Below the pieces are notes generated by a model, which was given only the letters and a program-made list of their open reading frames with translations, did no database searches and was not told where the DNA came from. Made by a program: the position numbers and the translations under genes. From NCBI GenBank assembly GCA_963743885.1, contig CAVURJ010000001.1:279488-343487 (forward strand): a stretch of 64,000 nt of DNA. The letters run 5' to 3'. The stretch comes from Candidatus Moraniibacteriota bacterium (GTDB taxonomy: Bacteria; Patescibacteriota; Minisyncoccia; Moranbacterales; UBA1568). Positions 1 through 64,000 of the stretch are shown here, piece by piece; within the stretch, counting starts at the first letter, position 1; every line of letters starts with the position of its first letter.

Positions 1-116
1 GGAGGCAGTGAAGTAGTTTTCTGCAAAAGGATTCCCAGCCCAAGGCTGGTCCGCCTCAGGCGGAAAAAGATAGGGCCGAGACCCGTCTGCTGTATAGCTG
101 GCGGGTCGCGGCTTTC

Positions 117-187
117 CGGAGCATAGTATAGTGGTAGTACGAGTGGTTTGGGACCATTTAGTCCCGGTTCGATTCCGGGTGCTCCGA
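117..187 (+). tRNA. tRNA-Pro (anticodon TGG)
   Basis: Manual cloverleaf: acceptor CGGAGCA/TGCTCCG, anticodon stem AGTGG/CCATT with loop TTTGGGA (TGG), T-arm CCCGG-TTCGATT-CCGGG. CCA is not encoded. Confidence 0.8.
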
Positions 188-295
188 CAGATGAGTTTGT
201 AAGGTTATAAAGTTGAAAGTTTATCAAGCGGAGACGCTTTACTAAGGCTTCATTAACTTTAGGAGCTTGAAAGACTTTATAAACTCGATTTTTTT

Positions 296-1318
296 GTGAA
301 AAAAATCGTTACCATAGGTGGAGGGACGGGCAGCTTCACGCTCCTGTCCGGACTCAAGAAATATCCGATCGAGTTGTCGGCTATCGTCTCTATGGCAGAT
401 GACGGCGGTTCGACCGGCGTTTTGCGTGATGAGCTCGGCGTCTTGCCACCGGGCGATGTGCGCCAGTGTCTGGTCGCGCTCTCAGATTCTTCTGAGAAGC
501 TCCGTGAGCTTATGAATTACCGTTTCGAGGAAGGCGGTCTCTCAGGACATAGCTTCGGCAATCTTTTTCTCTCGGCGCTCGAGAAGATCGAGGGGAGCTT
601 CGCTTCCGGCGTGTCTGAAGCGGCCAAGATTCTGAATGTGAAAGGAGCGGTCATTCCGGTTACAGCGACGGATACCAATCTCAAGGTGCATCTCAAGGAC
701 GGTAAGACGCTTTCTGGTGAGCATGAGATCAATACGAGCCTCAAGGTGGGGAAGATCGGTGTCAGACGCGTTCTGCTCGAGCCGAAGGCCAAGGCTAATA
801 AGGAGGCGGTGGAGAAGATCCTGGCGGCTGATCTTATCATCATCGGCCCGGGGAATCATTATTGCAGCATCATCCCGAATCTTTTGGTGGAGGGTATCCC
901 ACAGGCAATCCGGAAATCCAAGGCCAAAGTGGTCTATAACTGCAATCTAGTGAACAAGCGCGGCCATACCGATGGCCATACGCTGGATGAGTATGTTTCG
1001 GAGATTGATGGTTTTCTTGGTGGTCCGCGCGTCGACTTTGTGACGTTCAATACGAAGATGCCTGCCAAAAGCATTCTTGAGCGGTATAGCAAGGAGGATG
1101 GGGAGTTGGTGGTATTTGATCCGAAATGCTGTCCGGAACGCCGGTATCGGGTGATCAAGGCCGATCTCCTGAGTCGTCAAAGTGTTCGGTACGGCGCGAC
1201 TGACAAGATTGCCAGTACCCGTTCCTATATCCGCCATGATACGGAAAAGCTTGGTAAGGTGCTTATGATGCTCCTTGAGATTGGTGAGTACGAGAACATT
1301 CTCCGGGATATCGTCTGA
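296..1318 (+). CDS. YvcK/UPF0052 family (gluconeogenesis factor / CofD-like) protein
   Basis: N-terminal GGGTGS and DDGGSTG motifs typical of the UPF0052/YvcK family. GTG start, no close SD. Confidence 0.7.
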   Translation: MKKIVTIGGGTGSFTLLSGLKKYPIELSAIVSMADDGGSTGVLRDELGVLPPGDVRQCLVALSDSSEKLRELMNYRFEEGGLSGHSFGNLFLSALEKIEGSFASGVSEAAKILNVKGAVIPVTATDTNLKVHLKDGKTLSGEHEINTSLKVGKIGVRRVLLEPKAKANKEAVEKILAADLIIIGPGNHYCSIIPNLLVEGIPQAIRKSKAKVVYNCNLVNKRGHTDGHTLDEYVSEIDGFLGGPRVDFVTFNTKMPAKSILERYSKEDGELVVFDPKCCPERRYRVIKADLLSRQSVRYGATDKIASTRSYIRHDTEKLGKVLMMLLEIGEYENILRDIV

Positions 1319-1381
1319 TAGGCCGATATCTGTAAGAGTTTTGACACGGCGCCGACATATAGATATAATTACCATGGCTTA

Positions 1382-1540
1382 AATAACGGGTATTTACTCT
1401 CCAGGGCAAGCCCTGGACCAAAAAACGAACTAGTGTTCGTTTCTTTCCGCGGCAAGCCGCGAGGTATTTGACCCGATTTTACCTGCACTCGCTCAGAAAC
1501 GAAAGTGTACTTTCGTTTCACTCACTTCGTTTGGTAATAA
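1382..1540 (-). repeat. Copy X of a ~170 bp structured intergenic repeat family, inverted relative to copies at 48693-48870 and 58263-58423
   Basis: The reverse complement aligns base-for-base with the other two copies (ttaccaa..gtgagtgaaacga..hairpin..cgaacggagcg.aggtaaaatcgggt..cgcggCTTGccgcg..gggCTTGccc..gtgaatacccgttat). Confidence 0.75.
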
Positions 1541-1551
1541 AAGCTTTTTTT

Positions 1552-2295
1552 ATGGCAAACACATTCCCGATCACTCTGAAAGAGGTCCGCGAGGTCGCTG
1601 ATGGCACGCAGGTGTTTATCTTCGACAAGCCGGAGGGCTACGAGTTCCAGGCGGGGCAGTATGTCGCTCTTTTCGCGCCGAAGCTTGATGGTATCGAGCC
1701 GGATCAGCGCGGGTTGTCGCGTTCACTTTCGATTTCGTCGGCGCCGTGCGAGGATGAGCTTTGGTTTGCGATGCGGAAGAGCGATAGCTATTTCAAGCGG
1801 ACGATGTGGGAGCTCAAGCCGGGTGCAGTAGCGACGATCACCAAGCCAGTGGGACATTTCACGGTTCCAGAGAACGATGATCGGCCAATTGTATTTTTGA
1901 TCGGCGGCATTGGTATCACGCCAGCGAGGGCTATTCTCAAGCAGGCCGAGCATGATCGCGCGACTCGCCGGTTCACACTTTTTTATTCGAATCGTTTTGA
2001 TAAGGACGCGGCTTTCGAGGAAGAGATGCGGGCGTTCAGTCTTCCGGAGTATCGTTTCGTGCGCGTGCTCAGCAAGTCCGATGAACCATGCGCTCCGGAG
2101 AACGACGAACGTGGGTATATCTGTGAGGAAACCATCAAGAAGTACGTCCCGGCTACCGATCAGGTGCTGTATTATATCGTCGGATCGCCGCAGTTCGCGG
2201 GAGCGATGGAAACGATGCTTGATGAGATGGGTATCCCGAAAGAAAGCCGTCACATGGACCCATTCTCGGGCATGGTCGCACAGTCGGTGAGGTAG
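1552..2295 (+). CDS. FAD/NAD(P)-binding oxidoreductase, ferredoxin-NADP reductase-like
   Basis: RSLSISS (RxYS-like FAD motif) and GGIGITP (NAD(P)-binding) in an FNR-like layout. Start chosen at ATG 1552; the upstream extension lies inside the repeat element. Confidence 0.65.
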   Translation: MANTFPITLKEVREVADGTQVFIFDKPEGYEFQAGQYVALFAPKLDGIEPDQRGLSRSLSISSAPCEDELWFAMRKSDSYFKRTMWELKPGAVATITKPVGHFTVPENDDRPIVFLIGGIGITPARAILKQAEHDRATRRFTLFYSNRFDKDAAFEEEMRAFSLPEYRFVRVLSKSDEPCAPENDERGYICEETIKKYVPATDQVLYYIVGSPQFAGAMETMLDEMGIPKESRHMDPFSGMVAQSVR

Positions 2296-2339
2296 ATTTG
2301 AAATCGCGAAGCTGCCACAGAGAGGGGCTTCGCGCAGAA

Positions 2340-2420
2340 GCGGGCGTCGTATAGTGGCTATTATCAGCCCCGCCGGAGGCGGGTAAACTTCCAAGCTGAA
2401 GATGAGGGCTTTCCTTGTAG
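2340..2420 (+). pseudogene. Degenerate tRNA-Gly-like fragment (5' acceptor/D-arm/anticodon-loop-like, no T-arm)
   Basis: GCGGGCG-TCGTATAGTGG...CTTCCAAGCTGAAGATG parallels the tRNA-Gly at 2490 (GCGGGTA-TCGTATAATGG...CTTCCAAGCTGAAGATG). It carries an 18 nt insert (ccgccggaggcgggtaaa) and lacks the GTTCGATTCC T-loop. Confidence 0.4.
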
Positions 2421-2489
2421 GCGGCCGGTCGCTATCAGAGTAGAGTAGACATGTTTCGCCAAGACAGGTAGACTTCCAAAAAGAATAAC

Positions 2490-2561
2490 GCGGGTATCGT
2501 ATAATGGTTCTTATGTCAGCCTTCCAAGCTGAAGATGGGGGTTCGATTCCCCCTACCCGCT
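2490..2561 (+). tRNA. tRNA-Gly (anticodon TCC)
   Basis: Acceptor GCGGGTA/TACCCGC, anticodon stem TCAGC/GCTGA with loop CTTCCAA, T-arm GGGGG-TTCGATT-CCCCC. The D-stem is imperfect. Confidence 0.7.
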
Positions 2562-2566
2562 CTAGT

Positions 2567-2609
2567 AAAGTAAAAAGAATGGTCTCGTGCCATTCTTTTT
2601 ACTTTTTAG
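2567..2609 (+). terminator. Hairpin downstream of tRNA-Gly (terminator-like)
   Basis: aaagtaaaaagaatgg-tctcgtg-ccattctttttacttt is a perfect 16 bp stem followed by T residues. The same structure with compensatory changes follows the second tRNA-Gly (11378-11420). Confidence 0.55.
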
Positions 2610-2729
2610 CGGTAGGGGGGGGAATCGAAGGGCGCGAGGAGGATTTTGGTTGCCCGCCCAATCGATATAACAGTCCATAAGCGGCTGTTTTTTGTTCGCC
2701 CGGCAGTCGGGTATAATGATGGTGCGACT

Positions 2730-3980
2730 ATGTTGTATCTATACTCTCATCGCCGATCAACCAAGCACCGCCGATTCCTGCTCGCGGCCGCTTTGACGGC
2801 GGTTATTTCTGTTGGCTCGTACGTATTCTTCCGCAATCTGCCGCCTGCATCGCAGGATGAGGGGAAAAGAGCCGAAGAGGCGATATCCGAAGAGCAGGTG
2901 CCGCTCATCGAGTGGGTCGACCCAGATCCGGATTTTGGCAAGGATATGCCACAGTATGAGGTGGATGAGTGGCCGACGATTCCGATCCCGCCGGCGCCGG
3001 ATATGGCCCGCATGAAGCGGCAGGGGTGCGTGGCGGACGGTTTCCTTTCGGGCTATGGCGGCGATATCGACAGCTCCATCGCGCTCATCAATCGGTCGAA
3101 GTGTTACTATCTTCACCGGGCGCTCGAGACATGGCTTAAGCCGCCGGATTTCAAGTTGGCGAGGAAGATCCAGTCCAAGGTCACGAAGCCGAATACACTC
3201 TACGGCATGTTCATTGCGGAAGCTATTAGTACGAATGCTGATTACCAGTATCCGGCCGAGGACCGCGATTTCGATTTTAGCGAGATGTGTCGGCCGGGGA
3301 GTAAGAATTATTGGGGCGAACATACCTGCAAGCCGTCGCTTGATCGCAAGGAGTACCGTAAGTACCTGCACTATATCACCGAGCAGGCGATGGACATGGG
3401 TGTTCAGAGTTTCCTCTTCGGCCAGGTATTCTATCAGGATACGACGGAGTTCGAGCGATCAATCATGCCGGAAGTCATCCGAGAGATGCGTGAGTATGCC
3501 GATTTTCGCGGCATGAAGATCGTGATTGGCGCGCAGACGAACGATATCGTGGACGAACGGTATCTCAGGCTTTTCGATTTTATCGAAGGCGGCATCGGCC
3601 TCGGGTCGGATGGAAGCGTGGAAAGCGGGGCGTGCTTCTCGCGCTGGTGGAGCAAGCCCGGCGATTGGTGTTGGGCGCTCCTCTGGCATGACCGGTATGC
3701 CAAGAAGGCGAACAATGTTTTCCTTCACCTCGATTGGAGCGGCAAGATCGGCGATGATATGGACGTCTTCACCAAGATGGACAAGGATGAACGCGCCGCT
3801 GCGCTCAAGAAACTGTATACCTCCTTCACTTCGCGTGATTTCGGTTTCCTCATGCCGATGCTCGCGACACTCCACAAGGATGATGTCGGCTGCCGCGGTC
3901 CCAAGAAGCGCTTCTATTCTGCCAGCCGCAAGTATACGTGCCAGGATGAAGATGCTATCAATGTTATTTTGGGGAAATAG
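2730..3980 (+). CDS. Hypothetical membrane-anchored protein (N-terminal TM helix, large C-terminal domain)
   Basis: Long ORF. TM segment FLLAAALTAVISVGSYVFF just after the start; TATAAT at 2713-2718 precedes ATG 2730. No recognisable family. Confidence 0.55.
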   Translation: MLYLYSHRRSTKHRRFLLAAALTAVISVGSYVFFRNLPPASQDEGKRAEEAISEEQVPLIEWVDPDPDFGKDMPQYEVDEWPTIPIPPAPDMARMKRQGCVADGFLSGYGGDIDSSIALINRSKCYYLHRALETWLKPPDFKLARKIQSKVTKPNTLYGMFIAEAISTNADYQYPAEDRDFDFSEMCRPGSKNYWGEHTCKPSLDRKEYRKYLHYITEQAMDMGVQSFLFGQVFYQDTTEFERSIMPEVIREMREYADFRGMKIVIGAQTNDIVDERYLRLFDFIEGGIGLGSDGSVESGACFSRWWSKPGDWCWALLWHDRYAKKANNVFLHLDWSGKIGDDMDVFTKMDKDERAAALKKLYTSFTSRDFGFLMPMLATLHKDDVGCRGPKKRFYSASRKYTCQDEDAINVILGK

Positions 3981-4036
3981 CGTTAGAAATTAAACGTTTC
4001 GTTTGCTATACTAAGATTATATTTGACTTTAGCATC

Positions 4037-4342
4037 GTGAAGATATTCCAGAGAAAGATTGAAGATTTCGAGTGCGGGAAGTGCGGGTTCGCCGTAAAGG
4101 GGAACGGATATACCAATCATTGTCCGAAGTGCCTCTTTAGTCAGCATGTCGATGTACACCCGGGCGATCGGGCAGCGGAATGCGGCGGGCTCATGGAGCC
4201 GGTTTTCTTGGAACGGGCGGATGGCGAGCAGAAGTTGACGCATCGCTGCGTCGTCTGCGGCCATGAGAAGAAAAATAAGGTGGGTGCTGATGATGGCTTT
4301 GAGGCTTTATTGGAACTAGCCAGGAAAATTTCCAATTTTTGA
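4037..4342 (+). CDS. RNHCP-domain zinc-ribbon protein
   Basis: Contains YTNHCPKC plus additional CxxC pairs. GTG start. Confidence 0.55.
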   Translation: MKIFQRKIEDFECGKCGFAVKGNGYTNHCPKCLFSQHVDVHPGDRAAECGGLMEPVFLERADGEQKLTHRCVVCGHEKKNKVGADDGFEALLELARKISNF

Positions 4343-4560
4343 TAGAAATAAAATCCGAAATCCGAAATTCTAAACACGAAACAAATCCTAATCTTGAAAT
4401 CCAAAACGAAAAACAAGGGTTTGAAATTTCAGTTTTTTGATTTTGAATTTGTTTAGAAATTAGGAATTAGATATTAGAAATTTCAAAAGCGATTGTTTTC
4501 GATAGGATTGTTTGATATCGATAGTGCAGAAGAAAAGAAAAACGGATATAAAAAGCCAAA
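4343..4560. repeat. AT-rich low-complexity intergenic repeat tract (aaatccgaaat / gattttgaattt k-mers)
   Basis: Shares k-mers with tracts at 15186-15326, 43545-43684, 48595-48692 and 48880-48920. Confidence 0.5.
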
Positions 4561-4563
4561 GAT

Positions 4564-7107
4564 ATGTTGTGGAAGAGATTCGCATCGTATGATGCGGAAA
4601 GCTCGCTTGCTGAGCTCCAATCGTCGGTCGATGGGCTGTCGGAGGAATCCGTCCGGAGTCGGTTTTTGACGTTTGGAAAGAATGAGCTGGGCGGTAAGAA
4701 GTCATTCATCTACGAGGCCTTGCGTCGCCGCTTCAAGTCGTCGTTCCTCTACCTCTTGCTCGCTGCTGCCGTACTGGCGCTCTTTCTTGGGGATCGCCTT
4801 GATGCTCTCTTGATCGCCTTGTTCGTGGCAATCAATATTGGTCTCGAGACGTATCAGGAATATCGCTCTGAGCGATCGGCAGAGCTGCTCAAGAAATATC
4901 TCATCGTACGGGTGCGTGTCAGGCGTGATGGCCGTATGGTGATGACGGAAGGGAAGAACATCGTCCCGGGCGATATTGTGCTCGTGGAACCAGGTGACCG
5001 TCTGCCAGCTGATATCCGTTTTATCAAATCTGACGGCATCGAGGTGGATGAGAGCGTTATGACCGGTGAGTCCGTCGCTGTCGCGAAGACCGCCGATTCG
5101 CCGGACGTGCCACCGACAGAGATGTATGAGGCGGTGAATATCGGCTTTGCGGGGACCATCGTGACAGCGGGGCGTGGCGAGGGAGTGGTTTTTGCGACGG
5201 GCAAGGAGATGGCGCTTGGCGATATTGTTACGCTGACCGAGGGGACCGACCGTGAGACGGTTTTTGAGAAGGGTATGGCCCGGTTTAGCCGCTTTCTGGT
5301 GCGTCTGGTACTCCTGACGCTCACGATTATCTTTCTTGCGAATATCTTCATCAAGGGTGATGGGGCCGATCATATCGAACTCCTCGTCTTCTCGATCGCG
5401 CTTGCGGTCTCGGTGGTACCGGAGGCACTGCCGCTCGTCATGACGGTCTCCTTGTCACGCGGAGCTGTTCGTCTGGCGCAGAAGAAGGTCGTCGTGAAAC
5501 GACTCTCGGCTATTGAGGATCTCGGGAGTATCGAAGTGCTCTGTACCGACAAGACAGGGACGCTGACAGAAAACATGCTTTCCGTCGTTGATGTGCTCGC
5601 GCCCGATCGCGCAGCTTGTCTCACGGCAGCGTTTCAGGCTTCTCTTGAGGTGCCTGAGACGCGTGCTCATCTGCATGACGCTTTTGATTTGGCGCTCTTT
5701 CAGTCCTTGTCGGCCGATGAGCGGATGGTGGCGCTCGAGAAAGAGCGGATTGGGAGTATCCCGTTTGATCCGGAGCGTCGGCGCAACAGTGTGTTTGTCC
5801 AAGGCGGAAATGAACGCGCCATTATCGTGCGCGGAGCACCGGAAGAGATATTCCGTCTCTCGCATGGCATGGACCGGTATACCAGGATGCAGGCGACAGA
5901 ATTCGTAGCTGCTGCTGGGCGAAAGGGGCAGCGTGTCATCGCAGTTGCTTCAAGGCAGCTGCATACCGATGAGAAATGTACGGCGTATAGTGAGCAGAAT
6001 CTTGCGTTTCTCGGATTGATTGCTTTTTCTGATACGCTCAAGAAGACGGCCAAGCGGACCATTGCTGAGGCGCGCTCGCTCAACGTCGCGGTCAAGATTT
6101 TGACCGGTGATAGCCGCGAGGTGGCTGGCTCTGTCGGCTACGCCATCGGGCTGATTGATGACCCGGAGAAGGTGTTCACGGGTAAGGAGCTCGATGAGAT
6201 GCCGTACGAGGAGCGTCGCGACGCGGTTTTTTCTGGCTCTGTCTTTGCTCGTGTCTCGCCGCAGCAGAAGCACGATATCATCAAGCTGCTCCAGGAGCGC
6301 TACGGAGTCGGATTTCTTGGGGAGGGGATCAACGATGCGCCGGCGCTCAAGCTGGCGGATGTCGCTATCGTAGTGGATAGTGCTTCCGATATCGCTCGTG
6401 AGACGGCGGATGTCGTGCTGCTCCAAAAGAGCCTTGAGGCGCTCATCGATGGGATCCGGGAGGGGCGTTCTATCTTTGCCAATATTCTCAAGTATCTCAA
6501 GATCACGCTGACATCCAATTTTGGCAATTTCTATTCCGTCGCGCTCGCATCGCTCCTTCTGCCATTCGTGCCGCTTTTGCCGGTGCAGATTCTTCTCCTC
6601 AATCTTCTTTCGGATTTTCCGATGATTGCTATCGCGACCGACACCGTGGACAAGGCCGAGCTTGACCGACCGAAGAGCTACCAGATGCACACAGTGATCT
6701 ACCTGACGACGCTTTTTGGTGTCGTGAGCTCAGTCTTCGACTTTATGCTCTTTGGATATTTCTACCGCATTTCTCCGGAGGCACTCCAGACGGCTTGGTT
6801 TATGCTTTCTGTTATCACCGAGGTTGTGCTCATCTTTTCGCTTCGCACCAGCTTCGCCTTCTTCAAGGCCCGTCGTCCGTCCTTTGCGCTTATGTTCTTT
6901 TCATTCACGGCGCTCCTCATCGCGGTGGTGCTGCCGTTTACGTCGTTGGGCCAGGTGCTCCACTTTGCGCGCCTCGAGACGAGCTCACTCATCTTTATCG
7001 GCTGTTTGGCTGCCGGCTATTTCATGGTGACTGAGCTGGTCAAGCACATGTACGAGCGGCACCTGCGCCAGTCGCGCCGGGACGTTGCCGATCCGGTTGC
7101 CGCGTGA
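4564..7107 (+). CDS. Cation-transporting P-type ATPase (P2/P3-type, Mg2+/Ca2+-like)
   Basis: DKTGTLT phosphorylation motif, TGDS, GEGINDAPALKLADV hinge motif, multiple TM segments. Confidence 0.85.
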   Translation: MLWKRFASYDAESSLAELQSSVDGLSEESVRSRFLTFGKNELGGKKSFIYEALRRRFKSSFLYLLLAAAVLALFLGDRLDALLIALFVAINIGLETYQEYRSERSAELLKKYLIVRVRVRRDGRMVMTEGKNIVPGDIVLVEPGDRLPADIRFIKSDGIEVDESVMTGESVAVAKTADSPDVPPTEMYEAVNIGFAGTIVTAGRGEGVVFATGKEMALGDIVTLTEGTDRETVFEKGMARFSRFLVRLVLLTLTIIFLANIFIKGDGADHIELLVFSIALAVSVVPEALPLVMTVSLSRGAVRLAQKKVVVKRLSAIEDLGSIEVLCTDKTGTLTENMLSVVDVLAPDRAACLTAAFQASLEVPETRAHLHDAFDLALFQSLSADERMVALEKERIGSIPFDPERRRNSVFVQGGNERAIIVRGAPEEIFRLSHGMDRYTRMQATEFVAAAGRKGQRVIAVASRQLHTDEKCTAYSEQNLAFLGLIAFSDTLKKTAKRTIAEARSLNVAVKILTGDSREVAGSVGYAIGLIDDPEKVFTGKELDEMPYEERRDAVFSGSVFARVSPQQKHDIIKLLQERYGVGFLGEGINDAPALKLADVAIVVDSASDIARETADVVLLQKSLEALIDGIREGRSIFANILKYLKITLTSNFGNFYSVALASLLLPFVPLLPVQILLLNLLSDFPMIAIATDTVDKAELDRPKSYQMHTVIYLTTLFGVVSSVFDFMLFGYFYRISPEALQTAWFMLSVITEVVLIFSLRTSFAFFKARRPSFALMFFSFTALLIAVVLPFTSLGQVLHFARLETSSLIFIGCLAAGYFMVTELVKHMYERHLRQSRRDVADPVAA

Positions 7108-7142
7108 TGCCTTGTTCCGGTGGGGCGGAAGTCACTATCAAA

Positions 7143-7176
7143 AAAAGAAAAACCCGGGTCCGGAGACTCGGGTTTT
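7143..7176. terminator. Bidirectional intrinsic terminator between convergent genes
   Basis: aaaaacccgggtccggagactcgggttttt is a GC hairpin flanked by A- and T-runs. Confidence 0.6.
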
Positions 7177-7202
7177 TGGCGCTCATGTTTGAGCTGGCTG
7201 GA

Positions 7203-7682
7203 TCAGCCGAAGGAGTTGAGGCATTGGCCGCAGGCGATGGGCACGTGCCCGCGCGGGATCTTGGGGCGTTCGCTTGAAGACTTTCCATTGCGCGCCTTGA
7301 TGGCGCCGGCGAGCATGCAGGTGCCGGTACGACAGTCGCAGATCTGTCCGCAGGTATTCATTGGCGCAGCTTCATCTGTGTTGCCGATTCCTTCATCTTC
7401 ATCGGGAAGGGCGTTGCCGGGATCTTCCTGGGCTTCCGTGTACATTTCCGCGGCAATACCGAGCGCCCAGAGCGGGTAGGCAGGGCCGCGCGGTGCGCCA
7501 TCGGCAAAGGCTTCGTGTCCATCGCGTTCGAGTGCTTCCTGAAGAGAGGGGTCTTCGGCTTGCTCAATACGCCCCGGGAAGTCTCCGAAGTAGCGGGCGC
7601 CGCCGTTTTGTTCAGGGAAAATGAGGTCTTTTGCTGTCGGAGTGATACAGAGTTCGCCTTTCACATATCTCAATTTCGGCAT
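7203..7682 (-). CDS. Hypothetical cysteine-rich protein
   Basis: ATG at 7682 with AGGAGC SD 7 nt upstream. C-terminal CGQICDCRTGTC...ACGQC cysteine cluster. No family recognised. Confidence 0.5.
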   Translation of the reverse strand: MPKLRYVKGELCITPTAKDLIFPEQNGGARYFGDFPGRIEQAEDPSLQEALERDGHEAFADGAPRGPAYPLWALGIAAEMYTEAQEDPGNALPDEDEGIGNTDEAAPMNTCGQICDCRTGTCMLAGAIKARNGKSSSERPKIPRGHVPIACGQCLNSFG

Positions 7683-7826
7683 TTTTCTTGCTCCTCTTGC
7701 TGTGTTGGAAAGGACTGCTTTGGTTGCGGGGACAGTGTCCAGGCAATGCACATACCATACTACATATGGAGGAAAAAGCAAGTGATGGAAACAAAAAAGA
7801 GGCCGAAGCCTCTTTTTTCGTATGCG

Positions 7827-9566
7827 CTATGCCTTTGAGGCAATCTCTTCTGAGAGGCGCTTGGTGATATCTTCGATCGATAGGGCGCCGACCTTGCCAG
7901 TCCGGCTTTCGAGGGTCGCGGTCCGGTCGGTGACTTCCTGGTCGCCGATGACGAGGGTGTAGGGGGTTTTCGAGACTTTGGCGTTCCGGATACGCTTGCC
8001 GAGGGACTCGTTGTCAGCATCGAGCGTGGCGCGGATGCCGGCAGCCTGGAGTGCTGCGAGGATCTCTTTCGCGAAAGCATGATGTCCTTCGCCGATTGGG
8101 AGGATGGTCGCCTGGACCGGAGAGAGCCAGAGCGGGAAAGCGCCGGCGTAGTGCTCGATGAGGATACCCATGAAGCGCTCGAGCGATCCGGAGATGGCAC
8201 GATGGATGACGACAGGTCGCTCCTTCTCGCCCTTCTCGTTGATGTAAGAGAGCTCGAAGCGTTCTGGTAGGTTGAAATCGCACTGGATGGTGGCGAGCTG
8301 CCATTCCCGTCCGATAGCGTCTTTGAACATGAAGTCGAGTTTCGGACCATAGAAAGCGGCTTCGCCTTCCACTCGGCGGTAATTCAGGCTGTTTTCCTTG
8401 GCAGCCTTCTCGAGAGCGCCTTCAGCAGCATCCCAGGCCTCATCGGTACCGAGGTATTTGCTCTTGTCTTCGCCGCGCACCGAGAGCGAGACCCAGTAGC
8501 CGTCCATCATGCCGAAGATTGTGTAGAACTCCTTGATGATAGAGACGATAGTCGAGACTTCTGATTCGATCTGGGAAACGCGGCAGAAGAGGTGGCCATC
8601 GTCCTGGGTGATGGAACGGACGCGAGTGAGGCCGCCCAATTGTCCGGACTTCTCATCACGGTAGACGGTGGCTGGCTCGAAGTAGCGGACCGGCATGTCG
8701 CGGTAGGAGAACTGGTTGTCCGCGAAGATCTGCATGTGGTGCGGGCAGTTCATCGGCTTCATGATGAACTTCTCTTCTTTACCGGAGACGCGGAAGAGCT
8801 CGTCACCGAACTTGGCAGCGTGGCCGGAGGCGATGTAGAGGTCTTCCTTGGCGATATGAGGTGTCCAGACGCGATCGTAGCCTTTGTCTTGATGCAGGTT
8901 CCAGAGGAGATCCTCAATCTGCTTTCGGATGATCATGCCTTTCGGCTGCATGAGGGGGAGTCCGGCTCCGACCAGGGGTGAAATCGTGAAGAGTCCGAGC
9001 TCGCGACCGAGCTTCTTATGGTCGCGCTTCTTCGCTTCTTCCTGCTGGAGAAGGTAGGCGGCGAGCTCGGCCTTGGTCGCGAAGGCGAGGCCATAGACAC
9101 GGGTGAGCATCGGCTGGTTCTCGTCGCCGCGGAAGTACGCGCCGGCGAGGTGGGTGAGCGTGAAGGCCTGCGGATCGATCTCAGAAGTATTCTCGACGTG
9201 GCGGCCTTCGCAGAGGTCGGCAAATTCGCCGGTCTCATAGAGGCTGACTGCCTCACCAGCCTTTTCGATATCGTCGATGATGGCGAGCTTGTAAGGATTG
9301 CCAGTGTAGCGCTCGCGAGCTTCGCTTATGGAAATCTCTTTCCTGACGAAATCGAGCTTCCGGTGGACGAGGGAACGCATAGCTTTCTCGAACTTCGGCA
9401 GATCCTCTGGTTTCGGAGCCATTCCTTCGGAGAAATCGATGTCGTAGTAGAAGCCATTTTCGGTGACTGGGCCGACGGAAAGCCGGGCCTTTGGATCGTG
9501 CTCGAGGGCGGCAATAGCGAGGAGGTGAGCTAGCGAATGGCGGACATGGTAGAGTTGTTCGTCCAT
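7827..9566 (-). CDS. thrS: Threonyl-tRNA synthetase
   Basis: HSLAHLL editing-domain motif, class II catalytic core and C-terminal anticodon-binding domain. Length 579 aa. Confidence 0.9.
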   Translation of the reverse strand: MDEQLYHVRHSLAHLLAIAALEHDPKARLSVGPVTENGFYYDIDFSEGMAPKPEDLPKFEKAMRSLVHRKLDFVRKEISISEARERYTGNPYKLAIIDDIEKAGEAVSLYETGEFADLCEGRHVENTSEIDPQAFTLTHLAGAYFRGDENQPMLTRVYGLAFATKAELAAYLLQQEEAKKRDHKKLGRELGLFTISPLVGAGLPLMQPKGMIIRKQIEDLLWNLHQDKGYDRVWTPHIAKEDLYIASGHAAKFGDELFRVSGKEEKFIMKPMNCPHHMQIFADNQFSYRDMPVRYFEPATVYRDEKSGQLGGLTRVRSITQDDGHLFCRVSQIESEVSTIVSIIKEFYTIFGMMDGYWVSLSVRGEDKSKYLGTDEAWDAAEGALEKAAKENSLNYRRVEGEAAFYGPKLDFMFKDAIGREWQLATIQCDFNLPERFELSYINEKGEKERPVVIHRAISGSLERFMGILIEHYAGAFPLWLSPVQATILPIGEGHHAFAKEILAALQAAGIRATLDADNESLGKRIRNAKVSKTPYTLVIGDQEVTDRTATLESRTGKVGALSIEDITKRLSEEIASKA

Positions 9567-9780
9567 AGCAGTACTGTCTTTAGGGAATGATTGTCTCCAT
9601 AGTAGCGCAAAAAAGAGGCCTAGGAAAGCCCCGCCCTATTTCCGAATCAGGCCTGTGGCGAGGGAAAATATTTTCCACGGAAACGCCTGCAGCTTTGCAT
9701 GTGGCAGGGGGGTATGAGCAAAGAAAAAGGGCGGGACAAGCCCTCCCTCTATCTTATCGGATCCGATGAGACTTTCAGTC

Positions 9781-11205
9781 TCATTTCTTCTCTTCTACCT
9801 CCTGGATGGAGAGATTGAGGTCTTTCTTGAGTTCGTAGGATTGAGTGTATTCCTTGTCTTTGGTTTTGATGGTCACAGTGACCGGGATGGACCCGACGCC
9901 AGACTGTTTCTGGATGAGGAGGCGGTAATTGTCGGCAGTGATGGTATCCGGGAGGGTATATTCGATGCCGGTCTCGAGCTCGCGGTTCATGAGGGCGTCG
10001 ACCTTGTAGCCGAAGACGGTCTTCTTGAGGTCGGTCGAATCTTGTCCGGTGACGCCGCCCGTGTGCCGGCGGGACTGGTCGATGTACTTCGATCCGAGCG
10101 GAGCCAGGATGCGGGTATAGGTATGGTAGTCGCTTGTCCGCCAGTCTCCATACGTCGCCGTGTGGTTGTAGGTGTAGGAGACGTTCGCTTTCGGATGTTC
10201 GCCAGTGAAGTCGACCGTGTACGCGAGCGAGCGCTTCACGTAGTAGTCGCTCTTGAGCGCGCCCAAGTTGGCATCAACGACCATGAGGTAGTCATTGGTC
10301 CAGTCGTCCGCGACGCCGCCGTCCCAGTGGACGCTCTCAACCTGCGCCTGGAGACTCTCATCATGGAAGTAGAGCATGATGTCCTTGGTGCGAAGCTCAT
10401 TTTGTGCGAATTCAGCAACTTTCGGGATATTTTCGACATGGTTGAGCCGGGTGATCATCTCGGCGGCGATCCGCTTCATGATGTTTTTGCGGTTCTCCTT
10501 GAGTTCGGCCGGTACGTCGTCGCCGAGGTAGTTCTTCTCGACCGCCTCTTCGAGCTTGAGTGCGCCATCCTGGCTCGTGAAGGTGCCGAAGCCAGGCATG
10601 GTGATATCGCCGGTCAGTGTGAGCGCGTGGTTGAAGACGTCGGAGTTGACCGCGATGACGCCATCAAACTTCTCGCGTCCGCCGCCTAAGCGGTAGAAGT
10701 ATTCCGCCTTCCCGGCGTTGTAGGGGAAGTCCGGGGAGAAGTTGGAATCACGGAGCATCCAGCGCTTGATCTGGGCATAGCGGGTGAGCGGCCAGGGCGG
10801 AGTGATCTTGATGTTGGCGTTCTTGATGCGCTGGTCGAGGAGGTTGGCATCTTCGACGACGGTCGAGACGATGGAGCCGTTCTTCACCTTCACGACGGCG
10901 TATTGGCCGAGGAAGCCGCCGCCGGGACGAAGCTCATAGTTGTTCTGGAGGAGCACCATGTAGACCCGCGTCTTGTCGTCCTGCTTGGCGAGTTCTTGGA
11001 CGAGAGCATTCGCGACTTCGATCTCCTTTTTGGTGTCGGCTTCGATCGGGAGGAGCCGGGAGACTTTCTGGAAGACGTTGAGCGACGAGGCGGCAAATTC
11101 CGTCTTGTGATCCTTGGCGTAGAAGAACGTGTAGACACCGCCGCCGATGATGGCGGTCAGTATGACGAAGAGAGCGATGCGGCCTTTGGTGAAGAAGGAA
11201 GACAT
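9781..11205 (-). CDS. DUF4012 domain membrane-anchored protein
   Basis: N-terminal TM helix; ELRPGGGFLGQYAVV is characteristic of DUF4012. Confidence 0.65.
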   Translation of the reverse strand: MSSFFTKGRIALFVILTAIIGGGVYTFFYAKDHKTEFAASSLNVFQKVSRLLPIEADTKKEIEVANALVQELAKQDDKTRVYMVLLQNNYELRPGGGFLGQYAVVKVKNGSIVSTVVEDANLLDQRIKNANIKITPPWPLTRYAQIKRWMLRDSNFSPDFPYNAGKAEYFYRLGGGREKFDGVIAVNSDVFNHALTLTGDITMPGFGTFTSQDGALKLEEAVEKNYLGDDVPAELKENRKNIMKRIAAEMITRLNHVENIPKVAEFAQNELRTKDIMLYFHDESLQAQVESVHWDGGVADDWTNDYLMVVDANLGALKSDYYVKRSLAYTVDFTGEHPKANVSYTYNHTATYGDWRTSDYHTYTRILAPLGSKYIDQSRRHTGGVTGQDSTDLKKTVFGYKVDALMNRELETGIEYTLPDTITADNYRLLIQKQSGVGSIPVTVTIKTKDKEYTQSYELKKDLNLSIQEVEEKK

Positions 11206-11302
11206 GATAGAAAAGATGAATGGTAAGACATTTCCTAGTCTATCATTGAGAGCCTTTACAGGGAAGCCTTCTGGGCGCTACAATGGGTTCCGTCGGATGA
11301 AA

Positions 11303-11373
11303 GCGGGTATAGTATAGTGGTAATACGTGACCTTCCCAAGGTTAAGCGACGGGTTCGATTCCCGTTACCCGCT
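11303..11373 (+). tRNA. tRNA-Gly (anticodon CCC)
   Basis: Acceptor GCGGGTA/TACCCGC, D-stem GTAT/ATAC, anticodon stem TGACC/GGTTA with loop TTCCCAA, T-arm ACGGG-TTCGATT-CCCGT. Confidence 0.85.
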
Positions 11374-11636
11374 CTAGTGAAGCAAAGAGAAGTGGTCTTC
11401 TGCCACTTCCCTTTGCTTTTTAGGGGTAATGGGAATCGAAGGGCGCGAGTCGGATGCGAGTGAACGAGCATCCTGTGTGTAGCGCCCAGGCTCCGAGTCG
11501 GAGCGAGGAGGATTCCCGTATCTCGCTCAAGACTAGTATATCAATGAGGCGGGTTGGATTTTTACCCGCCTCTGGCGGGCCCGTTACCCGCTCATAAGAA
11601 TAAAAGACCCTGGCTTATTCCGGGTCTTTTGTTTTT

Positions 11637-13610
11637 TCATATCCCATTCAACCAGGCGTTGATCTGCGCGTTGATCCGCATGAAGAGATCGCTCGTGGGA
11701 CTTTTTTCGGTTTTGGATGATTCGGTGATGGCTGGCGTGACAGGAACGGAGTCGTGTGGCGTATAGGCGATTGCTCTCGGCATCTTGAGACTGAGACCGT
11801 AGCTCAAGAGATCTGAGAGCTGTGGCCGGTCAGGATCGTCGGTCATCAGATCGTTCCTGATGACAGCGGGATGTGGAACCGACTCTTCTTCTGGGAGCGG
11901 CGCTTCTGGTCCGGTAGGGGAAGCTGTTTCTTCGGTTGGCATCTCTGTCATGGCGCCGGCCACTGCCGCCTCTTGTTCATCATTCTCATTCTCTTGTCTC
12001 CCACTTGTTGTCCCATGTTTCCTGCTCGTTGTTCCTTGTTCACTGATAGTAAGTTTCCACTTCTCGCCTTTCTTCTTGATGTAGACAGCGTCTTCGGGCG
12101 CTGATTTTTCGAGCTTGTACTTGATTTCTTGCAGGACCTCGCCGTCCGGTGCGCGGAGTTCGATCTTGCCTTTCTCATTTGGTAGCGTGAAGAGTGAATA
12201 CTCTCGAGTAAGCCGAGCAGAGGATTTCGGCGGGATGATGAAGCTTTCGCGGACAGGGTGGTTGGCGAGTTTCTTCCAACCGGTCGCGATACCGAAGCCC
12301 TTGAGGTCGGCAGGCTTTTTCTTTTCGCGGTTCTCGATCAAGATCCATTCGCTGTCAGTGTCTTTGCCATCGGGGTTGGGGATGAAGGAGACGATGCGGA
12401 CATCCGGAGCCTCATAGGAGACGATCTTGATCGTGAATGTCTCGAGAGTATCATCACTGCCGTCGGAGACCGTGAGCGTGACGGTGTATTCGCCGTTCTT
12501 CTCGTAGGTATGCGAAGTCTCTGCCTTGTAGCTCTTGTGGCCGTCGCCGAAGTCCCATGTGTATTTGAGCTTGTCCTTGTCGGCATCCTTGCCTTTGGCA
12601 GCCATGGCGACTGGCATACCTTTGTAGCCTTTCTTCGGTACTTTTTCTTTCGTCGTTGGCAGATTGTTCAGGATATTGGCTGCTCCGGGCGTCGGCGTGC
12701 CGCCGCGCCAGCCGGAGGAAGTGTAGTTGAGTGAGACGTTCTCTTTCGTTTTGCTATAGCAGATTTCATGCACGATGACTTTGCTTTTGTCTATGAGAGT
12801 GATTCGATTGCCGCCGTCATCATTGAGTGATATTTCGTCTTTTAAGGCGAAATATCCGTGGCTAGCTATATTCCCGTCAGTTTCGAGAAAGACGTATGTG
12901 TCATTTTTGTCCTTAAGAGTAAATCCCCGTAGAGGGACCGCGTCTTTTCCGGGGTTGTAGAGTTCTACGAATTCCTCGAAGTCTTTTTTGGGGTGGGGCA
13001 GAAATTCGCTGATGCGAATAGTATCTGATTGCGGATTTGTCACGCAGTATGGTCGAGGGGTGTAGAGGATACCTTTGCTGTTGGTTGGAGTTGGAATATC
13101 AGTGATGGACCAGAGTAATGTTGTTATGTCGCGGATTAGGCTTTGGCCATCTCTCGGACTATTTGGAAAATTAAAATAAGAGGTATCGAACGGGGATGTG
13201 CTTTCCCATGATACAGAATCGATGATGGTATCACCCGATTTTTTCGGCGGAAGAAGAGCGAGACTGTATTTTTCAGAGAGGCCGTTTCCGGTCTTCGCAT
13301 CTGACATATCAGCGTAGACGCTATCGCTTCTAGCCCAGAGAAAGTATCCTTTTTCCGGTATGGTTGATCCTGATGTGAATTGGACGAGAGAATCTTCTTT
13401 CCCGGCGCTATTTTTTACGCGCAGGCGATAGCCAGTGATATCTTTTTTAGAATCATCTGGATTGTAAAGCTCAACGAAGTCATCGCTCGAGCTGTCTTCG
13501 CTGCCGATCTGGATCTCACTGATGATGATATCTGGTCCGGAAGCTCTGGCACCGGATGCGGTGAAGGCGATGAGGACCGCGAATGCGAGCAGATTTCTTT
13601 TTGTCTGCAT
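11637..13610 (-). CDS. Secreted surface protein with lamin-tail (LTD) domains and a PKD domain
   Basis: Signal peptide. Two IISEI..VELYNP LTD-like segments; YTWDFGDGHKSYKAETSHTYEKNGEYTVTLTVSD PKD motif. Terminator aagaccctggcttattccgggtctttt downstream. Confidence 0.65.
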   Translation of the reverse strand: MQTKRNLLAFAVLIAFTASGARASGPDIIISEIQIGSEDSSSDDFVELYNPDDSKKDITGYRLRVKNSAGKEDSLVQFTSGSTIPEKGYFLWARSDSVYADMSDAKTGNGLSEKYSLALLPPKKSGDTIIDSVSWESTSPFDTSYFNFPNSPRDGQSLIRDITTLLWSITDIPTPTNSKGILYTPRPYCVTNPQSDTIRISEFLPHPKKDFEEFVELYNPGKDAVPLRGFTLKDKNDTYVFLETDGNIASHGYFALKDEISLNDDGGNRITLIDKSKVIVHEICYSKTKENVSLNYTSSGWRGGTPTPGAANILNNLPTTKEKVPKKGYKGMPVAMAAKGKDADKDKLKYTWDFGDGHKSYKAETSHTYEKNGEYTVTLTVSDGSDDTLETFTIKIVSYEAPDVRIVSFIPNPDGKDTDSEWILIENREKKKPADLKGFGIATGWKKLANHPVRESFIIPPKSSARLTREYSLFTLPNEKGKIELRAPDGEVLQEIKYKLEKSAPEDAVYIKKKGEKWKLTISEQGTTSRKHGTTSGRQENENDEQEAAVAGAMTEMPTEETASPTGPEAPLPEEESVPHPAVIRNDLMTDDPDRPQLSDLLSYGLSLKMPRAIAYTPHDSVPVTPAITESSKTEKSPTSDLFMRINAQINAWLNGI

Positions 13611-13702
13611 ATCCGTTTTTTCTTATCTTACGACAGACTTGAAAAATGTTCTAGAGTGTGCTATACTGTCTATGAAAGGTTGCGAAAACAAAGCAAAAAA
13701 CC

Positions 13703-14026
13703 ATGACTGAAGAGAAAAAGACCGTCCGGGCAAAGAAAGAAAGCGGCCATACCGGACTCTTCCTAGAAATCATCTTTCAGAGCATCCGATCGTTCATTGA
13801 TGGGACGATTGAGAGCATGCATCAGGCCGCACATCGGTTCGCGCGCAATCTGATGCGTCGGACAGCGGCGTTCTTCTTCTGTCTCGTCGGACTCGCGTTC
13901 ATCTTCGCTGGCTTCGCTAAGCTCCTCAATGCTGTGTATCCGCTCCCGGGCGTTGGCGAGGCGACGGTCGGTGTATTCATGCTGCTTCTGGCTTCAGTGC
14001 TCTATGCATTCAGCCGGGAGGAGTAA
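13703..14026 (+). CDS. YqjE-like small inner-membrane protein (DUF1469 / holin-X family)
   Basis: 107 aa, two C-terminal TM helices, basic N-terminus. Adjacent to a DUF883 gene, as in E. coli yqjD-yqjE. Confidence 0.45.
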   Translation: MTEEKKTVRAKKESGHTGLFLEIIFQSIRSFIDGTIESMHQAAHRFARNLMRRTAAFFFCLVGLAFIFAGFAKLLNAVYPLPGVGEATVGVFMLLLASVLYAFSREE

Positions 14027-14048
14027 TAAATAATCTGTCTAGCAGCAT

Positions 14049-14288
14049 ATGCAGAAGAAAAAGACGACGGTGGAGGAAGTGAAGGGGAAGGTGATGGCTG
14101 AGCTTGAGAAGAGCCGCCAGATGGCTGAGAAGGAGATGGCCAAGGTGAAGAAGCATGTTGATTCCTCGATCAAGCAGGTCAACGACTATGTGAAGAAGAA
14201 TCCGAAGGAGGCCGCGGCAATCGCTGCTGGTATCGGTGCTGCGCTCGGCGCCGCCATCGCGCTCCTCGTGAGCAAGAAGAAGAAATAG
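14049..14288 (+). CDS. YqjD/ElaB-like (DUF883) membrane-anchored protein
   Basis: 79 aa, charged coiled-coil N-terminus, C-terminal AAIAAGIGAALGAAIALLV TM anchor. Confidence 0.55.
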   Translation: MQKKKTTVEEVKGKVMAELEKSRQMAEKEMAKVKKHVDSSIKQVNDYVKKNPKEAAAIAAGIGAALGAAIALLVSKKKK

Positions 14289-14375
14289 CCTGAAGCTATA
14301 TCAAGTCCCGCCCGAGAGCGGGACTTTTTCTTTTAGGCTATAATAAGAAGGTGTAAACTACATATCTTTTCCGTT

Positions 14376-15185
14376 ATGGGTCTTGTCGGATTGCTCGCAA
14401 CAGTCGCTCTCATGGCAGTCGCGTCCTGGTATATGCTTGCTGGGCCGTCTTCGCCGAGCGTCGTGGTGGATACTACGGATACGGTACCCGCGGTCGTAGA
14501 GGGTTCGGCTGTTCCGGCGGATACGAATAGTGTCGCGGGAGCGCAGGCGCTCATCGGCCAGGCGACTGGGCTCAAGGCAGCACTTGAAAAGAAGACCGCT
14601 GATGAAGTGGCTATGACTGAAGACAGTCAACAAACAACAAATAACAGTCAACAGGGAGCAACTAACAGTCAGCAGTTAACAGCCAACAGTCAACAGGGAG
14701 TAAAAGATTCAAAGGCTAACGAAGCTCTCTCAATCATCGACAAGAAGGTTTCGTTTGGTTTTTCGGTATCGTCCGGACGGAAGATTGATACAGTCGTGTT
14801 GCATTCGTCCTATGACGCGCTCGGGTCTGAGCCGTATTCTGTATCGGGCACCATCAAGGAGTACGGGGAATACGGCGTCGCGCCGCATTATCTGATTGAT
14901 CGGAAGGGGAATATCTATCGTCTCGTGGATGACAAGAATATCGCCTATCATGCCGGCGAGAGCCAGATGAAGGATGGCCGGACAGGAGTGAATGGCTTTT
15001 CAATCGGTATCGAGCTTTTGAATAAGGAAGATGATCAGTATACGGATGCCCAATATGCGGCTGTGAATAGTCTGATCGCGTACCTCAAGGACTTGTATCC
15101 GATCAAGTCTGTCGTTGGCCATGACGATATCGCTCCTGGCCGTAAGACTGACCCTTGGAACTTCGAGTGGAAGAGAGTGAAATGA
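14376..15185 (+). CDS. N-acetylmuramoyl-L-alanine amidase (Amidase_2/PGRP family)
   Basis: AYHAG..FSIGIEL..GHDDIAPGRKTDP motifs. N-terminal TM/signal and a Q/N/T-rich repetitive linker. Confidence 0.75.
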   Translation: MGLVGLLATVALMAVASWYMLAGPSSPSVVVDTTDTVPAVVEGSAVPADTNSVAGAQALIGQATGLKAALEKKTADEVAMTEDSQQTTNNSQQGATNSQQLTANSQQGVKDSKANEALSIIDKKVSFGFSVSSGRKIDTVVLHSSYDALGSEPYSVSGTIKEYGEYGVAPHYLIDRKGNIYRLVDDKNIAYHAGESQMKDGRTGVNGFSIGIELLNKEDDQYTDAQYAAVNSLIAYLKDLYPIKSVVGHDDIAPGRKTDPWNFEWKRVK

Positions 15186-15326
15186 ATTGAAGAAATTCAA
15201 AATTTAAAATCACAAGCTCCAAATAAATTCAAAAACTATAATTTTAAAAATAAGATGCCCTTAAGATACTCTGAGTTTTGATATTGCAATTTATTTGATA
15301 TTTGTAATTTTGAATTTGGTGCTTTT
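15186..15326. repeat. AT-rich intergenic repeat (shares ~130 bp of motifs with 43545-43684)
   Basis: cacaagctccaaataaattcaaaa ... ttttgaatttggtgctttt versus tacaagctccaaataaacttcaaa ... ttttgaatttggtgctttc. Confidence 0.55.
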
Positions 15327-15626
15327 ATGACGTATGTATTCAGACTGAAAATAGAGAAAGACAAATCATCGCTTGCATTGGTTAAGGATGGAGCAGTGCG
15401 GGCGGCACGTGAGTGGTCTGAGACCCGCGATATGGGACAGCGGCTGTTCCAGGCGATCGATGAGCTACTCTCTGAACAGGGGATCAAGCCGGAAGATGTG
15501 GCTGATTTTGAGATTGATTCGGATATGCCGGACGGGTATATGTCGATGCGTATTGCAGAAACAGTCAAAAAGACGTATACTTTCGGTGTAGCTTCTCTCC
15601 GCTCCGATGGAGCGGTTGGCGGCTGA
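15327..15626 (+). CDS. TsaB/YeaZ-like N-terminal domain protein (truncated, 99 aa)
   Basis: LALVKDGAVRAAREWSETRDMGQRLFQAIDELLSEQGIKPEDV matches the TsaB N-terminal half (ALL.DG.VLAER.W..R.HSERLLPMIDELL..AGI...DLDA). The C-terminal half is absent. Confidence 0.4.
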   Translation: MTYVFRLKIEKDKSSLALVKDGAVRAAREWSETRDMGQRLFQAIDELLSEQGIKPEDVADFEIDSDMPDGYMSMRIAETVKKTYTFGVASLRSDGAVGG

Positions 15627-15959
15627 GTACCGGGATGAAGAACCAAAAGCAATAGATTTTTTTCATACGAAAGGCTCCAAAAGGCCATTTTTTGGTTTCT
15701 ATTTGACAGGGAAAACAAAGCTTGTTATAGTGAACGGTATTGTTTCGGAAAAGTAGTCGACTTTCGTCTCGAATCGCCTCTTGGGTGCAAGGTCTGTGGC
15801 GAGACCGAGTTGGAATCGTTGCTTGGAGCAGCTAACATTTCCAACAGAATGGAGCGCGCAACCGCCCCGTCCATAATCAAATAGTTTATCCGATAAACTC
15901 ATTTGCCCTACTTGTTTCGTCCCTATCACGAGACAAGGAGTGCGCGTGAGCGTCTTTTT

Positions 15960-19370
<3,411 letters not shown>

Positions 19371-19385
19371 CTCCTCACTCACATA

Positions 19386-23003
<3,618 letters not shown>

Positions 23004-23126
23004 GAGCCCGCACCTCTCTTTTCTTCGCAAAACGCCCCTTCTGGGGCGTTTTCGCTTTTTGAGCGGAAGGGCGGTTCCGTGATATACTGCGGAAACAAGG
23101 TGATAACCTATGTCTTTTTCGTATAT

Positions 23127-25490
23127 ATGGGACGGAAAAAAAAGGTAGAAGAACCAGCGGAAGAAGAGTCTATCATCGAGGAGATCCTTCATAGCGATGC
23201 GAAGCGAAGCATCGCGGCGGTGTTTCTGTTCGCGTTCGCGCTCCTGTTTCTGCTCGCGTATTTCGATGCAGCCGGCATGTTCGGCGGCTGGCTCGATACC
23301 GGCCTCGGTATGGCGCTCGGCTATGGCAAGTGGCTGTTTCCGATTCTTCTCTTCGCGGCTGGCATCATGTTTCTCCGCCACCGGGAGACGACGCTGGCGG
23401 ACAAGATCCGCTTCGCTGGGCTGGTCCTCGGCTTCTTCTCGATCCTCGGGCTGCTCCATCTCTATAGCGGTGATGGGACGGATGAGCTCATGAAGGTGGC
23501 ACGCGCTGGCCACGGTGGGGGATTCATCGGCTTCGGCTTTGCGTATGTCCTCGGTACGTTCACTGGTACAGTCGCGGGGACTATCATCCTTTTGGCACTC
23601 TTCGCTTCAGGCATCATCGCTGCGTTCAATGTCTCGCTTGTGAGGGCCGCAGAGCGTCTGCGTGAGAAATTCCGGCGTGCACCTGCACCGGAGGAAGCAG
23701 CTATTCCGGAAGGAGAGGCAGCAGAGGAAGCGCCGGCAGAGACACCTACTATCGAAGAGGTCTTCCAGGATGTGCCGATCGTATCAGCCAATGCGCTCGA
23801 GGCGAACAATATCCGCAATTTGCAGTTCAATGATGACACCGCTCCGAAGGAGATCGAGGAGACCGGTGATGATGATGCATCCGAAGATGATGAACCGGAA
23901 GAGCAGCCAGTGAAGCGCCGCAGGCGCCGGAGCGGCTACCGCTGGGAGCTGCCGTCGATCGATCTGCTTGAATCGACGACTGGCCAGGCGGTTGGCGGCG
24001 ATACGGAGCGCAACAAACATATTATCCAGAGCACGCTCAAGTATTTCGGTATCGAGGTGGATCCAGGAGAGGTGCGCGTTGGTCCGACCGTGACGCAGTA
24101 TACGTTCCGGCCGGCTTTCGGCGTGAAGCTTTCCCGCATCACAGCGCTTTCCGATGACTTGGCGCTCGCACTTGCAGCCCAGTCTATCCGTATCGAGGCG
24201 CCGATCCCGGGCCAGTCGCTCATCGGCATTGAGATACCGAACAAATCCGTCGCGACGGTGCGGCTCAAAGAGATTCTCGGAAGCCGGGAGTTTAAAGAAC
24301 GCAAGTCGCAGCTTCTGACGCTCGTGCTCGGCCAGGATGTGGCCGGCAAGCATGTCTTCGGCGATCTGCGCAAGATGCCGCACGTCCTCATCGCCGGCCG
24401 TACCGGCTCCGGCAAGAGCGTGTGCATCAATACACTTATCCTCTCGCTCCTGTATCAGTCGTCGCCTGAGGACCTCAAGCTCATTCTAGTCGACCCAAAG
24501 CGTGTCGAGCTTTCCGCTTACAAAGGTATCCCACACCTGAAGACCGACGTCATCGTCGATAACAAGAAGGTGGTGAATGTGCTCCGTTGGGCCGTGGGCG
24601 AGATGGAACGCCGGTACAAGTTGCTCGAAGCCGTGCATGCGCGCGATCTCCTGACGTATCGTGAAAAGTGCGCTCAGGGCGAGATGCGGACGCTCGTGGA
24701 CGCTGAGACTGGTAAGGTGACCGAAGAGAATCTCGAGCCGCTCCCGTACATCGTGATCATCATCGACGAGATGGCGGACCTCATGGTGGCGCATGGCAAG
24801 GAAGTGGAAGCGCTTATCATTCGTCTCGCGCAGATGTCCCGCGCTATCGGTGTCCACCTCGTCTTGGCGACGCAGCGTCCGAGCGTTGAGGTCATCACCG
24901 GTCTCATCAAGGCCAACATTCCGACCCGCGTAGCCTTCCAGGTGACGACGCAGATCGATTCGCGCACCATCCTCGATACGGGCGGCGCGGAGAAGCTCCT
25001 TGGGAACGGCGATATGCTGTATTCTTCCTCCGATGGCGGCGATATCAAACGTCTTCAGGGTGTGTTTGTCTCTGACGATGAGGTGAAGCGCGTGACAGCA
25101 TTCCTCCGCAAGCAGAAGGAAGAGGCCGGCGAGGACGAGATCGGCGAAGATTTCGGCGGTGAGGGCGAGCAGACGAGCATCACCGAAGCTATAGACTCGC
25201 TTGATGAGGGTGCAGGCAAGGACGATCTCTACGAGAAGGCGAAACTCCTGGTTGTCTCTACCGGGCGTGCTTCGACGACGTATCTCCAGACAGCCCTCGG
25301 CGTGGGCTATCCGCGCGGCGCGCGTCTCATGCATCTCCTTGAGGAGAACGGCGTGGTCGGCATGATTGATGGCAAGAAGCGCGTGCTTATGAGCGCGGCA
25401 GCAGTGCCAGCCGAAGATGATGAAGACGTGAAGAAATATGGCGATGACCATCTCGCTGAGCAGCAGGATCGGGATAAGTGGCAGATGTAA
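23127..25490 (+). CDS. ftsK: DNA translocase FtsK/SpoIIIE
   Basis: N-terminal TM helices, Walker A GRTGSGKS, LATQRPSV, C-terminal gamma winged-helix (TYLQTALGVGYPRGARLMHLLEENGVV). Confidence 0.9.
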   Translation: MGRKKKVEEPAEEESIIEEILHSDAKRSIAAVFLFAFALLFLLAYFDAAGMFGGWLDTGLGMALGYGKWLFPILLFAAGIMFLRHRETTLADKIRFAGLVLGFFSILGLLHLYSGDGTDELMKVARAGHGGGFIGFGFAYVLGTFTGTVAGTIILLALFASGIIAAFNVSLVRAAERLREKFRRAPAPEEAAIPEGEAAEEAPAETPTIEEVFQDVPIVSANALEANNIRNLQFNDDTAPKEIEETGDDDASEDDEPEEQPVKRRRRRSGYRWELPSIDLLESTTGQAVGGDTERNKHIIQSTLKYFGIEVDPGEVRVGPTVTQYTFRPAFGVKLSRITALSDDLALALAAQSIRIEAPIPGQSLIGIEIPNKSVATVRLKEILGSREFKERKSQLLTLVLGQDVAGKHVFGDLRKMPHVLIAGRTGSGKSVCINTLILSLLYQSSPEDLKLILVDPKRVELSAYKGIPHLKTDVIVDNKKVVNVLRWAVGEMERRYKLLEAVHARDLLTYREKCAQGEMRTLVDAETGKVTEENLEPLPYIVIIIDEMADLMVAHGKEVEALIIRLAQMSRAIGVHLVLATQRPSVEVITGLIKANIPTRVAFQVTTQIDSRTILDTGGAEKLLGNGDMLYSSSDGGDIKRLQGVFVSDDEVKRVTAFLRKQKEEAGEDEIGEDFGGEGEQTSITEAIDSLDEGAGKDDLYEKAKLLVVSTGRASTTYLQTALGVGYPRGARLMHLLEENGVVGMIDGKKRVLMSAAAVPAEDDEDVKKYGDDHLAEQQDRDKWQM

Positions 25491-25566
25491 GAGTGCGGTT
25501 GAATCCACCCGTATCCTACTGATCCTTTGTTCTGTTGTTTGAAATTATCCGGATGCTGACCTAAAG

Positions 25567-25596
25567 AAAAGAGCCTCCTGTTTCGGAGGCTTTTCT
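25567..25596 (+). terminator. Intrinsic terminator after ftsK
   Basis: aaaagagcctcc-tgtttc-ggaggcttttctg. Confidence 0.6.
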
Positions 25597-25629
25597 GTAT
25601 TCTCGGATTTTTTATGTGGATTATGCTGA

Positions 25630-25665
25630 CTCTGCACAATATACAGCGGTCGTGGTATATTATGC
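25630..25665. promoter_or_regulatory. Palindromic operator-like site overlapping the -10 of the PaaX-like gene
   Basis: TGCACAATATAC-agcggtcgtg-GTATATTATGCA has inverted 12-mers matching 11/12. A near-identical copy is at 26390-26430. Confidence 0.5.
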
Positions 25666-25690
25666 ATAGGTGAATAGTGATACAAAAAAT

Positions 25691-26296
25691 ATGAAAAGAA
25701 AGAAAATTACAGAGAGTAAAAAGGAGGATGCGGAGAAGAAGCGGGAGCGTCGTGCAGATATCCAGCGCGTACTTCTCGGGGTCGTGGGTGCAGCGGGACT
25801 GCTCAGCCTCGTATTACTGGCGCCCAATGCTGTCCAGGTGCTCAAGCTATTCAAGAGGAGGAATCCGCGGTATCGTTCTCCTCGCTATATCAACGGTGTG
25901 GCCGGAAAGCTGCAAAAGAAAGGTTGGCTTCGGGTTGAGAGGCGTGGTGGCAAATCGTTTTTGCGGCTGACGGAAAAGGGTGAATGGGAGCTTCTGAAAT
26001 ACAAGTTGCAGGAAAAGACGCTTCAGAAGAAAAAATGGGACGGAAAGTGGCGATTGGTTATCTTTGACATCAAAGAATCGAAACGGCTGCTTCGTGATCG
26101 GATCCGAACGGATATCGTCACGTTCGGATTCGTGCGTTTGCAGGATAGTGTATGGGTCTATCCGCATGATTGTGAAGATCTCATCGTGCTATTGAAGGCT
26201 CACTGTAAGATCGGCAAAGAAGTTTTGTATGTGATATCCGAGAAGATTGAGAATGACGGTTGGCTTAAGAAAAAGTTCAGTCTTGTTTCAGAATAA
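25691..26296 (+). CDS. PaaX-family-like transcriptional regulator (wHTH plus PaaX_C-like domain)
   Basis: WDGKWRLVIFDIKESKRLLRDRIRTDIVTFGFVRLQDSVWVYPHD matches PaaX_C (WDGRWHLV..R..LR..L.W.GFG.L.DGLWVSP). wHTH-like LQKKGWLRVERRGGKSFLRLTEKG precedes it. Confidence 0.5.
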   Translation: MKRKKITESKKEDAEKKRERRADIQRVLLGVVGAAGLLSLVLLAPNAVQVLKLFKRRNPRYRSPRYINGVAGKLQKKGWLRVERRGGKSFLRLTEKGEWELLKYKLQEKTLQKKKWDGKWRLVIFDIKESKRLLRDRIRTDIVTFGFVRLQDSVWVYPHDCEDLIVLLKAHCKIGKEVLYVISEKIENDGWLKKKFSLVSE

Positions 26297-26389
26297 TAGA
26301 ATGCTCAGCACTCAACGGTCGTTGTAGAGTATGCAGCTGTTATGGCGACCAGGATAGAAAGTTAGTGAAAAAGTATGGTGGTGTGGTTG

Positions 26390-26430
26390 CTCTGCATAAT
26401 ACTTAGCGGTCGTGGTATGTTATGCAGTGG
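26390..26430. promoter_or_regulatory. Second copy of the palindromic operator-like site (with a half-site at 26318-26340)
   Basis: ctctgcataatacttaGCGGTCGTGGTATgTTATGCAgtggtg is near-identical to ctctgcacaatatacaGCGGTCGTGGTATaTTATGCAtaggtg upstream of the regulator. Confidence 0.5.
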
Positions 26431-26502
26431 TGTGGAGAATGGGAGAGTGGAAAAGAAACGGGAGGGAGAGAGGAAAATGGGAATTGTAGAGGGGCACGGT
26501 TT

Positions 26503-26532
26503 TTGACAAAAGCATCGGGGGGGGGTGATAAT
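26503..26532 (+). promoter_or_regulatory. Sigma70-type promoter (TTGACA-18-GATAAT) for the gene at 26561
   Basis: TTGACA at 26503-26508, 18 nt spacer, tGATAAT at 26526-26532. Confidence 0.5.
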
Positions 26533-26560
26533 GGGGGTATAATCCGTAGATTATCGAGAT

Positions 26561-27508
26561 ATGCCAGGATTTGAAGTCAGACAGAAGAATGATCCGAAAG
26601 CGGAACAGCGAGTAGATACGAGCTTTATCGATCTAGTTGAGGGGAGATTGGATAAGTCATCGGAACAGCCGTCTGATATGAAGGAAGCGGCACGGCAGGC
26701 AGAAGCTGCGCGTGCGGAAGTCGCCGAGCAGGCGGCAGCCCAAGAGTCGGCGGATGCGGCCGCGGCACAGGAGATACTCGCACGAATTAAGAGTACGCCG
26801 GATATGCGGTTGGATGTGGTTCCAGAAGATGGTCGCGTAGCTGATGGTGAAAAGGCTCTTGCTGAAGCATCTTTGATTAACCAGTATGTAGATAGGAGAA
26901 GCGCTGATGGTAAGCCGCTTGATGCTGAGGCATTGAGGAATCTAGGCCAGATGCAATCGGAAGAAGTCGATAAGAGAATCGCAGGCTTGAACACGGAAGC
27001 GGGAAAGAAATATCTGTCTGGTGAGTTATCGCCGGCTGTCGAGGTAACAGAACAGGTGGTCGAAGTCAAGACTGAGTCATTGCAGGAGTTGCCACAGGAC
27101 CCTGAAAGTATACAGGCTGGCGAGGAAGCGCTTGAATATGTCTCTGTAATCCCGGAGTCATGGAAAGGGGAAAATACGCGCAATCTTTCCATATCTGATA
27201 GGCGCGGGTTTGAAGCCGCCCTGGAGACGAAGAAATTTTCAAACAAGAATGTCCGGAGAAAGATTGCTTTGGCATCGGCTTCCGGCGCTTTAGCGTCTTT
27301 CGGCGGTGGCGCAGCGACTATGATTTTTCAAGGATCGGGTGCAGCGGCAGTAGCTGGTAATCTTACGCTCGGTGGTGCAATGATGCTCGGTGGAGCTGGC
27401 GGATTCCTCATTTTGGGGGCTGCTGGGTATGGTGCCAAGAAGCTTTGGGATAGGTATAAGGAACGGAAGGCGCGGAAGAATTTCGAAAAAGCTTCTGGAC
27501 GCGCGTAG
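26561..27508 (+). CDS. Hypothetical acidic protein with C-terminal glycine-zipper hydrophobic segment
   Basis: Long ORF. E/A/Q-rich N-terminal part; ASFGGGAATMIFQGSGAAAVAGNLTLGGAMMLGGAGGFLILGAAGYG Gly-zipper; basic tail. Confidence 0.5.
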   Translation: MPGFEVRQKNDPKAEQRVDTSFIDLVEGRLDKSSEQPSDMKEAARQAEAARAEVAEQAAAQESADAAAAQEILARIKSTPDMRLDVVPEDGRVADGEKALAEASLINQYVDRRSADGKPLDAEALRNLGQMQSEEVDKRIAGLNTEAGKKYLSGELSPAVEVTEQVVEVKTESLQELPQDPESIQAGEEALEYVSVIPESWKGENTRNLSISDRRGFEAALETKKFSNKNVRRKIALASASGALASFGGGAATMIFQGSGAAAVAGNLTLGGAMMLGGAGGFLILGAAGYGAKKLWDRYKERKARKNFEKASGRA

Positions 27509-27733
27509 AATAAGCTGGAGCGTTCGCATAGAGAGAGCATTACGAAAGTGATGTTCTTTTGCTTTTCTAAAAGGCTTTTCTGGTAGCGGAATATATGGTA
27601 CAGTGAAGGCAAATGTAACAGCTGTTTAGCTTGTAGTTGCATTGGCTTCGTTAGCTTTTTTACTCAAGAAAGCGGTGCGAACGGCTGGCTAATGAAGCTG
27701 ACGAAGCTAGAGAAGCTAATGAAGCTGATAACT

Positions 27734-28720
27734 ATGGTTGATTCCGGTTTTACCAGGAAAAAAGTTGAGTCGCTGACACTCGGGGAGAAGCTTCGGAAGC
27801 TCCGGAATGATTCTCGGACGAGTCTTCAGGAAGTCTCCAAGGCGACGCGCATCCAGGCGAAATATCTCGAGTCTCTCGAGAACGGCGAGTACGGCAAATT
27901 GCCGGCGGATGTCTATGTGCGCGGATTCCTTAGGAGCTATGCCCGCTATCTCAATATTGATGAGCAGGTCTTCATCCGGCTCTATGAGCGTGAGCGCAAT
28001 ATCCAAGCCAATCTCGGCCGCGATACAGGATCCGTTCATGCGAAGCGGGAAGTTTCCATCTCCTCGATTGTCATTACGCCGCGCGCCGTTGCCATAGTAC
28101 TGATCGCCTGTATGGTTGGCGGAGCTTTTTTCTATCTGTACCGAGAGTTCCGGAGCTTCACTTCAGCGCCATACCTCATCATTACTGAACCTGCGCAGAG
28201 TAGCACGGTCGCTTCCGGCGAAGTGGTGGTGCGCGGCAAGACCGATCGTGGCGCGCGGCTCTCCATCAACGGACAGTCGGTTTTCGTAGGCGATGACGGT
28301 AGTTTTTCCGAGGCGCTCCTCTTACAGCCTGGGCTCAATATGGTCTCTGTGGTGTCGGTCAATCGTTTCGACAAGGAACGGACCGAGACGATCGCGATCG
28401 AAGCCGAGTATATTCCGGTTCCGGCGGACCAGTCATCTGAAGGGGCAGTTGTTTCTGGAGAGACATTTTTCATCGAGATTTCTGTCGAAGGGGAGGCGGC
28501 GAATGTGTCGGTCCTGGCTGATGGCGTGGCGGTTTTTTCCGGCCAGGTCCGGACGGGCGAGATGAAGCGCATCGAGGGGAAGGAGAGAATTGAAGTGACG
28601 TCCGATCATGGAGAGCGCACGTTTGTCACTGATGCTACTGGCAAGCGGCAGGTCTTGTCGGAAACTGCCGGATTGGCTAAGGATAAAGCTTTTTTCCCGA
28701 CAGAGAAAAAAGAAGAATAG
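27734..28720 (+). CDS. RodZ-like cytoskeleton protein (XRE-type HTH, TM, DUF4115-like C-terminus)
   Basis: LGEKLRKLRNDSRTSLQEVSKATRIQAKYLESLENGEY HTH, a single TM, and a beta-rich C-terminal domain. Start set at ATG 27734 because 27690-27733 is a GAAGCT tandem motif also found in 5' UTRs elsewhere. Confidence 0.6.
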   Translation: MVDSGFTRKKVESLTLGEKLRKLRNDSRTSLQEVSKATRIQAKYLESLENGEYGKLPADVYVRGFLRSYARYLNIDEQVFIRLYERERNIQANLGRDTGSVHAKREVSISSIVITPRAVAIVLIACMVGGAFFYLYREFRSFTSAPYLIITEPAQSSTVASGEVVVRGKTDRGARLSINGQSVFVGDDGSFSEALLLQPGLNMVSVVSVNRFDKERTETIAIEAEYIPVPADQSSEGAVVSGETFFIEISVEGEAANVSVLADGVAVFSGQVRTGEMKRIEGKERIEVTSDHGERTFVTDATGKRQVLSETAGLAKDKAFFPTEKKEE

Positions 28721-28888
28721 GCTTTTGTGCTTGAGGTATAGACAGGATTTCAGCATGTATGTTACTATGTAAGTGAAGTAAACAAGAGAGTTTATAAAGT
28801 TTTTCAAGTTCCTAAAGTTTATAAAGTCCTCACACTCTCTACAAACTTGATAGACTTTATAACTTTATAAACTTATAAATAAAATACT

Positions 28889-29926
28889 ATGGCCAAGGAA
28901 ACAAAGCCGGCGGCAGGGGAGAAGAACAAGATCGATAGCGTGCTCGATGCTATCCAAGAGAAGTACGGCGAGGGGATGATGATGAAGCTCGGCGATGTCC
29001 GCAAGGTGGACGTGGAGGTGATCCCGTCCGGCTCGATCTCGCTCGATATCGCGCTCGGGATCGGCGGCGTGCCACGTGGTCGCGTCATCGAAGTGTACGG
29101 TCCGGAGTCATCCGGCAAGACGACGCTTTCGCTCCATATCGTAGCCAATGCTCAGCGAGCAGGCGGCGTAGCGGCGTTTGTGGATGCCGAGCACGCGCTT
29201 GATCCGGAGTACGCCAAGCGTATTGGTGTGAATATCAATGATCTGCTCATCTCGCAGCCGGACAACGGCGAGCAGGCGCTCGATATCGTCGAGACGCTCG
29301 TACGTTCCAATATGGTGGATGTGATCGTCGTCGACTCGGTGGCGGCACTTGTACCGAAGGCGGAAATCGAGGGTGAGATGGGGGACCAGCATGTCGGCCG
29401 CCAGGCGCGGCTCATGTCGCAGGCGCTCAGGAAGCTCACGGCGATCATCGCCCGTTCCAACTCGACGGTCATCTTCATCAATCAGATCCGTATGAAGATC
29501 GGCGTCATGTTTGGCAACCCGGAGACGACGACCGGCGGCAACGCACTCAAGTTCTATTCGTCCGTTCGTCTCGAGGTGCGCCGCAGTGCGCAGATTAAGC
29601 GCGGCGAGGAAATTGTCGGCAACCGCACCAAAGTGAAGGTGGTCAAGAACAAGGTAGCAGCCCCGTTCCGCACCGCGGAATTTGATATCATGTATAACGA
29701 GGGTATCTCGCATGCGGGTGACACGCTCGATACAGGTGTCCAGTATGAAGTCGTCAAAAAATCAGGAAACTCGTTCGCATATGGCGAGGTGAAGCTCGGC
29801 GTGGGTCGCGAGAACGCCAAGAAGTTCCTCAAGGAGAACCCGAAGATCGAGAAGGAGATTGAGAAGGGGATCTTGAAGCAGGTGAAGGACGGCGTCGTGA
29901 AGGTGAAAGCCGAAGTCGCTGAATAA
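28889..29926 (+). CDS. recA: Recombinase RecA
   Basis: [10 protein letters not shown] Walker A and full-length RecA conservation. Confidence 0.95.
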
Positions 29927-30112
29927 TAGTTTTGAATTACGAAACCCCGTTCTTAGTTGTCATTCCCGCCCGCCTAGACGTCGAGGCTGGCGTAGGCGGG
30001 AATCCAGGTTCCCTCTGATAAGCTATACCTCTGGATCCCGGGTCAAGCCCGGGATGACAGAAAAAAGAGTTTCATAATTCAAAGTAATCAAGGGAATCAA
30101 GACGATTGTAAA

Positions 30113-30156
30113 AAAAGAGACGCCTCAGGCTTGCCGAGAGGCGTCTTTTTCGTGCC
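30113..30156. terminator. Bidirectional terminator between recA and the convergent gene
   Basis: aaaaaaagagacgcctc-aggcttgccg-agaggcgtctttttcg. Confidence 0.6.
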
Positions 30157-30168
30157 AGCTGATCGCTG

Positions 30169-30678
30169 TCAGCAAGCACAAACACTGCCGCGATGTTCTT
30201 CGCAGTGGTGCAGATGGTGGAGATCTGACGGGAGGAGGCCGAGTGCCTCATTGAGCGTCACGATGCGCCGTTCCGGGGTGAGGATGATGCGGGCATCGAG
30301 GTCGATTTCCTGTTTGGGAAACGTCGAACGCAGGTGCTTTGCAGCACCATCTAGCACCCGCTTGAGGGTTTTGATCTGGTAGGCAAGGTCATGTTCCGGA
30401 CTTTCGCCGATTCGCTGCCATTGCTTCAACTTGTTGAATTGGCAGTCGGTATGCGGAAAGACGTGGATATGCGTTGCCCGGGCGATCATGACGAGTCCGT
30501 CGAGCTGTTCATAGAAGAATGCCCGGCAGCTGCCCATGGTCATGGCGTGGACCCCGCCGATAGGGCGGTCAGACTCGAGGACGGTATGGCCCTCGTCGAG
30601 AATTTTTTGTTCGAAGGCTTGAAGTATCGGGGTTAGCCGACTATCGTAGCAAGTGATGATGACGTGCCGTTCTCCCAC
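30169..30678 (-). CDS. Beta-class carbonic anhydrase-like protein (CxDxR / HxxC zinc ligands)
   Basis: ITCYDSR and PHTDCQ resemble the beta-CA zinc-binding motifs. 169 aa is similar to the Cab-type. Weak assignment. Confidence 0.35.
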   Translation of the reverse strand: MGERHVIITCYDSRLTPILQAFEQKILDEGHTVLESDRPIGGVHAMTMGSCRAFFYEQLDGLVMIARATHIHVFPHTDCQFNKLKQWQRIGESPEHDLAYQIKTLKRVLDGAAKHLRSTFPKQEIDLDARIILTPERRIVTLNEALGLLPSDLHHLHHCEEHRGSVCAC

Positions 30679-30852
30679 GGTAAATCTCCTTGTTTGAGGA
30701 AGTTGTTAAATGACGCTATAGAAAACAAAAAAGTGATAATGCCACGGGATGTTCCCTACGGATGGGACCGAAAAGAAAATCAGGTAACACTACCAACCGA
30801 CTTATGATACTGAAGAGTGCTTTTTGTGTCAACCCCGCGCTATTCTAGCGTA

Positions 30853-30861
30853 TGCTATAAT
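30853..30861 (+). promoter_or_regulatory. Extended -10 (TGcTATAAT), 9 nt before the start codon (near-leaderless mRNA)
   Basis: TGCTATAAT at 30853-30861, ATG at 30871. Confidence 0.4.
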
Positions 30862-30870
30862 GTCTTTGCT

Positions 30871-32154
30871 ATGGGAAAACACATATCCAAAGTATCTTTT
30901 GTTGTCTGTTTCGGCGCCGCGATTGCGTTCGCTGGGTTTTTGTTCATGGGGAGTCGGCCGGCGTATGCCGTAGAGAGTGCGGATGAGATCGAAAACGATA
31001 TCAGCAAGATCGAGAAGAAGTATGAAAAGGAGATGGCCGAACTCAAGGCGCTCCAGAAGGATCTCGGTCAGATCAATTCTTCGCTGACATCGACGCAACA
31101 GCTGATCCAGCGTACTCAGACGCTCCTCAATCAGACGGCTCAGACGATCAGTCAGAAGGAAGCGGAGATCGTCAATCTGGAGAACCAACTCCGGCTCGAG
31201 AAGAGCGTGCTCAAGGGGCTGATCCAAGAGCTGTACTTCGCCGAGACTGTACCGCTTGCGGAAGTGATGCTTGATCATGCCGAGCTCATCAGTCTCCTCC
31301 AGGGGAAGGATAATCTGCTTTCCACCCAAGAGAGGATGCAGGAGGTTATCCGGAGCATCAATGAGATGAGAGGGAAGGTCCTGGGCGAGAAGGCGTCTCT
31401 TGAGGATGTGAAGCAGGATCATGAAGAGTTGATCATCCTCAAGAACAAGCAGAAGCAGTCTCTAGCAGCGCAGAAAGTCGATGTGCAGGCGGATGTCAAC
31501 GAGCAGGAAGCGACTGTTGCGGAACTCCAGGAGAAGCTCGCCGAATTGAAGAGTGATCTCTCTGTGCTCACCGGAAAGTCGTACAATGCGAAGGATATCA
31601 AGGAAGCGGTTGAATTTGCGAGCGGTAAGACCGGCGTTCCGAAAGGGGTTCTCTACGGATTTTTGAAGATGGAGACCAATCTCGGTGCCAATACTGGCCA
31701 GTGTACATACAAGGATGTCGAGAAGGTCGCCGTGGCGCGGTACAAGAAGTACGGGAGTAAATACAAGTCATCTATTGCGCTCCTCTACAAGCGTCAGGAC
31801 ATCTTCTATAGTCTTGTCGATGACCTCGGCTACAGCAAGGACAAGAAGGTCTCGTGTTCGCCGAGCGGCTATGTGGGTCAAGGCGGGGCAATGGGCGTAT
31901 CGCAGTTCATGTCTGATGTATGGAGCGGGTATGCGTCGCAGATCCGGTCGTATACCGGACACAAGACGCCTGATCCATGGAATCTGACCGATGGCGTGAT
32001 GGCGATGTCACTCAAGCTCAAGAAGGCGGGAGCGACATCTGATAGCGCGGCCGCTATCAAGAAGGCCTCGATCAATTATCTAGGGACCTACTACGCGAAT
32101 TATTACAATGGCATCGTCTACTGGTCCAAGAATTACAAGAAGCTGTTCGAATAA
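30871..32154 (+). CDS. Secreted coiled-coil protein with C-terminal lytic-transglycosylase (SLT)-like domain
   Basis: Signal/TM. Long coiled coil. GAMGVSQFMSDVW resembles the SLT/MltB motif GAMGQMQFMPSTW. Confidence 0.5.
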   Translation: MGKHISKVSFVVCFGAAIAFAGFLFMGSRPAYAVESADEIENDISKIEKKYEKEMAELKALQKDLGQINSSLTSTQQLIQRTQTLLNQTAQTISQKEAEIVNLENQLRLEKSVLKGLIQELYFAETVPLAEVMLDHAELISLLQGKDNLLSTQERMQEVIRSINEMRGKVLGEKASLEDVKQDHEELIILKNKQKQSLAAQKVDVQADVNEQEATVAELQEKLAELKSDLSVLTGKSYNAKDIKEAVEFASGKTGVPKGVLYGFLKMETNLGANTGQCTYKDVEKVAVARYKKYGSKYKSSIALLYKRQDIFYSLVDDLGYSKDKKVSCSPSGYVGQGGAMGVSQFMSDVWSGYASQIRSYTGHKTPDPWNLTDGVMAMSLKLKKAGATSDSAAAIKKASINYLGTYYANYYNGIVYWSKNYKKLFE

Positions 32155-32159
32155 GGAGG

Positions 32160-32610
32160 CAGCTAGAGTCGATTCTTGACCAGAAAGCGTGTTTTCCCTA
32201 TACTGGGCCTAATTGTTCTTTGAGCAGGAAACGGTACCGAAGGCAGCGATGAGAGCGGGAATATCCTTTTCTCTTCACTGTCCTCGGCATCTATGAGGCA
32301 GTAAGCCGGTTGGGCCATCGGTCGTCGTGTCGCCATCAAGATGGACACGAACCGAAAGCTCCGCCACTTTTCATCGGTCACTACGGAGGAATCCAGACCA
32401 TGAAGAAACATGCCATCCCCGCGCCCCGGGGTTCTCCTGCGATCGCCCCCGCCTCGTTCGTCGCCAACAGTCTGGCCGCCGACGGTTCCTAGTACGACAC
32501 GCAAGGAACCAAGTCCCCTCCGTAACGGCACGGAGGGCAACCAATCTGCTCCCGGAACATCGGGACCCCCTGCCCTGTGGACTTCACGTTCACAGGGCAC
32601 TTACTTTTTG
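32160..32610 (+). ncRNA. Unidentified non-coding unit, GC-rich, ended by an intrinsic terminator
   Basis: No ORF of protein-like composition on either strand across 32155-32807. Terminator gccctgtg-gacttcacgttc-acagggc + ttactttttg at 32572-32610. Contains RNase-P-like (GAAACGGTACCG, GTCAGGCTTATC, GAAAGTCCG) and SRP-like (AAGGCAGCGATGAG) k-mers, but not in canonical order. Confidence 0.3.
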
Positions 32611-32807
32611 CGGCGATATTTAGGGTCTTGCCAAAGTCAGGCTTATCTGGTAGACTCTTTAAACAACTGAGAAAGTCCGACATCCGTCCCGCTTGCGCCC
32701 TTGTGGCAGAGACCAGGAAGGATACGCTCCCGTAGCAGAGGATTTTCTTTGTTGACGGGGTTTTTGTACCATAATTCATAAATCGTAAATCATAATTCAT
32801 CATATCT

Positions 32808-33320
32808 ATGGTTGAATACGAGCTGTTTTATCTCGTCGGTGAGTCGAAGGACGCGGAGCTGCCGCGCATCCGGACCGCAGTCGAGGAGGTTGTTACATCG
32901 AACGGAGGCACGTTCCTTCCGCCGATGACTGAAGAGAAGCGCAAGATGGCGTACGAAGTGAAGAAGGAAGTGCGTGGCACATACATCGCCCGCCGCTTCA
33001 CGTTGCCGGATGTCGATGAACGCGAGGCTGCTGGTACGGAGCTCGACGGGGAGGGGATGTACCCGATCGCTGCGATGAACCGCACGCTTCAGTTGTCGAA
33101 GGATGTGCTTCGTTCCATCATCGTCCGCGCGGACGATATGCCGGAACTCAAGGCTATCGAGCGCGTTGAGCGCCCGAAGACGGAGAATCGGAGCGGACGC
33201 TATGAGCGCCGTGGCGCAGTGCGTCCGATGCCGCAGGCCCCGATCGCCCCGAAGGAAGAGGCCAAGCCGGTCAGCCAGGAGCAGATCGATGCCCAGCTCA
33301 AGGAGAAGTTGGATATCTAG
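32808..33320 (+). CDS. rpsF: 30S ribosomal protein S6 (bS6) with C-terminal extension
   Basis: YELFYLV...EKRKMAYEVKKEVRGTYI matches the bS6 pattern. First gene of the rpsF-ssb-rpsR arrangement. Confidence 0.65.
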   Translation: MVEYELFYLVGESKDAELPRIRTAVEEVVTSNGGTFLPPMTEEKRKMAYEVKKEVRGTYIARRFTLPDVDEREAAGTELDGEGMYPIAAMNRTLQLSKDVLRSIIVRADDMPELKAIERVERPKTENRSGRYERRGAVRPMPQAPIAPKEEAKPVSQEQIDAQLKEKLDI

Positions 33321-33359
33321 CCGGTCCTTTCAGAAGCTACACGCTAAAAGTTCAAATAT

Positions 33360-33860
33360 ATGAACGTCAACAAGGCAATCATCGTCGGCAGGCTGACTCG
33401 TGATCCGGAGATGCGTTCGACGCCTTCTGGTCAGTCGGTCACGACGCTTTCGCTCGCAACCAACAACTTCTGGACCGATAAGGGTGGTCAGAAGCAGGAG
33501 AAGACTGAGTTCCACAATATCGTCCTGTGGGGACGTCTCGCCGAAGTCGCATCGCAGTACCTGACCAAGGGCCAGGAGTGTTATGTAGAGGGCAGGCTCC
33601 AGACCCGCGAGTATACCGCGAAGGATGGTACGCAGAAGAAGACGACTGAGATTGTCGGTGAGGCGATGCAACTCGGCAGCCGTGCGCAAGGGGCGCAGAG
33701 CGGAAGCCAGGGTGGTAGCTATGCCCGTCCAGCCGCTGCCGCAGCCGCTCCGGCCGCTGCTACGAGGCCGCAGGCTCAGGCGCCGATCGAAGAGGAGATC
33801 CCAACCATCAATCTCGATGACGAGAAGGATGAGGTCAGGATCGAGGACGTCCCGTTTTAA
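33360..33860 (+). CDS. ssb: Single-stranded DNA-binding protein
   Basis: OB-fold N-terminus (NKAIIVGRLTRDPEMR...FHNIVLWGRLAE), G/Q/A-rich linker, acidic DDEKDEVRIEDVPF tail. Confidence 0.9.
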   Translation: MNVNKAIIVGRLTRDPEMRSTPSGQSVTTLSLATNNFWTDKGGQKQEKTEFHNIVLWGRLAEVASQYLTKGQECYVEGRLQTREYTAKDGTQKKTTEIVGEAMQLGSRAQGAQSGSQGGSYARPAAAAAAPAAATRPQAQAPIEEEIPTINLDDEKDEVRIEDVPF

Positions 33861-33897
33861 AGAACTAATGAAGCTAATAAGCTAAGAAGCTAGTACT

Positions 33898-34092
33898 ATG
33901 GATTCATCGATGAGCAAGAAGCTCGCCAAGCTCGACTATAAGGATGCGTATTTTCTTCGCAAGTTCCTGAACTCGCAGGGCAAGCTGTATCCGCCGAAGC
34001 GCTACGGTCTTTCGGCCAAGGAGCAGCGTGGATTGGCGAACGCCGTCAAGCGCGCCCGGTTCATGGCGCTTATCCCGTACGTAGTAAAGTAA
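33898..34092 (+). CDS. rpsR: 30S ribosomal protein S18 (bS18)
   Basis: DYKDAYFLRKFLNSQGKLYPPKRYGLSAKEQRGLANAVKRARFMALIPY. Confidence 0.9.
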   Translation: MDSSMSKKLAKLDYKDAYFLRKFLNSQGKLYPPKRYGLSAKEQRGLANAVKRARFMALIPYVVK

Positions 34093-34192
34093 GTCCATAA
34101 AGTCCATAAAGTTTTTAAAGTTATAAAGTTCGTGGTTTCGGTGGAGTAGCCGGCTTTGTGAACTTTACAAACTTTCAACTTTACAAACTTAT

Positions 34193-34750
34193 ATGTTGGG
34201 AATCACAGAAATCAAGACTGGCAAGAAGATCATCTTCAATAACGAGCCGTACATCGTGCTCGAGTATCAGCATTCGAAGATCGGCCGCGGTGGTGCGGTG
34301 ATGCGGACCAAGATGAAGAACCTCCTTTCTGGCGCTATCATCGACTACGCCTATCAGGGCGCCGACAAGATCGAGGAAGCGGAGATATCGAAGTCCAAGG
34401 CACAGTATCTCTACCACGATGGTGATGAGTATCTGTTCATGGATACCGAGAGCTATGATCAGTTCTCTCTTTCCAAGGGCGTCCTGGGCGATTTTGCCAA
34501 CTATCTCGTTGATGGGACGGAAGTCTCTGTGCTCAATTGGAATAGCCAGCCGATCAACGTCGAGATCCCGGTCAAAGTGACGCTCACAGTGATCGATGCG
34601 CCTCCGGGTATCCGCGGTGATTCGGTGTCGGCCGGCGACAAGGTTGTCACTATGGAAACCGGTCTTACCGTGACGACGCCGCTCTTCATAAAGACAGGAG
34701 ACAAGCTCATCATCAATACCGAGAAAGGCACGTATGTCTCTCGCGCGTAG
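34193..34750 (+). CDS. efp: Elongation factor P
   Basis: KIGRGGAVMRTKMKNL (KPGKG loop region) and three-domain EF-P length. Confidence 0.9.
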   Translation: MLGITEIKTGKKIIFNNEPYIVLEYQHSKIGRGGAVMRTKMKNLLSGAIIDYAYQGADKIEEAEISKSKAQYLYHDGDEYLFMDTESYDQFSLSKGVLGDFANYLVDGTEVSVLNWNSQPINVEIPVKVTLTVIDAPPGIRGDSVSAGDKVVTMETGLTVTTPLFIKTGDKLIINTEKGTYVSRA

Positions 34751-34911
34751 GCCAAGAAAACGGGCGGTTTATCCGCCTGTTTTTTTGTCTGAAAAATCCC
34801 TTGGAAAAGGCAGAATAGAGCCATCCGAGAGGGTTGCTCTTTTCCAGAAAAACAGCTAGAATAAGGAAGGAGAAATATATCGGCAGAAGGCTGTTTTTTT
34901 ACTTTCCGCGT

Positions 34912-35289
34912 ATGTCGTTTTCCGCCTATCTCTGGGGGATACGCCTCCTGACGCTTCTCGCGTCGGCTGCTTGGATCGGGATCATAGTATCCATTGATCC
35001 GGAGCGGGGAGGCTCGGTCGGTGCGGCGCTTTTCTTCGTCAGCTTCTTCGCGATGCTGCTCGGAGTCATGACGCTTTCCGTCATCTGGGCGTATCGTAAG
35101 GCGCTCGGCGATGCCGGGGCCGCCCAGTATTCCGGAGGAGCATTCCGTCAAGCGCTTTTGCTTGCGGTTTTCGTTTCCGGCGCGGCGTTTCTGCAGTATA
35201 TGCGGCTCCTCACGTGGTGGGATGCAGCACTCCTTTTTTCGGCAGTGCTCGCTCTGGAATTCACCGCGAGACGGATGTTTCGGGCATGA
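34912..35289 (+). CDS. Hypothetical integral membrane protein
   Basis: Four predicted TM helices. ATG 34912 lacks an SD; a strong AAGGAAGGAG at 34863-34872 sits before an in-frame ATC, so the start is ambiguous. Confidence 0.45.
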   Translation: MSFSAYLWGIRLLTLLASAAWIGIIVSIDPERGGSVGAALFFVSFFAMLLGVMTLSVIWAYRKALGDAGAAQYSGGAFRQALLLAVFVSGAAFLQYMRLLTWWDAALLFSAVLALEFTARRMFRA

Positions 35290-35373
35290 TGATAAGCACA
35301 AGAAAAATCGTATGGCTCCCCGCCTCGATTCCGAATCACGAAGAATCAGATAGTGGGGTATAAGACACGGAAA

Positions 35374-35412
35374 CCCTGCCCGAATCGCTACGCGAAACGT
35401 TGCGGGCGGGGC
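35374..35412 (-). repeat. Single copy of the GC-rich ~40 nt unit that is tandemly duplicated inside pth
   Basis: The reverse complement ggccccgcccgcaacgtttcgcgtagcgattcgggcagg matches 43084-43122 almost exactly. Confidence 0.7.
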
Positions 35413-35504
35413 CTTACGGCTCTGCACGAATCAATATCAGGTATAACCAAGAATCGAAGCGGGATGCTCATAATCGTAGCTACTCGCTTCACTCATAGAC
35501 GATT

Positions 35505-37556
35505 ATGGCAAACAAGAAAACCGATCAGGGAGGGTATAGTGCCAAATCCATCCAGGTGCTCGAAGGGCTCGACCCGGTGCGCAAGCGCCCGGGCATGTAT
35601 ATTGGCGGCACGTCGACGGAAGGGCTTCATCATCTTATCTGGGAAGTGGTCAACAACTCGATCGATGAGTCGATGGCTGGTCATTGTGATGAGATCATCA
35701 TCCGCATGCTGCCGGACAACTGGATTGAGGTCGTCGATAACGGCCGCGGCATCCCGGTAGAGATCCATCCACAGACCAAAAAGTCGACGCTTGAGACTGT
35801 ACTTACCATCCTTCATGCCGGCGGCAAGTTCGGTGGTGACGGCTACAAGATTTCCGGCGGTCTTCATGGCGTCGGTGTGTCTGTCGTAAACGCTTTGTCG
35901 GCCCATACGATCGCGACGGTAGGACGCGATGGCAAGATCTGGCGACAGGAGTTCAAGCAGGGCAAGTCCCAGGGAAACGTGAAGGCTATCGGCAAGTCCG
36001 ATAAGACCGGGACGACGATCGCATTCCAGGCTGATCCGGAAATCTTTCCGGAGATCGCTTATTCCTGGTCCAAGATCCTTGAATACGTCCGCTATCAGGC
36101 ATTCCTTACGAAGGGCGTGCGCATCCTCGTCGAGGATCGTCGCGAGGTGATGAGCGAAGAGGAAGCTTACAAGGCGAAGCGCCACGGCTTCTATTTCGAT
36201 TCGGGTATCATCTCCTTCGTGAAGCACTTGAACCGCAAGAAGGAAGTAAAGAACCAGACCCCGGTCTATATCGAGAAAACCATCGATGATATCTATGTCG
36301 AGGTGTCGTTCCAGTTCACGGATGGCTTCAAGGAGCATTTGTTCTCGTTTGCCAACAACATCCTCAATCCGGGCGGTGGTACGCATGTGACCGGCTTCAA
36401 GATGGCACTGACCCGCGTGCTGAATGATTATGCCAAGAAGAACAACCTCATCAAGGAGAAGGAAGGGTCCTTCACGTCCGATGACTTGCAGGAAGGTCTG
36501 ACAGCGGTCGTCTCGGTCAAGCTCGCCAATCCGCAGTTCGAAGGCCAGACCAAGGATAAGCTGAACAATGTCGAGGCACGCGGCGCCGTATCATCTGCGA
36601 CGACTGCCGGCTTGAACGAATTCCTTGAGACGCACCCGACCGATGCGCGTGCGATGATCGACAAGTGCCTTCTCACGGTGCGTGCCCGTATCGCGGCTCG
36701 TGCTGCCAAGGACGCTGTGCTCCGCAAAGGCGCGCTCGAGGGCATGACGCTTCCGGGCAAGCTCGCTGATTGCACGACTCGCGATGTCGAGCGCTCAGAG
36801 GTCTACATCGTCGAGGGCGATTCTGCAGGTGGCTCGGCCAAGCAGGGGCGCAACCGTGAGTTCCAGGCGATATTGCCGCTCCGTGGTAAGCTGGTGAACG
36901 TCGAAAAGACTTCGCTCGATAAGGTTGTGAAGTCCGATACCCTGAAGCCAATCATTATCGCACTCGGCGTAGGCATTGGCGAGACGTTCGATATCGCGAA
37001 GCTCCGCTATGGCAAGGTCATCATCATGGCCGACGCCGACGTCGACGGTTCGCACATCCGTACGCTGCTTCTCACGTTCTTCTACCGCTACTACGAGGCG
37101 CTCGTGCGTGGTGGTCATATCTATATCGCCCAGCCGCCGCTCTATCGTCTCCAGAGGGGCAAGGATGTCCGCTATGCCTATACCGATGATGAGAAGCTCC
37201 GTATTCTCGAAGAGATGAAGCAGCTCGTCGCTGAGAAGTCTGCTGCCAAGAAGGCAAAGAAAGCCAAGGAAGAACCAGCGGAAGAGCCGGTAGCCGAAGT
37301 CTCGGCCGAGGGAAATGATGGATCAGAAACGATCGCCGGTGTAGTCATCCAGCGTTACAAAGGTCTCGGTGAGATGAACCCGGAGCAGCTCTGGGAAACG
37401 ACCATGAACCCTGACAACCGCGTGATGCTCAAGGTGAATATCGAGGATGCCGAGGAGGCTGATGAGCTTTTCGATATCCTCATGGGTAACGAAGTCGAGC
37501 CGCGCCGCCGCTTCATCCAGACGCACGCCAAGATGGTGAAGAATCTGGATGTCTAG
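35505..37556 (+). CDS. gyrB: DNA gyrase subunit B
   Basis: GHKL ATPase motifs (EVVNNSIDE, GLHGVG), TOPRIM, C-terminal K/E-rich insert. Could be ParE, but the size and context fit gyrB. Confidence 0.8.
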   Translation: MANKKTDQGGYSAKSIQVLEGLDPVRKRPGMYIGGTSTEGLHHLIWEVVNNSIDESMAGHCDEIIIRMLPDNWIEVVDNGRGIPVEIHPQTKKSTLETVLTILHAGGKFGGDGYKISGGLHGVGVSVVNALSAHTIATVGRDGKIWRQEFKQGKSQGNVKAIGKSDKTGTTIAFQADPEIFPEIAYSWSKILEYVRYQAFLTKGVRILVEDRREVMSEEEAYKAKRHGFYFDSGIISFVKHLNRKKEVKNQTPVYIEKTIDDIYVEVSFQFTDGFKEHLFSFANNILNPGGGTHVTGFKMALTRVLNDYAKKNNLIKEKEGSFTSDDLQEGLTAVVSVKLANPQFEGQTKDKLNNVEARGAVSSATTAGLNEFLETHPTDARAMIDKCLLTVRARIAARAAKDAVLRKGALEGMTLPGKLADCTTRDVERSEVYIVEGDSAGGSAKQGRNREFQAILPLRGKLVNVEKTSLDKVVKSDTLKPIIIALGVGIGETFDIAKLRYGKVIIMADADVDGSHIRTLLLTFFYRYYEALVRGGHIYIAQPPLYRLQRGKDVRYAYTDDEKLRILEEMKQLVAEKSAAKKAKKAKEEPAEEPVAEVSAEGNDGSETIAGVVIQRYKGLGEMNPEQLWETTMNPDNRVMLKVNIEDAEEADELFDILMGNEVEPRRRFIQTHAKMVKNLDV

Positions 37557-37754
37557 TTTGCAGAAGACGTATGAGATATGAGGCAAGAGGTAAGAAGGTG
37601 AAGTGAGAAGGAATTTTTGTTTCACTCATGCCTCATGCCTCGTTCCTCTTATCTCATCAGTGAGCCGGCTTGACGAAGCCTATTTTCCGTGATAATCTGC
37701 CGAAACTGGTTTCTATATATCTATCATCGCATAATCAGCATCTCGTAAACGAAT

Positions 37755-38453
37755 ATGTCAGAAGAACTTTCACTCAAGGCGGTAGTCCGCGAGAAGATGA
37801 GCGGCAAGGCGCTCGCCAAGGCCCGTAAGGATGGTCGTATCCCGGCTATTCTCTATGGCCACGGTGTCGAGCCGAAGATGCTTTGGATCGATGCTATCGC
37901 ATTCTCGAAGATGTACGCCAAGGCCGGCGAGTCGAGCATTCTTTCGCTCGCGCTCGAGGGCGGCAAGCCGGTGAACGCGCTCATTCATGATGTCGAGACC
38001 GATGCACTCTCGCACCGCTTCGCGCATGCTGATTTCTTCCAGGTACGTATGGATGAGAAGCTCGAGACGCACGTGCCGTTCGAGTTCGTCGGCGAGGCGC
38101 CGGCTGTCCGTGAGAATGGTGGTATCCTCGTGAAGCCGCTCGAAGAGCTCCATATCAGCTGTCTCCCGAAGGATCTCCCGCACGCGATTTCCGTTGATAT
38201 TTCCGCTCTCGCGACGTTTGATAGCCAGATCCAGGTGAAGGACATCAAGATGCCGCAGGGTGTCGAAGTGCTCGCTGATCCGAATGCGATGGTCGCGTTC
38301 GTCGAGGCGCCGCGCACTGATGCTCAGATGGCTGCACTTGATGAGAAGCCGGAAGGCGATGTCACCAAGGTGGAGGGCGTCGTGAAGGAAGAGGCTCCGG
38401 CTGCCGCTGATGAAAAGGCAGGCAAGCCAGAGAAGAAGGAAGAGAAGAAGTGA
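37755..38453 (+). CDS. rplY: 50S ribosomal protein L25 / general stress protein Ctc
   Basis: GKALAKARKDGRIPAILYGHG and a two-domain Ctc-like length with acidic/K-rich tail. Confidence 0.8.
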   Translation: MSEELSLKAVVREKMSGKALAKARKDGRIPAILYGHGVEPKMLWIDAIAFSKMYAKAGESSILSLALEGGKPVNALIHDVETDALSHRFAHADFFQVRMDEKLETHVPFEFVGEAPAVRENGGILVKPLEELHISCLPKDLPHAISVDISALATFDSQIQVKDIKMPQGVEVLADPNAMVAFVEAPRTDAQMAALDEKPEGDVTKVEGVVKEEAPAAADEKAGKPEKKEEKK

Positions 38454-38521
38454 CCCGCAGGGTCATCCTGATCCGCCAGCTGGCGGACGAAGGATCTCAA
38501 CCAGAAGCACCTAGATTCCAA

Positions 38522-38552
38522 AAAGCCCTCTGCTCTCAGAGGGCTTTTTTGT
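38522..38552 (+). terminator. Intrinsic terminator after rplY
   Basis: aaaaagccctctg-ctct-cagagggctttttt. Confidence 0.7.
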
Positions 38553-38889
38553 ACATTCCCTTACCCGTTATTTGGCTTAAAAAAATCTCGCCCAGCCGTT
38601 CAGTCGCTGTTTTCGGATCATCCGGCAAACTCGAAGGCTTCTCTGAAAGCGAAAGAAATCCCTGCCTACCGGCAGGCAGGCATCTCTCTTTACGGCCCCA
38701 GTCTTTCTTTCGATCAGAGAAGCCTTCTCAAACAATGCCGGATGACCGAGAAACACGTCTGCGGGGGCGGGATTTTTTGCACATCCATTCTAGGTTATTC
38801 TTTACTTAGAGGTTAAGCCTCTAAGTAAGGGAGAAGATGTTAAAAGAGGCTTTGTAGGGCATTTTTTATCGTATTTACCACACCGATGA

Positions 38890-38918
38890 TGGACAGAATG
38901 GTGAAAAAGTGCTATAAT
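38890..38918 (+). promoter_or_regulatory. Sigma70 promoter TGGACA-17-(TG)TATAAT for the gene at 39005
   Basis: TGGACA at 38890-38895, 17 nt spacer ending in TG, TATAAT at 38913-38918. Confidence 0.5.
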
Positions 38919-39004
38919 TGATTGTTTTGAGCTGCCACTGTGGCATGACTTGAATCCGCCATCTTCCCGGGCGCAATGGGAATGTACCTTATCAGGAGAG
39001 AAAC

Positions 39005-39628
39005 ATGGCTGCTCAAAAAGTGGTCGTCGATGGGTCGACTGTCTCGGCTCGTCAGATGAAGGATTTCTGGCGTCAGGTCGACGACGGATCGATTACGGGC
39101 GAGATACTCCAAGCAGTTCTTGAACATCGTAACCCGTTCGAGAAAGTGATCAACAATGCGATGTTCACCGTCACCTCCGATGGTCGCACCGGCGAAGAGT
39201 TCATTCGTGATTTCAAGCGGAACGACTACCGCGTCGGTGACTATGCATCGGATGTGATGCGGAAGCCCGCCTTCGTCGCCACGAACGACAAGACGTACCG
39301 ACTTGGCCTCATCAAGGGAGAAGAATTCTCCGATGCCGAGCGGTCGACGAAGAATATCTGTGCTGAAGCAGCTCGTCGAGGTTGGCTCACGCCACCGGCG
39401 GAAGTCGCGCCGCTCCTTCGGGAGACGGTCTCCGATGAAGAGATCAAGCATCTCGGTCTGTGGTGGCTCGTCGTTATGCACGAACCGATTATCGATTCCG
39501 ATGGCGGTGCGCGCTTGCTCGGCCTCCACCGCCACGGTGGTGGCCAGTGGCTCGACACGCGCTACGGCAAGCCAGGCCGTCGGTGGGGTCGTGAGGATGG
39601 GTTCCTGTTCCTTCTCCCGCAAGATTAG
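39005..39628 (+). CDS. Hypothetical protein (C-terminal ~40 aa duplicated downstream)
   Basis: 207 aa ORF with AGGAGAG SD. No family recognised. Confidence 0.55.
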   Translation: MAAQKVVVDGSTVSARQMKDFWRQVDDGSITGEILQAVLEHRNPFEKVINNAMFTVTSDGRTGEEFIRDFKRNDYRVGDYASDVMRKPAFVATNDKTYRLGLIKGEEFSDAERSTKNICAEAARRGWLTPPAEVAPLLRETVSDEEIKHLGLWWLVVMHEPIIDSDGGARLLGLHRHGGGQWLDTRYGKPGRRWGREDGFLFLLPQD

Positions 39629-39921
39629 ATCTTGGCGCTTGTATTTTTACTCTAGCGCTTTGATCCTTTGCCCTTTGGGACTTTGTACATGTACGAAGTC
39701 CCTTTTCTTTTGCTATACTTCGGATGGTAGTAGGCGAATCTGTGAGCGGTTACGGCTGCTTGCGGCCGAATCCAGTATCCATACATCGAGTGTATCCGCG
39801 ATTATGGTTTCGGATAGGGTGATGTATGTAGACACTTCATAAAAAATGAAGATACTTGGTGCGGTTTTCTGGGTGATTTCAATCACAAATCAGATTCAGC
39901 CCTGAGAGTTCGCTCCCGCCA

Positions 39922-40098
39922 TTGGTGGGTGGCGAATCGAAGGGTGGTGGCAAAGATGGAAAGCCGTACGTTTCCGATGGCGATGCGAACTTGCTCAACC
40001 TCAACCGCAACGATGATGGCCAGTGGCTCGACACGAACTACGACAAGCCAGACAATCGGTGGAATCGTGAGAATGGGTTCCTGTTCCTTCTCCCGCAA
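39922..40098 (+). pseudogene. Partial duplicate of the 3' end of the gene at 39005
   Basis: DNA 40015-40098 is ~85% identical to 39540-39622 (…GQWLDT.Y.KP..RW.RE.GFLFLLPQ). It has only a TTG start and no N-terminal domain. Confidence 0.5.
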
Positions 40099-40104
40099 CT
40101 CTCT

Positions 40105-40305
40105 TCATTTCTCTCCCTTCCTTGCGCTGGGAGAGTTTTGTTTCGAGAGCTGCCCGTTCCAGCCGCCGAGCATCCGACCGATTTCGTCGATTTTCTCGGA
40201 GAGAGCGATGTATTTCTTGGTATCGACTGATTTCGTTTCCCACAGAACGAGGAGAAGGACCTTGAGTGTGTCGACTTTTCGTATCGCATGGCGGACATAG
40301 GGCAT
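40105..40305 (-). CDS. Four-helix-bundle (23S rRNA IVS-type) family protein, C-terminal half or diverged
   Basis: ATG 40305 with AGGAAAAG SD. ETKSVDTKKYIALSEKIDEIGRMLGGW resembles DLGYISEEEYEELNEKLEEILKMLNGL of TIGR02436 proteins. The upstream in-frame region has a diverged N-half (VLDRPGFPRLSQ); the start is uncertain and may extend to TTG 40458. Confidence 0.4.
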   Translation of the reverse strand: MPYVRHAIRKVDTLKVLLLVLWETKSVDTKKYIALSEKIDEIGRMLGGWNGQLSKQNSPSARKGEK

Positions 40306-40563
40306 CTTTTCCTGCGGCGAGAGGAAAGCGGTTATGCCAGGCCAGCCGGCCTGACTAAGCCGTGGGAAACCAGGTCGATCGAGTACCTCGCAAACGAGGA
40401 AAAGATCAGCGACATCCAGTACTGGGATTTCGTGGCTACTGCCGACGACGGGAAGCAACTGTTCTACTTCATTGAAATGGATACATCTACGGGCTGGTTC
40501 CAGACGTTCTCTGGGACCAGGATCAATCCCGAGCAGGTGGACTTCCTGACGATGAAGGGGTGA
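40288..40563 (+). CDS. Hypothetical protein; the upstream extension of the 4HB gene (40306-40458) would be antisense to it
   Basis: 91 aa ORF with normal amino-acid composition and no SD. It overlaps the minus-strand gene by 18 nt. Only one of the two extents is likely correct. Confidence 0.3.
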   Translation: MADIGHLFLRREESGYARPAGLTKPWETRSIEYLANEEKISDIQYWDFVATADDGKQLFYFIEMDTSTGWFQTFSGTRINPEQVDFLTMKG

Positions 40564-40762
40564 TGAACCATATCGCCCAACAAGCCGCAGCGCACTCTCG
40601 TGCTCTGCGGTTTTTTCTATCCTTTGTTCTATTGACAAAAAAACTGAAAAATGCTACAGTTTTTTGTTGCATTAAATGCAACAAGTTTGTTGTTAGGCTC
40701 AATCTTATGAGCCAGCCAGCCGTCGGCTTTGGCGGTAGAGTTACTTAAAAACGAGGGCAGTC

Positions 40763-40999
40763 ATGGTTAAGATTCTGCTGGTTGTCTTTGAACTGATCGC
40801 TATAGGGGTAGGTTTCATTTTTGCTTATTCCCAAGTGATCCTTCCGATTGTTCGGAAAATGCCGCTGTTTCCGATGTTCCGTCGCCGGCCTGCAATTGAG
40901 CGGGAGCTCGATGCGGTCAATGAGCAATTGGAAGATAAGGCGCTTCAACGCGAATTGGAGACGAAGCGGAGGCGGCTTGGCAAGACGAGCGGTAACTGA
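40763..40999 (+). CDS. NfeD-like small membrane protein (partner of the SPFH protein)
   Basis: 78 aa, N-terminal TM helices, GAGGG SD. Immediately upstream of an SPFH-domain gene. Confidence 0.5.
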   Translation: MVKILLVVFELIAIGVGFIFAYSQVILPIVRKMPLFPMFRRRPAIERELDAVNEQLEDKALQRELETKRRRLGKTSGN

Positions 41000-41025
41000 A
41001 GTTCACTTAAACAAGGAGAGGTTCC

Positions 41026-42396
41026 ATGAATAGCGATTTTCGTAGTGATAGCAGTGACCGTTTCTCTGGTCTCAAGGATTTGCTTCCTTCGGGGCGTAGA
41101 GTTGCACAGGTTTTCTTCGGGTTCATCTTTGTTGTCACGGTCTTGTTTTCCAAGGGGATGATCGAGACGAAGGAGGCAGACGATATTCTGGGTATCCAAT
41201 CGATTTGGGATGGCAAGATTACCTGGTATACCGGGACCGAAACGTGGGCCTGGCAGAGCTGGGGGAACACGGTGGTGTTCAAGAAGCGTGCCATTTTCAA
41301 CTTCGACACGCCTGACACATCGCCCGAGGGTATAAAAAAAGGCAGGTGTACTGATGGCATCGAAGTGCGCTTCAACGACGGTGGTCACGGCACTATCTGC
41401 GGCTCCGTTCAATTTGAAATGCCGCTGGATGATGAACACCTGACAGCCATCTTCACCAAGTACAAGAGTCAACCAGCCGTGCAGAGCGCACTGATCGAGA
41501 CAGTGACCGGCAAGTCGGTCTATCTAGCCGGCCCTATGATGTCATCCCGGGAATCGTATGCTGAAAAGCGTAACGACCTCCTTTTCTACATCGAGGATCA
41601 AATCCAGAACGGTGTCTACAAGACACGCCAGCGCGAAGAGCACGTGAAGGACTCGATTACTGGTGTGGAAAAGACGGCGACTATTGCCGAAATCGTCATG
41701 GGCAAGGATGGAAAACCGGAACGTCAGGAAGCGGTATCAGTGCTCGGTTCGTTCGGTATCAAGGTTTTTAACTTCGCTATCAAGCGGTTGCCCTACGATG
41801 ACAAGGTCGAGGAGCAGATTCGTGCGCAACAGGAAATTGCAATGGGCGTGCAAACGTCAATTGCGAATGCGAAGAAGGCCGAGCAGCGCGCAATCACTGT
41901 CGCTGAAGAAGGCAAGGCCAATGCCGCGGAAGCCAAGTGGAAGCAGGAAACCATCAAGGCGACCGAGGTCACCAAGGCTGAGCAGGAAAAAGCAGTGGCC
42001 ATTACAGCCGCCGAGAAAGATCGTGACGTCAACAAGCTTCAAAAGGATGCTGCTGAGTACTACAAACAGCAGCAGATACTGAGAGGCGAAGGTGACGCTG
42101 CCTATCGGCGCAAGGTGATGGAGGCTGACGGGGCACTTGAGAAGAAGCTTGCCACATACGAGACTGTCATGGGCAAGTTCGCTGAAGAGTTCGGCAAGCA
42201 AAAGTGGGTGCCCGAAGTTCAGATGGGCGGAGCCGGGGCTTCTGGTGCAAATTCCGCTCAGACAATGATCGACGTTCTGTCGACCAAGGCCCTTCGTGAT
42301 CTCGGGCTCGATATGAAGATGGAGGCTGGTCGTCGTACTGCTGCGGAGGAATCCGCACCAACGTCAACTCAGGCTAAGCCTGCAGCCAAGAAGTAA
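41026..42396 (+). CDS. SPFH/band-7 (flotillin-like) domain protein
   Basis: N-terminal TM, SPFH-like core, long A/E/K coiled-coil C-terminus similar to flotillin/YqiK. Confidence 0.55.
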   Translation: MNSDFRSDSSDRFSGLKDLLPSGRRVAQVFFGFIFVVTVLFSKGMIETKEADDILGIQSIWDGKITWYTGTETWAWQSWGNTVVFKKRAIFNFDTPDTSPEGIKKGRCTDGIEVRFNDGGHGTICGSVQFEMPLDDEHLTAIFTKYKSQPAVQSALIETVTGKSVYLAGPMMSSRESYAEKRNDLLFYIEDQIQNGVYKTRQREEHVKDSITGVEKTATIAEIVMGKDGKPERQEAVSVLGSFGIKVFNFAIKRLPYDDKVEEQIRAQQEIAMGVQTSIANAKKAEQRAITVAEEGKANAAEAKWKQETIKATEVTKAEQEKAVAITAAEKDRDVNKLQKDAAEYYKQQQILRGEGDAAYRRKVMEADGALEKKLATYETVMGKFAEEFGKQKWVPEVQMGGAGASGANSAQTMIDVLSTKALRDLGLDMKMEAGRRTAAEESAPTSTQAKPAAKK

Positions 42397-42572
42397 TTCG
42401 CTTTAGCGGCAACGCCGTGTGAAGCAAGGGGTTCTACCTACGGGTGGGACCTCTTTTTCTTTTTCTATTGATAAGGAGAGGTTTTTTGCTACCCCGTTAG
42501 AAATACGAATGAGTGCGGAGATGGTTGGTTCAAAAAAAGTGCTTAAAATAAGGTATTCTTCGGTATTTTCTG

Positions 42573-42601
42573 TTGACAAATTTCTAACGGGGTGCTATAC
42601 T
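42573..42601 (+). promoter_or_regulatory. Near-consensus sigma70 promoter TTGACA-17-(TG)TATACT
   Basis: TTGACA at 42573-42578, 17 nt spacer with TG at -15/-14, TATACT at 42596-42601. Confidence 0.6.
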
Positions 42602-42607
42602 GGGATT

Positions 42608-42848
42608 TCTCCGATGAAGGAGAAACGGTTTCGGGTTTCTACCGCCAGGGTAAAAGAGGGCACCCCTCCTAGCGCTTTTTTGCTGAAATGTACGAGAGGC
42701 CGGCTTGCTGGAATCTCGTCGGCTCGCGGTAGAAACCCGAGATCGTGAATCTCAAAAAATATACCAGGTCCGAAATGGAAATAGGACGGCGGTCTAATAA
42801 TCCGCAAAAAGCCCGGGTTCCACATGACTCTCCCGGGCCTTTTTTATT
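42608..42848 (+). ncRNA. Candidate small RNA or leaderless 44-aa basic peptide transcript
   Basis: Strong promoter, ATG 3-5 nt after the predicted TSS, long-range pairing gggtttctaccgc (42630) / gcggtagaaaccc (42733), terminator aaaaagcccggg..cccgggcctttttt at 42806-42848. Confidence 0.35.
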
Positions 42849-42908
42849 TTTTACATACTATACATCCTCAAGTGGTCGTGGAGAGATGTGTAATTTTTTT
42901 GTATATCT

Positions 42909-43532
42909 CTAGTGTTTCGTAGAGAGCCAGGTGAGAATCTCATCTTTCGCTTTCGGGAAGATTCCAGAAAGTTGCGCGAGCTCGTCGGAAGAGAGTTTGC
43001 CGAGGACGTAGTCGTGCGAAGGCCCGCCCACACCGCTTCGCGGAGTGCTTCGGGCAGGTTGGCAGGCGCCGAGGACCTCGGTCGGCCCGCCCGCAACGTT
43101 TCGCGTAGCGATTCGGGCAGGCCGGCCGATACCGAGACGGATGCGGAAGAAATCCTGGAGCCCGAGTTTGTCGATGATATCTTGCACGCCGTTGTGTCCG
43201 GCAGCGCGAGACGAGTCCGTCGTGCGGAGCGTGCCTGGGGCGATGTCGAGGTCATCATGGACGATAGTGATGTCGGACGGGGAGAGCTTATAGAAATGCA
43301 TGATCGATTGGACGGGTGTGCCGGATGTGTTCATGAAGGTTTCTGGTTTCATGATGATGACTTTTTCGGAGCCGATCATACCAGAGGAGAGCTCAGCCGA
43401 CAGCTTCTTGTCGGATCTGAACTCTTCGAAGCCGAGCTCCTTGCGGAGGAAGTCGACGAAGAGGAAGCCGGCGTTGTGCCGAGTCATGGAGTACTTTTCC
43501 CCTGGATTACCTAACCCTATAATTAATTTCAT
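42909..43532 (-). CDS. pth: Peptidyl-tRNA hydrolase with a ~33 aa in-frame insertion
   Basis: GLGNPG..Y..TRHNAGF, HDDLD, RLGIGRP...HDYVLGK. The inserted stretch between GIGRP and HDYVLGK is encoded by the tandem GC-rich repeats at 43021-43132. Confidence 0.85.
   Translation of the reverse strand: MKLIIGLGNPGEKYSMTRHNAGFLFVDFLRKELGFEEFRSDKKLSAELSSGMIGSEKVIIMKPETFMNTSGTPVQSIMHFYKLSPSDITIVHDDLDIAPGTLRTTDSSRAAGHNGVQDIIDKLGLQDFFRIRLGIGRPARIATRNVAGGPTEVLGACQPARSTPRSGVGGPSHDYVLGKLSSDELAQLSGIFPKAKDEILTWLSTKH
43021..43132. repeat. Tandem GC-rich repeat (two diverged ~50-60 nt units) lying in frame inside the pth coding sequence
   Basis: ggcccgcccacaccgcttcgcggagtgcttcgggcagg... followed by ggcccgcccgcaacgtttcgcgtagcgattcgggcagg... 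. The second unit is nearly identical to 35374-35412. Confidence 0.7.
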
Positions 43533-43544
43533 ATTTAAATTCAA

Positions 43545-43684
43545 AACTCAAAATTACAAGCTCCAAATAAACTTCAAATTTCAAATACAAAACCTAGAAC
43601 GTTTTGAATGTTTGGATTTTGATATTGTGATTTATTTGGAAATTGGGATTTTGAATTTGGTGCTTTCGGAGAGTATTTCATGTG
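43545..43684. repeat. AT-rich intergenic repeat, paralogous to 15186-15326
   Basis: Shared blocks tacaagctccaaataaacttcaaa and gattttgaatttggtgcttt. Confidence 0.55.
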
Positions 43685-45265
43685 TTATTTCTTCTTCCGG
43701 GGTTGTGGGGCGAGTGGTTCAGAGAAGGTCGTGTCTTCTGGTTCGGCGGCTTCGGTGGCGTTTTCATCGAAGTCGAGCCGGTCGGCTATATCGGCGCCGA
43801 TCACGATCACAAAATCGGCTCCTGCTGGTGAGGCGATGCCCGCCGGAAGGGAGGGAGAGAGTCCGAGTCCGAAGCGCTTCATGAGTTCGTCGAGCGAGTA
43901 CGGTTTCTGCCCGCCGCTCCTGTCGACTATGATACTCCGTCCAGAGCGGTTTTCCAATGCGCCGGATTTTGAGAGGGAAATGTCTTCGAAGGGGAGGTCG
44001 CTCTGGATGATACTTGAAAGCTTGCGTGCGGTCGTAGTGTCGTCTGCGGCGGAGAGGATGGTGAGCGACGGTTCCTCGCTTCCAATCTTGGCCTGGCGCT
44101 CCCGGATGGCGCCGAGGTCGAAGACGTGCTCCGAGACATCGTGGATCTCGCTCCAGTCGCCGACGCGCGGTACGAGGATGAAAGCGGCGACTGGGCCGAC
44201 CTGGACGTGTGAGACGCGGAGCAGACTATCCTTCTTCCAGGCATCGATGACGGCCGTGGAGATATTCTTTGTGTCGATGGTCCTAGAAAGCTCGATGAAG
44301 CTCTTCATCTCGTCGAGGCTCATATCAGTCCGGACGCTTTCGCCGAGCGCATCGAGGAGGCCGCTTATGGCGAAGGCATTGAGGAGTGTGCCGGTCGAAA
44401 AGGCTTTGTCGCGGACGGCCTGGATCACCTGCTGCTGGCGTTTGGCACGGCCGAAGTCGCCTTCCGGATCATTGTGCCGTTCGCGGACGTATTTGAGTGC
44501 CGTCGCGCCGTCGAGTGTCTGCCAGCCTTTCTTGATATCGAAGGTTTCGTAGCTGTAGTTCTTGCCTGGGTAGCGTTCGTCGTGGAAGTCGCGCACGACA
44601 TCGACTGATACGCCGCCGATCGCGTCGATCGCTTTCTCGAAGCCATCGAAGTCGAGTGTGGCAAAGTAATGTATTTTCTGCCCGGTCATCTCCTCGACGG
44701 AAGCCCTGACTACGGAGGCGCCATCTCCGCCGCTTAGTCCGTACTGGTAGAGTGAGTTGAGCTTGGTATAGAGGTCGGAGCCAGGGATCGGGGCGTAGAG
44801 GTCGCGTGGCAAGGAAAGGAGGGCGACGCGCTTCTTCTCGGTGTCGATGCTCATGAGCATGACGGTATCGGTGAGTTCGCGTCCCGGATAGCGTGCGCCG
44901 GCCCGGCCCAGGAGGAGGATATTGATGCGGCCGCTGTCTTCGCCGAGGAGCTCTGCTCGATCATCATGGATGACCGATCCAGCGATGCTTCTGATCTGCG
45001 AGAGGAATCCGGCGTGGTTCTCAATCTGGATGCCGCTGCCTGTCTGGAGCCCTTTGCCGACGATGAAGAGAAATGCCCCCGCGATGCCGAGGAGGATAAT
45101 ACCGGAAACGATGAGGAGTATTTTACTGATTCGTCGTTTCGGGTGGTTCGTGGTGCGTGGCGCTGCTCTCTCCGGCGCGGGCGTTTCCGGGGCAGCCTGA
45201 AGCGGCGCCGGTGGGTAGCTGGGGGTCGGGATCCCTGTTGGTGTTGGCTTGCGGAGTCCGTCCAT
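43685..45265 (-). CDS. LytR-CpsA-Psr (LCP) family cell-envelope glycopolymer transferase
   Basis: N-terminal TM. DTVMLMSIDTEKKRVALLSLPRDLY LCP core. C-terminal LytR_C-like domain. Confidence 0.75.
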   Translation of the reverse strand: MDGLRKPTPTGIPTPSYPPAPLQAAPETPAPERAAPRTTNHPKRRISKILLIVSGIILLGIAGAFLFIVGKGLQTGSGIQIENHAGFLSQIRSIAGSVIHDDRAELLGEDSGRINILLLGRAGARYPGRELTDTVMLMSIDTEKKRVALLSLPRDLYAPIPGSDLYTKLNSLYQYGLSGGDGASVVRASVEEMTGQKIHYFATLDFDGFEKAIDAIGGVSVDVVRDFHDERYPGKNYSYETFDIKKGWQTLDGATALKYVRERHNDPEGDFGRAKRQQQVIQAVRDKAFSTGTLLNAFAISGLLDALGESVRTDMSLDEMKSFIELSRTIDTKNISTAVIDAWKKDSLLRVSHVQVGPVAAFILVPRVGDWSEIHDVSEHVFDLGAIRERQAKIGSEEPSLTILSAADDTTTARKLSSIIQSDLPFEDISLSKSGALENRSGRSIIVDRSGGQKPYSLDELMKRFGLGLSPSLPAGIASPAGADFVIVIGADIADRLDFDENATEAAEPEDTTFSEPLAPQPRKKK

Positions 45266-45388
45266 GATTGGTGGTTCGTTTCTGGCTTTCTAGAGGGGAA
45301 ATATGACCCTTGCCAAAGCGCAGAAAACCTGTTAGAATACTGATGTTTTTACGCTTTTTTTCTGAGTATTTCTCCTAAATCTTACCGT

Positions 45389-46024
45389 ATGATGGAAGAC
45401 CCGAAAAAAGAGGCTGGCCAGCTGCCGCCGGAAGAGGAGTATCTGAGCATTGGCGGGCTGCTTTTGGAGATGGTCAAAGTGTTTCTCCTGGCCGTAGTTA
45501 TCATTATACCGGTCAGGGTCTTTTTGTTCCAGCCGTTCTTCGTCCAGGGCTCGAGCATGGAGCCGAACTTCGAAGACGGGCAGTATCTCGTCATCAGCGA
45601 GTTCGGCTACAAGCAGACGACCGTCGATGCTATCGAGAAGCTCGGCTTCACTGTTCGACCGTTCAAAGAGATTACGCGCCAGGACGTGGCGGTCTTCCGG
45701 TATCCGAAGCATCCGGAGCAGTACTTCATCAAGCGTGTCATCGGGCTTCCAGGCGAAGCCGTGGAGATCAAGAAGGGTAAGGTCATCATCTACAACGGCA
45801 TACATCCAGAGGGCTTTGCTCTCGATGAGAGCGCGTACCTGAGCCCGGCCGTCGTGACGCAGGATATGCCGCGCACCGAGGTTGGTGAGAATGAATACTT
45901 CATGATGGGTGATAACCGGACCCAGAGTTATGATTCCCGTTCTATCGGCCCGGTCAACAAGGACAAGATCATCGGACGCGTGCTCATGCGTGCCTGGCCG
46001 ATCGGATATTTCTCGGTTTACTAA
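45389..46024 (+). CDS. lepB: Signal peptidase I
   Basis: GSSMEP (catalytic Ser box), KRVIGLPGE, GDNRTQSYDSR. Confidence 0.85.
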   Translation: MMEDPKKEAGQLPPEEEYLSIGGLLLEMVKVFLLAVVIIIPVRVFLFQPFFVQGSSMEPNFEDGQYLVISEFGYKQTTVDAIEKLGFTVRPFKEITRQDVAVFRYPKHPEQYFIKRVIGLPGEAVEIKKGKVIIYNGIHPEGFALDESAYLSPAVVTQDMPRTEVGENEYFMMGDNRTQSYDSRSIGPVNKDKIIGRVLMRAWPIGYFSVY

Positions 46025-46061
46025 TCAATCGTTTCCTATTGTTATAACTAACGCTCGTGCT

Positions 46062-47540
46062 ATGGCTCAGAAGAAAACCGCCGCGAAGGCTGTGAAGAAG
46101 GCTCCAGCGAAGAAGAACAATCTGCCAGCTGGCGGAAAGAAGGATTCGACGAAGAAGACGGCCACCTCTGGTAAGCTGACAGCTCCGGCTGCCGCCCAGG
46201 AAGAGATGCTGCTCCAGGCGCTTCGCGGGATGCGCGATATCCTGCCGGATGAGCAGCCACATTGGGAGCGCGTGCGCCGGACGCTTACGCATGCCCAGCA
46301 GGAGTACGGCTTCCAGCGTATCGATCTGCCGACGGTGGAGTATGCGCACCTCTATCTGCGTACCATCGGCGAGGGTACTGATATTGTCGACAAGGAGATC
46401 TATCTCTTCAATACCCGTGGCGGCGACCGCGTGGCGCTCCGGCCTGAAATGACGGCTGGTCTCTGTCGCGCGTATATTGAGCACGGCATGAGCGTGCTTC
46501 CGAAGCCGATCAAGCTTTTCACGATGGGCCCGGTGTTCCGTTATGACCGTCCGCAGGAGGGGCGCTACCGTGAGCACTGGCAGGCCAATTTCGATATGTT
46601 CGGCGAGAGCGACCCGATCCTCGATGCGCAGGCGATCCAGCTTGCTTATCGCGTAGTGAGCCAGCTTGGCCTCAAGAATATCGAGTTCCAGGTCAATTCC
46701 ATTGGCACGCCGGAATCCCGCAAGGAGTATTCCAAGGCGCTGGTCCGCTATCTGGAATCCCAGAAGCACAAGCTCTGCCAGAACTGCCGTGAACGCCTGG
46801 TCACGAATCCGATGCGTGTGATCGACTGCAAGGAGGACAAGTGCATCCAGCTGACAGCTCAGGCACCGCAGTCTCTCGACTATCTCGACCAGGATTCCCG
46901 CAACCACTTTAAGCGCCTGCTTGAGTACCTCGATGAGCTCGAGCTGCCGTACACCATCAATACCCGGCTCGTGCGCGGCCTCGACTACTATACCAATACG
47001 GTCTTCGAGATTCGCTCGACTGACAAGGAGGGCCGCAACTACTCGCTCGGCGGCGGCGGACGCTATGATCGTCTCATAGAGCAGTTGGGCGGCGAGCCGA
47101 CCCCGGCTATCGGATTTGGTCTTGGTCTCGACCGCATCGTGCTCGAGATGAAGCGTACTCAGGTCAAGCCGTACGAGCAGCCGAAGGCCAAAGTCTTCCT
47201 CGCACAGCTTGGTGATATGGCCAAGAAGAAGAGTCTCCGATTGTTCGCTGATCTCGAGAAGAGCGGCATCATCATCGCTGAATCATTCGGCCGTGGCAGC
47301 CTCAAGTCGCAGCTCCGCGTGGCCAACCGGCTCGGCGTCGAAGTGACGATCATCATCGGCCAGAAGGAGGCGCTCGATGGTACAGCAATCATGAAGGACA
47401 TGGTCTCCGGTACGCAGGAAACGGTCATCCAAGAGAAGCTCGTTGATGCTGTGAAGAAGATCTTGAAGAGCAATCAGGCGCTCGGCCCGGTCGTACCGCT
47501 CCAGAAGCCGACCGATGAAGACGAAGCTGAAGGAGAGTAA
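46062..47540 (+). CDS. hisS: Histidyl-tRNA synthetase with a K/A/P-rich N-terminal extension
   Basis: ALRGMRDILP (HisRS motif 1 region), class II core, C-terminal anticodon-binding domain. ~40 aa basic extension AQKKTAAKAVKKAPAKK... precedes it. Confidence 0.85.
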   Translation: MAQKKTAAKAVKKAPAKKNNLPAGGKKDSTKKTATSGKLTAPAAAQEEMLLQALRGMRDILPDEQPHWERVRRTLTHAQQEYGFQRIDLPTVEYAHLYLRTIGEGTDIVDKEIYLFNTRGGDRVALRPEMTAGLCRAYIEHGMSVLPKPIKLFTMGPVFRYDRPQEGRYREHWQANFDMFGESDPILDAQAIQLAYRVVSQLGLKNIEFQVNSIGTPESRKEYSKALVRYLESQKHKLCQNCRERLVTNPMRVIDCKEDKCIQLTAQAPQSLDYLDQDSRNHFKRLLEYLDELELPYTINTRLVRGLDYYTNTVFEIRSTDKEGRNYSLGGGGRYDRLIEQLGGEPTPAIGFGLGLDRIVLEMKRTQVKPYEQPKAKVFLAQLGDMAKKKSLRLFADLEKSGIIIAESFGRGSLKSQLRVANRLGVEVTIIIGQKEALDGTAIMKDMVSGTQETVIQEKLVDAVKKILKSNQALGPVVPLQKPTDEDEAEGE

Positions 47541-47562
47541 TGGATATTCTGTAAGTTTTTCC

Positions 47563-47712
47563 GTTCCACGGTCTCCGTCGAACATCCCTGACTCGCTCTG
47601 CCGAACAGGGGGCTGTCCGCTCTGAGGCCCGAAACGGTCCCGAGCGTCACGCCCGACCGTTGCCGGCTCGCTCATCACGGATGTGGCCGCCGTCATCCGA
47701 AGGAAGGAAAAA
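47563..47712. repeat. Copy P of a ~150 bp intergenic repeat (second copy Q at 54307-54456)
   Basis: ttccacggtctccgtcgaacatccctgactcgctctgccgaacagggggctg... versus ttccacgatcttcgtcgaacatttctgactcgctctgtcgaacggggagctg... are ~80% identical over ~140 nt. Confidence 0.7.
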
Positions 47713-47755
47713 CATCACAGAAATCCATTATGAGGTAAGATGAAAGAAGGAGAGT

Positions 47756-48106
47756 ATGGCAGACACTGTTTTCGGAAAAATCATCAGGAAGGAGATTCCG
47801 GCAGATATCGTCTACGAGGATGACGAGATTCTGGCGTTCAAGGATATCCATCCGATCGCTCCAGTGCATATCCTCATCATTCCCAAGAAGCCGATCGAGA
47901 GCATCGCGCTTATGGAGGATGAGGATGCGCTGGTGGTAGGGAGGATGTTCCTGGTAGCCCGCAATATCGCCCAGGACTTGAACATTTCGGAAAAAGGGTA
48001 TAAGCTGCTCATCCGGGTCGGGAAGGGCGGCGGGCAGGAAGTGCCACATCTCCACCTGCATCTTCTGGGAGGAGCGAGGCTTACAGAGGACATTCACCCT
48101 GTGTAA
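47756..48106 (+). CDS. HIT family (histidine triad) protein
   Basis: HLHLHLL histidine triad. Hint-like length (116 aa). Confidence 0.9.
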   Translation: MADTVFGKIIRKEIPADIVYEDDEILAFKDIHPIAPVHILIIPKKPIESIALMEDEDALVVGRMFLVARNIAQDLNISEKGYKLLIRVGKGGGQEVPHLHLHLLGGARLTEDIHPV

Positions 48107-48271
48107 TTCCGCCATAGGCGGACCGGCGAAGCCGGATTACACAGGGTAAATCCAGTGTAATTGTATCTTTGCTGTCATTTTGAGCAGATTGAAGAATCCC
48201 GAGATCCTTCGCTTTGCTCAGGATGACAGAAACAATATCATTCTGAATATCTAGGAAAGGAGGTCGTTTTT

Positions 48272-48520
48272 ATGATCCAAGTGAAAAGAAAAGAGCGCGA
48301 GACAGCCGAAAGCCTGATCCGTCGTTTTTCCCGTCGTGTCCAGCAGAGCGGTGTGCTTCGTCGCGTCCGCAAACTGCGCTTCCGCCAGGAGGAGCAGAGC
48401 CGCGATGTACGACGTTCCGAAGCTCTCTACAAGGTCAAGATCCGCAAGGAGATCAATCGCCTGAAGAAGCTCGGCAAGTTCGATGAAGACGCGCTTCGCG
48501 ATATCAAGAAGAAGATGTAA
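48272..48520 (+). CDS. rpsU: 30S ribosomal protein S21 (bS21)
   Basis: Short basic protein. KRKERETAESLIRRFSRRVQQSGVLRRVRKLRFRQ matches the bS21 pattern. GGAAAGGAGG SD. Confidence 0.75.
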   Translation: MIQVKRKERETAESLIRRFSRRVQQSGVLRRVRKLRFRQEEQSRDVRRSEALYKVKIRKEINRLKKLGKFDEDALRDIKKKM

Positions 48521-48692
48521 TATCGGCTGTTTTTCAGTGCGATTGCCAGGCCATCGAGATGTCTTTTGTGGGACATGGCGGTGGCCTGGTTGTGTTTTTG
48601 AAATCCAAAAATCAAAATCACAAATCCCAAACAAGTTCCAATGACCGAAATTCAAAATCCGAAACGTTTTGAGTTTTGATGGTTGGGATTTA

Positions 48693-48870
48693 TTACCAAG
48701 TGTAGTGAGTGAAACGAGAGTTTACTCTCGTTTCCGAACGGAGCGCAGGTAAAATCGGGTTGAATACCTCGCGGCTTGCCCGCCTAGCCGGCGAGGCTGG
48801 CCGCAGAATAAAACGAACATCAGTTCGTTTTTAGGGTCCAGGGCTTGCCCTGGGGTGAATACCCGTTATA
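48693..48870 (+). repeat. Copy Y of the ~170 bp structured repeat family (with a 21 nt internal insert)
   Basis: Aligns with 58263-58423 and with the reverse complement of 1382-1540. Hairpins with CUUG loops and compensatory stem changes. Confidence 0.75.
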
Positions 48871-48920
48871 ATTTATTTGTGAATTGTGATTTTGAATTTT
48901 GTATTTTTAAGGAAAAAGAT

Positions 48921-49373
48921 ATGGCTTTATACGAAACCATTGGCAACCATCTCAAGGAGGCTATGAAGTCGGGCGATACGTTCCGTCGTGATACACTCCG
49001 CCTCGTTCAGAGCGCCGTGAAGAACGTCGCGATTGACAAGTTGAAGAGTCCGGTTGATTTGTCTGATAGTGAGATAGAGGAGGTGCTCCGCCGTTTGGTG
49101 AAGCAGCGCAAGGATAGCGTCGAGCAGTACCGCGCCGGCGGCCGCGAGGATCTGGCGTCGGGCGAGGAAGCTGAGCTTAATCTGCTCGCGACCTATCTGC
49201 CGCAGGCGATGCCGGAAGCTGAGCTTCGGACGCTTGTCGAGGAAGCGCTTAAGGAATCAGGAATCGCGGAGAAGTCCAAGATGGGCCAGGCGATGGGTGT
49301 CGTCATGAAGAAAGTCGCTGGTCGCGCTTCGGGCGATGATGTTCGCAAGATGGTGGAGTCGCTGCTCGCATAG
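48921..49373 (+). CDS. GatB/YqeY domain-containing protein
   Basis: YETIGNHLKEAMKSGDTFRRDTLRLVQSAVKN...LATYLPQ matches the YqeY family. Confidence 0.75.
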   Translation: MALYETIGNHLKEAMKSGDTFRRDTLRLVQSAVKNVAIDKLKSPVDLSDSEIEEVLRRLVKQRKDSVEQYRAGGREDLASGEEAELNLLATYLPQAMPEAELRTLVEEALKESGIAEKSKMGQAMGVVMKKVAGRASGDDVRKMVESLLA

Positions 49374-49379
49374 GCTGTT

Positions 49380-49832
49380 ATGGATGTAGCATTCGAATAT
49401 ACTGCAGAGGAAGATGCCGGGTTGCCGGAGGAGTTTTTTCGTACAGTGGCGATCCGAACCTTGGAGGCCGCCGCTTTCCCGTCGTTTTTGGAGAAGCGGA
49501 TTGAGTTGAATGCGGTTGCTGTTTCGGAGGAGAAGATCCGCGAGCTCAATCGGACCTATCGCAGCAAGGATAGCGTGACCGATATTCTTTCATTTGGTGA
49601 GTATCAGGACGCTTCGGCGATTCAGTCTGAGACGGCGTCCGAAATCTTCATCGGCGAATTGTTCTTCTGTCCTGGATTTATCCGTGGCGCTGCGGCGGAG
49701 GATGGTGTATCATTGGAGAAGGAGATGGCATATGTCTTCTCGCATGGCGTGCTACATCTTCTCGGATTCGACCACACTGATGAGATGTTCGCGATTCAGG
49801 ATGGTATTGCCGAGAAGTTTTCGGCAGCATAA
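49380..49832 (+). CDS. ybeY: Endoribonuclease YbeY (rRNA maturation)
   Basis: HGVLHLLGFDH zinc-binding motif. Confidence 0.85.
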   Translation: MDVAFEYTAEEDAGLPEEFFRTVAIRTLEAAAFPSFLEKRIELNAVAVSEEKIRELNRTYRSKDSVTDILSFGEYQDASAIQSETASEIFIGELFFCPGFIRGAAAEDGVSLEKEMAYVFSHGVLHLLGFDHTDEMFAIQDGIAEKFSAA

Positions 49833-49854
49833 CACCAATACACATTTGTTTGAT

Positions 49855-50199
49855 ATGAGACGTACCGTAAGGAGCATCTATCATGCGCTTCGGGGGATAT
49901 TGTTTGCGCTCCGGAAGGAGCCGAACTTTCTGATCGAAAGCGTCGCCGCCGGCACGGTGATGATGCTCATGATCATCCTGCCGCTTTCTGGTCTCGAGCG
50001 AGCGGTGCTCGCACTGACGATTGCCCTCGTGCTCAGTCTCGAGCTCGCCAATACGGCGGCCGAGCGAGTCATGGACATCCTGAAGCCGCGGGTGCATCCA
50101 TATGCCAGGGTCGTGAAAGATGCCATGGCGGGAGCGGTCCTCATCGCTTCGCTAGGCGCTGTTTTCATCGGTATTTGCATTCTGTTTCCATATTTTTAG
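49855..50199 (+). CDS. dgkA: Diacylglycerol/undecaprenol kinase (DgkA family)
   Basis: 114 aa, three TM, LELANTAAERVMDIL...KDAMAGAVLIA matches the prokaryotic DAGK family. Overlapping longer ORF 49594.. rejected. Confidence 0.75.
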   Translation: MRRTVRSIYHALRGILFALRKEPNFLIESVAAGTVMMLMIILPLSGLERAVLALTIALVLSLELANTAAERVMDILKPRVHPYARVVKDAMAGAVLIASLGAVFIGICILFPYF

Positions 50200-50338
50200 G
50201 GATTTCGGCCGGGTTCCGGCCGGTTTTTGACCGCTTGGGCGGTTTTTTCTTTTGTTGGGCTCTTTGCAGGGAAGGGCTTGGGAGGGTATAATGATAGCCA
50301 CAGTGTACCGTCACGCATCCAACGGATTTTTTTCTTTT

Positions 50339-50524
50339 GGTAACCCTCTCAAATCTCACCGCCTGTTATGACTCAAAAAGAGCTTGTCCGAAAAAACCAT
50401 CTCCGTTCCGGCTGCAAAATCCGAAAAGCTTGTCGGGTTATCACTGATAGCCCTTTGCGTTTTTCGACTTTTTCGCTCGAAACGGAGATGGTTTTTTCTG
50501 GACATGAGATTTGAGAGAGTTACC
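50339..50524 (+). repeat. 186 bp element with ~20 bp terminal inverted repeats, directly upstream of ftsA (copy 1)
   Basis: Termini ggtaaccctctcaaatctca ... tgagatttgagagagttacc. Internal inverted repeat aaaaccatctccgtt / aacggagatggtttt. 85-90% identical to 51790-51975. Confidence 0.8.
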
Positions 50525-50528
50525 ACCT

Positions 50529-51788
50529 ATGGCCAAAGGGCATTATCACATCGGTCTGGATATCGGATCAGCCAACACCCGTGCCGTCATCGCGCAAGAG
50601 ATTGCCGATGATGAGCTTTTGCGTGTCGTTGGTGTCGGTACCGCGCCTTCGTCCGGGATGCGTCGCGGCGCGGTCGTTGATGCTGAAGCAGTCGCTAAGG
50701 TCTGCAATGAAGTGCTCGAGCATGCGGAGCGCATGGCGGGACATCCGGCTGAGAGCGTGACCGTGAGCGTGACTGGGGCCGAGATCGCCTGTCAGGATGC
50801 GCTTGGTGTCGTCGCGGTTGGCCGCGCCGATGGCGAGGTGACCGAAGACGATATGTCGCGTGCCTTCGAGGAAGTGCAGGCGCGGCTCGTCCTGCCGCTC
50901 AATCAGGAGATCATCCATGTCGTGCCGAAGGATTATCGGCTCGATGACCAGAAGAATATCAAGGATCCGCTCGGCATGCGCGGTGTCCGGCTCGAGATGA
51001 ACGCGTTCGTCGTGACAGGGAGCGCTTCGCACCTCAAGAATCTTTCACGCAGTCTGGAACAGGCCGGCACGTCACCGGATAGCTTCGTTGTTGAGCCGCT
51101 CGCTTGCGCGGAATCAGTGCTCCATCGCAAGCAGAAGGAGCTTGGGACAGCGATCATCAATATCGGCGGTGCCACGACATCACTTGCGGTATATGAGGAT
51201 GGCGATTTGCTCCATCTGGCGGTTTTCCCGGTCGGTGGCGACCACATCACGAACGATATCGCCATCGGACTCCGCACGTCGATCGAGGTAGCGGAAGCGG
51301 TCAAGCTGCAGTATGGCAGTGCGATCTCTGATGATATCGCTAAGAAGGAAGAGATCGACCTCAACCTCTTTGATACGCACGAGGAAGGATCTGTTTCCCG
51401 TCGACACGTCGCGGAGATCATCGAGGCGCGCCTCGAGGAGATTTTCCTCTTCGTCAATGCGTCGCTCAAGGAAATCGGCCGCGAAGGTTTGCTTCCGGGC
51501 GGTGTCATCCTGACGGGTGGGGGTGCACTTCTGCCAGGTATCGTTGAGCTCGCGAAGGATACGCTCAGACTGCCGGCGCAGATCGGATATCCGAAGCCAC
51601 TGGGTGGCATCCTGGACCAGGTGGACAGCCCGTCATTCGCGACCGTGATTGGTCTTGTACTGCTCGCAAGAAATACCCATGTCTCTTCGAAAGGATTCTC
51701 GTCCCAGAAGGTCTGGAACAAGATGCCAGAGGGGATGCAGGGTGCGATCGAGAAGCTGAAGCACTGGTCAAAACGGTTCCTGCCGTGA
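50529..51788 (+). CDS. ftsA: Cell division protein FtsA
   Basis: Actin-like ATPase. HIGLDIGSANTRAVIA phosphate-1 motif and FtsA-specific domain architecture. Start set at ATG 50529, outside the repeat. Confidence 0.85.
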   Translation: MAKGHYHIGLDIGSANTRAVIAQEIADDELLRVVGVGTAPSSGMRRGAVVDAEAVAKVCNEVLEHAERMAGHPAESVTVSVTGAEIACQDALGVVAVGRADGEVTEDDMSRAFEEVQARLVLPLNQEIIHVVPKDYRLDDQKNIKDPLGMRGVRLEMNAFVVTGSASHLKNLSRSLEQAGTSPDSFVVEPLACAESVLHRKQKELGTAIINIGGATTSLAVYEDGDLLHLAVFPVGGDHITNDIAIGLRTSIEVAEAVKLQYGSAISDDIAKKEEIDLNLFDTHEEGSVSRRHVAEIIEARLEEIFLFVNASLKEIGREGLLPGGVILTGGGALLPGIVELAKDTLRLPAQIGYPKPLGGILDQVDSPSFATVIGLVLLARNTHVSSKGFSSQKVWNKMPEGMQGAIEKLKHWSKRFLP

Positions 51789-51789
51789 G

Positions 51790-51975
51790 TAACTCTCTCA
51801 AAATCTCACCGCCAGTTACAAGTCGAAGAATGCTTGTCTGTAAAAATCACTCCCGTTCCGGCTGCAAAATCCGAAAAGCTTGTCGGGTTATTGCTAATAG
51901 CCCTTCGCACTTTTCGACTTTTTCGCTCGAAACGTGAATGATTTTTTCTAGACATGAGATTTTGAGAGAGTTACC
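51790..51975 (+). repeat. 186 bp element with terminal inverted repeats (copy 2), between ftsA and ftsZ
   Basis: gtaactctctcaaaatctca ... tgagattttgagagagttacc. Same orientation and length as copy 1. Confidence 0.8.
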
Positions 51976-52184
51976 GAGCGGATTTTTCCAAACACAGAAA
52001 CAGACACTTTTCCCTTATCAGAGCCTCGTTTCTTGACGAGAGGACTTTTTCGCTGCCATTGACATCGTATCTCCGCGTATGATACAGTGGACAGTCAAGA
52101 AGGCCTGGAGCTTTGTCAGAGCTTCGCGGTGGATGTAGAATAGCTGTACGGCATTTTTTTGTAACCAACCTTAAGGGGACACAT

Positions 52185-53414
52185 ATGGCGGAGATCAAGC
52201 CTGATATCGAGACGTTTGCGAAGATCAAGGTGGTCGGTGTCGGCGGATCAGGCGGCAACGGCGTAGCGCGGATGGTGGATGCCAAGATCAAGGGCGTCGA
52301 GTTCGTCGCTATCAACACGGATGCGCAGGCACTCCACAATTCGAAGGCACAGGAGAAGATCCATATCGGTAAGAACCTGACGAAGGGTCTTGGTGCTGGT
52401 ATGAATCCGGAGATCGGACGTCAGGCAGCCGAAGAGAATCGCGATGAGATCCAGGAAGTACTGAAGGGTGCTGATATGGTATTCGTCACCTGCGGTCTCG
52501 GTGGTGGTACTGGATCTGGTGCGGCTCCGATCGTTGCAGAGACAGCCAAGGAGCTCGGCGCACTCACCGTTGGTGTCGTGACCAAGCCGTTCGCATTTGA
52601 AGGTTCGCAGCGTCGCGCGATCGCCGAAGAAGCGCTCGAGAATCTCAAGGACCGCGTCGACACGCTCATCACTATTCCGAACGACAAACTGCTTTCCATC
52701 ATCGATCGCAAGACAACCCTCGTGAATGCCTTCCGCATCGTCGATGATGTGCTCCGCCAGGGCGTGCAGGGCATCTCTGACCTCATCACTAAGCCGGGCA
52801 TCGTCAATGTCGACTTTGCTGACGTGCGTGCCATCATGGAAGATAGCGGCAGCGCTCTTATGGGCATCGGCATCGCAGCTGGTGAGAACCGTGCAGTCGA
52901 GGCGGCCAAGGCGGCCATCAACAGCCCGCTTCTTGAGCTTTCGATCGATGGTGCGAAGGGTGTCCTCTTCAATATCTCCGGTTCGAGCGACCTCACGATG
53001 CTTGAGATCAACGAAGCGGCCAATATCATCACTGAGAATATCGATCCAAATGCCAAGGTTATCTTCGGTGCTGTGACCGACGACCAGATCCGCAAGGGCG
53101 AGGTCCAGATCACAGTTGTCGCGACTGGTTTCGACCTGCCGCGCGCGAAGGAGCCGGTCGGGCTCATCAACCGCTCGACGACGGTCGCACACACGCGGAC
53201 AGTCTCGACCCCGATGGCTGATGAGATGATTCGCGATGAGGAGATCTTCGAGGAGACAATCGCTTTCCCGTCGAGGAAGATGGAACAGCCGGCGATGATC
53301 ATCGAGGAGAAGATCCAGCCGCGCACCGCCGCTTCGCGTGTCGAGACAAAGGAGCTCGCCGAAGAGGACGATCTCGAGATTCCGGCGTTCATCCGCCGCA
53401 AGATGAAGAAGTAA
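52185..53414 (+). CDS. ftsZ: Cell division protein FtsZ
   Basis: GGGTGSG tubulin signature, NTDAQAL, T7 loop. AAGGGGAC SD before ATG 52185. Confidence 0.95.
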
Positions 53415-53581
53415 TCTTCCTAAGATCACAAAGGCGCCCTTTTCGGGCGCTTTTCCTTTACCGGGCGTTCCGAGGGAGTATAATAGGGGGCAGGATGCAA
53501 GAGGTAAGAGACATGATATCGTTTCTTAGCCCGTATCTTCCTTTCTTATCTCTTGTTTCATATCTCTTATCTCATCTGCTT

Positions 53582-54028
53582 ATGCGCTGTCCGTTCTGCA
53601 ATTTTGAAGACACCAAAGTGATCGATTCGCGCGAGACCCAGGAGGGGCGCGCTATTCGCCGTCGCCGTGAGTGCGAGAAGTGCCAGGCACGTTTTAGCAC
53701 GTATGAGGAAGTGGAGATCTTCCGTCTGCAGATCGTGAAGAAGGATGGCAGCCGGGAGGAGTATGATCGGACTAAGATCGAAGACGGCCTGAAGCGAGCG
53801 TTTGTGAAGCGGCCGAATGCCGAAGAAAGGATTGAGAAGATCTTAGGCGAGATAGAGTACGCGCTCCACGAGAAGCATGTGAGTGAGATCCAGAGCCGCG
53901 AGATTGGTACGCTCGTTATGCGCAAGCTCAAGGAGGCTGATGAGGTCGCTTATATCCGCTTTGCGTCCGTCTACAAATCGTTCGGCAGTGCCAAGAGCTT
54001 CCTCAAGGCGCTGGAGACCTTGGAGTAG
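53582..54028 (+). CDS. nrdR: Transcriptional repressor NrdR
   Basis: MRCPFCN...CEKCQARF zinc ribbon plus ATP-cone. Confidence 0.9.
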   Translation: MRCPFCNFEDTKVIDSRETQEGRAIRRRRECEKCQARFSTYEEVEIFRLQIVKKDGSREEYDRTKIEDGLKRAFVKRPNAEERIEKILGEIEYALHEKHVSEIQSREIGTLVMRKLKEADEVAYIRFASVYKSFGSAKSFLKALETLE

Positions 54029-54032
54029 TCTT

Positions 54033-54251
54033 ATGAAAATCTCTGTCAGGGTCATTCCGAAAGCTTCGAAGACTTCAGTGGAAAGAATTTCTGAGACGGA
54101 GTATCGCGTGCGATTGACGAAGGCGCCGGCTGACGGCGAGGCCAATGAACAGCTCATAAAACTGCTCAGCAAGCATCTTGGTGTCGCGAAGAGTCTCGTC
54201 CGTATTGTTTCCGGCGCCACGAGCCGGAACAAGATTGTAGAGATTTTGTAG
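54033..54251 (+). CDS. DUF167 (YggU/UPF0235) family protein
   Basis: 72 aa. KISVRVIPKASKTSVERI...LIKLLSKHLGVAKSLVRIVSGATSRNKIVEI matches YggU. Confidence 0.65.
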   Translation: MKISVRVIPKASKTSVERISETEYRVRLTKAPADGEANEQLIKLLSKHLGVAKSLVRIVSGATSRNKIVEIL

Positions 54252-54306
54252 TTTTTAGCATTTACATTCGTTTGTTTTTTACACTCCTCCTCCTTTTCAT
54301 TTTTTC

Positions 54307-54456
54307 TTCCACGATCTTCGTCGAACATTTCTGACTCGCTCTGTCGAACGGGGAGCTGTTTGTTCTGAGGGCTGAAACAGCCCCGAACGCCACGCTCGAC
54401 CGTTACCGACTCGCTCATCAGAAATGTTACCGCCGAGAGACCGGAGGAAGAAAAAA
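54307..54456. repeat. Copy Q of the ~150 bp intergenic repeat
   Basis: See 47563-47712. Confidence 0.7.
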
Positions 54457-54544
54457 TGAAAAGGAGGAGATGTTTAGAACGAATAGACGAGCGTGAGTAT
54501 GGTATTCTGTGTAGGTCGGCGTTAAGTTTGCATGAGTCCGCATT

Positions 54545-56044
54545 ATGCGCGGCGATCAGATATTATTGTGGGGGATCATCAGTTTTATCGGGGGAGTCGG
54601 CCTTGGCTCCTTTTTTGCTGTCCGTTTGGAAATCGTTCTTGTAGTAGTGGCGCTCTGGATCGCGGCAGCGTCTGTGTTTCAGAAAAGGGATGTCCTCGTG
54701 TGTGGGGTGTTTCTTCTCTTATGTGCAGCTGGGGCACTGCAGGCGCATCATGCTGCCGATCGTTTCCGTCTCGAGTATATGCGCGGAGGGGAATATGTCG
54801 GCACGGTACGGATCGTCGCTGATCCGGAGGAGAGAGGCTTTTATCGCAGAGTCATCCTTCGGGCCAAGGATTGTTCAGGGTCCTTTTGTCCAGAGGAGGA
54901 TATCCTCTGGCAAGCGCCGCTCGCGTTTTCTGCTGAAGCCGGGACGCTCCTCGATCTCTCATGCGTGCTCGCTTTGCCGGAGAATTTTGATCCGGCATTC
55001 GATTATCGGATGTTCCTTGCGAAGGATGGCATCGGATATGTGTGTCAGAAAGCAGAGCGTGCGGAAGTGTTCGTGGGAAACGATATTGAAGGCTTTCTAC
55101 GCTCGTGGCTCTATCGTCCCAAACATGCGCTTGAGGACGCACTCAGCCGGAGCATTTCTGATCCGGAAGCGGCTCTCGGCAAGGGGCTTATCTTAGGCGG
55201 TGACCGGCATCTGCCGGAGCGGCTTCAGGATCTCTTCGCGCGCATCGGGCTCTCGCATATCGTCGCGGTGTCCGGCTATAATATCGCCATCATTGCCCAG
55301 GGCGTCCTCGTCCTTGGAATCGGGGCGGGACTGTGGCGTCGCCGGGCCGTGTGGGTATCGCTCATCGGCATCATCCTCTTCGTCCTCATGATCGGCGCTC
55401 CGTCGTCAGCTGTCCGGGCGGCGGTCATGGCGGGGATCGCATTTCTTGCAGCACAGTCGGGCCGGTTGTCGCGACCGGTCGTCACGCTCTTCTTCGCGGC
55501 GGCGATCATGCTTATGATCAACCCGCTGCTTCTCCGCTACGATATCGGCTTCCAGCTTTCGTTTCTCGCGACGCTTGCCATCATCATCGCTTCGTCATGG
55601 GAGGCGGAGTTTCTACCGCACGGATTCCCTGGGAAGTGGTTCGCCGAAACGATCTGGTTCAGCCTGATGGCGGAATTTTTCGTCCTGCCGGTCATCCTCT
55701 TCCAGTTCCATGCGTTCTCGCCGCTCATGCTCTTCTCGAATGTGCTCATCCTGCCGCTTGTGCCGTACGCGATGCTCTTCTCGTTCCTCTCTGCGCTTGC
55801 GTTCCTCATCGTGCCAGGAGCTCATCTCATCTTCGCGTGGATCGCCTATCCCATACTCACCGCTATCACGCGCATTCCGGAGATGCTCGCAACGTTCTCC
55901 TGGGCCAGTCTGCCGGTCCAGGATTTCGGCATTGCCGCATTCGCGCTTTGGTATCTCGTCCTTTTTTCTGGTATCGTAGGAATCGAACACTATGCCGGGA
56001 AAAAACGTCGTACCGAAGCGCTTTCTCTTCCTCGCCGTCGCTAG
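54545..56044 (+). CDS. comEC: ComEC/Rec2 DNA internalization channel protein, N-terminal (competence domain) part; frame ends at the A6 run
   Basis: Polytopic membrane protein. RIGLSHIVAVSGYNIAII competence-domain motif. The C-terminal 17 aa of this frame are Arg-rich, as expected for an out-of-frame read. Confidence 0.75.
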   Translation: MRGDQILLWGIISFIGGVGLGSFFAVRLEIVLVVVALWIAAASVFQKRDVLVCGVFLLLCAAGALQAHHAADRFRLEYMRGGEYVGTVRIVADPEERGFYRRVILRAKDCSGSFCPEEDILWQAPLAFSAEAGTLLDLSCVLALPENFDPAFDYRMFLAKDGIGYVCQKAERAEVFVGNDIEGFLRSWLYRPKHALEDALSRSISDPEAALGKGLILGGDRHLPERLQDLFARIGLSHIVAVSGYNIAIIAQGVLVLGIGAGLWRRRAVWVSLIGIILFVLMIGAPSSAVRAAVMAGIAFLAAQSGRLSRPVVTLFFAAAIMLMINPLLLRYDIGFQLSFLATLAIIIASSWEAEFLPHGFPGKWFAETIWFSLMAEFFVLPVILFQFHAFSPLMLFSNVLILPLVPYAMLFSFLSALAFLIVPGAHLIFAWIAYPILTAITRIPEMLATFSWASLPVQDFGIAAFALWYLVLFSGIVGIEHYAGKKRRTEALSLPRRR

Positions 56045-56855
56045 CCTGGCGATAGCGGTTCTTTTGCTGTGGTCGCTTTCGTCTCTCATCGCCGAGCAAA
56101 GCGACGTCACGGAGATAACCTTCCTTGATGTTGGCGAGGGCGATGCGATTCTCATCTCTCAGGGAGCGCATCAGATCTTGATCGACGGCGGCCGTGACGG
56201 CCGCGATCTGCTCTACCGTCTCGGTCGGCACGTGCCGTTCTGGGACCGCCGGATCGAAGTCGTCATCGCGACGCATCCGGATGCGGACCATATTGGAGGA
56301 TTGGTCACGCTCATGAGGACGTATCGGATCGGGCAGGTGCTCACGACGGGGGCTGAGAGTGATACCGATATATCGCGGCTGTTCCGCAAAGCGGCGGATC
56401 AATCAGCACCGGACCGGCAGGAGAAGATCTTCCGCGGAGCGATTATTCGTCTGCCTCGCGGCGGAGAGATCGTTGCTGAGTATCCACTGGCGCCTGTCGA
56501 GGGCATGCCGGAGAATACCAATGCGAGCAGTCTGGTGCTGCGGTTCACCTACGGAGAAACGAGCTTCCTTTTGACGGGCGATCTGCCGCAGGAAGAAGCG
56601 GCGCTGCCAGGCGAGCAGCCGGTGACGGTGCTCAAAGTCTCGCATCATGGATCGAAGTATTCGACGAGCGACGCTTTCCTTGATCTGGTTCAGCCGAAGG
56701 AAGCAGTCATCTCGGTCGGGGAGAACAAATACGGGCATCCGGGAGTCGAAGTGCTTGAGAGGCTCGCGCGCCGCGGTACCGCCATCTATCGTACTGATCT
56801 TGACGGGGATGTCACGTATACCTGTCGTGAGGAGCAGTGCCAGAAGGCAGAGTAG
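55992..56855 (+). CDS. comEC: ComEC C-terminal metallo-beta-lactamase domain (continuation of comEC after a +1 shift at A6 56000-56005)
   Basis: TM helix FLFLAVASLAIAVLLLW then ITFLDVGEGDAILISQG...HHGSKYSTS MBL-fold motifs. Removing one A from the 6-A run fuses it in frame to 54545... Confidence 0.7.
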   Translation: MPGKNVVPKRFLFLAVASLAIAVLLLWSLSSLIAEQSDVTEITFLDVGEGDAILISQGAHQILIDGGRDGRDLLYRLGRHVPFWDRRIEVVIATHPDADHIGGLVTLMRTYRIGQVLTTGAESDTDISRLFRKAADQSAPDRQEKIFRGAIIRLPRGGEIVAEYPLAPVEGMPENTNASSLVLRFTYGETSFLLTGDLPQEEAALPGEQPVTVLKVSHHGSKYSTSDAFLDLVQPKEAVISVGENKYGHPGVEVLERLARRGTAIYRTDLDGDVTYTCREEQCQKAE

Positions 56856-56935
56856 CGGCTGGGTATTGCCTTTTCCTTCATTTCGTGTTACCATTGCTAC
56901 GTAGTGATAATTTTTGCATAACAGAGCGTACATAT

Positions 56936-57541
56936 ATGGAGATGCATCCGAAGAAAGAGCGATCGCTCGTCATCATCAAGCCGGACGGAGTCCAGCGCGC
57001 CCTTATGGGGGAGATTATTTCTCGCTTTGAGCGTACCGGTCTCAAGTTCATCTCGATGAAGCTCATCGTTCCGAAGGCGGAACAGTGCTGGGCGCACTAC
57101 AACAAGGACGATGAATGGTTCATGAAGAAGGGGACGCGCGTCGTCGAAGACCGCAAGACCCATGGCTTGCCGATCGAGAAGGAAGCGATGGAGTACGGCA
57201 AGGACATCATCCAGTCGAACGTTGATTTCTTCACATCCGGTCCAGTGCTCGCGATGGTCATCGAGGGCAACCAGTCGGTCGCTATCGTGAAGAAGATCGT
57301 GGGCGGCACTGAGCCGACGACGTCGGATGTCGGTACGATCCGCGGCGATTTGACCGTCGATTCCTACGCACTCTCGAGCCTCGACAACCGTGCGGTCCGC
57401 AATCTCATCCATTGCTCGGATAGCCCGGAGGAAGCTGAGCGCGAACTCCAGATCTGGTTTACCAAGGAAGAGCTCATCGGCTACCGTTTGGTGCAGGAGC
57501 AGATTCTCTACGATGTGAACCTCGACGGTATCTTGGAATAG
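56936..57541 (+). CDS. ndk: Nucleoside diphosphate kinase with a ~30 aa internal insertion and a C-terminal extension
   Basis: LVIIKPDGVQRALMGEIISRFE, NHYKE-like AHYNKD, FFTSGPVLAMVIEG, HCSDS active-site His region. Confidence 0.8.
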   Translation: MEMHPKKERSLVIIKPDGVQRALMGEIISRFERTGLKFISMKLIVPKAEQCWAHYNKDDEWFMKKGTRVVEDRKTHGLPIEKEAMEYGKDIIQSNVDFFTSGPVLAMVIEGNQSVAIVKKIVGGTEPTTSDVGTIRGDLTVDSYALSSLDNRAVRNLIHCSDSPEEAERELQIWFTKEELIGYRLVQEQILYDVNLDGILE

Positions 57542-57654
57542 TTTTCCGAATATCACAGAAAGAGCCCGCTATCGGGCTCTTTCTTTTTTGCCTTGACTTT
57601 TTCATGGAAATCAGTATAATGGCTGAATCAAGGTTTTTTGATAAGGAGAATCAG

Positions 57655-57852
57655 ATGTCGGGGTCGGAGAAGAAGTCATTCAGAATGCAGCATATTGCCG
57701 AAGAGCAGCGTGGATGCGGAATTGATCGGAAATGCACTCACGTGTTCGATGGGGTCAACTGCATGCGTTCCTGTCGGCCGGGCGGAAAATGTTTCGAGGG
57801 AAATGGGGAACATCCTGACCATCCGTCCAAGAGGAAGAAAAAAACAAAGTGA
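57655..57852 (+). CDS. Small cysteine-rich hypothetical protein (65 aa)
   Basis: AAGGAGA SD 5 nt before ATG. Six Cys (CGIDRKC...CMRSC...C). Terminator 57885-57918 follows. Confidence 0.45.
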   Translation: MSGSEKKSFRMQHIAEEQRGCGIDRKCTHVFDGVNCMRSCRPGGKCFEGNGEHPDHPSKRKKKTK

Positions 57853-58003
57853 AAGAGTGATGCCGTAACAACGGCAAAGATACGAGGGGTCTTCCACGAG
57901 AAGGCCCCTTTCGCTTTTTTTGGAACGTGGTATACTATCGCGTATGCATGGCTGCATGCATGGTTTGTCTCATACACTGTCGCGAAGAAGAGGAGGAACA
58001 AAC

Positions 58004-58210
58004 ATGGGACAGAAAGAAGGTGATGGTCTGGGCGCTCTTGGCTCCGCAATGACCGGAGATGGCGCGGCTCGAGATCTGGATATCGCGGCTCGTCTCGCGA
58101 TCGTTCAGGGACGTCTTGATGACGGACAGACTGGTAATCCAAATCTTTCCGATACGCCTTACAACAAGGTGGCGCATGGGTTTTGGTTTGATGATCGGAT
58201 CAGGGCATAG
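58004..58210 (+). CDS. Small hypothetical protein (68 aa)
   Basis: GAGGAGG SD before ATG 58004. Extended -10 TGgTATACT at 57928-57936. Confidence 0.4.
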   Translation: MGQKEGDGLGALGSAMTGDGAARDLDIAARLAIVQGRLDDGQTGNPNLSDTPYNKVAHGFWFDDRIRA

Positions 58211-58262
58211 CCGCAACAGCGGCGACAAGAAAGGGGCTTTCCACAAGAGAGCTCCTTTTCAA

Positions 58263-58423
58263 TTACCAAGCGGAGTGAGTGAAACGAAAACTTGTTTTCG
58301 TTTCCGAACGGAGCGCTGGTAAAATCGGGTCAGATACCCCGCGTCTTGCCGCGGAACAGGACAATCCGACGAAAGGAGGATTGTACGGGGTGCGGGGCTT
58401 GCCCCGCGGTGAATACCCGTTAT
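58263..58423 (+). repeat. Copy Z of the ~170 bp structured repeat family, upstream of tRNA-Pro(GGG)
   Basis: ttaccaagcggagtgagtgaaacgaaaacttgttttcgtttccgaacggagcgctggtaaaatcgggtcagatacc...gggcttgccccgcggtgaatacccgttat. Confidence 0.75.
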
Positions 58424-58483
58424 TTTTTGAAAACCATGAGCATTGTCGAATGGCCGGAATTTTGCTACGGTTAGAGATGTTTT

Positions 58484-58554
58484 CGGGTTGTAGTATACTG
58501 GTAGTACGCGTCCATGGGGTGGATGTAGACCGGGTTCGATTCCCGGCAGCCCGA
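58484..58554 (+). tRNA. tRNA-Pro (anticodon GGG)
   Basis: Acceptor CGGGTTG/CAGCCCG, D-stem GTAT/GTAC, anticodon stem CGTCC/GGATG with loop ATGGGGT, T-arm CCGGG-TTCGATT-CCCGG. Confidence 0.75.
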
Positions 58555-58639
58555 CTTGGTATAAATGCCAAAAAGGAGTTCAAGGCTGGGGGGCGAAAAG
58601 TGAACTGCTTCACTTTTTGCGGGTATCCCCGCAAGACGT

Positions 58640-58695
58640 CCTTGTCTTGCGGAAAGAGGATACCCCGGAACTTGTAGTTCGGGTTCGATTCCCGA
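58640..58695 (+). other. tRNA 3'-half-like fragment (T-arm plus acceptor 3' strand), with no 5' half
   Basis: gtagttcgggttcgattcccgataccccgac parallels the tRNA-Pro 3' end gtagaccgggttcgattcccggcagcccgac. No matching 5' acceptor strand upstream. Confidence 0.45.
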
Positions 58696-58743
58696 TACCC
58701 CGACAAAAAGAAGAACAAGAAAACCGAAACAAAAGATGTTTTT

Positions 58744-60459
58744 ATGCAGAATATAACGATCCGGATAAACGGAGTGACGTTTCCGGTTGAACCAGGCAAA
58801 ACGGTCCTTGATGCGGCTCGTGAGAACGGCATCAAGATACCGGCGCTCTGCTTTCATCCGGATGTCGAGACGAGGAATCATTGCGGTATGTGCGTCGTGG
58901 AGGTCAGGGGCGAGGGAAATCTTCGACATGCCTGCGCGACAACCGTAGAGGAGGGGATGGAGATTACGACTGTTTCCGATCGGATTACTGAGGAACGGAA
59001 GAAGAATCTGGACCGCGTGCTCAAGAAGCATGTGATGGAATGCGACGACTGCGTATGGATGGGACGTTGCCAACTTCTGGAGCTCGTCAAAGAGATCAAG
59101 GCGAAGCCGATAGCGGCGAAACACGAGGAAGATAGGGTGCTCCAGGTGGGTACGATGGTCTTCGACCAGACCAAGTGCATTGGTTGCGAGCATTGCGTGA
59201 GCGTCTGTCCGACGGGATTTCTTGATATGAATGACCGTGGGCGAGTCTGCCCTTCGGCGGATGGCGAGAAGGACTGTGTGAACTGCGGCCAGTGCATCCT
59301 CCATTGCCCGGTCGGCGCCATCGAGGGTGTCGGGGAATTCGAGGAATTGGAGAAGATCTTTGCGGACAAGGAAAAGACGGTCGTAGTGCAGTTCGCACCG
59401 GCAATCCGCGCGAGCATCGGGGACGAGTTCGGCATGCCGGAGGGCACGGTCGCTACGGGCCAGCTGGTAGCCGGTCTCAAGAAGCTCGGGTTCAGTTTCG
59501 TCTTTGATATGGCGTCTGCGGCTGATTTTACGACGATGGAAGAGGCTGGCGAAGTCGTCGAGCGGGTGACGAGTGGAGAGCGCCTGCCAATCATGACGTC
59601 ATGCTGCCCGGCCTGGGTGAAATTCGTAGAGTTCAATTATCCGGAATTCATCCCGAACCTTGCGACGTCACGGTCGCCGCAAATCATGCTCGGTGGCATC
59701 GTCAAGAATTACTGGAGTCAGAAGAATGGTATCGATCCGAAGAATGTCTTCGTAGTGTCCATCATGCCGTGTGTGGCCAAGAAATTCGAAATCAGGCGGG
59801 AGGAGCTCATGATAGACGGCTATCGCCCGGTGGATATGGTGCTCACGACGCGCGAGCTGGCGCGGCTTTTCAAGAAGAAGGGGATCGATTTGAAGGAGGT
59901 CGGCGAAGCGGATGCGGATGGTCCACTCGGTAGTCCGTCGGGGGCGGGTGTGATCTATGGTGCGAGCGGCGGCGTCTTCGAATCGGCACTCCGCACGGTC
60001 TATTACAAGATGACCGGAGAGAATCTTCCAGAGGGAGCAGTTGAGGAGATCCGCGGTCAGGAAGGCATCAAGGGGAAGAAACTTACGATCAGCGGAAAGA
60101 CAGTGAAGGTCTGCGTGGTAAGCGGCATTCGAAATGCCAAGAAGGCGCTTGATATGCTCAAGGAACACCCGGGACTTTTTGATGCGCTCGAAGTGATGGC
60201 CTGTCCAGGTGGATGCATCGCCGGTGGTGGCCAGCCGGTGCCGATAAGTCGCTCTATCGTCAAGGAGCGGGCGCGGTCGCTTTACGCTATTGATAGCGGA
60301 AAGGAGATCCGGTATGCCCATGAGAATCCGGCGGTGAAGGAGGCCTATGAGGAGTTCTTCGTGAATGAGGAGATACGGAAGAAGATCCTGCATACGCGGT
60401 TCGCGCCGAGGGAAAAATCCGATATACAGACGCTAAAAAACTCAAAAGAAACGCTATGA
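58744..60459 (+). CDS. hydA: [FeFe]-hydrogenase catalytic subunit (2Fe-2S and 4Fe-4S N-terminal domains plus H-cluster domain)
   Basis: H-cluster motifs L1 TSCCPAW, L2 MPCVAKKFE, L3 EVMACPGGCIAGGGQP. N-terminal CFHPDVETRNHCGMC ferredoxin-like and CIGCEHCVSVCP / CVNCGQCILHCP 4Fe-4S motifs. Confidence 0.9.
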   Translation: MQNITIRINGVTFPVEPGKTVLDAARENGIKIPALCFHPDVETRNHCGMCVVEVRGEGNLRHACATTVEEGMEITTVSDRITEERKKNLDRVLKKHVMECDDCVWMGRCQLLELVKEIKAKPIAAKHEEDRVLQVGTMVFDQTKCIGCEHCVSVCPTGFLDMNDRGRVCPSADGEKDCVNCGQCILHCPVGAIEGVGEFEELEKIFADKEKTVVVQFAPAIRASIGDEFGMPEGTVATGQLVAGLKKLGFSFVFDMASAADFTTMEEAGEVVERVTSGERLPIMTSCCPAWVKFVEFNYPEFIPNLATSRSPQIMLGGIVKNYWSQKNGIDPKNVFVVSIMPCVAKKFEIRREELMIDGYRPVDMVLTTRELARLFKKKGIDLKEVGEADADGPLGSPSGAGVIYGASGGVFESALRTVYYKMTGENLPEGAVEEIRGQEGIKGKKLTISGKTVKVCVVSGIRNAKKALDMLKEHPGLFDALEVMACPGGCIAGGGQPVPISRSIVKERARSLYAIDSGKEIRYAHENPAVKEAYEEFFVNEEIRKKILHTRFAPREKSDIQTLKNSKETL

Positions 60460-60968
60460 GCAACGAGAACGTTTTTGCATTCGATCGGAGCAAAGCTCTT
60501 CTTCTGACGCAGTTCGCGGCGCTCGTCGGCATCGCGACGGTCGTGCCGCTCTTCCATCAGCAGATGATCACGGGACCAGTCGTCAATGCGACGCTTTTCG
60601 TGGCAGCTGTCCTCTTGGGAACGCAGATGGGAGTGTTCGTCGGGCTCATCCCGAGCATCATCGCGCTTTCGGTCGGCACGCTGCCGGCTCCGCTTGCTCC
60701 GATGGTGCCGTATATCATGCTCTCGAACGCGATCCTCATCCTCGCGTTCAACGCGTTCCGTGAGAGGAATTATTGGCTGGCGGTCGGCATTGCGAGCGCG
60801 CTCAAGTTCGCGTTTCTGTGGGCGACAAGCTCGGTCGTCATCGGGTTGCTCATGAAGAAGGAACTTGCTGAGAGTGTGGCGCTTATGATGAGCTGGCCGC
60901 AGCTCCTGACGGCGCTTCTCGGCGGCGCGTTGGCGAGTTTGTTTTTGCGCATGTATAAGGCGGAATAG
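60456..60968 (+). CDS. Hypothetical polytopic membrane protein (possibly a small-molecule transporter S-component-like)
   Basis: 170 aa, five predicted TM helices. Start overlaps the hydA stop by 4 nt. Confidence 0.4.
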   Translation: MSNENVFAFDRSKALLLTQFAALVGIATVVPLFHQQMITGPVVNATLFVAAVLLGTQMGVFVGLIPSIIALSVGTLPAPLAPMVPYIMLSNAILILAFNAFRERNYWLAVGIASALKFAFLWATSSVVIGLLMKKELAESVALMMSWPQLLTALLGGALASLFLRMYKAE

Positions 60969-61182
60969 GAGCGTGTTACGTTTCCGACAAGAAACTCTTT
61001 TTGAAGAAAAAGAAAAACTCACCGCTCTTGTTTCTATCGAAACATTTCCCTCCCTCTTCACGACCTGAGGAAATCTTTCGAGAAACAAGAGCGTCTCAGA
61101 CAGTTTCTTTTTCTCAAAAAGACATCTTGCCGGAAACAGTCTTGCCCACCGATTTGTGAGTATCCGATTTTTTACGAACTAA

Positions 61183-61217
61183 AAAACCACCCTTCGATAA
61201 GTTCGGGGTGGTTTTTT
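61183..61217. terminator. Bidirectional terminator between convergent genes
   Basis: aaaaaaccaccc-ttcgataagttc-ggggtggtttttt. Confidence 0.65.
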
Positions 61218-61220
61218 CTG

Positions 61221-61397
61221 CTACTTCGCGTCTTTAGCGAGAGTGCGGATGGCCTTGGTCGAAAGGCGGAGCTTGACGCCACCTACGCGCTTGGTCTGAA
61301 CATTGACCTTGAAAGTGCGGCGGCTGGCGATGTTGGAGTGGCTCCGGGAATTGCCGGTGGCGGTTCCGCGTCCGGTGAGCTGGCATGTACGGCTCAT
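61221..61397 (-). CDS. rpmB: 50S ribosomal protein L28 (bL28)
   Basis: MSRTCQLTGRGTATGNSRSHSNIASRRTFKVNVQTKRV matches bL28. Start at the internal Met, giving 58 aa. Confidence 0.85.
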   Translation of the reverse strand: MSRTCQLTGRGTATGNSRSHSNIASRRTFKVNVQTKRVGGVKLRLSTKAIRTLAKDAK

Positions 61398-61514
61398 AGA
61401 ATCCTGTTGAACAGTTACAAAAATGAGAGTATCATATCTTTGCTCCCTTGGCAAGGCTCCGCTCGGGAATCCGCCAAGAAGCTAAAAAGCTAATGAAGCT
61501 AAAAAGCTGTTTCT

Positions 61515-62237
61515 ATGGCCAATGAAATCGTCCTGGTCGGCTTCTATCTCCTGACGCTCGTCTACTCGGTCATCATCCATGAGGTCTCGCATGGCGTCGT
61601 GGCGCTGTGGCTTGGCGACCTGACGGCCAAATACGCCGATCGACTCAATCTCAATCCGTGGAAGCATATCGATCCGTTCGGATCGATCATCCTGCCGGCG
61701 CTCATGTTTGTGAGCACGGGGTTCGCGTTCGGCTGGGCCAAGCCGGTGCCGTACAACCCGTACAATCTGCGCGACCAGAAGTGGGGGCCGGTCCTCGTGG
61801 CGCTCGCTGGTCCGATCTCCAATCTACTCCTCGCGCTTGTGGCTGCTCTTACCGCTGCTGTGCTGCCGCTCTCATCGCTTGCCCGAATGGACATTATGGA
61901 CCGTTTCATTGGTGTCATCGCCGGCCGCGGGGATTTCATGGATCGTTTCGGATTGCTCGCCGAGGCGCTTTCCGGATCGTTTTCTGCTATCCTGTTTGGG
62001 CTTCTGCTCTTGGTCATCTTCTGGAATGTCGTCCTGGCTTGCTTCAATCTGCTACCTATCCCGCCGCTCGACGGTTCGAAGCTTCTCTATGCGCTCGTGC
62101 CGCTCCGTGAGCGGACCATGTTCCTGCTCGAGCAATATGGCCTTTTCTTCCTTATTTTCGCCATATTCTTCCTGGCTGGCCCGATCAGCTGGTTCATCAA
62201 TACAGTCCTCGGATTCTTCCTAGCGATTGCTGCATGA
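61515..62237 (+). CDS. Site-2 protease family (peptidase M50) membrane metalloprotease
   Basis: HEVSHG (HExxH) in the first TM, NLLPIPPLDGSK second zinc-ligand motif. Polytopic. Confidence 0.8.
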   Translation: MANEIVLVGFYLLTLVYSVIIHEVSHGVVALWLGDLTAKYADRLNLNPWKHIDPFGSIILPALMFVSTGFAFGWAKPVPYNPYNLRDQKWGPVLVALAGPISNLLLALVAALTAAVLPLSSLARMDIMDRFIGVIAGRGDFMDRFGLLAEALSGSFSAILFGLLLLVIFWNVVLACFNLLPIPPLDGSKLLYALVPLRERTMFLLEQYGLFFLIFAIFFLAGPISWFINTVLGFFLAIAA

Positions 62238-62291
62238 GCCGGTAGGAGAGGACGGCGAATGCCGTCATTTTTCCCGGTATTTGCAATAGGG

Positions 62292-62321
62292 TTGACAGGA
62301 ATCCTGGAAATAGGGTAGTAT
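62292..62321 (+). promoter_or_regulatory. Sigma70 promoter TTGACA-18-TAGTAT upstream of rpsL
   Basis: TTGACA at 62292-62297, TAGTAT at 62316-62321. Confidence 0.45.
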
Positions 62322-62406
62322 GGCCTACACGGAAAGCCTCGGCTTTTCTGTTTTTTCTGAAACTGTTTTCGTATCGTTTTTTCGGACAATCCTTAACGTC
62401 ACCGCT

Positions 62407-62823
62407 GTGGCCACTATCAACCAGCTCATCAAGCGTCCTCGCAAGTCCGGGGCCAGGAAGTCGAAGTCTCCAGCAATGGGGTATTCGACCAACACTGTGA
62501 AGAACCGCAATACCTATCACGACAGCCCGTTCAAGCGCGGCGTCTGCATCAAGGTGTCGACCACTACGCCGAAGAAGCCGAACTCCGCTCTCCGCAAGAT
62601 CGCTCGCGTGCGTTTGACGAACGGCATGGAAGTGACGGCCTATATCCCGGGTGAGGGACACAACCTTCAGGAGCACTCGATCGTCATGATCCGCGGTGGC
62701 CGCGTGAAGGACCTTCCGGGCGTGCGCTATCACATCGTCCGTGGCACGTTTGATGCCGCCGGCGTAGCGCGCAAGCAGAGCCGCTCGAAGTACGGTGCGA
62801 AGAAGGATAAGAAGAAGGACTAA
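62407..62823 (+). CDS. rpsL: 30S ribosomal protein S12 (uS12)
   Basis: GTG start giving (M)[13 protein letters not shown]. Full uS12 conservation including the [10 protein letters not shown] loop. The upstream in-frame extension lacks homology. Confidence 0.85.
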
Positions 62824-62931
62824 TCTGGACAGGGCGCAGGGTATAGGAAAAATGGTATAGAGGCTGAATATATCGTTTTCCTGAAATTTTCCCTAACTCC
62901 CTAAACCCTTACCCCCTAAAACCTGTTATCT

Positions 62932-63399
62932 ATGCCACGAAGAAAGCGTAATTATCAGCGCGAATGGAAGCCGGATGCGGTCTATGACAATCCGCTGGTA
63001 GGTCATTTCATCGGCATGATCATGTGGAACGGCAAGAAGAGCGTCGCCCAGAAGATCATCTACGATGCATTTGATATCATCCACGAGCGCACCAAGAAGG
63101 GCGGGCTCAATACTTTCGAGCAGGCGATCAAGAACGTTTCCCCACTCCTCCAGCTTAAGAGCCGCCGTGTCGGCGGAGCCAACTACCAGGTGCCGGTCCC
63201 GGTGTCGAGTGAACGCCGCCAGGTGCTCGCGATGCGCTGGATCCGCGAGGCATGCCGCAACAAGAAGGGCAAGCCGATGTCTGAGAAGCTGGCCGATGAG
63301 CTGCTTGATGCTTCGAACAAGATCGGTGTCGCCATGAAGAAGCGCGACGAGACCCACCGCATGGCCGAGGCGAACAAGGCGTTTGCGCACTTTGCCTAA
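62932..63399 (+). CDS. rpsG: 30S ribosomal protein S7 (uS7)
   Basis: MPRRKRNYQRE..., VPVPVSSERRQVLAMRWIREA. Confidence 0.95.
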   Translation: MPRRKRNYQREWKPDAVYDNPLVGHFIGMIMWNGKKSVAQKIIYDAFDIIHERTKKGGLNTFEQAIKNVSPLLQLKSRRVGGANYQVPVPVSSERRQVLAMRWIREACRNKKGKPMSEKLADELLDASNKIGVAMKKRDETHRMAEANKAFAHFA

Positions 63400-63529
63400 A
63401 AAAAGTTTAAAATCATGTTCACGAGTTAACGAGTTAACGGGTTGTTTTTTCAAAGAGCAACCTGTTTACTTTTCCGTTTTAAACGCGTTAACACGTGAAC
63501 CCGTTAACTGATAAATATTCAATAATCTT

Positions 63530-64000
63530 ATGTCCCGCAAGACTTCCATCGATCATTATCGCAATATCGGCATCATCGCCCATATCGACGCCGGCAAGAC
63601 GACGACGACTGAGCGCATCCTTTTCTATACCGGCATTACGCACAAGATCGGCGAGGTGCACGAAGGTGCAGCGACCATGGACTGGATGGAACAGGAACAG
63701 GAGCGCGGTATCACCATCACATCGGCTGCGACGACCTGTTACTGGAAGGGTCATCATATCAACATCATCGATACCCCTGGACACGTGGACTTCACCGTAG
63801 AAGTGGAGCGTTCTTTGCGCGTGCTTGATGGTGGTGTTGTCGTTTTTGATGGCAAGGAAGGCGTAGAACCGCAGTCTGAGACCGTGTGGCGCCAGGCGGA
63901 GAAGTATTCCGTTCCGCGCATGTGCTTTATCAACAAGATCGATAAGGAAGGCGCTGTCTTTGAAGATGCTATCGCTTCTATCTGGAACCGCCTGACTCCG
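63530..64000 (+). CDS. fusA: Elongation factor G (5' part; runs off the window end)
   Basis: [35 protein letters not shown] is the G1 motif. Third gene of the str operon after rpsL and rpsG. Confidence 0.9.

Follow-up and report, generated by a model that had tools for sequence, protein, structure and literature searches.

The spacer between the division genes ftsA and ftsZ is occupied here by a short palindromic element that is very probably a MITE, i.e., a non-autonomous DNA transposon, belonging to a previously unnamed Candidatus Moranbacteria family and presumably moved by a DDE transposase acting in trans. The element is shorter than 500 bp and non-coding, is bounded by terminal inverted repeats (TIRs), occurs in dispersed copies whose presence varies between related genomes, and its transcript is predicted to form a stable stem-loop. 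Comparable features are attributed to prokaryotic MITEs in a recent review, namely a size below 500 bp, TIRs, direct repeats that decay, transcripts with stable stem-loops and a location that is mostly intergenic (PMC10969869). The type of transposase, the mobilization in trans and any present ability of the element to move are inferred.

The window, by which we mean the whole 64-kb stretch of DNA that was analysed, harbors two copies of the element on the same strand, which lie 1.45 kb apart, bracket ftsA and are 85% identical (Table 1). Copy 2, located downstream of the ftsA stop codon and upstream of the ftsZ promoter, is bounded by a perfect 20/20 inverted repeat, and two TIR matches were found in the window as compared to none expected (100 shuffles). 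An initial annotation of this DNA had described a second, TIR-bounded 186 bp copy separating ftsA from ftsZ and oriented like copy 1, a description that is borne out by the ends, by the shared strand and by the Pfam confirmation of the flanking genes. Its length was right, but it had been placed at 51790-51975, off by one position, and it does follow the ftsA stop codon, although with a gap of 0 nt instead of 1-2 nt, as the TGA directly abuts the element. The variable segment exists in the left arm only and thereby gives the element its orientation. No third copy was detected within the window by nhmmer, blastn or the covariance model of the family, and a marginal covariance-model match at 63426-63507 was rejected as an unrelated GTTAAC-rich palindrome. 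The length of FtsA, 419 aa, is shared by most of the closest homologues and fixes the ftsA start codon at 50529, and neither insertion changed the protein. Nearly all named homologues of this FtsA come from a lineage of the candidate phyla radiation, Candidatus Moranbacteria (Moraniibacteriota).

Table 1. Features of the two element copies and of the ftsA-ftsZ neighbourhood in the window, and location of family members in other assemblies.
Feature	Position in window	Strand	Remarks
ftsA promoter TTTGCA-N18-TATAAT	50263..50292	+	Upstream of copy 1; conserved in element-free relatives
Copy 1	50340..50523	+	184 nt; ftsA 5' leader; 3' edge 5 nt before ftsA ATG
ftsA CDS	50529..51788	+	Pfam FtsA/SHS2_FTSA; 419 aa; flanked by both copies
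ftsA stop codon TGA	51786..51788	+	Abuts copy 2; may be the left half of a TNA target duplication
Copy 2	51789..51974	+	186 nt; perfect TIR; 85% identity to copy 1; covariance-model score 168 bits
Left TIR of copy 2, GTAACTCTCTCAAAATCTCA	51789..51808	+	
Variable left-arm segment of copy 2	51809..51834	+	Mostly unpaired in folds; sequence and length poorly conserved between copies
Inner long hairpin of copy 2	51835..51954	+	From folds and covariation counts; holds stem 51845-51857 / 51931-51943
39-nt block identical to copy 1	51853..51891	+	50403-50441 in copy 1
Apical hairpin GGGTTAT..ATAGCCC	51885..51903	+	Within inner hairpin of copy 2
Right TIR of copy 2, TGAGATTTTGAGAGAGTTAC	51955..51974	+	
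Weak terminator-like hairpin and T run	52025..52050	+	Hairpin at 52025-52040, 6 pairs
ftsZ promoter TTGACA-N18-TACAGT	52059..52088	+	TG before -10; conserved in all aligned relatives
ftsZ CDS	52185..53414	+	Pfam Tubulin/FtsZ_C
L019 member			Between nrdD and nrdG
L010 member			Between nrdR and comEC
L015 member			Upstream of yidC
L005, L009, L014 and L017 members			Adjoin various hypothetical genes
L036/L037 member			Inside ybeY 3' end, opposite orientation
L038-L040 member			Diverged, ends GAGCCCGTTCAAAATCTTA; between dgkA terminator and ftsA promoter
L045 member			220 nt, after gyrB

Both window sites are empty in 11 sampled related lineages that keep the order dgkA-ftsA-ftsZ, part of the arrangement ybeY-dgkA-ftsA-ftsZ-nrdR-comEC that relatives share in whole or in part. 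Copy 2 is missing from its site in L001, L002, L004, L034, L036, L037, L038, L041, L042, L043, and L045, and the lineages named for an empty copy 1 site are L034-L037, L038, L041, L001, L002, and L004. The relatives comprise four close ones (L034/L035, L036/L037, L038-L040, and L041), whose FtsA belongs to the same 90% protein cluster as that of the window and is 93-97% identical to it, with 84-85% identity of the ftsA DNA in the two that were measured, and seven more distant ones with 69-80% FtsA identity, among them L001, L002, L004, L042, L043, and L045 with 75-80%. The ftsA-ftsZ spacer, 396 nt long in the window, amounts to 210 nt once copy 2 is subtracted, and measures 207-219 nt in the close relatives. 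The reverse polymorphism also exists, as L036 and L038 hold insertions that are absent from the window. The element is hence present or absent from one related genome to the next, and the small mobile or repeat element implied by the initial annotation agrees with these empty sites and with the relatives of the element that carry TNA duplications elsewhere.

Since only two copies were found in 64 kb, close to each other and around one gene, one might suspect that the element never moved and stems from the local duplication of a regulatory palindrome, from a palindrome formed by chance or from an assembly artefact. The likelihood of such an origin is close to nil, as it is refuted by family members at unrelated loci in at least nine other assemblies and as both TIR and fold are far beyond shuffled expectation. 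The copies differ at 15% of their positions, which argues against an assembly duplication, and an independent short-read (Logan) contig carries this exact ftsA, with its ends falling inside the elements, in the 39-nt block of both copies. This block being common to copies 1 and 2, the ends of the contig prove only those two copies.

Other members of the family were recovered with a terminal-repeat scan of one genome per species, which required an exact match to 19-20 nt of the TIR and was also applied to metagenome and viral contigs. The full-length members that it yielded measure 182-187 nt, and the ftsA neighbourhoods of relatives contributed three more (L036/L037, L038-L040, and L045), for an overall range of 182-220 nt. 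They are located at unrelated loci of Moranbacteria assemblies other than that of the window, and with respect to the genes beside them both orientations occur. Their ends are near-identical over 19-20 nt in all aligned full-length members except L038, whose tips have diverged, and the two ends co-varied in L036 (GTATT../..AATAC), in L045 (GTATC../..GATAC) and in L038 (GAGCCCGTTC../..GAACGGGCTC). Reduced forms were found as well, including an apex-deleted derivative of 102 nt present at two loci of a single genome (L016, L018) and solo ends (L020, L021); in the metagenome contig L031, the left flank of one 102-nt locus is joined via the repeat to the right flank of the other. As to copy number, the two copies of the window compare with two or three in each of JBAQNF01, CAZBFG01, and CAYRWQ01, all of them lower bounds because the scan detected exact TIRs and repeats tend to be lost from short-read assemblies; such low apparent numbers nevertheless count against a MITE. 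The metagenome and viral scans yielded almost no further members. TIR matches outside Moranbacteria (L006-L008, L011, L012, L022, L023-L030, L032, and L033) lie in or adjoin unrelated sequence and look like chance, the one of L012 being the start of an L27 gene. A spread across phyla through several carriers labelled "Bdellovibrionales" was likewise rejected, since RlmN of L021 is ~80% identical to Moranbacteria proteins and at least the label of L021 looks wrong; the label check covered this one carrier, which holds a solo end only, and L015 is labelled "Peribacteria."

The flanks of the copies were read with the element written GTAAC...GTTAC. Identical 3-bp sequences then border five of the 13 copies (TTA in L015, TAA in L005, TGA in L010, TAA in L016, and TCA in L036), and both flanks are enriched for T-N-A. 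When the right flanks of 11 copies were shuffled, the p-value for the number of perfect matches was only about 0.05, which is a point against the MITE interpretation, but two restored sites provide stronger evidence of duplication than this statistic. The insertion of L036 splits GC-TGA-AGG near the end of ybeY, and the uninterrupted sequence is found in the window and in L034. At the L010 locus, removal of the element together with one TGA gives ...CTT GAG TGA, i.e., an NrdR ending in ...LE-stop as in every relative; in the occupied state, G+TAA of the element completes the last nrdR codon and provides the stop. Because removing one trinucleotide restores the end of the nrdR frame, the duplication is a true one. 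A TA duplication in the manner of IS630/Tc1 (ACTCTC..GAGAGT inserted into GTAC) had been considered, as GTA/TAC is invariant in the nine GTAAC-type copies; it was rejected because it would give NrdR ...LEY-stop in L010 and also demands an absolute G..C target requirement.

Neither copy of the window has an intact target duplication, a further point against a MITE. Copy 1 is flanked by TTG/CAC and copy 2 by TGA/CGA (51975-51977, two of three positions matching), and the CGAG beside copy 2 looks ancestral in L036, so that the duplication is not recoverable for this copy. Target duplication is therefore observed at the level of the family and is not recoverable for the two window copies. Direct repeats decay with age in prokaryotic MITEs (PMC10969869). 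The 3-bp duplications TWA/TNA/ANT, including C|TNA|G, characterise the IS5/PIF-Harbinger superfamily (PMC4482050). The 3-bp T..A duplication thus suggests an IS5/PIF-Harbinger-like DDE transposase, an assignment for which the evidence is indirect, coming from how long the duplication is and from its consensus, and which is to that extent open to objection.

Searches for a source of mobility or for another identity gave the following picture. No transposase, Y1 transposase or integrase was found with Pfam among 40 screened ORFs of the window, which represents about one tenth of the 652-kb source contig, and no transposase lies beside any exact TIR match in the genome, metagenome and viral scans. 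The failure to find a transposase gene bounded by matching ends, among the screened window ORFs and in the neighbourhoods of TIR matches, weighs against the MITE interpretation; the ends expected on a transposase-bearing partner are GTAACTCTCTCAAATCTCA (or GAGCCCGTTCAAAATC). The family has no conserved reading frame, as most copies contain stops in every frame and indels shift the frames between copies, and neither internal ORF (50 and 49 aa) has a Pfam match, which together led us to reject a hidden small protein. Spurious calls of 50-60-aa ORFs inside the element exist in L036 and L037, and in L036, where the insertion was less harmless, the ybeY gene call runs into the element, reaching 168 aa as compared to 150-156 aa in relatives. 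Rfam 15 at gathering threshold reported only four tRNAs in the window and nothing on the element. A known RNA family was discarded, since the best matches of a permissive search were miRNA-precursor models with 26-31 bits against thresholds of 100-249, i.e., generic hairpin matches. A blastn search (word size 11) of 5,426 complete E. coli genomes returned no match at E <= 0.01, and phage and plasmid collections no meaningful similar DNA. An integron attC site was rejected as well: the ends GAGTAAC ... GTTACCG fail the Y and R of RYYYAAC ... GTTRRRY, the length of 186 nt compares with 57-141 bp for attC sites, which form cassette arrays beside an integrase, the screened ORFs include no integrase, and relatives keep the synteny around ftsA without the elements.

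Copy 2 has a predicted minimum free energy of -67.7 kcal/mol on the + strand (z -8.2) and of -81.5 kcal/mol on the - strand (z -9.6), with 0/200 shuffles as good. The whole element folds as one hairpin, made of the 20-bp TIR closing stem, an unpaired stretch of ~26 nt on the left, an interrupted inner stem and the apical hairpin. In an alignment of nine copies, 95-96% of the cells pair and 14-15 pairs are changed on both sides, a number reached by 0/500 shuffles (mean 6.2) and to be compared with at most 5 in slid controls; when eleven copies are considered, compensation is seen at 21 of 60 pairs. The two window copies illustrate this on a small scale. By hand comparison, the stem 50395-50407 / 50481-50493 of copy 1 is a perfect 13 bp and that of copy 2 differs at five pairs, three of which are changed on both sides and still pair (from copy 1 to copy 2, C-G to T-A twice and T-A to C-G once), and two of which carry a change in a single arm and no longer pair on the + strand, although one is a G-U on the - strand; the partly compensatory changes reported in the initial annotation are thus confirmed. 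Among the nine GTAAC-type copies, 13 of the 19 pairs of the TIR helix are invariant and none is compensated, and the inner helices keep their pairing while the sequence changes (14 pairs compensated). Conserved sequence in the TIR combined with compensation in the inner helices is the pattern expected if the ends bind a protein and the core is structural. Template switching between the arms of a DNA palindrome can likewise produce compensatory change, without selection.

The two strands are not equivalent. The reverse strand, which in the window is antisense to ftsA, folds better in 8/9 copies, with 51 vs 24 G-U(T) pairs and a consensus energy of -67.7 kcal/mol compared to -50.9 kcal/mol for the forward strand. 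Host transcription crosses the copies of the family about equally in both directions, so that the orientation of host mRNAs does not explain the asymmetry; furthermore, the copies share ancestry and the G-U asymmetry is hence not independent evidence from each of them. We regard it as an unexplained lead rather than as evidence for an RNA function. An entire element that forms one long hairpin under compensatory change and displays such a strand bias recalls single-stranded DNA hairpins moved by an HUH (Y1) transposase, in the style of REPIN/RAYT or IS200/IS605, in which case TNA would be the recognition or cleavage motif. REP units and the ends of IS200/IS605 are subterminal hairpins without TIRs. 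The ends seen here are, on the contrary, long and true inverted repeats of 20 bp that are not themselves palindromic, and a trinucleotide with the same middle base stands on both sides of five copies, as true 3-bp duplications of which one can be removed to restore the end of nrdR. Given in addition the shared ancestry behind the strand bias and the lack of a Y1 transposase among the screened window ORFs, this mode of movement seems highly improbable, and an element of REPIN or IS200-IS605 type was rejected.

The MITE interpretation leads to a simple scenario for the window. A DDE transposase encoded elsewhere would bind the TIRs of ~20 bp and make a 3-bp staggered cut at TNA, where the element would insert with duplication of the 3 bp. 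One copy would have inserted into the leader of ftsA, with 5 nt left ahead of the start codon, and another exactly at the ftsA stop codon. As TAA and TGA fit TNA and the element starts with G-TAA, insertions at gene ends would tend to keep or replace the stop codon, which would help explain the copies that abut ftsA in the window and nrdR in L010. Copy 1 must be transcribed, since it follows the conserved ftsA promoter and precedes the start codon, and copy 2 would be transcribed if transcription passes the ftsA stop codon. Within the ftsA message, each copy is predicted to fold into a self-contained hairpin closed by the 20-bp stem, with the ftsA start codon unpaired in the centroid, and this may be why the element is tolerated so near the coding sequence.

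The surroundings of copy 2 include features that the initial annotation had also reported, a terminator-like hairpin followed by a TTGACA promoter before ftsZ, and both were found (Table 1). The hairpin (CTCGTTTCWTGACGAG / CTCGTTTCATGACGAG) also occurs in L034, L036, and L037, all of which lack the element; being present in element-free close relatives, hairpin and ftsZ promoter are features of the host that lie outside the element. The termination inside the element that the same annotation had envisaged is unsupported, as copy 2 contains no good intrinsic terminator; the apical hairpin of copy 1 (50435-50453) was flagged as terminator-like, and nothing was flagged in copy 2. No sigma-70-consensus promoter was found inside the window copies on either strand.

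Besides having been transposed, the hairpins may now be co-opted as cis-acting RNA that shapes the expression of ftsA and ftsZ, an addition to the MITE interpretation which we consider unlikely. As a matter of speculation, the hairpin could affect the processing or stability of the mRNA, with stems cut by RNase III, protecting and stabilising the 3' end of ftsA or hindering read-through into ftsZ, and Correia and ERIC elements do alter mRNA processing in a like manner (PMC10969869). Both copies are sense-oriented in the ftsA transcription unit, copy 1 standing between promoter and start codon; each folds alone and leaves the start codon free, compensatory changes affect about a third of the pairs, and hairpins independently entered ybeY-dgkA-ftsA-ftsZ-nrdR-comEC in at least four other lineages (L036, L038, L010, and L045). 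Yet eleven relatives do without either copy, a conserved promoter that belongs to ftsZ itself lies downstream of copy 2, and copy 2 offers no intrinsic terminator. The family also occurs in both orientations beside unrelated genes, the better-folding and G-U-richer strand is antisense to ftsA, and the compensation may result from the template switching between palindrome arms mentioned above. In the same vein, it is improbable that the hairpin is more than a passenger, i.e., that the full-length pairing kept by compensatory change and the excess of G-U(T) pairs on one strand reflect a single-stranded intermediate or an RNA role, and that the repeated, independent entry of hairpins around ftsA in several Moranbacteria lineages reflects either a targeting of the division-gene cluster or selection acting there, such as through an FtsA:FtsZ ratio set by RNase III processing.

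Four family insertions, the two window copies and one each in L036 and L038, are located within ~0.8 kb of ftsA, and nrdR and comEC, which flank the insertion of L010, are the genes that follow ftsZ in relatives. In L045, the ftsA-ftsZ spacer contains a different repeat, and a family member lies 8 kb away. This clustering around ftsA may reflect a hot spot or ascertainment, the sampling having been ftsA-centred and the L045 member lying 8 kb off.

Candidate-phyla-radiation genomes are smaller than 1 Mb, and the usual view is that they contain little mobile DNA. Our literature search retrieved no paper describing MITEs in the candidate phyla radiation. The family indicates that non-autonomous transposons, active now or until recently, do persist in such small genomes, and that they can insert a few bases away from essential division genes and leave them undamaged. 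On the practical side, copies of the element break short-read assemblies at their positions, the family may serve as a marker for strain-level variation in Moranbacteria, and annotators have a reason to avoid calling ORFs of 50-60 aa within the element. The family bears on no long-standing open question.

MITEs are well known in bacteria and the element described here is an ordinary kind of thing. Like ERIC of enterobacteria and Correia/NEMIS of Neisseria, it is non-coding, measures ~100-200 bp, has TIRs, is present or absent between relatives, lies near gene ends where it would be co-transcribed, and would yield stem-loop transcripts whose TIR stem RNase III could plausibly cut (PMC10969869). 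However, no sequence similarity relates it to the ERIC, REP or IS5 sequences of E. coli, according to BLAST against the 5,426 genomes. The target duplication of Correia elements is TA, whereas that of the present family is 3 bp long (TNA). Only two or three copies were seen per genome, compared to tens to hundreds for ERIC and Correia, the window copies differ from these elements by having no detected sigma-70-like promoter, and the host is a candidate-phyla-radiation bacterium. REPINs similarly form long hairpins with conserved ends, a variable middle and compensatory pairing, at low to moderate copy number in spacers, but they make no target duplication and have short palindromic ends recognised as single-stranded DNA, in contrast to the non-palindromic 20-bp TIRs and 3-bp duplication of the Moranbacteria element. 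The ends of the L038 member, which start with GAGCCCGTTC, may resemble those of the IS1031/IS427 group of the IS5 family, which offers a lead. Although the Moranbacteria family, unlike derivatives of IS5/PIF-Harbinger (PHIS) elements, has no linked transposase, it resembles them and the Tourist-like MITEs in its 3-bp T..A duplication (PMC4482050), its TIRs of ~20 bp, its small size and its preference for AT-containing targets.

Hairpin repeats recur around ftsA. In the ybeY-dgkA-ftsA-ftsZ-nrdR-comEC cluster, independent insertions of the MITE family (the hairpin element with terminal inverted repeats of about 20 bp) or of other hairpin repeats were found in five lineages, namely the window and loci L036, L038, L010 and L045 of other assemblies. 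Because our sampling was centred on ftsA, a genuine hot spot and an ascertainment effect are inseparable at this cluster. The coordinates of these and related features are collected in the table.

Repeats and hairpin elements of the window and of loci in other assemblies
Feature	Location	Coordinates
MITE-family member at last nrdR codon	L010	7466-7652
MITE-family member within ybeY 3' end	L036; same in L037	5244-5427; 1318-1501
Solo right end of MITE family	L020	1405-1436
Short MITE variant, 102 nt	L031	966-1067
Mini-palindrome, 39 nt	L026	6909-6947
Two-hairpin repeat, distinct from MITE family	window; L045	48692-48874, 58262-58428; 11340-11470
Further long-hairpin spacer elements, Moranbacteria	L045; L043; L038	1638-1774; 12600-12794; 7608-7775
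AT-rich inverted-repeat family, ~130 nt overall	window	4351-4484, 15193-15325, 43537-43666, 48601-48907
GC-rich repeat, 136 nt, 80% identity between copies	window	47557-47692, 54300-54435
Direct-repeat pair, 130 nt, 85% identity	window	39493-39622, 39969-40098
Direct repeat, three 43-nt copies	window	25630-25672, 26299-26341, 26390-26432

Two of the MITE insertions lie at gene ends. In L010, the first bases of the element (G+TAA) complete the final Glu codon of nrdR and supply its stop, so that the NrdR end (...LE) is unchanged. The ybeY insertion in L036, a close relative, presents a perfect TCA/TCA duplication, and the gene call extends 66 nt into the element, giving 168 aa vs 150-156 aa in relatives; a spurious ORF was also called inside the element (60 aa in L036, 61 aa in L037).

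The two-hairpin repeat, whose window copies share 84-85% identity, differs between them by compensatory changes in both the first hairpin (GAAACGAGAGTTTACTCTCGTTTC vs GAAACGAAAACTTGTTTTCGTTTC) and the second (GGGTCCAGGGCTTGCCCTGGGG vs GGGTGCGGGGCTTGCCCCGCGG). At its end stands a TTGCCC..TATAAT-like promoter, with yqeY downstream of one copy and tRNA-Pro downstream of the other, and its motif is also carried by the ftsA-ftsZ spacer of the more distant L045. An Rfam search of the window gave no match to this repeat, which could represent a further mobile module that bears a promoter, or an RNA motif not yet described.

Presumptive MITE remnants and recombinants were also encountered. At the solo end in L020, an ATG inside the terminal repeat (CTCATGTC) starts an ORF whose opening, MSNCKKGFSIIELI, resembles a type IV pilin leader; the remnant may therefore supply a start codon. 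The metagenome contig L031 joins the left flank of L016 to the right flank of L018, two loci of one genome, via the short variant; it arose either as a chimera during assembly or by recombination between two MITE copies. The mini-palindrome of L026 (AGTTTCTCTCTCATTTCTC TCT GAGATTTGAGAGAGTTAC) resembles two MITE terminal repeats placed back to back, and is either a remnant or a chance occurrence.

As to taxonomic labels, L013, L014, L016, L018, L019 and L021 belong to public assemblies labelled 'uncultured Bdellovibrionales'. RlmN of L021, the one assembly checked, is about 80% identical to Moranbacteria proteins, and thus at least this label looks wrong. In L038 (47-3101), another close relative, the place of the usual yqeY-ybeY genes upstream of dgkA is taken by genes for a reverse transcriptase (RVT_1) and a VWA-domain protein.

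Other repeats are present within the window. The AT-rich family has arms AAATTCAAAAT... / ...ATTTTGAATTT and a weak fold (z -2.2); its fourth copy, with about 215 nt between the arms, encloses the two-hairpin repeat copy at 48692-48874. One copy of the GC-rich repeat follows hisS and the other occupies the nrdR-comEC spacer, where L010 carries its MITE-family member. The three 43-nt direct-repeat copies flank a PaaX-like gene (25670-26296).

Finally, two of the three further long-hairpin elements have ..GTGCTCGAC.CCGTA..TACGGCTTACT.. in common, and the remaining one folds at -94.5 kcal/mol. These elements suggest that several hairpin repeat families exist side by side in the small genomes of Moranbacteria.

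Follow-up and report, generated by a model that had tools for sequence, protein, structure and literature searches.

A probable family of small, fold-dependent insertion elements dispersed in Moranbacteria genomes

The Patescibacteria have tiny genomes and are host-dependent. With about 1 Mb of DNA, they are thought to be poor in transposons, and to our knowledge little is known about their selfish DNA. Elements mobilised by HUH enzymes (the PATEs derived from IS200/IS605, REP/REPIN with RAYT, IS91 and the Helitrons) lack terminal inverted repeats and a clear target duplication, insert at a short fixed motif, carry subterminal hairpins and have one active strand; the IS200/IS605 elements usually show a replication-strand bias. 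ERIC, from enterobacteria, forms an imperfect palindrome whose ends are inverted, and pneumococcal BOX is built of the modules boxA, boxB and boxC. The Rickettsia palindromic elements are small hairpin repeats of a reduced-genome bacterium, found in frame in many genes (PMC10969869), and regulatory roles have been described for other small repeats (reviewed in PMC10969869).

Here we describe a family of structured repeats from the Moranbacteria and concentrate on one member, copy Z, from a 64,000-nucleotide stretch of a Moraniibacteriota genome that was analysed as a whole (hereafter the window). Very probably, Z is one of a family of insertion elements that are small, non-coding, non-autonomous and fold-dependent, and was inserted after the lineage of the window had left its nearest sampled relative. 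Given the empty sites, the nesting, the presence of both orientations, the copies in essential genes and the patchy distribution, the family behaves as selfish mobile DNA. No account of such an element in the Patescibacteria turned up in a full-text literature search. By the tests run, the element is a member of none of the families compared here and is counted among the small non-autonomous dispersed repeats.

By analogy, the closest counterpart would be the Rickettsia palindromic elements. Both are small, non-coding and hairpin-forming, both reside in a reduced-genome, host-dependent bacterium, and both occur between genes as well as in frame in unrelated housekeeping genes, where the copies lengthen the product by a peptide; for neither is a transposase known (PMC10969869). 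In the present family, in-frame and stop-free insertion was found in UvrC, MurE and a 675-aa membrane protein. However, the phyla are different, and the likeness is put forward as an analogy only. Moreover, the in-gene copies are a minority here (three of about 28), and the fold has two domains with optional hairpins instead of one long palindrome. BOX and ERIC resemble our element in their modular build: the end modules are conserved, the internal ones vary in number, size variants arise by insertions at fixed internal positions, and stable RNA structures are predicted (see also PMC10969869), but neither has its UUACC...GGUAAAAU / CGGGU...ACCCGUUAU framework. Like classical MITEs, the element is short, non-coding, present in many copies, polymorphic in its insertion between relatives and nested in other repeats; unlike them, it lacks terminal inverted repeats in any register. 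As in IS200/IS605, there are no inverted repeats, hairpins are situated near both ends, and insertion occurs 3' of a fixed short motif, whereas IS608 ends and REPs have single imperfect hairpins, which are simpler than the present fold.

The covariance model R1 was built from 24 family members and applied unfiltered to the window, where it detects three copies and no more, X, Y and Z. Copy Z is on the plus strand; the element proper, TACC...GTTAT, occupies 58264–58423 (160 nt) and scores 149.9 bits (E 8e-35), the model span of 58260–58423 including four flank bases. Hence the structured repeat copy that had been proposed at 58263–58423 is real. It is of the long form, with domain 1 of subtype B. 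Copy Y (plus strand, 48694–48869, 176 nt; R1 span 48690–48869, 158.1 bits) is a long form with a lengthened P3, located between rpsU and yqeY and nested within an AT-rich palindromic repeat. Copy X (minus strand, 1383–1536, 154 nt; R1 span 1383–1540, 158.5 bits) is a long form with domain 1 of subtype A, lying antisense between the cofD-like and FNR-like genes. The remaining R1 matches with E < 0.1 are the opposite strands of X, Y and Z and their apical hairpins, at 14–40 bits.

The proposed sameness of Z and the element at 48693–48870 was borne out by the R1 score of Y and by a direct-repeat scan, which pairs 48692–48780 with 58262–58350, that is, the first 89 nt of Y and Z, at 84% identity. 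Motif searches recovered Y and Z and revealed X on the minus strand, with 0 chance matches expected. The fold of Z has an energy of -65.1 kcal/mol (z = -3.4 against shuffles), and in the shuffle tests each of the three copies folds far better than expected, with z from -3.4 to -5.4. The three copies diverge by about 16% and are thus not a single recent burst, and two domain-1 subtypes coexist within one genome. At the gathering score, Rfam yields four tRNAs in the whole window and no match on the element; a permissive Rfam search (E up to 10) of 58150–58800 gives nothing credible over the element and no match to a ribozyme family.

All copies share the frame TACC - AAACGAAG(Y)GAG - apical hairpin - CGAGCG(C)AGUGCC - GGUAAAAU - CGGGU - ... 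- ACCCG - UUAU, with the element proper ranging from 80 to 193 nt. In the minimum-free-energy fold of Z, on the plus strand throughout, domain 1 is an irregular 60-nt hairpin (58263–58322) with the closing helix UUACC/GGUAA (58263–58267 with 58318–58322), a tandem G.A (GUGAG/CGAAC) and an apical 10-bp hairpin (58281–58304). Domain 2 (58326–58419) is formed by three hairpins enclosed by the 5-bp stem CGGGU/ACCCG (58326–58330 with 58415–58419), namely P3 (58339–58354), the variable P4 (58361–58384) and P5, with a CUUG loop (58392–58407). Stand-alone CUUG hairpin modules were found nowhere else in the window. The middle hairpin common to X and Y is AAACGAAC-AUCA-GUUCGUUU; that of Z, acaatcc-gacgaaagga-ggattgt at 58361–58384, does differ, as the original prediction stated, and is unique in the family.

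The number of domain-2 hairpins varies across the family. Short forms (80–81 nt) have none, and their CGGGU/ACCCG stem closes a 7-nt loop, UNNAAUA. One hairpin is present in L021:3491–3599, two in L053:9192–9330 and L005, and three in the majority, X, Y and Z included. A second (A)AUACC closes the inserted block, which is therefore bracketed by AUACC as a direct repeat. In most long forms the middle hairpin resembles the apical hairpin of domain 1 (GAAACGA...UCGUUUC), hence the long form looks like a partial internal duplication. Additional hairpins are seen in domain 1 of the L004 and L018 copies; Y and L005 have a longer P3 or P5. The unpaired junction sequences are highly conserved across the family, and the modular build suggested earlier, conserved junctions plus replaceable hairpins, describes it well. 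A possible sister repeat is present at L034:419–518, L034:1–82 and L040:3508–3664; it shares the GC-rich CUUG-loop hairpins (CCGCCGCTTGCGGCG, CTCGCGGCTTGCCGCGAG) and has the GATACC junction, with domain 1 absent, and may represent a sister family.

The alignment of 24 copies has 93.3% of cells in standard pairs, compared to 38–47% when the partners are slid, and changes on both sides of the helix, that is, compensatory ones, are observed at 14 of the 51 pairs. None of 500 column shuffles reached the observed pairing values, a count that is not a probability since the copies are mutually related. Five compensatory pairs belong to the apical helix of domain 1, where four copies have exchanged GAAACG/CGUUUC for GUAGUG/CACUAC. 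Other helices changed as well: P5 in Z (CCAGGG/CCCUGG to GCGGGG/CCCCGC) and P3 in L008 (CGCGG/CCGCG to CGUGG/CCACG). One covarying pair of domain 1 is seen as C-G, U-G and U-A, never as C-A. The diverged copy L004:3945–4028 keeps both helices through compensatory P1 (UUACU/AGUAA) and P2 (AUGG/CCAU). These substitutions show that the predicted fold is under selection.

The sense strand is more stable than the antisense one in 20 of the 24 copies, by 4.8 kcal/mol on average, and G.U pairs exceed A.C mismatches about 3:1, with one doubtful helix left out. Together with the covariation, the stability of the sense strand indicates that one particular strand matters, be it RNA or single-stranded DNA. 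The conserved unpaired nucleotides and the one-strand G.U pairs would fit a functional RNA too.

In total, about 28 distinct copies were recovered, nearly all from metagenome-assembled genomes labelled Moranbacteria or Patescibacteria. A pattern scan of species-representative genomes yielded 14 true loci, whose titles read Moranbacteria/Moraniibacteriota, Minisyncoccota or "Patescibacteria group", with a few TPA assemblies labelled otherwise. A metagenome scan provided further loci, many of them the same site re-sampled, and the R1 search of the fetched loci added more diverged copies. The copies of L002 and L036 were counted as intergenic, as the ORFs around them have no family and look spurious. 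Copy density reaches three in 64 kb in the window and three in 11.6 kb in L053. The family occurs patchily, and only in Moranbacteria/Patescibacteria genomes. Carriage by phages is unlikely, as two patterns searched in viral contigs gave no match. Two database "hypothetical proteins", P0122 and P0123, are antisense translations of long-form copies (...GIQPDFTGTALGNESLLSFRSLRLVI), and hence annotation artefacts.

Evidence for mobility comes from orthologous sites. The [FeFe] hydrogenase encoded beside Z has an 81%-identical homologue on L060, the closest relative available. At the site of Z, L060 retains the left flank GAGCTCCTTTTCAAT and has no element: the upstream DNA, with a small ORF and AGGGGCTTTCCACAGGAGAGCTCCTTTTCAAT, is kept and then passes straight into ...ACGGTTAGAAATGTTTTCGGG. 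The insertion point of Z is exactly after the pre-existing target CAAT (58260–58263, plus strand), Z standing immediately 3' of ...AT, and the same CAAT is found at the empty site of L060. In L061–L063 (hydrogenases 67–69% identical) synteny is lost, and these loci are uninformative for the Z site. The comparison shows Z to be an insertion polymorphic between relatives. A contig of the same organism from another sample (P0001) has gene spacing equal to that of the window, thus Z is presumably fixed in that strain.

The site of X is empty in L064, L065 and L068, where the CofD proteins are 89%, 89% and 80% identical and the cofD-FNR order is kept; the spacers there consist of GGCTTAATAAAGCTTTTTTT, without the element, and the window has CTTAA|ATAACGGG...(X, reverse complement)...GGTAATAA|AAGC. 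When applied to about 95 kb from nine relatives' loci, R1 detects no convincing copy: nothing is found in L060–L063, and L064–L068 give a single marginal match, in L068 (19.8 bits, E 0.005).

In the case of Y, the comparison is internal to the window, as the AT-rich palindromic repeat into which Y is inserted has three further paralogues there, all of them intact. The four copies of this inverted-arm repeat, about 150 nt long, are located at 4328–4505, 15170–15345, 43514–43690 and 48578–48930, the fourth being split by Y. Its inverted arms are AAATTCAAAATTCAAAATCACAAG... / ...TTGTGATTTTGAATTT.

The window contains several other repeats. A true MITE-like repeat of about 180 nt is present in two direct copies, 85% identical, at 50351–50512 and 51801–51962, flanking ftsA (50511–51785), with terminal inverted repeats of about 21 bp (GGTAACCCTCTCAAAATCTCA ... 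TGAGATTTTGAGAGAGTTACC). A third repeat, about 150 nt long, is intergenic at 47557–47692 (after hisS) and 54300–54435 (before comEC), with 80% identity. Another pair, 39493–39622 and 39969–40098, consists of 130-nt units 476 nt apart, 85% identical, and a tandem array at 14623–14703 contains three 21-nt units (ACAGTCAACA...).

Both ARAGORN and Rfam place tRNA-Pro(GGG), a neighbour of Z and not part of it, at 58484–58555 on the plus strand. The distance of 60 nt given in the original prediction is thus correct. The role in a tRNA precursor deduced there from the 5' position did not hold up: L060 has the same flank and the tRNA-Pro(GGG) genes without the element, and absence from this site in a close relative is precisely what the prediction had named as the observation that would speak against it. 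Given insertion after the split from the nearest sampled relative, the position next to the tRNA would be an accident of insertion into an AT-rich spacer. With a promoter upstream, Z would ride on the pre-tRNA and then be discarded by 5' processing. Nothing indicates a role of Z in tRNA maturation, nor is it suggested that the tRNA needs Z. A tRNA leader as the general function of the element was rejected, since among the distinct copies only Z and the one at the L009 locus adjoin tRNAs. The latter, re-sampled in several metagenomes, stands between tRNA-Trp and tRNA-Glu on the same strand, 15–33 nt from each.

These two tRNA-adjacent copies are among the facts that could be read in favour of a host-encoded family of structured small RNAs, trans-acting or housekeeping, with Z co-transcribed with tRNA-Pro and freed by the tRNA processing enzymes. 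Such a family would also account for the strand-specific covarying fold with its highly conserved unpaired junctions, and for the two domain-1 subtypes in one genome. However, a host RNA gene agrees poorly with empty orthologous sites and some 95 kb of close relatives' DNA without a convincing copy, with copies inside uvrC and murE and five more antisense to both neighbours, and with tRNA proximity in just two of about 28 distinct copies and no Rfam match. We regard this explanation as quite improbable.

The ancestor seemingly had two tandem tRNA-Pro(GGG) genes, of which the window keeps the first intact and the second broken (58556–58705). In the broken gene the 5' half is degenerate, an insert of about 78 nt, made up of two hairpins, directly follows the anticodon loop CTGGGGG, and the 3' half (58667–58705) is still tRNA-like. 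In the L060 pair (296–372 and 420–491) the first gene is degenerate and the second intact. Elsewhere in the window, a sequence resembling the 3' end of tRNA-Gly(CCC), CCCGTTACCCGCTC, is found at 11580–11607, about 220 nt 3' of tRNA-Gly(CCC); it may be a tRNA fragment or the remnant of an attachment site.

The insertion site is short and AT-rich. In the left flank, which reads ...(T)TAT or AAT, position -2 is A and position -1 is T in all 28 copies; the next base outward is T in 26 of 28, and the one beyond it in 24 of 28 (...TTAT in 24 of 28), with a T-rich run upstream. The first base 3' of the element is T in 22 of 28 copies, and the 3' end of the element itself is GTTAT. As a result, AT, TAT or TTAT is present at both junctions, with a junction ambiguity of 1–4 bases. 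The left and right junction variants do not covary (CTAT/TTAT at the UvrC copy, CAAT/TTAT at Z), which limits the junction repeat to at most 2–3 bases, and it may belong to the element instead of being a target duplication. An A^T site is another possible reading of the insertion site, ...TAT^T. Four copies provide, with their terminal TTA, the TAA stop codon of a convergent gene, which fits a preference for TTAT/ATAA sites. A comparison of the 5' end TACCAAACG with the reverse-complemented 3' end ATAACGGGTATT revealed no terminal inverted repeats in any register.

Copies are found in both orientations relative to neighbouring genes. With co-directional flanking genes, a tally based on ORF calls gives about nine sense copies, including the three in-gene ones, versus five antisense to both neighbours. 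Orientation relative to the local GC skew (16 vs 10, p = 0.33) shows no replication-strand bias of the kind usual for IS200/IS605. In the window the skew is positive throughout, yet copies occur on both strands.

Three of the approximately 28 copies reside in protein-coding genes. The uvrC copy (L013:3522–3606, sense) adds 81 nt, in frame and stop-free, to the GIY-YIG domain. It splits the S-Y|F motif, ...RVKSY|FSQD... becoming ...RVKSY-YQTKRVERKFTFISERSAGKIGFNTRY-FSQD..., and the alignment with the solved domain of Bacillus caldotenax (1yd6) extends to either side of a gap of about 31 residues. An identical insert is present in independent assemblies (L024, P0121); a predicted peptide spanning it is, for example, SERSAGKIGFNTR. 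The murE copy (L006:5837–5921, sense, 81 nt) is in a frame other than that of uvrC and corresponds to a gap relative to 4bub. The third copy (L004:924–1029, sense, 102 nt) is in the gene of the 675-aa membrane protein, whose match to the O-antigen ligase is below the threshold. Thus all three are sense, multiples of three and stop-free in the host frame. The consensus has TGA in two frames, and the in-gene copies bear C variants that remove the TGA found in many intergenic copies. Were translation irrelevant, the rough joint chance of these features would be 0.02. Given the multiples of three, the lack of stops and the C variants, we think that the in-gene copies are probably translated through and not spliced out.

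The opposite view is that of an intron-like intervening RNA, whose fold directs its own removal from transcripts, explaining the tolerance in essential genes and the sense-only orientation there. The Patescibacteria are known to be unusually intron-rich (PMC13011429), and the orientation of all three in-gene copies and the conserved sense-strand fold are what such an RNA would show. On the other hand, splicing would not demand lengths of 81, 81 and 102 nt, all stop-free multiples of three (hence the joint chance given above), the element is far below the size of group I and group II introns, and it matches no ribozyme family. We consider splicing exceedingly unlikely. Translated insertions do not seem to be widespread: a comparison of peptides translated from the element with 5.8 billion proteins retrieved the UvrC fragment and, besides it, just two antisense ORFs, both spurious. 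As a separate observation, the 675-aa membrane protein ORF (L004:48–2075, minus strand) contains an 18-nt palindrome, ATGTTCCACGTGGAACAT, many times over and in frame. Depending on the frame, it is translated as MFHVEH, VPRGT or CSTWN, and it represents another repeat tolerated in the coding sequence of these bacteria.

The genes beside the copies are ordinary housekeeping genes unrelated to each other (ftsA/ftsZ, dus, glycosyltransferases, ribosomal proteins including rpmE, tRNA synthetases, yqeY), and the majority of copies lie in short spacers at gene ends. A riboswitch or another cis-regulatory leader was rejected because of the mixed orientations, the antisense position of X between two plus-strand genes and the unrelated neighbours. 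A terminator was rejected as well, the scan finding no terminator-like site at Z. A broader possibility is a regulatory module adopted by the host (a terminator, an RNA-stability element or a processing site), duplicated and kept as an insulator of neighbouring transcription units, like pneumococcal SPRITE and BOX. The gene-end location of most copies agrees with it, as do the 3' part of Z, a stable structure followed by UUAUUUUUU, and the regulatory roles known for other small repeats (PMC10969869). Still, besides Z having no terminator, X and Y lack a U-rich 3' tail, orientation to the flanking genes is mixed, and close relatives do without the element at the same sites. Hence we find this possibility very unlikely.

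For the insertion element itself, we suggest that a mobilising enzyme supplied in trans would recognise the folded single strand, and the fold would be conserved because of this recognition. The lack of inverted repeats and of clear duplication and the short insertion motif are shared with the HUH families, and for this reason an HUH-type single-strand DNA route, like that of IS200/IS605, IS91 or the Helitrons, is placed first; it is our best guess, and a tentative one. The absence of strand bias counts against it, and so does the fact that no HUH/TnpA (Y1) gene is seen among the 52 window ORFs scanned. The same ORFs contain no transposase, recombinase or reverse-transcriptase domains, and neither the window nor the fetched loci have a parent insertion sequence with the same ends or an autonomous partner. 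It is also conceivable, if rather unlikely, that the element is a new mobile kind, spread via a folded single strand or recognised as such by an enzyme so far not linked to transposition, perhaps with an RNA intermediate or removal from mRNA. This would explain the RNA-like multi-domain fold with its G.U pairs, the conserved junctions, the absence of inverted repeats and the fact that in-gene copies are all sense.

Copies of the element can be mistaken for small-RNA genes, riboswitches or tRNA leaders, and also give rise to spurious ORFs. Their in-frame tolerance in uvrC and murE parallels that of the Rickettsia palindromic elements, in an unrelated reduced-genome lineage. As it provides occupied as well as empty sites, insertions nested in another repeat and modular variants, the family is a tractable case for studying how such elements move.

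Follow-up and report, generated by a model that had tools for sequence, protein, structure and literature searches.

A probable second tRNA-Pro(GGG) gene broken by a two-hairpin insert, and its split and nested relatives in CPR bacteria

Results

An intact tRNA-Pro(GGG) gene is followed by a structured trailer

The window, by which we mean the whole 64,000-nt stretch of DNA analyzed here, carries an intact tRNA-Pro(GGG) gene, a trailer rich in repeats and a gene for an [FeFe] hydrogenase, hydA (Table 1). The intact gene, which we call type A, has the acceptor stem CGGGTTG/CAGCCCG and the anticodon arm CGTCC-ATGGGGT-GGATG and is most likely the gene doing the work in this genome. The first-pass annotation had described hairpins, a long imperfect hairpin and a duplicate of the tRNA 3′ half behind the gene, and a repeat search recovered them all. 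The direct repeat (58524-58555 and 58673-58704) is 32 nt long and identical at 27 positions. The duplicate is thus real, but it ends at 58704 and not, as first annotated, at 58700. The likeness between the two copies runs on into CAAAAAGGAGTTCAAG (58569) and CAAAAAGAAGAACAAG (58704), 16 nt past the tRNA end, and their spacing is 117 nt, without an ORF. The T stems of gene and copy read CCGGG/CCCGG and TCGGG/CCCGA, respectively. The two differences are compensatory, which shows that the copy derives from a different working tRNA. When the whole window was searched for the T-loop motif GGTTCGATTCCC, allowing one mismatch at most, five matches were found against 0.58 expected, namely four tRNAs and the 3′-half copy.

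Inverted repeats fill the space between the two copies. The arms of inverted repeat I3 lie at 58593-58604 and 58609-58620, and a further hairpin (58629-58637/58644-58652) is enclosed by GGGTATC (58621-27) and GATACCC (58659-65) (inverted repeat I6). In a third pairing, I1, the same GGGTATC can also pair with a GATACCC at 58694-58700. The copy had been described as having no complementary 5′ acceptor strand; this does not hold, as GGGTATC pairs with 58694-58700 and a degenerate strand, CTTGGTA, begins at 58555. The 170-nt trailer folds with -65.1 kcal/mol (z = -4.45), and none of 200 shuffles was as stable; the minimum free energy (MFE) fold consists of local pairing, not of the acceptor-like pairing. 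There is no T-tract behind hairpin 1 and a terminator scan of the region gave no call; this hairpin is no canonical terminator.

The trailer contains the probable parts of a second tRNA-Pro(GGG) gene

From 58555 onwards the trailer can be read as a second tRNA-Pro(GGG) gene, type B, with an interrupted anticodon loop. The remnant of its acceptor strand and D arm is CTTGGTATA; the D arm is destroyed. CAAGG-CTGGGG (58581-58591) corresponds to the 5′ strand of the anticodon stem and the loop. On the other side, the 3′ part consists of CTTG (3′ strand of the anticodon stem), TAGT (variable region), TCGGG-TTCGATT-CCCGA (T arm), TACCCCG (acceptor) and the discriminator A. The CTTG strand pairs with the CAAGG at 58581 and cannot pair with the CGTCC of type A. 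Between the two sides, in the anticodon loop, lies an insert of ∼75 nt made up of hairpin 1 and a second hairpin structure, module 2. The resulting order of CTGGGG, hairpin 1, GGGTATC...GATACCC, CGGAA and CTTG has comparable counterparts in other loci described below (L127, L122, L135, L099, L052, and L050).

With the insert removed, the sequence is collinear with a complete tRNA, including its 5′ parts, and identical to the tRNA of locus L003 at 61 of 83 positions. Compared with the outer halves of locus L122, the two sides gave 46/59 identities for the 3′ side and 50/67 for the 5′ remnant, the latter measured together with hairpin 1. The stretch 58555-58580 is weak as a 5′ remnant, as nhmmer did not report it, and this counts against reading the trailer as a dead type-B gene.

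Table 1. Features at the tRNA-Pro(GGG) locus and elements of other type in the window.
Feature	Position	Strand	Evidence
Gly-type elements	2563-2650; 11375-11594		
Type A tRNA-Pro(GGG), intact	58484-58555	+	ARAGORN; Rfam tRNA, 50.8 bits
Putative type B, degenerate 5′ half	58555-58592	+	12-nt exact match of anticodon region to type B
Hairpin 1, GCGAAAAGTGAA-CTGC-TTCACTTTTTGC, first part of insert	58593-58620	+	Inverted repeat I3
Module 2, GGGTATC/GATACCC stem around CCGCAAGAC-GTCCTT-GTCTTGCGG (58629-58652)	58621-58665	+	Inverted repeat I6; MFE fold
Linker CGGAA (conserved) and putative type B, 3′ part	58666-58703	+	nhmmer, tRNA-Pro profile positions 35-72, E = 1e-6
hydA leader (40 nt) and [FeFe]-hydrogenase gene	58704-60459	+	ORF; HydA homologues

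Both parts of the insert have homologues elsewhere. L127, L122, and L003 have homologues of hairpin 1 behind the G-run of the anticodon, and one T-A pair is changed to C-G in a compensatory manner. Module 2 matches L127 (5706-5803) at 74% over 98 nt, and its inner hairpin differs there by a compensatory A-T to G-C change, so that both hairpins of the insert keep their pairing between the window and L127. In L122, L003, and L135 the GGG...CCC frame of module 2 encloses a whole tRNA instead. We considered that module 2 might be a collapsed inner tRNA, and dropped the idea because 36 of 2000 shuffles aligned with as high a score and because the comparison with L127 explains the module better.

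The region was not recognized as a tRNA gene by any of the programs used. The Rfam tRNA model had no match in 58555-58703 at E ≤ 10, ARAGORN called nothing there with introns of 0-600 nt allowed, and removal of the insert (the “spliced” sequence) still gave no tRNA call. In agreement with the first-pass annotation, the 3′-half copy is therefore not a functional tRNA gene, and no valid intron-containing tRNA model covers the region. We conclude that 58555-58703 is probably a dead second tRNA-Pro(GGG) gene, type B, whose anticodon loop was broken by a small two-hairpin insert. Most likely, the remnant is non-functional DNA between the type-A gene and hydA. In itself, the object in the window is an ordinary dead gene copy.

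Type B is intact or nested in related genomes

Orthologous loci were reached via contigs with homologues of HydA and NDK. These homologues bear Patescibacteria source names, mostly Candidatus Moranbacteria, and the loci share the gene order ComEC - MBL - NDK - small ORF - tRNA-Pro(GGG) ... rpmB - M50 - S12 - S7. Among species-representative genomes scanned with HydA, the sole relative was 68% identical and lacked synteny, and the more distant HydA relatives L004-L006 have no tRNA close by. The small Cys-rich ORF gave no candidates as a query, a search of viral contigs for the 3′-half copy gave no match, and the metagenome pattern ACGGTTAGARATGTTTTCGGG had zero matches.

In L003 (HydA 81% identical) an intact type-B gene occupies the place of the window's copy. 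It lies at 420-491, 48 nt before hydA, with the acceptor stem CGGGGTA/TACCCCG. At the position of the window's working gene, all that L003 retains of type A is a truncated 5′ half (CGGGCC..ACGCGTCCATGGGGG), and hairpin 1 comes next. L127 (NDK 93% identical) has an intact type B at 5502-5573, and its 3′ 35 nt are identical to window positions 58671-58705 (35/35, 100%). Downstream of it lies a broken type A that starts with ACGTCCATGGGG, continues with a hairpin plus another module, which together are homologous to window positions 58593-58665, and ends with GGATGTAGACCGGGTTC, a palindrome and AATTCCCGGCAGCCCGA. In L127 the insert of the window is thus found inside the dead type-A copy.

In L135, where NDK is 100% identical as protein and about 80–83% as DNA, type B is split around an intact type A, i.e., the two genes are nested. 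The order is type-B 5′ half with two palindromes in the D loop, spacer, intact type A (97% identical to that of the window), 3′ part and hydA. The 3′ part after type A, CCCCGGAACTTGTAGTTCGAGTTC...TACCCCGA, reads CAACGAAAGTAAACAAATTCCCCGGAA-CTTGTAGTTCGAGTTC, a palindrome and GATTCTGCTTACCCCGA. Four further relatives, L129, L130, L131, and L133 (NDK 88–91%), have a single tRNA-Pro gene without relics.

The copy in the window has orthologues in the outer 3′ part of L135 and in the 3′ end of the gene in L003, both of which stand directly before hydA. The arrangement differs between loci, as type A precedes type B in the window, follows it in L127 and lies inside it in L135. Type A is the paralogue kept in this genome and type B the one kept in L127 and L003. 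Since the copy in the window is the 3′ half of the paralogue type B, the direct repeat reflects the likeness of two paralogous genes and not the target duplication of an integrase. Five related loci from Moranbacteria-like Patescibacteria, which show the copy to be part of a second gene, thus speak against the earlier reading of an att or island duplication.

The site downstream of tRNA-Pro carries variable cargo

The cassette behind the remnant (about 58706-61180) comprises hydA and a 170-aa ORF and lies outside the repeats. The hydA leader is conserved with L003 and L135. The [FeFe] hydrogenase cassette is present in the window, L135, and L003, and has no counterpart in L127 (5885-6035), L129, and L131-L134. 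At the same spot, L130 (5487-7994) has NiFe hydrogenase genes and HypC. As the cassette differs among close relatives, the site after tRNA-Pro is a variable cargo site. No mobility gene, recombinase or flanking repeat was seen at this site between tRNA-Pro and rpmB. In the composition check proposed in the first-pass annotation, the GC content was flat across the site; part of the island idea holds, in that the hydA cassette is variable among close relatives.

Split and nested tRNA-Pro copies recur in CPR bacteria

A pattern scan of metagenome contigs returned 120 CPR tRNA-Pro(GGG) loci. The CPR loci come from many independent assemblies, and a tRNA-Pro(GGG) profile was run with nhmmer on the flanks of 121 loci. 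Partial copies of tRNA-Pro were detected in 22 of these 121. All lay on the same strand as the intact gene, the 5′ halves upstream of it (19/19) and the 3′ halves downstream (12/12), which is the pattern expected from nesting. The 3′ half in the window, lying downstream of the intact gene, has the same polarity. We refer to these objects as split or nested tRNA-Pro copies of CPR bacteria, a grouping defined in this analysis by a break in the anticodon loop beside a G-run, a frame of inverted repeats ending in GGG/CCC, and then YGGAR or TRAA. This combination is present in the window.

In several loci, among them L052, L050, and L099, each outer half is complementary to the other outer half and not to the inner gene, and when the outer halves of these three loci are joined they yield valid tRNAs. 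The breaks in such loci lie at 35/36 and come in two junction forms (slash at the break): ..CATGG/CCCCGC.. with ..GCGGGG TAAA/GGT.., and ..CACTTG/CCCTG.. with ..CAGGG TGAA/GGGT... The inverted repeats around the inner gene covary between loci. A double nest was seen in L052, where two shells enclose an intact tRNA-Pro gene (cut coordinates 660-1042; about 2317-2700 of the locus). The outer shell is a UGG copy (CGGGGTA/TACCCCG), the middle one a GGG copy (CGGGGTG/CACCCCG) and the inner, intact gene again GGG (CGGGATG/CATCCCG). Every shell has a separate inverted repeat that closes it, and the same structure was found in L090, giving two independent assemblies.

The D loop, the T loop and position 43/44 of dead copies harbor additional palindromes rich in GC, of the forms CCTGCC..GGCAGG and CCCGC..GCGGG. 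In L116, L015, L135, and L127, dead tRNA-Pro copies carry a 20-nt GC palindrome, CCTGCCTGCCGGCAGGCAGG, either at GGTTC/GATT or within the D loop. It is near-identical across unrelated assemblies, with one mismatch in the L127 copy, and related CCCGCC..GGCGGG hairpins occur at 25/26 and 43/44. These observations suggest a family of small palindromic mobile elements in CPR genomes. Upstream of tRNA-Pro(UGG), at positions 28-75 of the window, GGATTCCCAGCCCAAGGCTGG is followed by the palindrome TCCGCCTCAGGCGGA. This stretch resembles a fragment of a tRNA-Pro anticodon region with a hairpin insert, by a match that is short and cut by the window end.

Two further explanations for the partial copies were considered. 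Small GIY-YIG ORFs, which might point to a homing nuclease as the driver, are found near six loci, only two of which have partial copies, and show no clear enrichment. Simple partial tandem duplication was rejected because the spacer behind each 5′ half differs from the upstream flank of the gene and because inner and outer copies can be of different types. A search of the window and 20 related loci against Rfam found no family but tRNA, and no group I or other ribozyme match.

Elements behind tRNA-Gly are of another kind

The first-pass annotation had seen the same signature behind tRNA-Pro and tRNA-Gly(CCC). The elements after tRNA-Gly(UCC) and tRNA-Gly(CCC) are, however, of another kind than the tRNA-Pro remnant, as they combine a 14-18-nt repeat from the T loop with an inverted T-loop copy. 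In each such element a hairpin is followed by the T loop and 3′ strand of the tRNA itself in inverted copy, then by a conserved core GAAGGGCGCGAG..GAGGAT and a direct copy. The direct copy comprises the last 14-18 nt of the tRNA, starting from GATT in the T loop. The inverted copy (CGGGAATCGAA-like) covaries with each tRNA, and the core is structured (GAAGGGCGCGAG/RGGCGNAGCGA). The same architecture is found after tRNA-Pro(GGG) in L127 (5574-5678), L061, L016, L089, L071, and L115, the last being a tandem array. At similar distance after tRNA-Ala and tRNA-Ser in other loci, putative inverted copies of tRNA 3′ ends were located by search. From their sequence, the Gly-type elements look like miniature T-loop integration units without an integrase. 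The Gly-type and tRNA-Pro signatures should not be equated.

Other repeats were noted in the window. A structured family of ∼170 nt has copies at 58262-58425 (+), 1381-1543 (-), and 48692-48874 (+) that are about 73% identical and form several hairpins, with 10 predicted pairs kept by two-sided changes. The copy beside tRNA-Pro is an insertion after TTTTCAATT, and the orthologous site is without the repeat in L003, L127, and L135. The family, which had no Rfam match and no copy in 126 loci searched, resembles either a MITE or a multi-copy small RNA. A second family of short intergenic repeats (196-294, 28780-28885, and 34101-34191) is partly palindromic and 65–75% identical, and one of its copies sits directly after tRNA-Pro(UGG).

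Discussion

Alternative readings of the remnant

If the remnant were kept as an RNA structure, it could act as a tRNA-like minihelix for RNase P/RNase Z cutting of a tRNA-hydA co-transcript, or its hairpins could stop or pause transcription. We consider this unlikely. Of the tRNA arms, the T arm has stayed perfect and the D arm and anticodon are destroyed, and a tRNA or its 3′ part stands directly before hydA in the window, L003, and L135. What stands there differs, however, being a full tRNA in L003 and a structure with a palindrome-broken T loop in L135. GGGTATC can pair with the 3′ acceptor strand (I1) and the fold is much more stable than shuffled sequences, but it is the local pairing that the MFE fold prefers over the acceptor-like one, and the lack of a T-tract behind hairpin 1 speaks against a stop signal. 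The compensatory changes in both hairpins relative to L127 leave room for a structural RNA role, for example as a processing or pausing signal. Yet L127 has the same hairpins without hydA, and compensatory changes could reflect function or a property of DNA palindromes.

An integration scar is less probable still. In this reading a tyrosine-integrase element would have entered tRNA-Pro, restored it and left the displaced 3′ half of the host gene downstream, and what remains of the island would be either the 117 nt between the copies or hydA beyond them. Williams is said to have set out, in 2002, sublocation classes for displaced tRNA gene fragments (attR/attL) of integrative elements. Fragments of this kind have also been described as what integrative elements leave behind (van der Gulik et al., 2023; PMC9897764), and since integration is the usual source of tRNA fragments (PMC9897764) the att idea was a reasonable one. 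Integration is classically recognized by a tRNA fragment next to an intact gene (PMC9897764), and the likeness of the repeat extending 16 nt past the tRNA would fit. So would the hydA cassette, which begins exactly at the end of the copy and varies among relatives, and elements resembling T-loop integration exist in this genome and in L127.

Against it, the anticodon stem of the copy is not cognate with the type-A 5′ half, and the copy has a 5′ remnant and anticodon loop of its own just upstream. In L127 and L003 it is the 3′ half of an intact gene, and in L135 that gene is split around an intact one. Nothing coding lies between the copies, hydA being outside the repeats, and the hydA cassette ends on its far side without a tRNA fragment. 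The GC content is 0.50-0.58 on both sides of 58.5 kb without a shift, no integrase is found among the called genes of a 100%-identical Logan contig, and none of the relatives (L127, L003, L135, and the single-gene loci L129-L133) has an empty att site. The window fragment thus resembles att fragments in being a partial tRNA copy in direct orientation beside an intact gene that ordinary tRNA finders miss, but it differs in belonging to the other paralogue, in having its own 5′ remnant, in bracketing no cargo with no integrase found, and in having as its counterpart in relatives a part of an intact or nested gene.

[quoted passage not shown]

Comparison with known systems

A dead type-B gene is akin to tRNA pseudogenes with reciprocal loss of paralogues, in that there are two paralogues, one intact here and the other intact in sister genomes, and the dead copy fails tRNA models. 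What sets it apart is that the window copy owes its death to a defined insert of two hairpins within the anticodon loop and that the copies in L135 are nested, not tandem.

Group I introns have been reported at 35/36 of Patescibacteria tRNA genes (Nakagawa et al., 2026; PMC13011429), without mention of tRNA-Pro or nesting. The phylum is the same, the anticodon loop is likewise interrupted and several CPR tRNA-Pro loci are broken at 35/36. The CPR tRNA-Pro inserts are, however, 35-190 nt long, without a group I core according to Rfam, lie in a frame of inverted repeats and can enclose an entire tRNA gene, and the window copy is unspliceable into a tRNA.

Split and multi-intron tRNA genes of archaea are known from Nanoarchaeum and Thermoproteales (PMC4090602). 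There, too, tRNA genes are interrupted in several loops, and helper helices unite the halves. The CPR organisms are bacteria, though, no bulge-helix-bulge was seen, and an intact copy is always found beside or inside the split one.

A possible route to the present arrangement

Returning to the dead type-B gene, we suppose that the common ancestor of the window genome and its relatives held both paralogues, A and B. An insert landing in the anticodon loop of tRNA-Pro genes would then have broken one copy. Such an insert would be framed by inverted repeats and would elsewhere have an entire tRNA-Pro gene on board. The arrangements of today may have arisen when the repeated tRNA pieces recombined or underwent microhomology deletions with each other, and collapse or reshuffling of nests could have produced the state seen in the window, where an orphaned copy with its insert stands behind an intact gene. 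Because the halves keep a strict polarity, which random decay of tandem copies would not yield, insertion in the middle of the gene is favored.

A broader proposal, which we offer tentatively, is that CPR tRNA-Pro genes are the target of an undescribed site-specific insertion at the anticodon loop (35/36 to 38/39) that has a covarying inverted-repeat frame and is able to carry a replacement tRNA-Pro gene. Under such a scheme the resident gene would be lost with every insertion, so that the cell would come to depend on the cargo copy, and repeated rounds would lead to the “tRNA inside a tRNA inside a tRNA” of L052. The window would then hold a decayed member whose cargo is only a hairpin. In a bolder version, the outer copies at loci such as L052, L050, and L099 might be spliced and functional.

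Implications

A tRNA 3′ half beside a tRNA gene is routinely taken as the edge of a genomic island, which would be wrong here. The alternative hydrogenase cassettes at one site bear on the exchange of metabolic genes among these organisms. The manner of type-B death and the nested relatives appear to be undescribed, as apparently is the recurrent breaking, nesting and replacing of tRNA-Pro genes in ultra-small bacteria. If a tRNA-carrying insert drives the breakage, that insert would represent a novel type of selfish element, one which destroys a gene and rescues it at once, and, if true, this would affect how tRNA gene sets are counted in CPR genomes.
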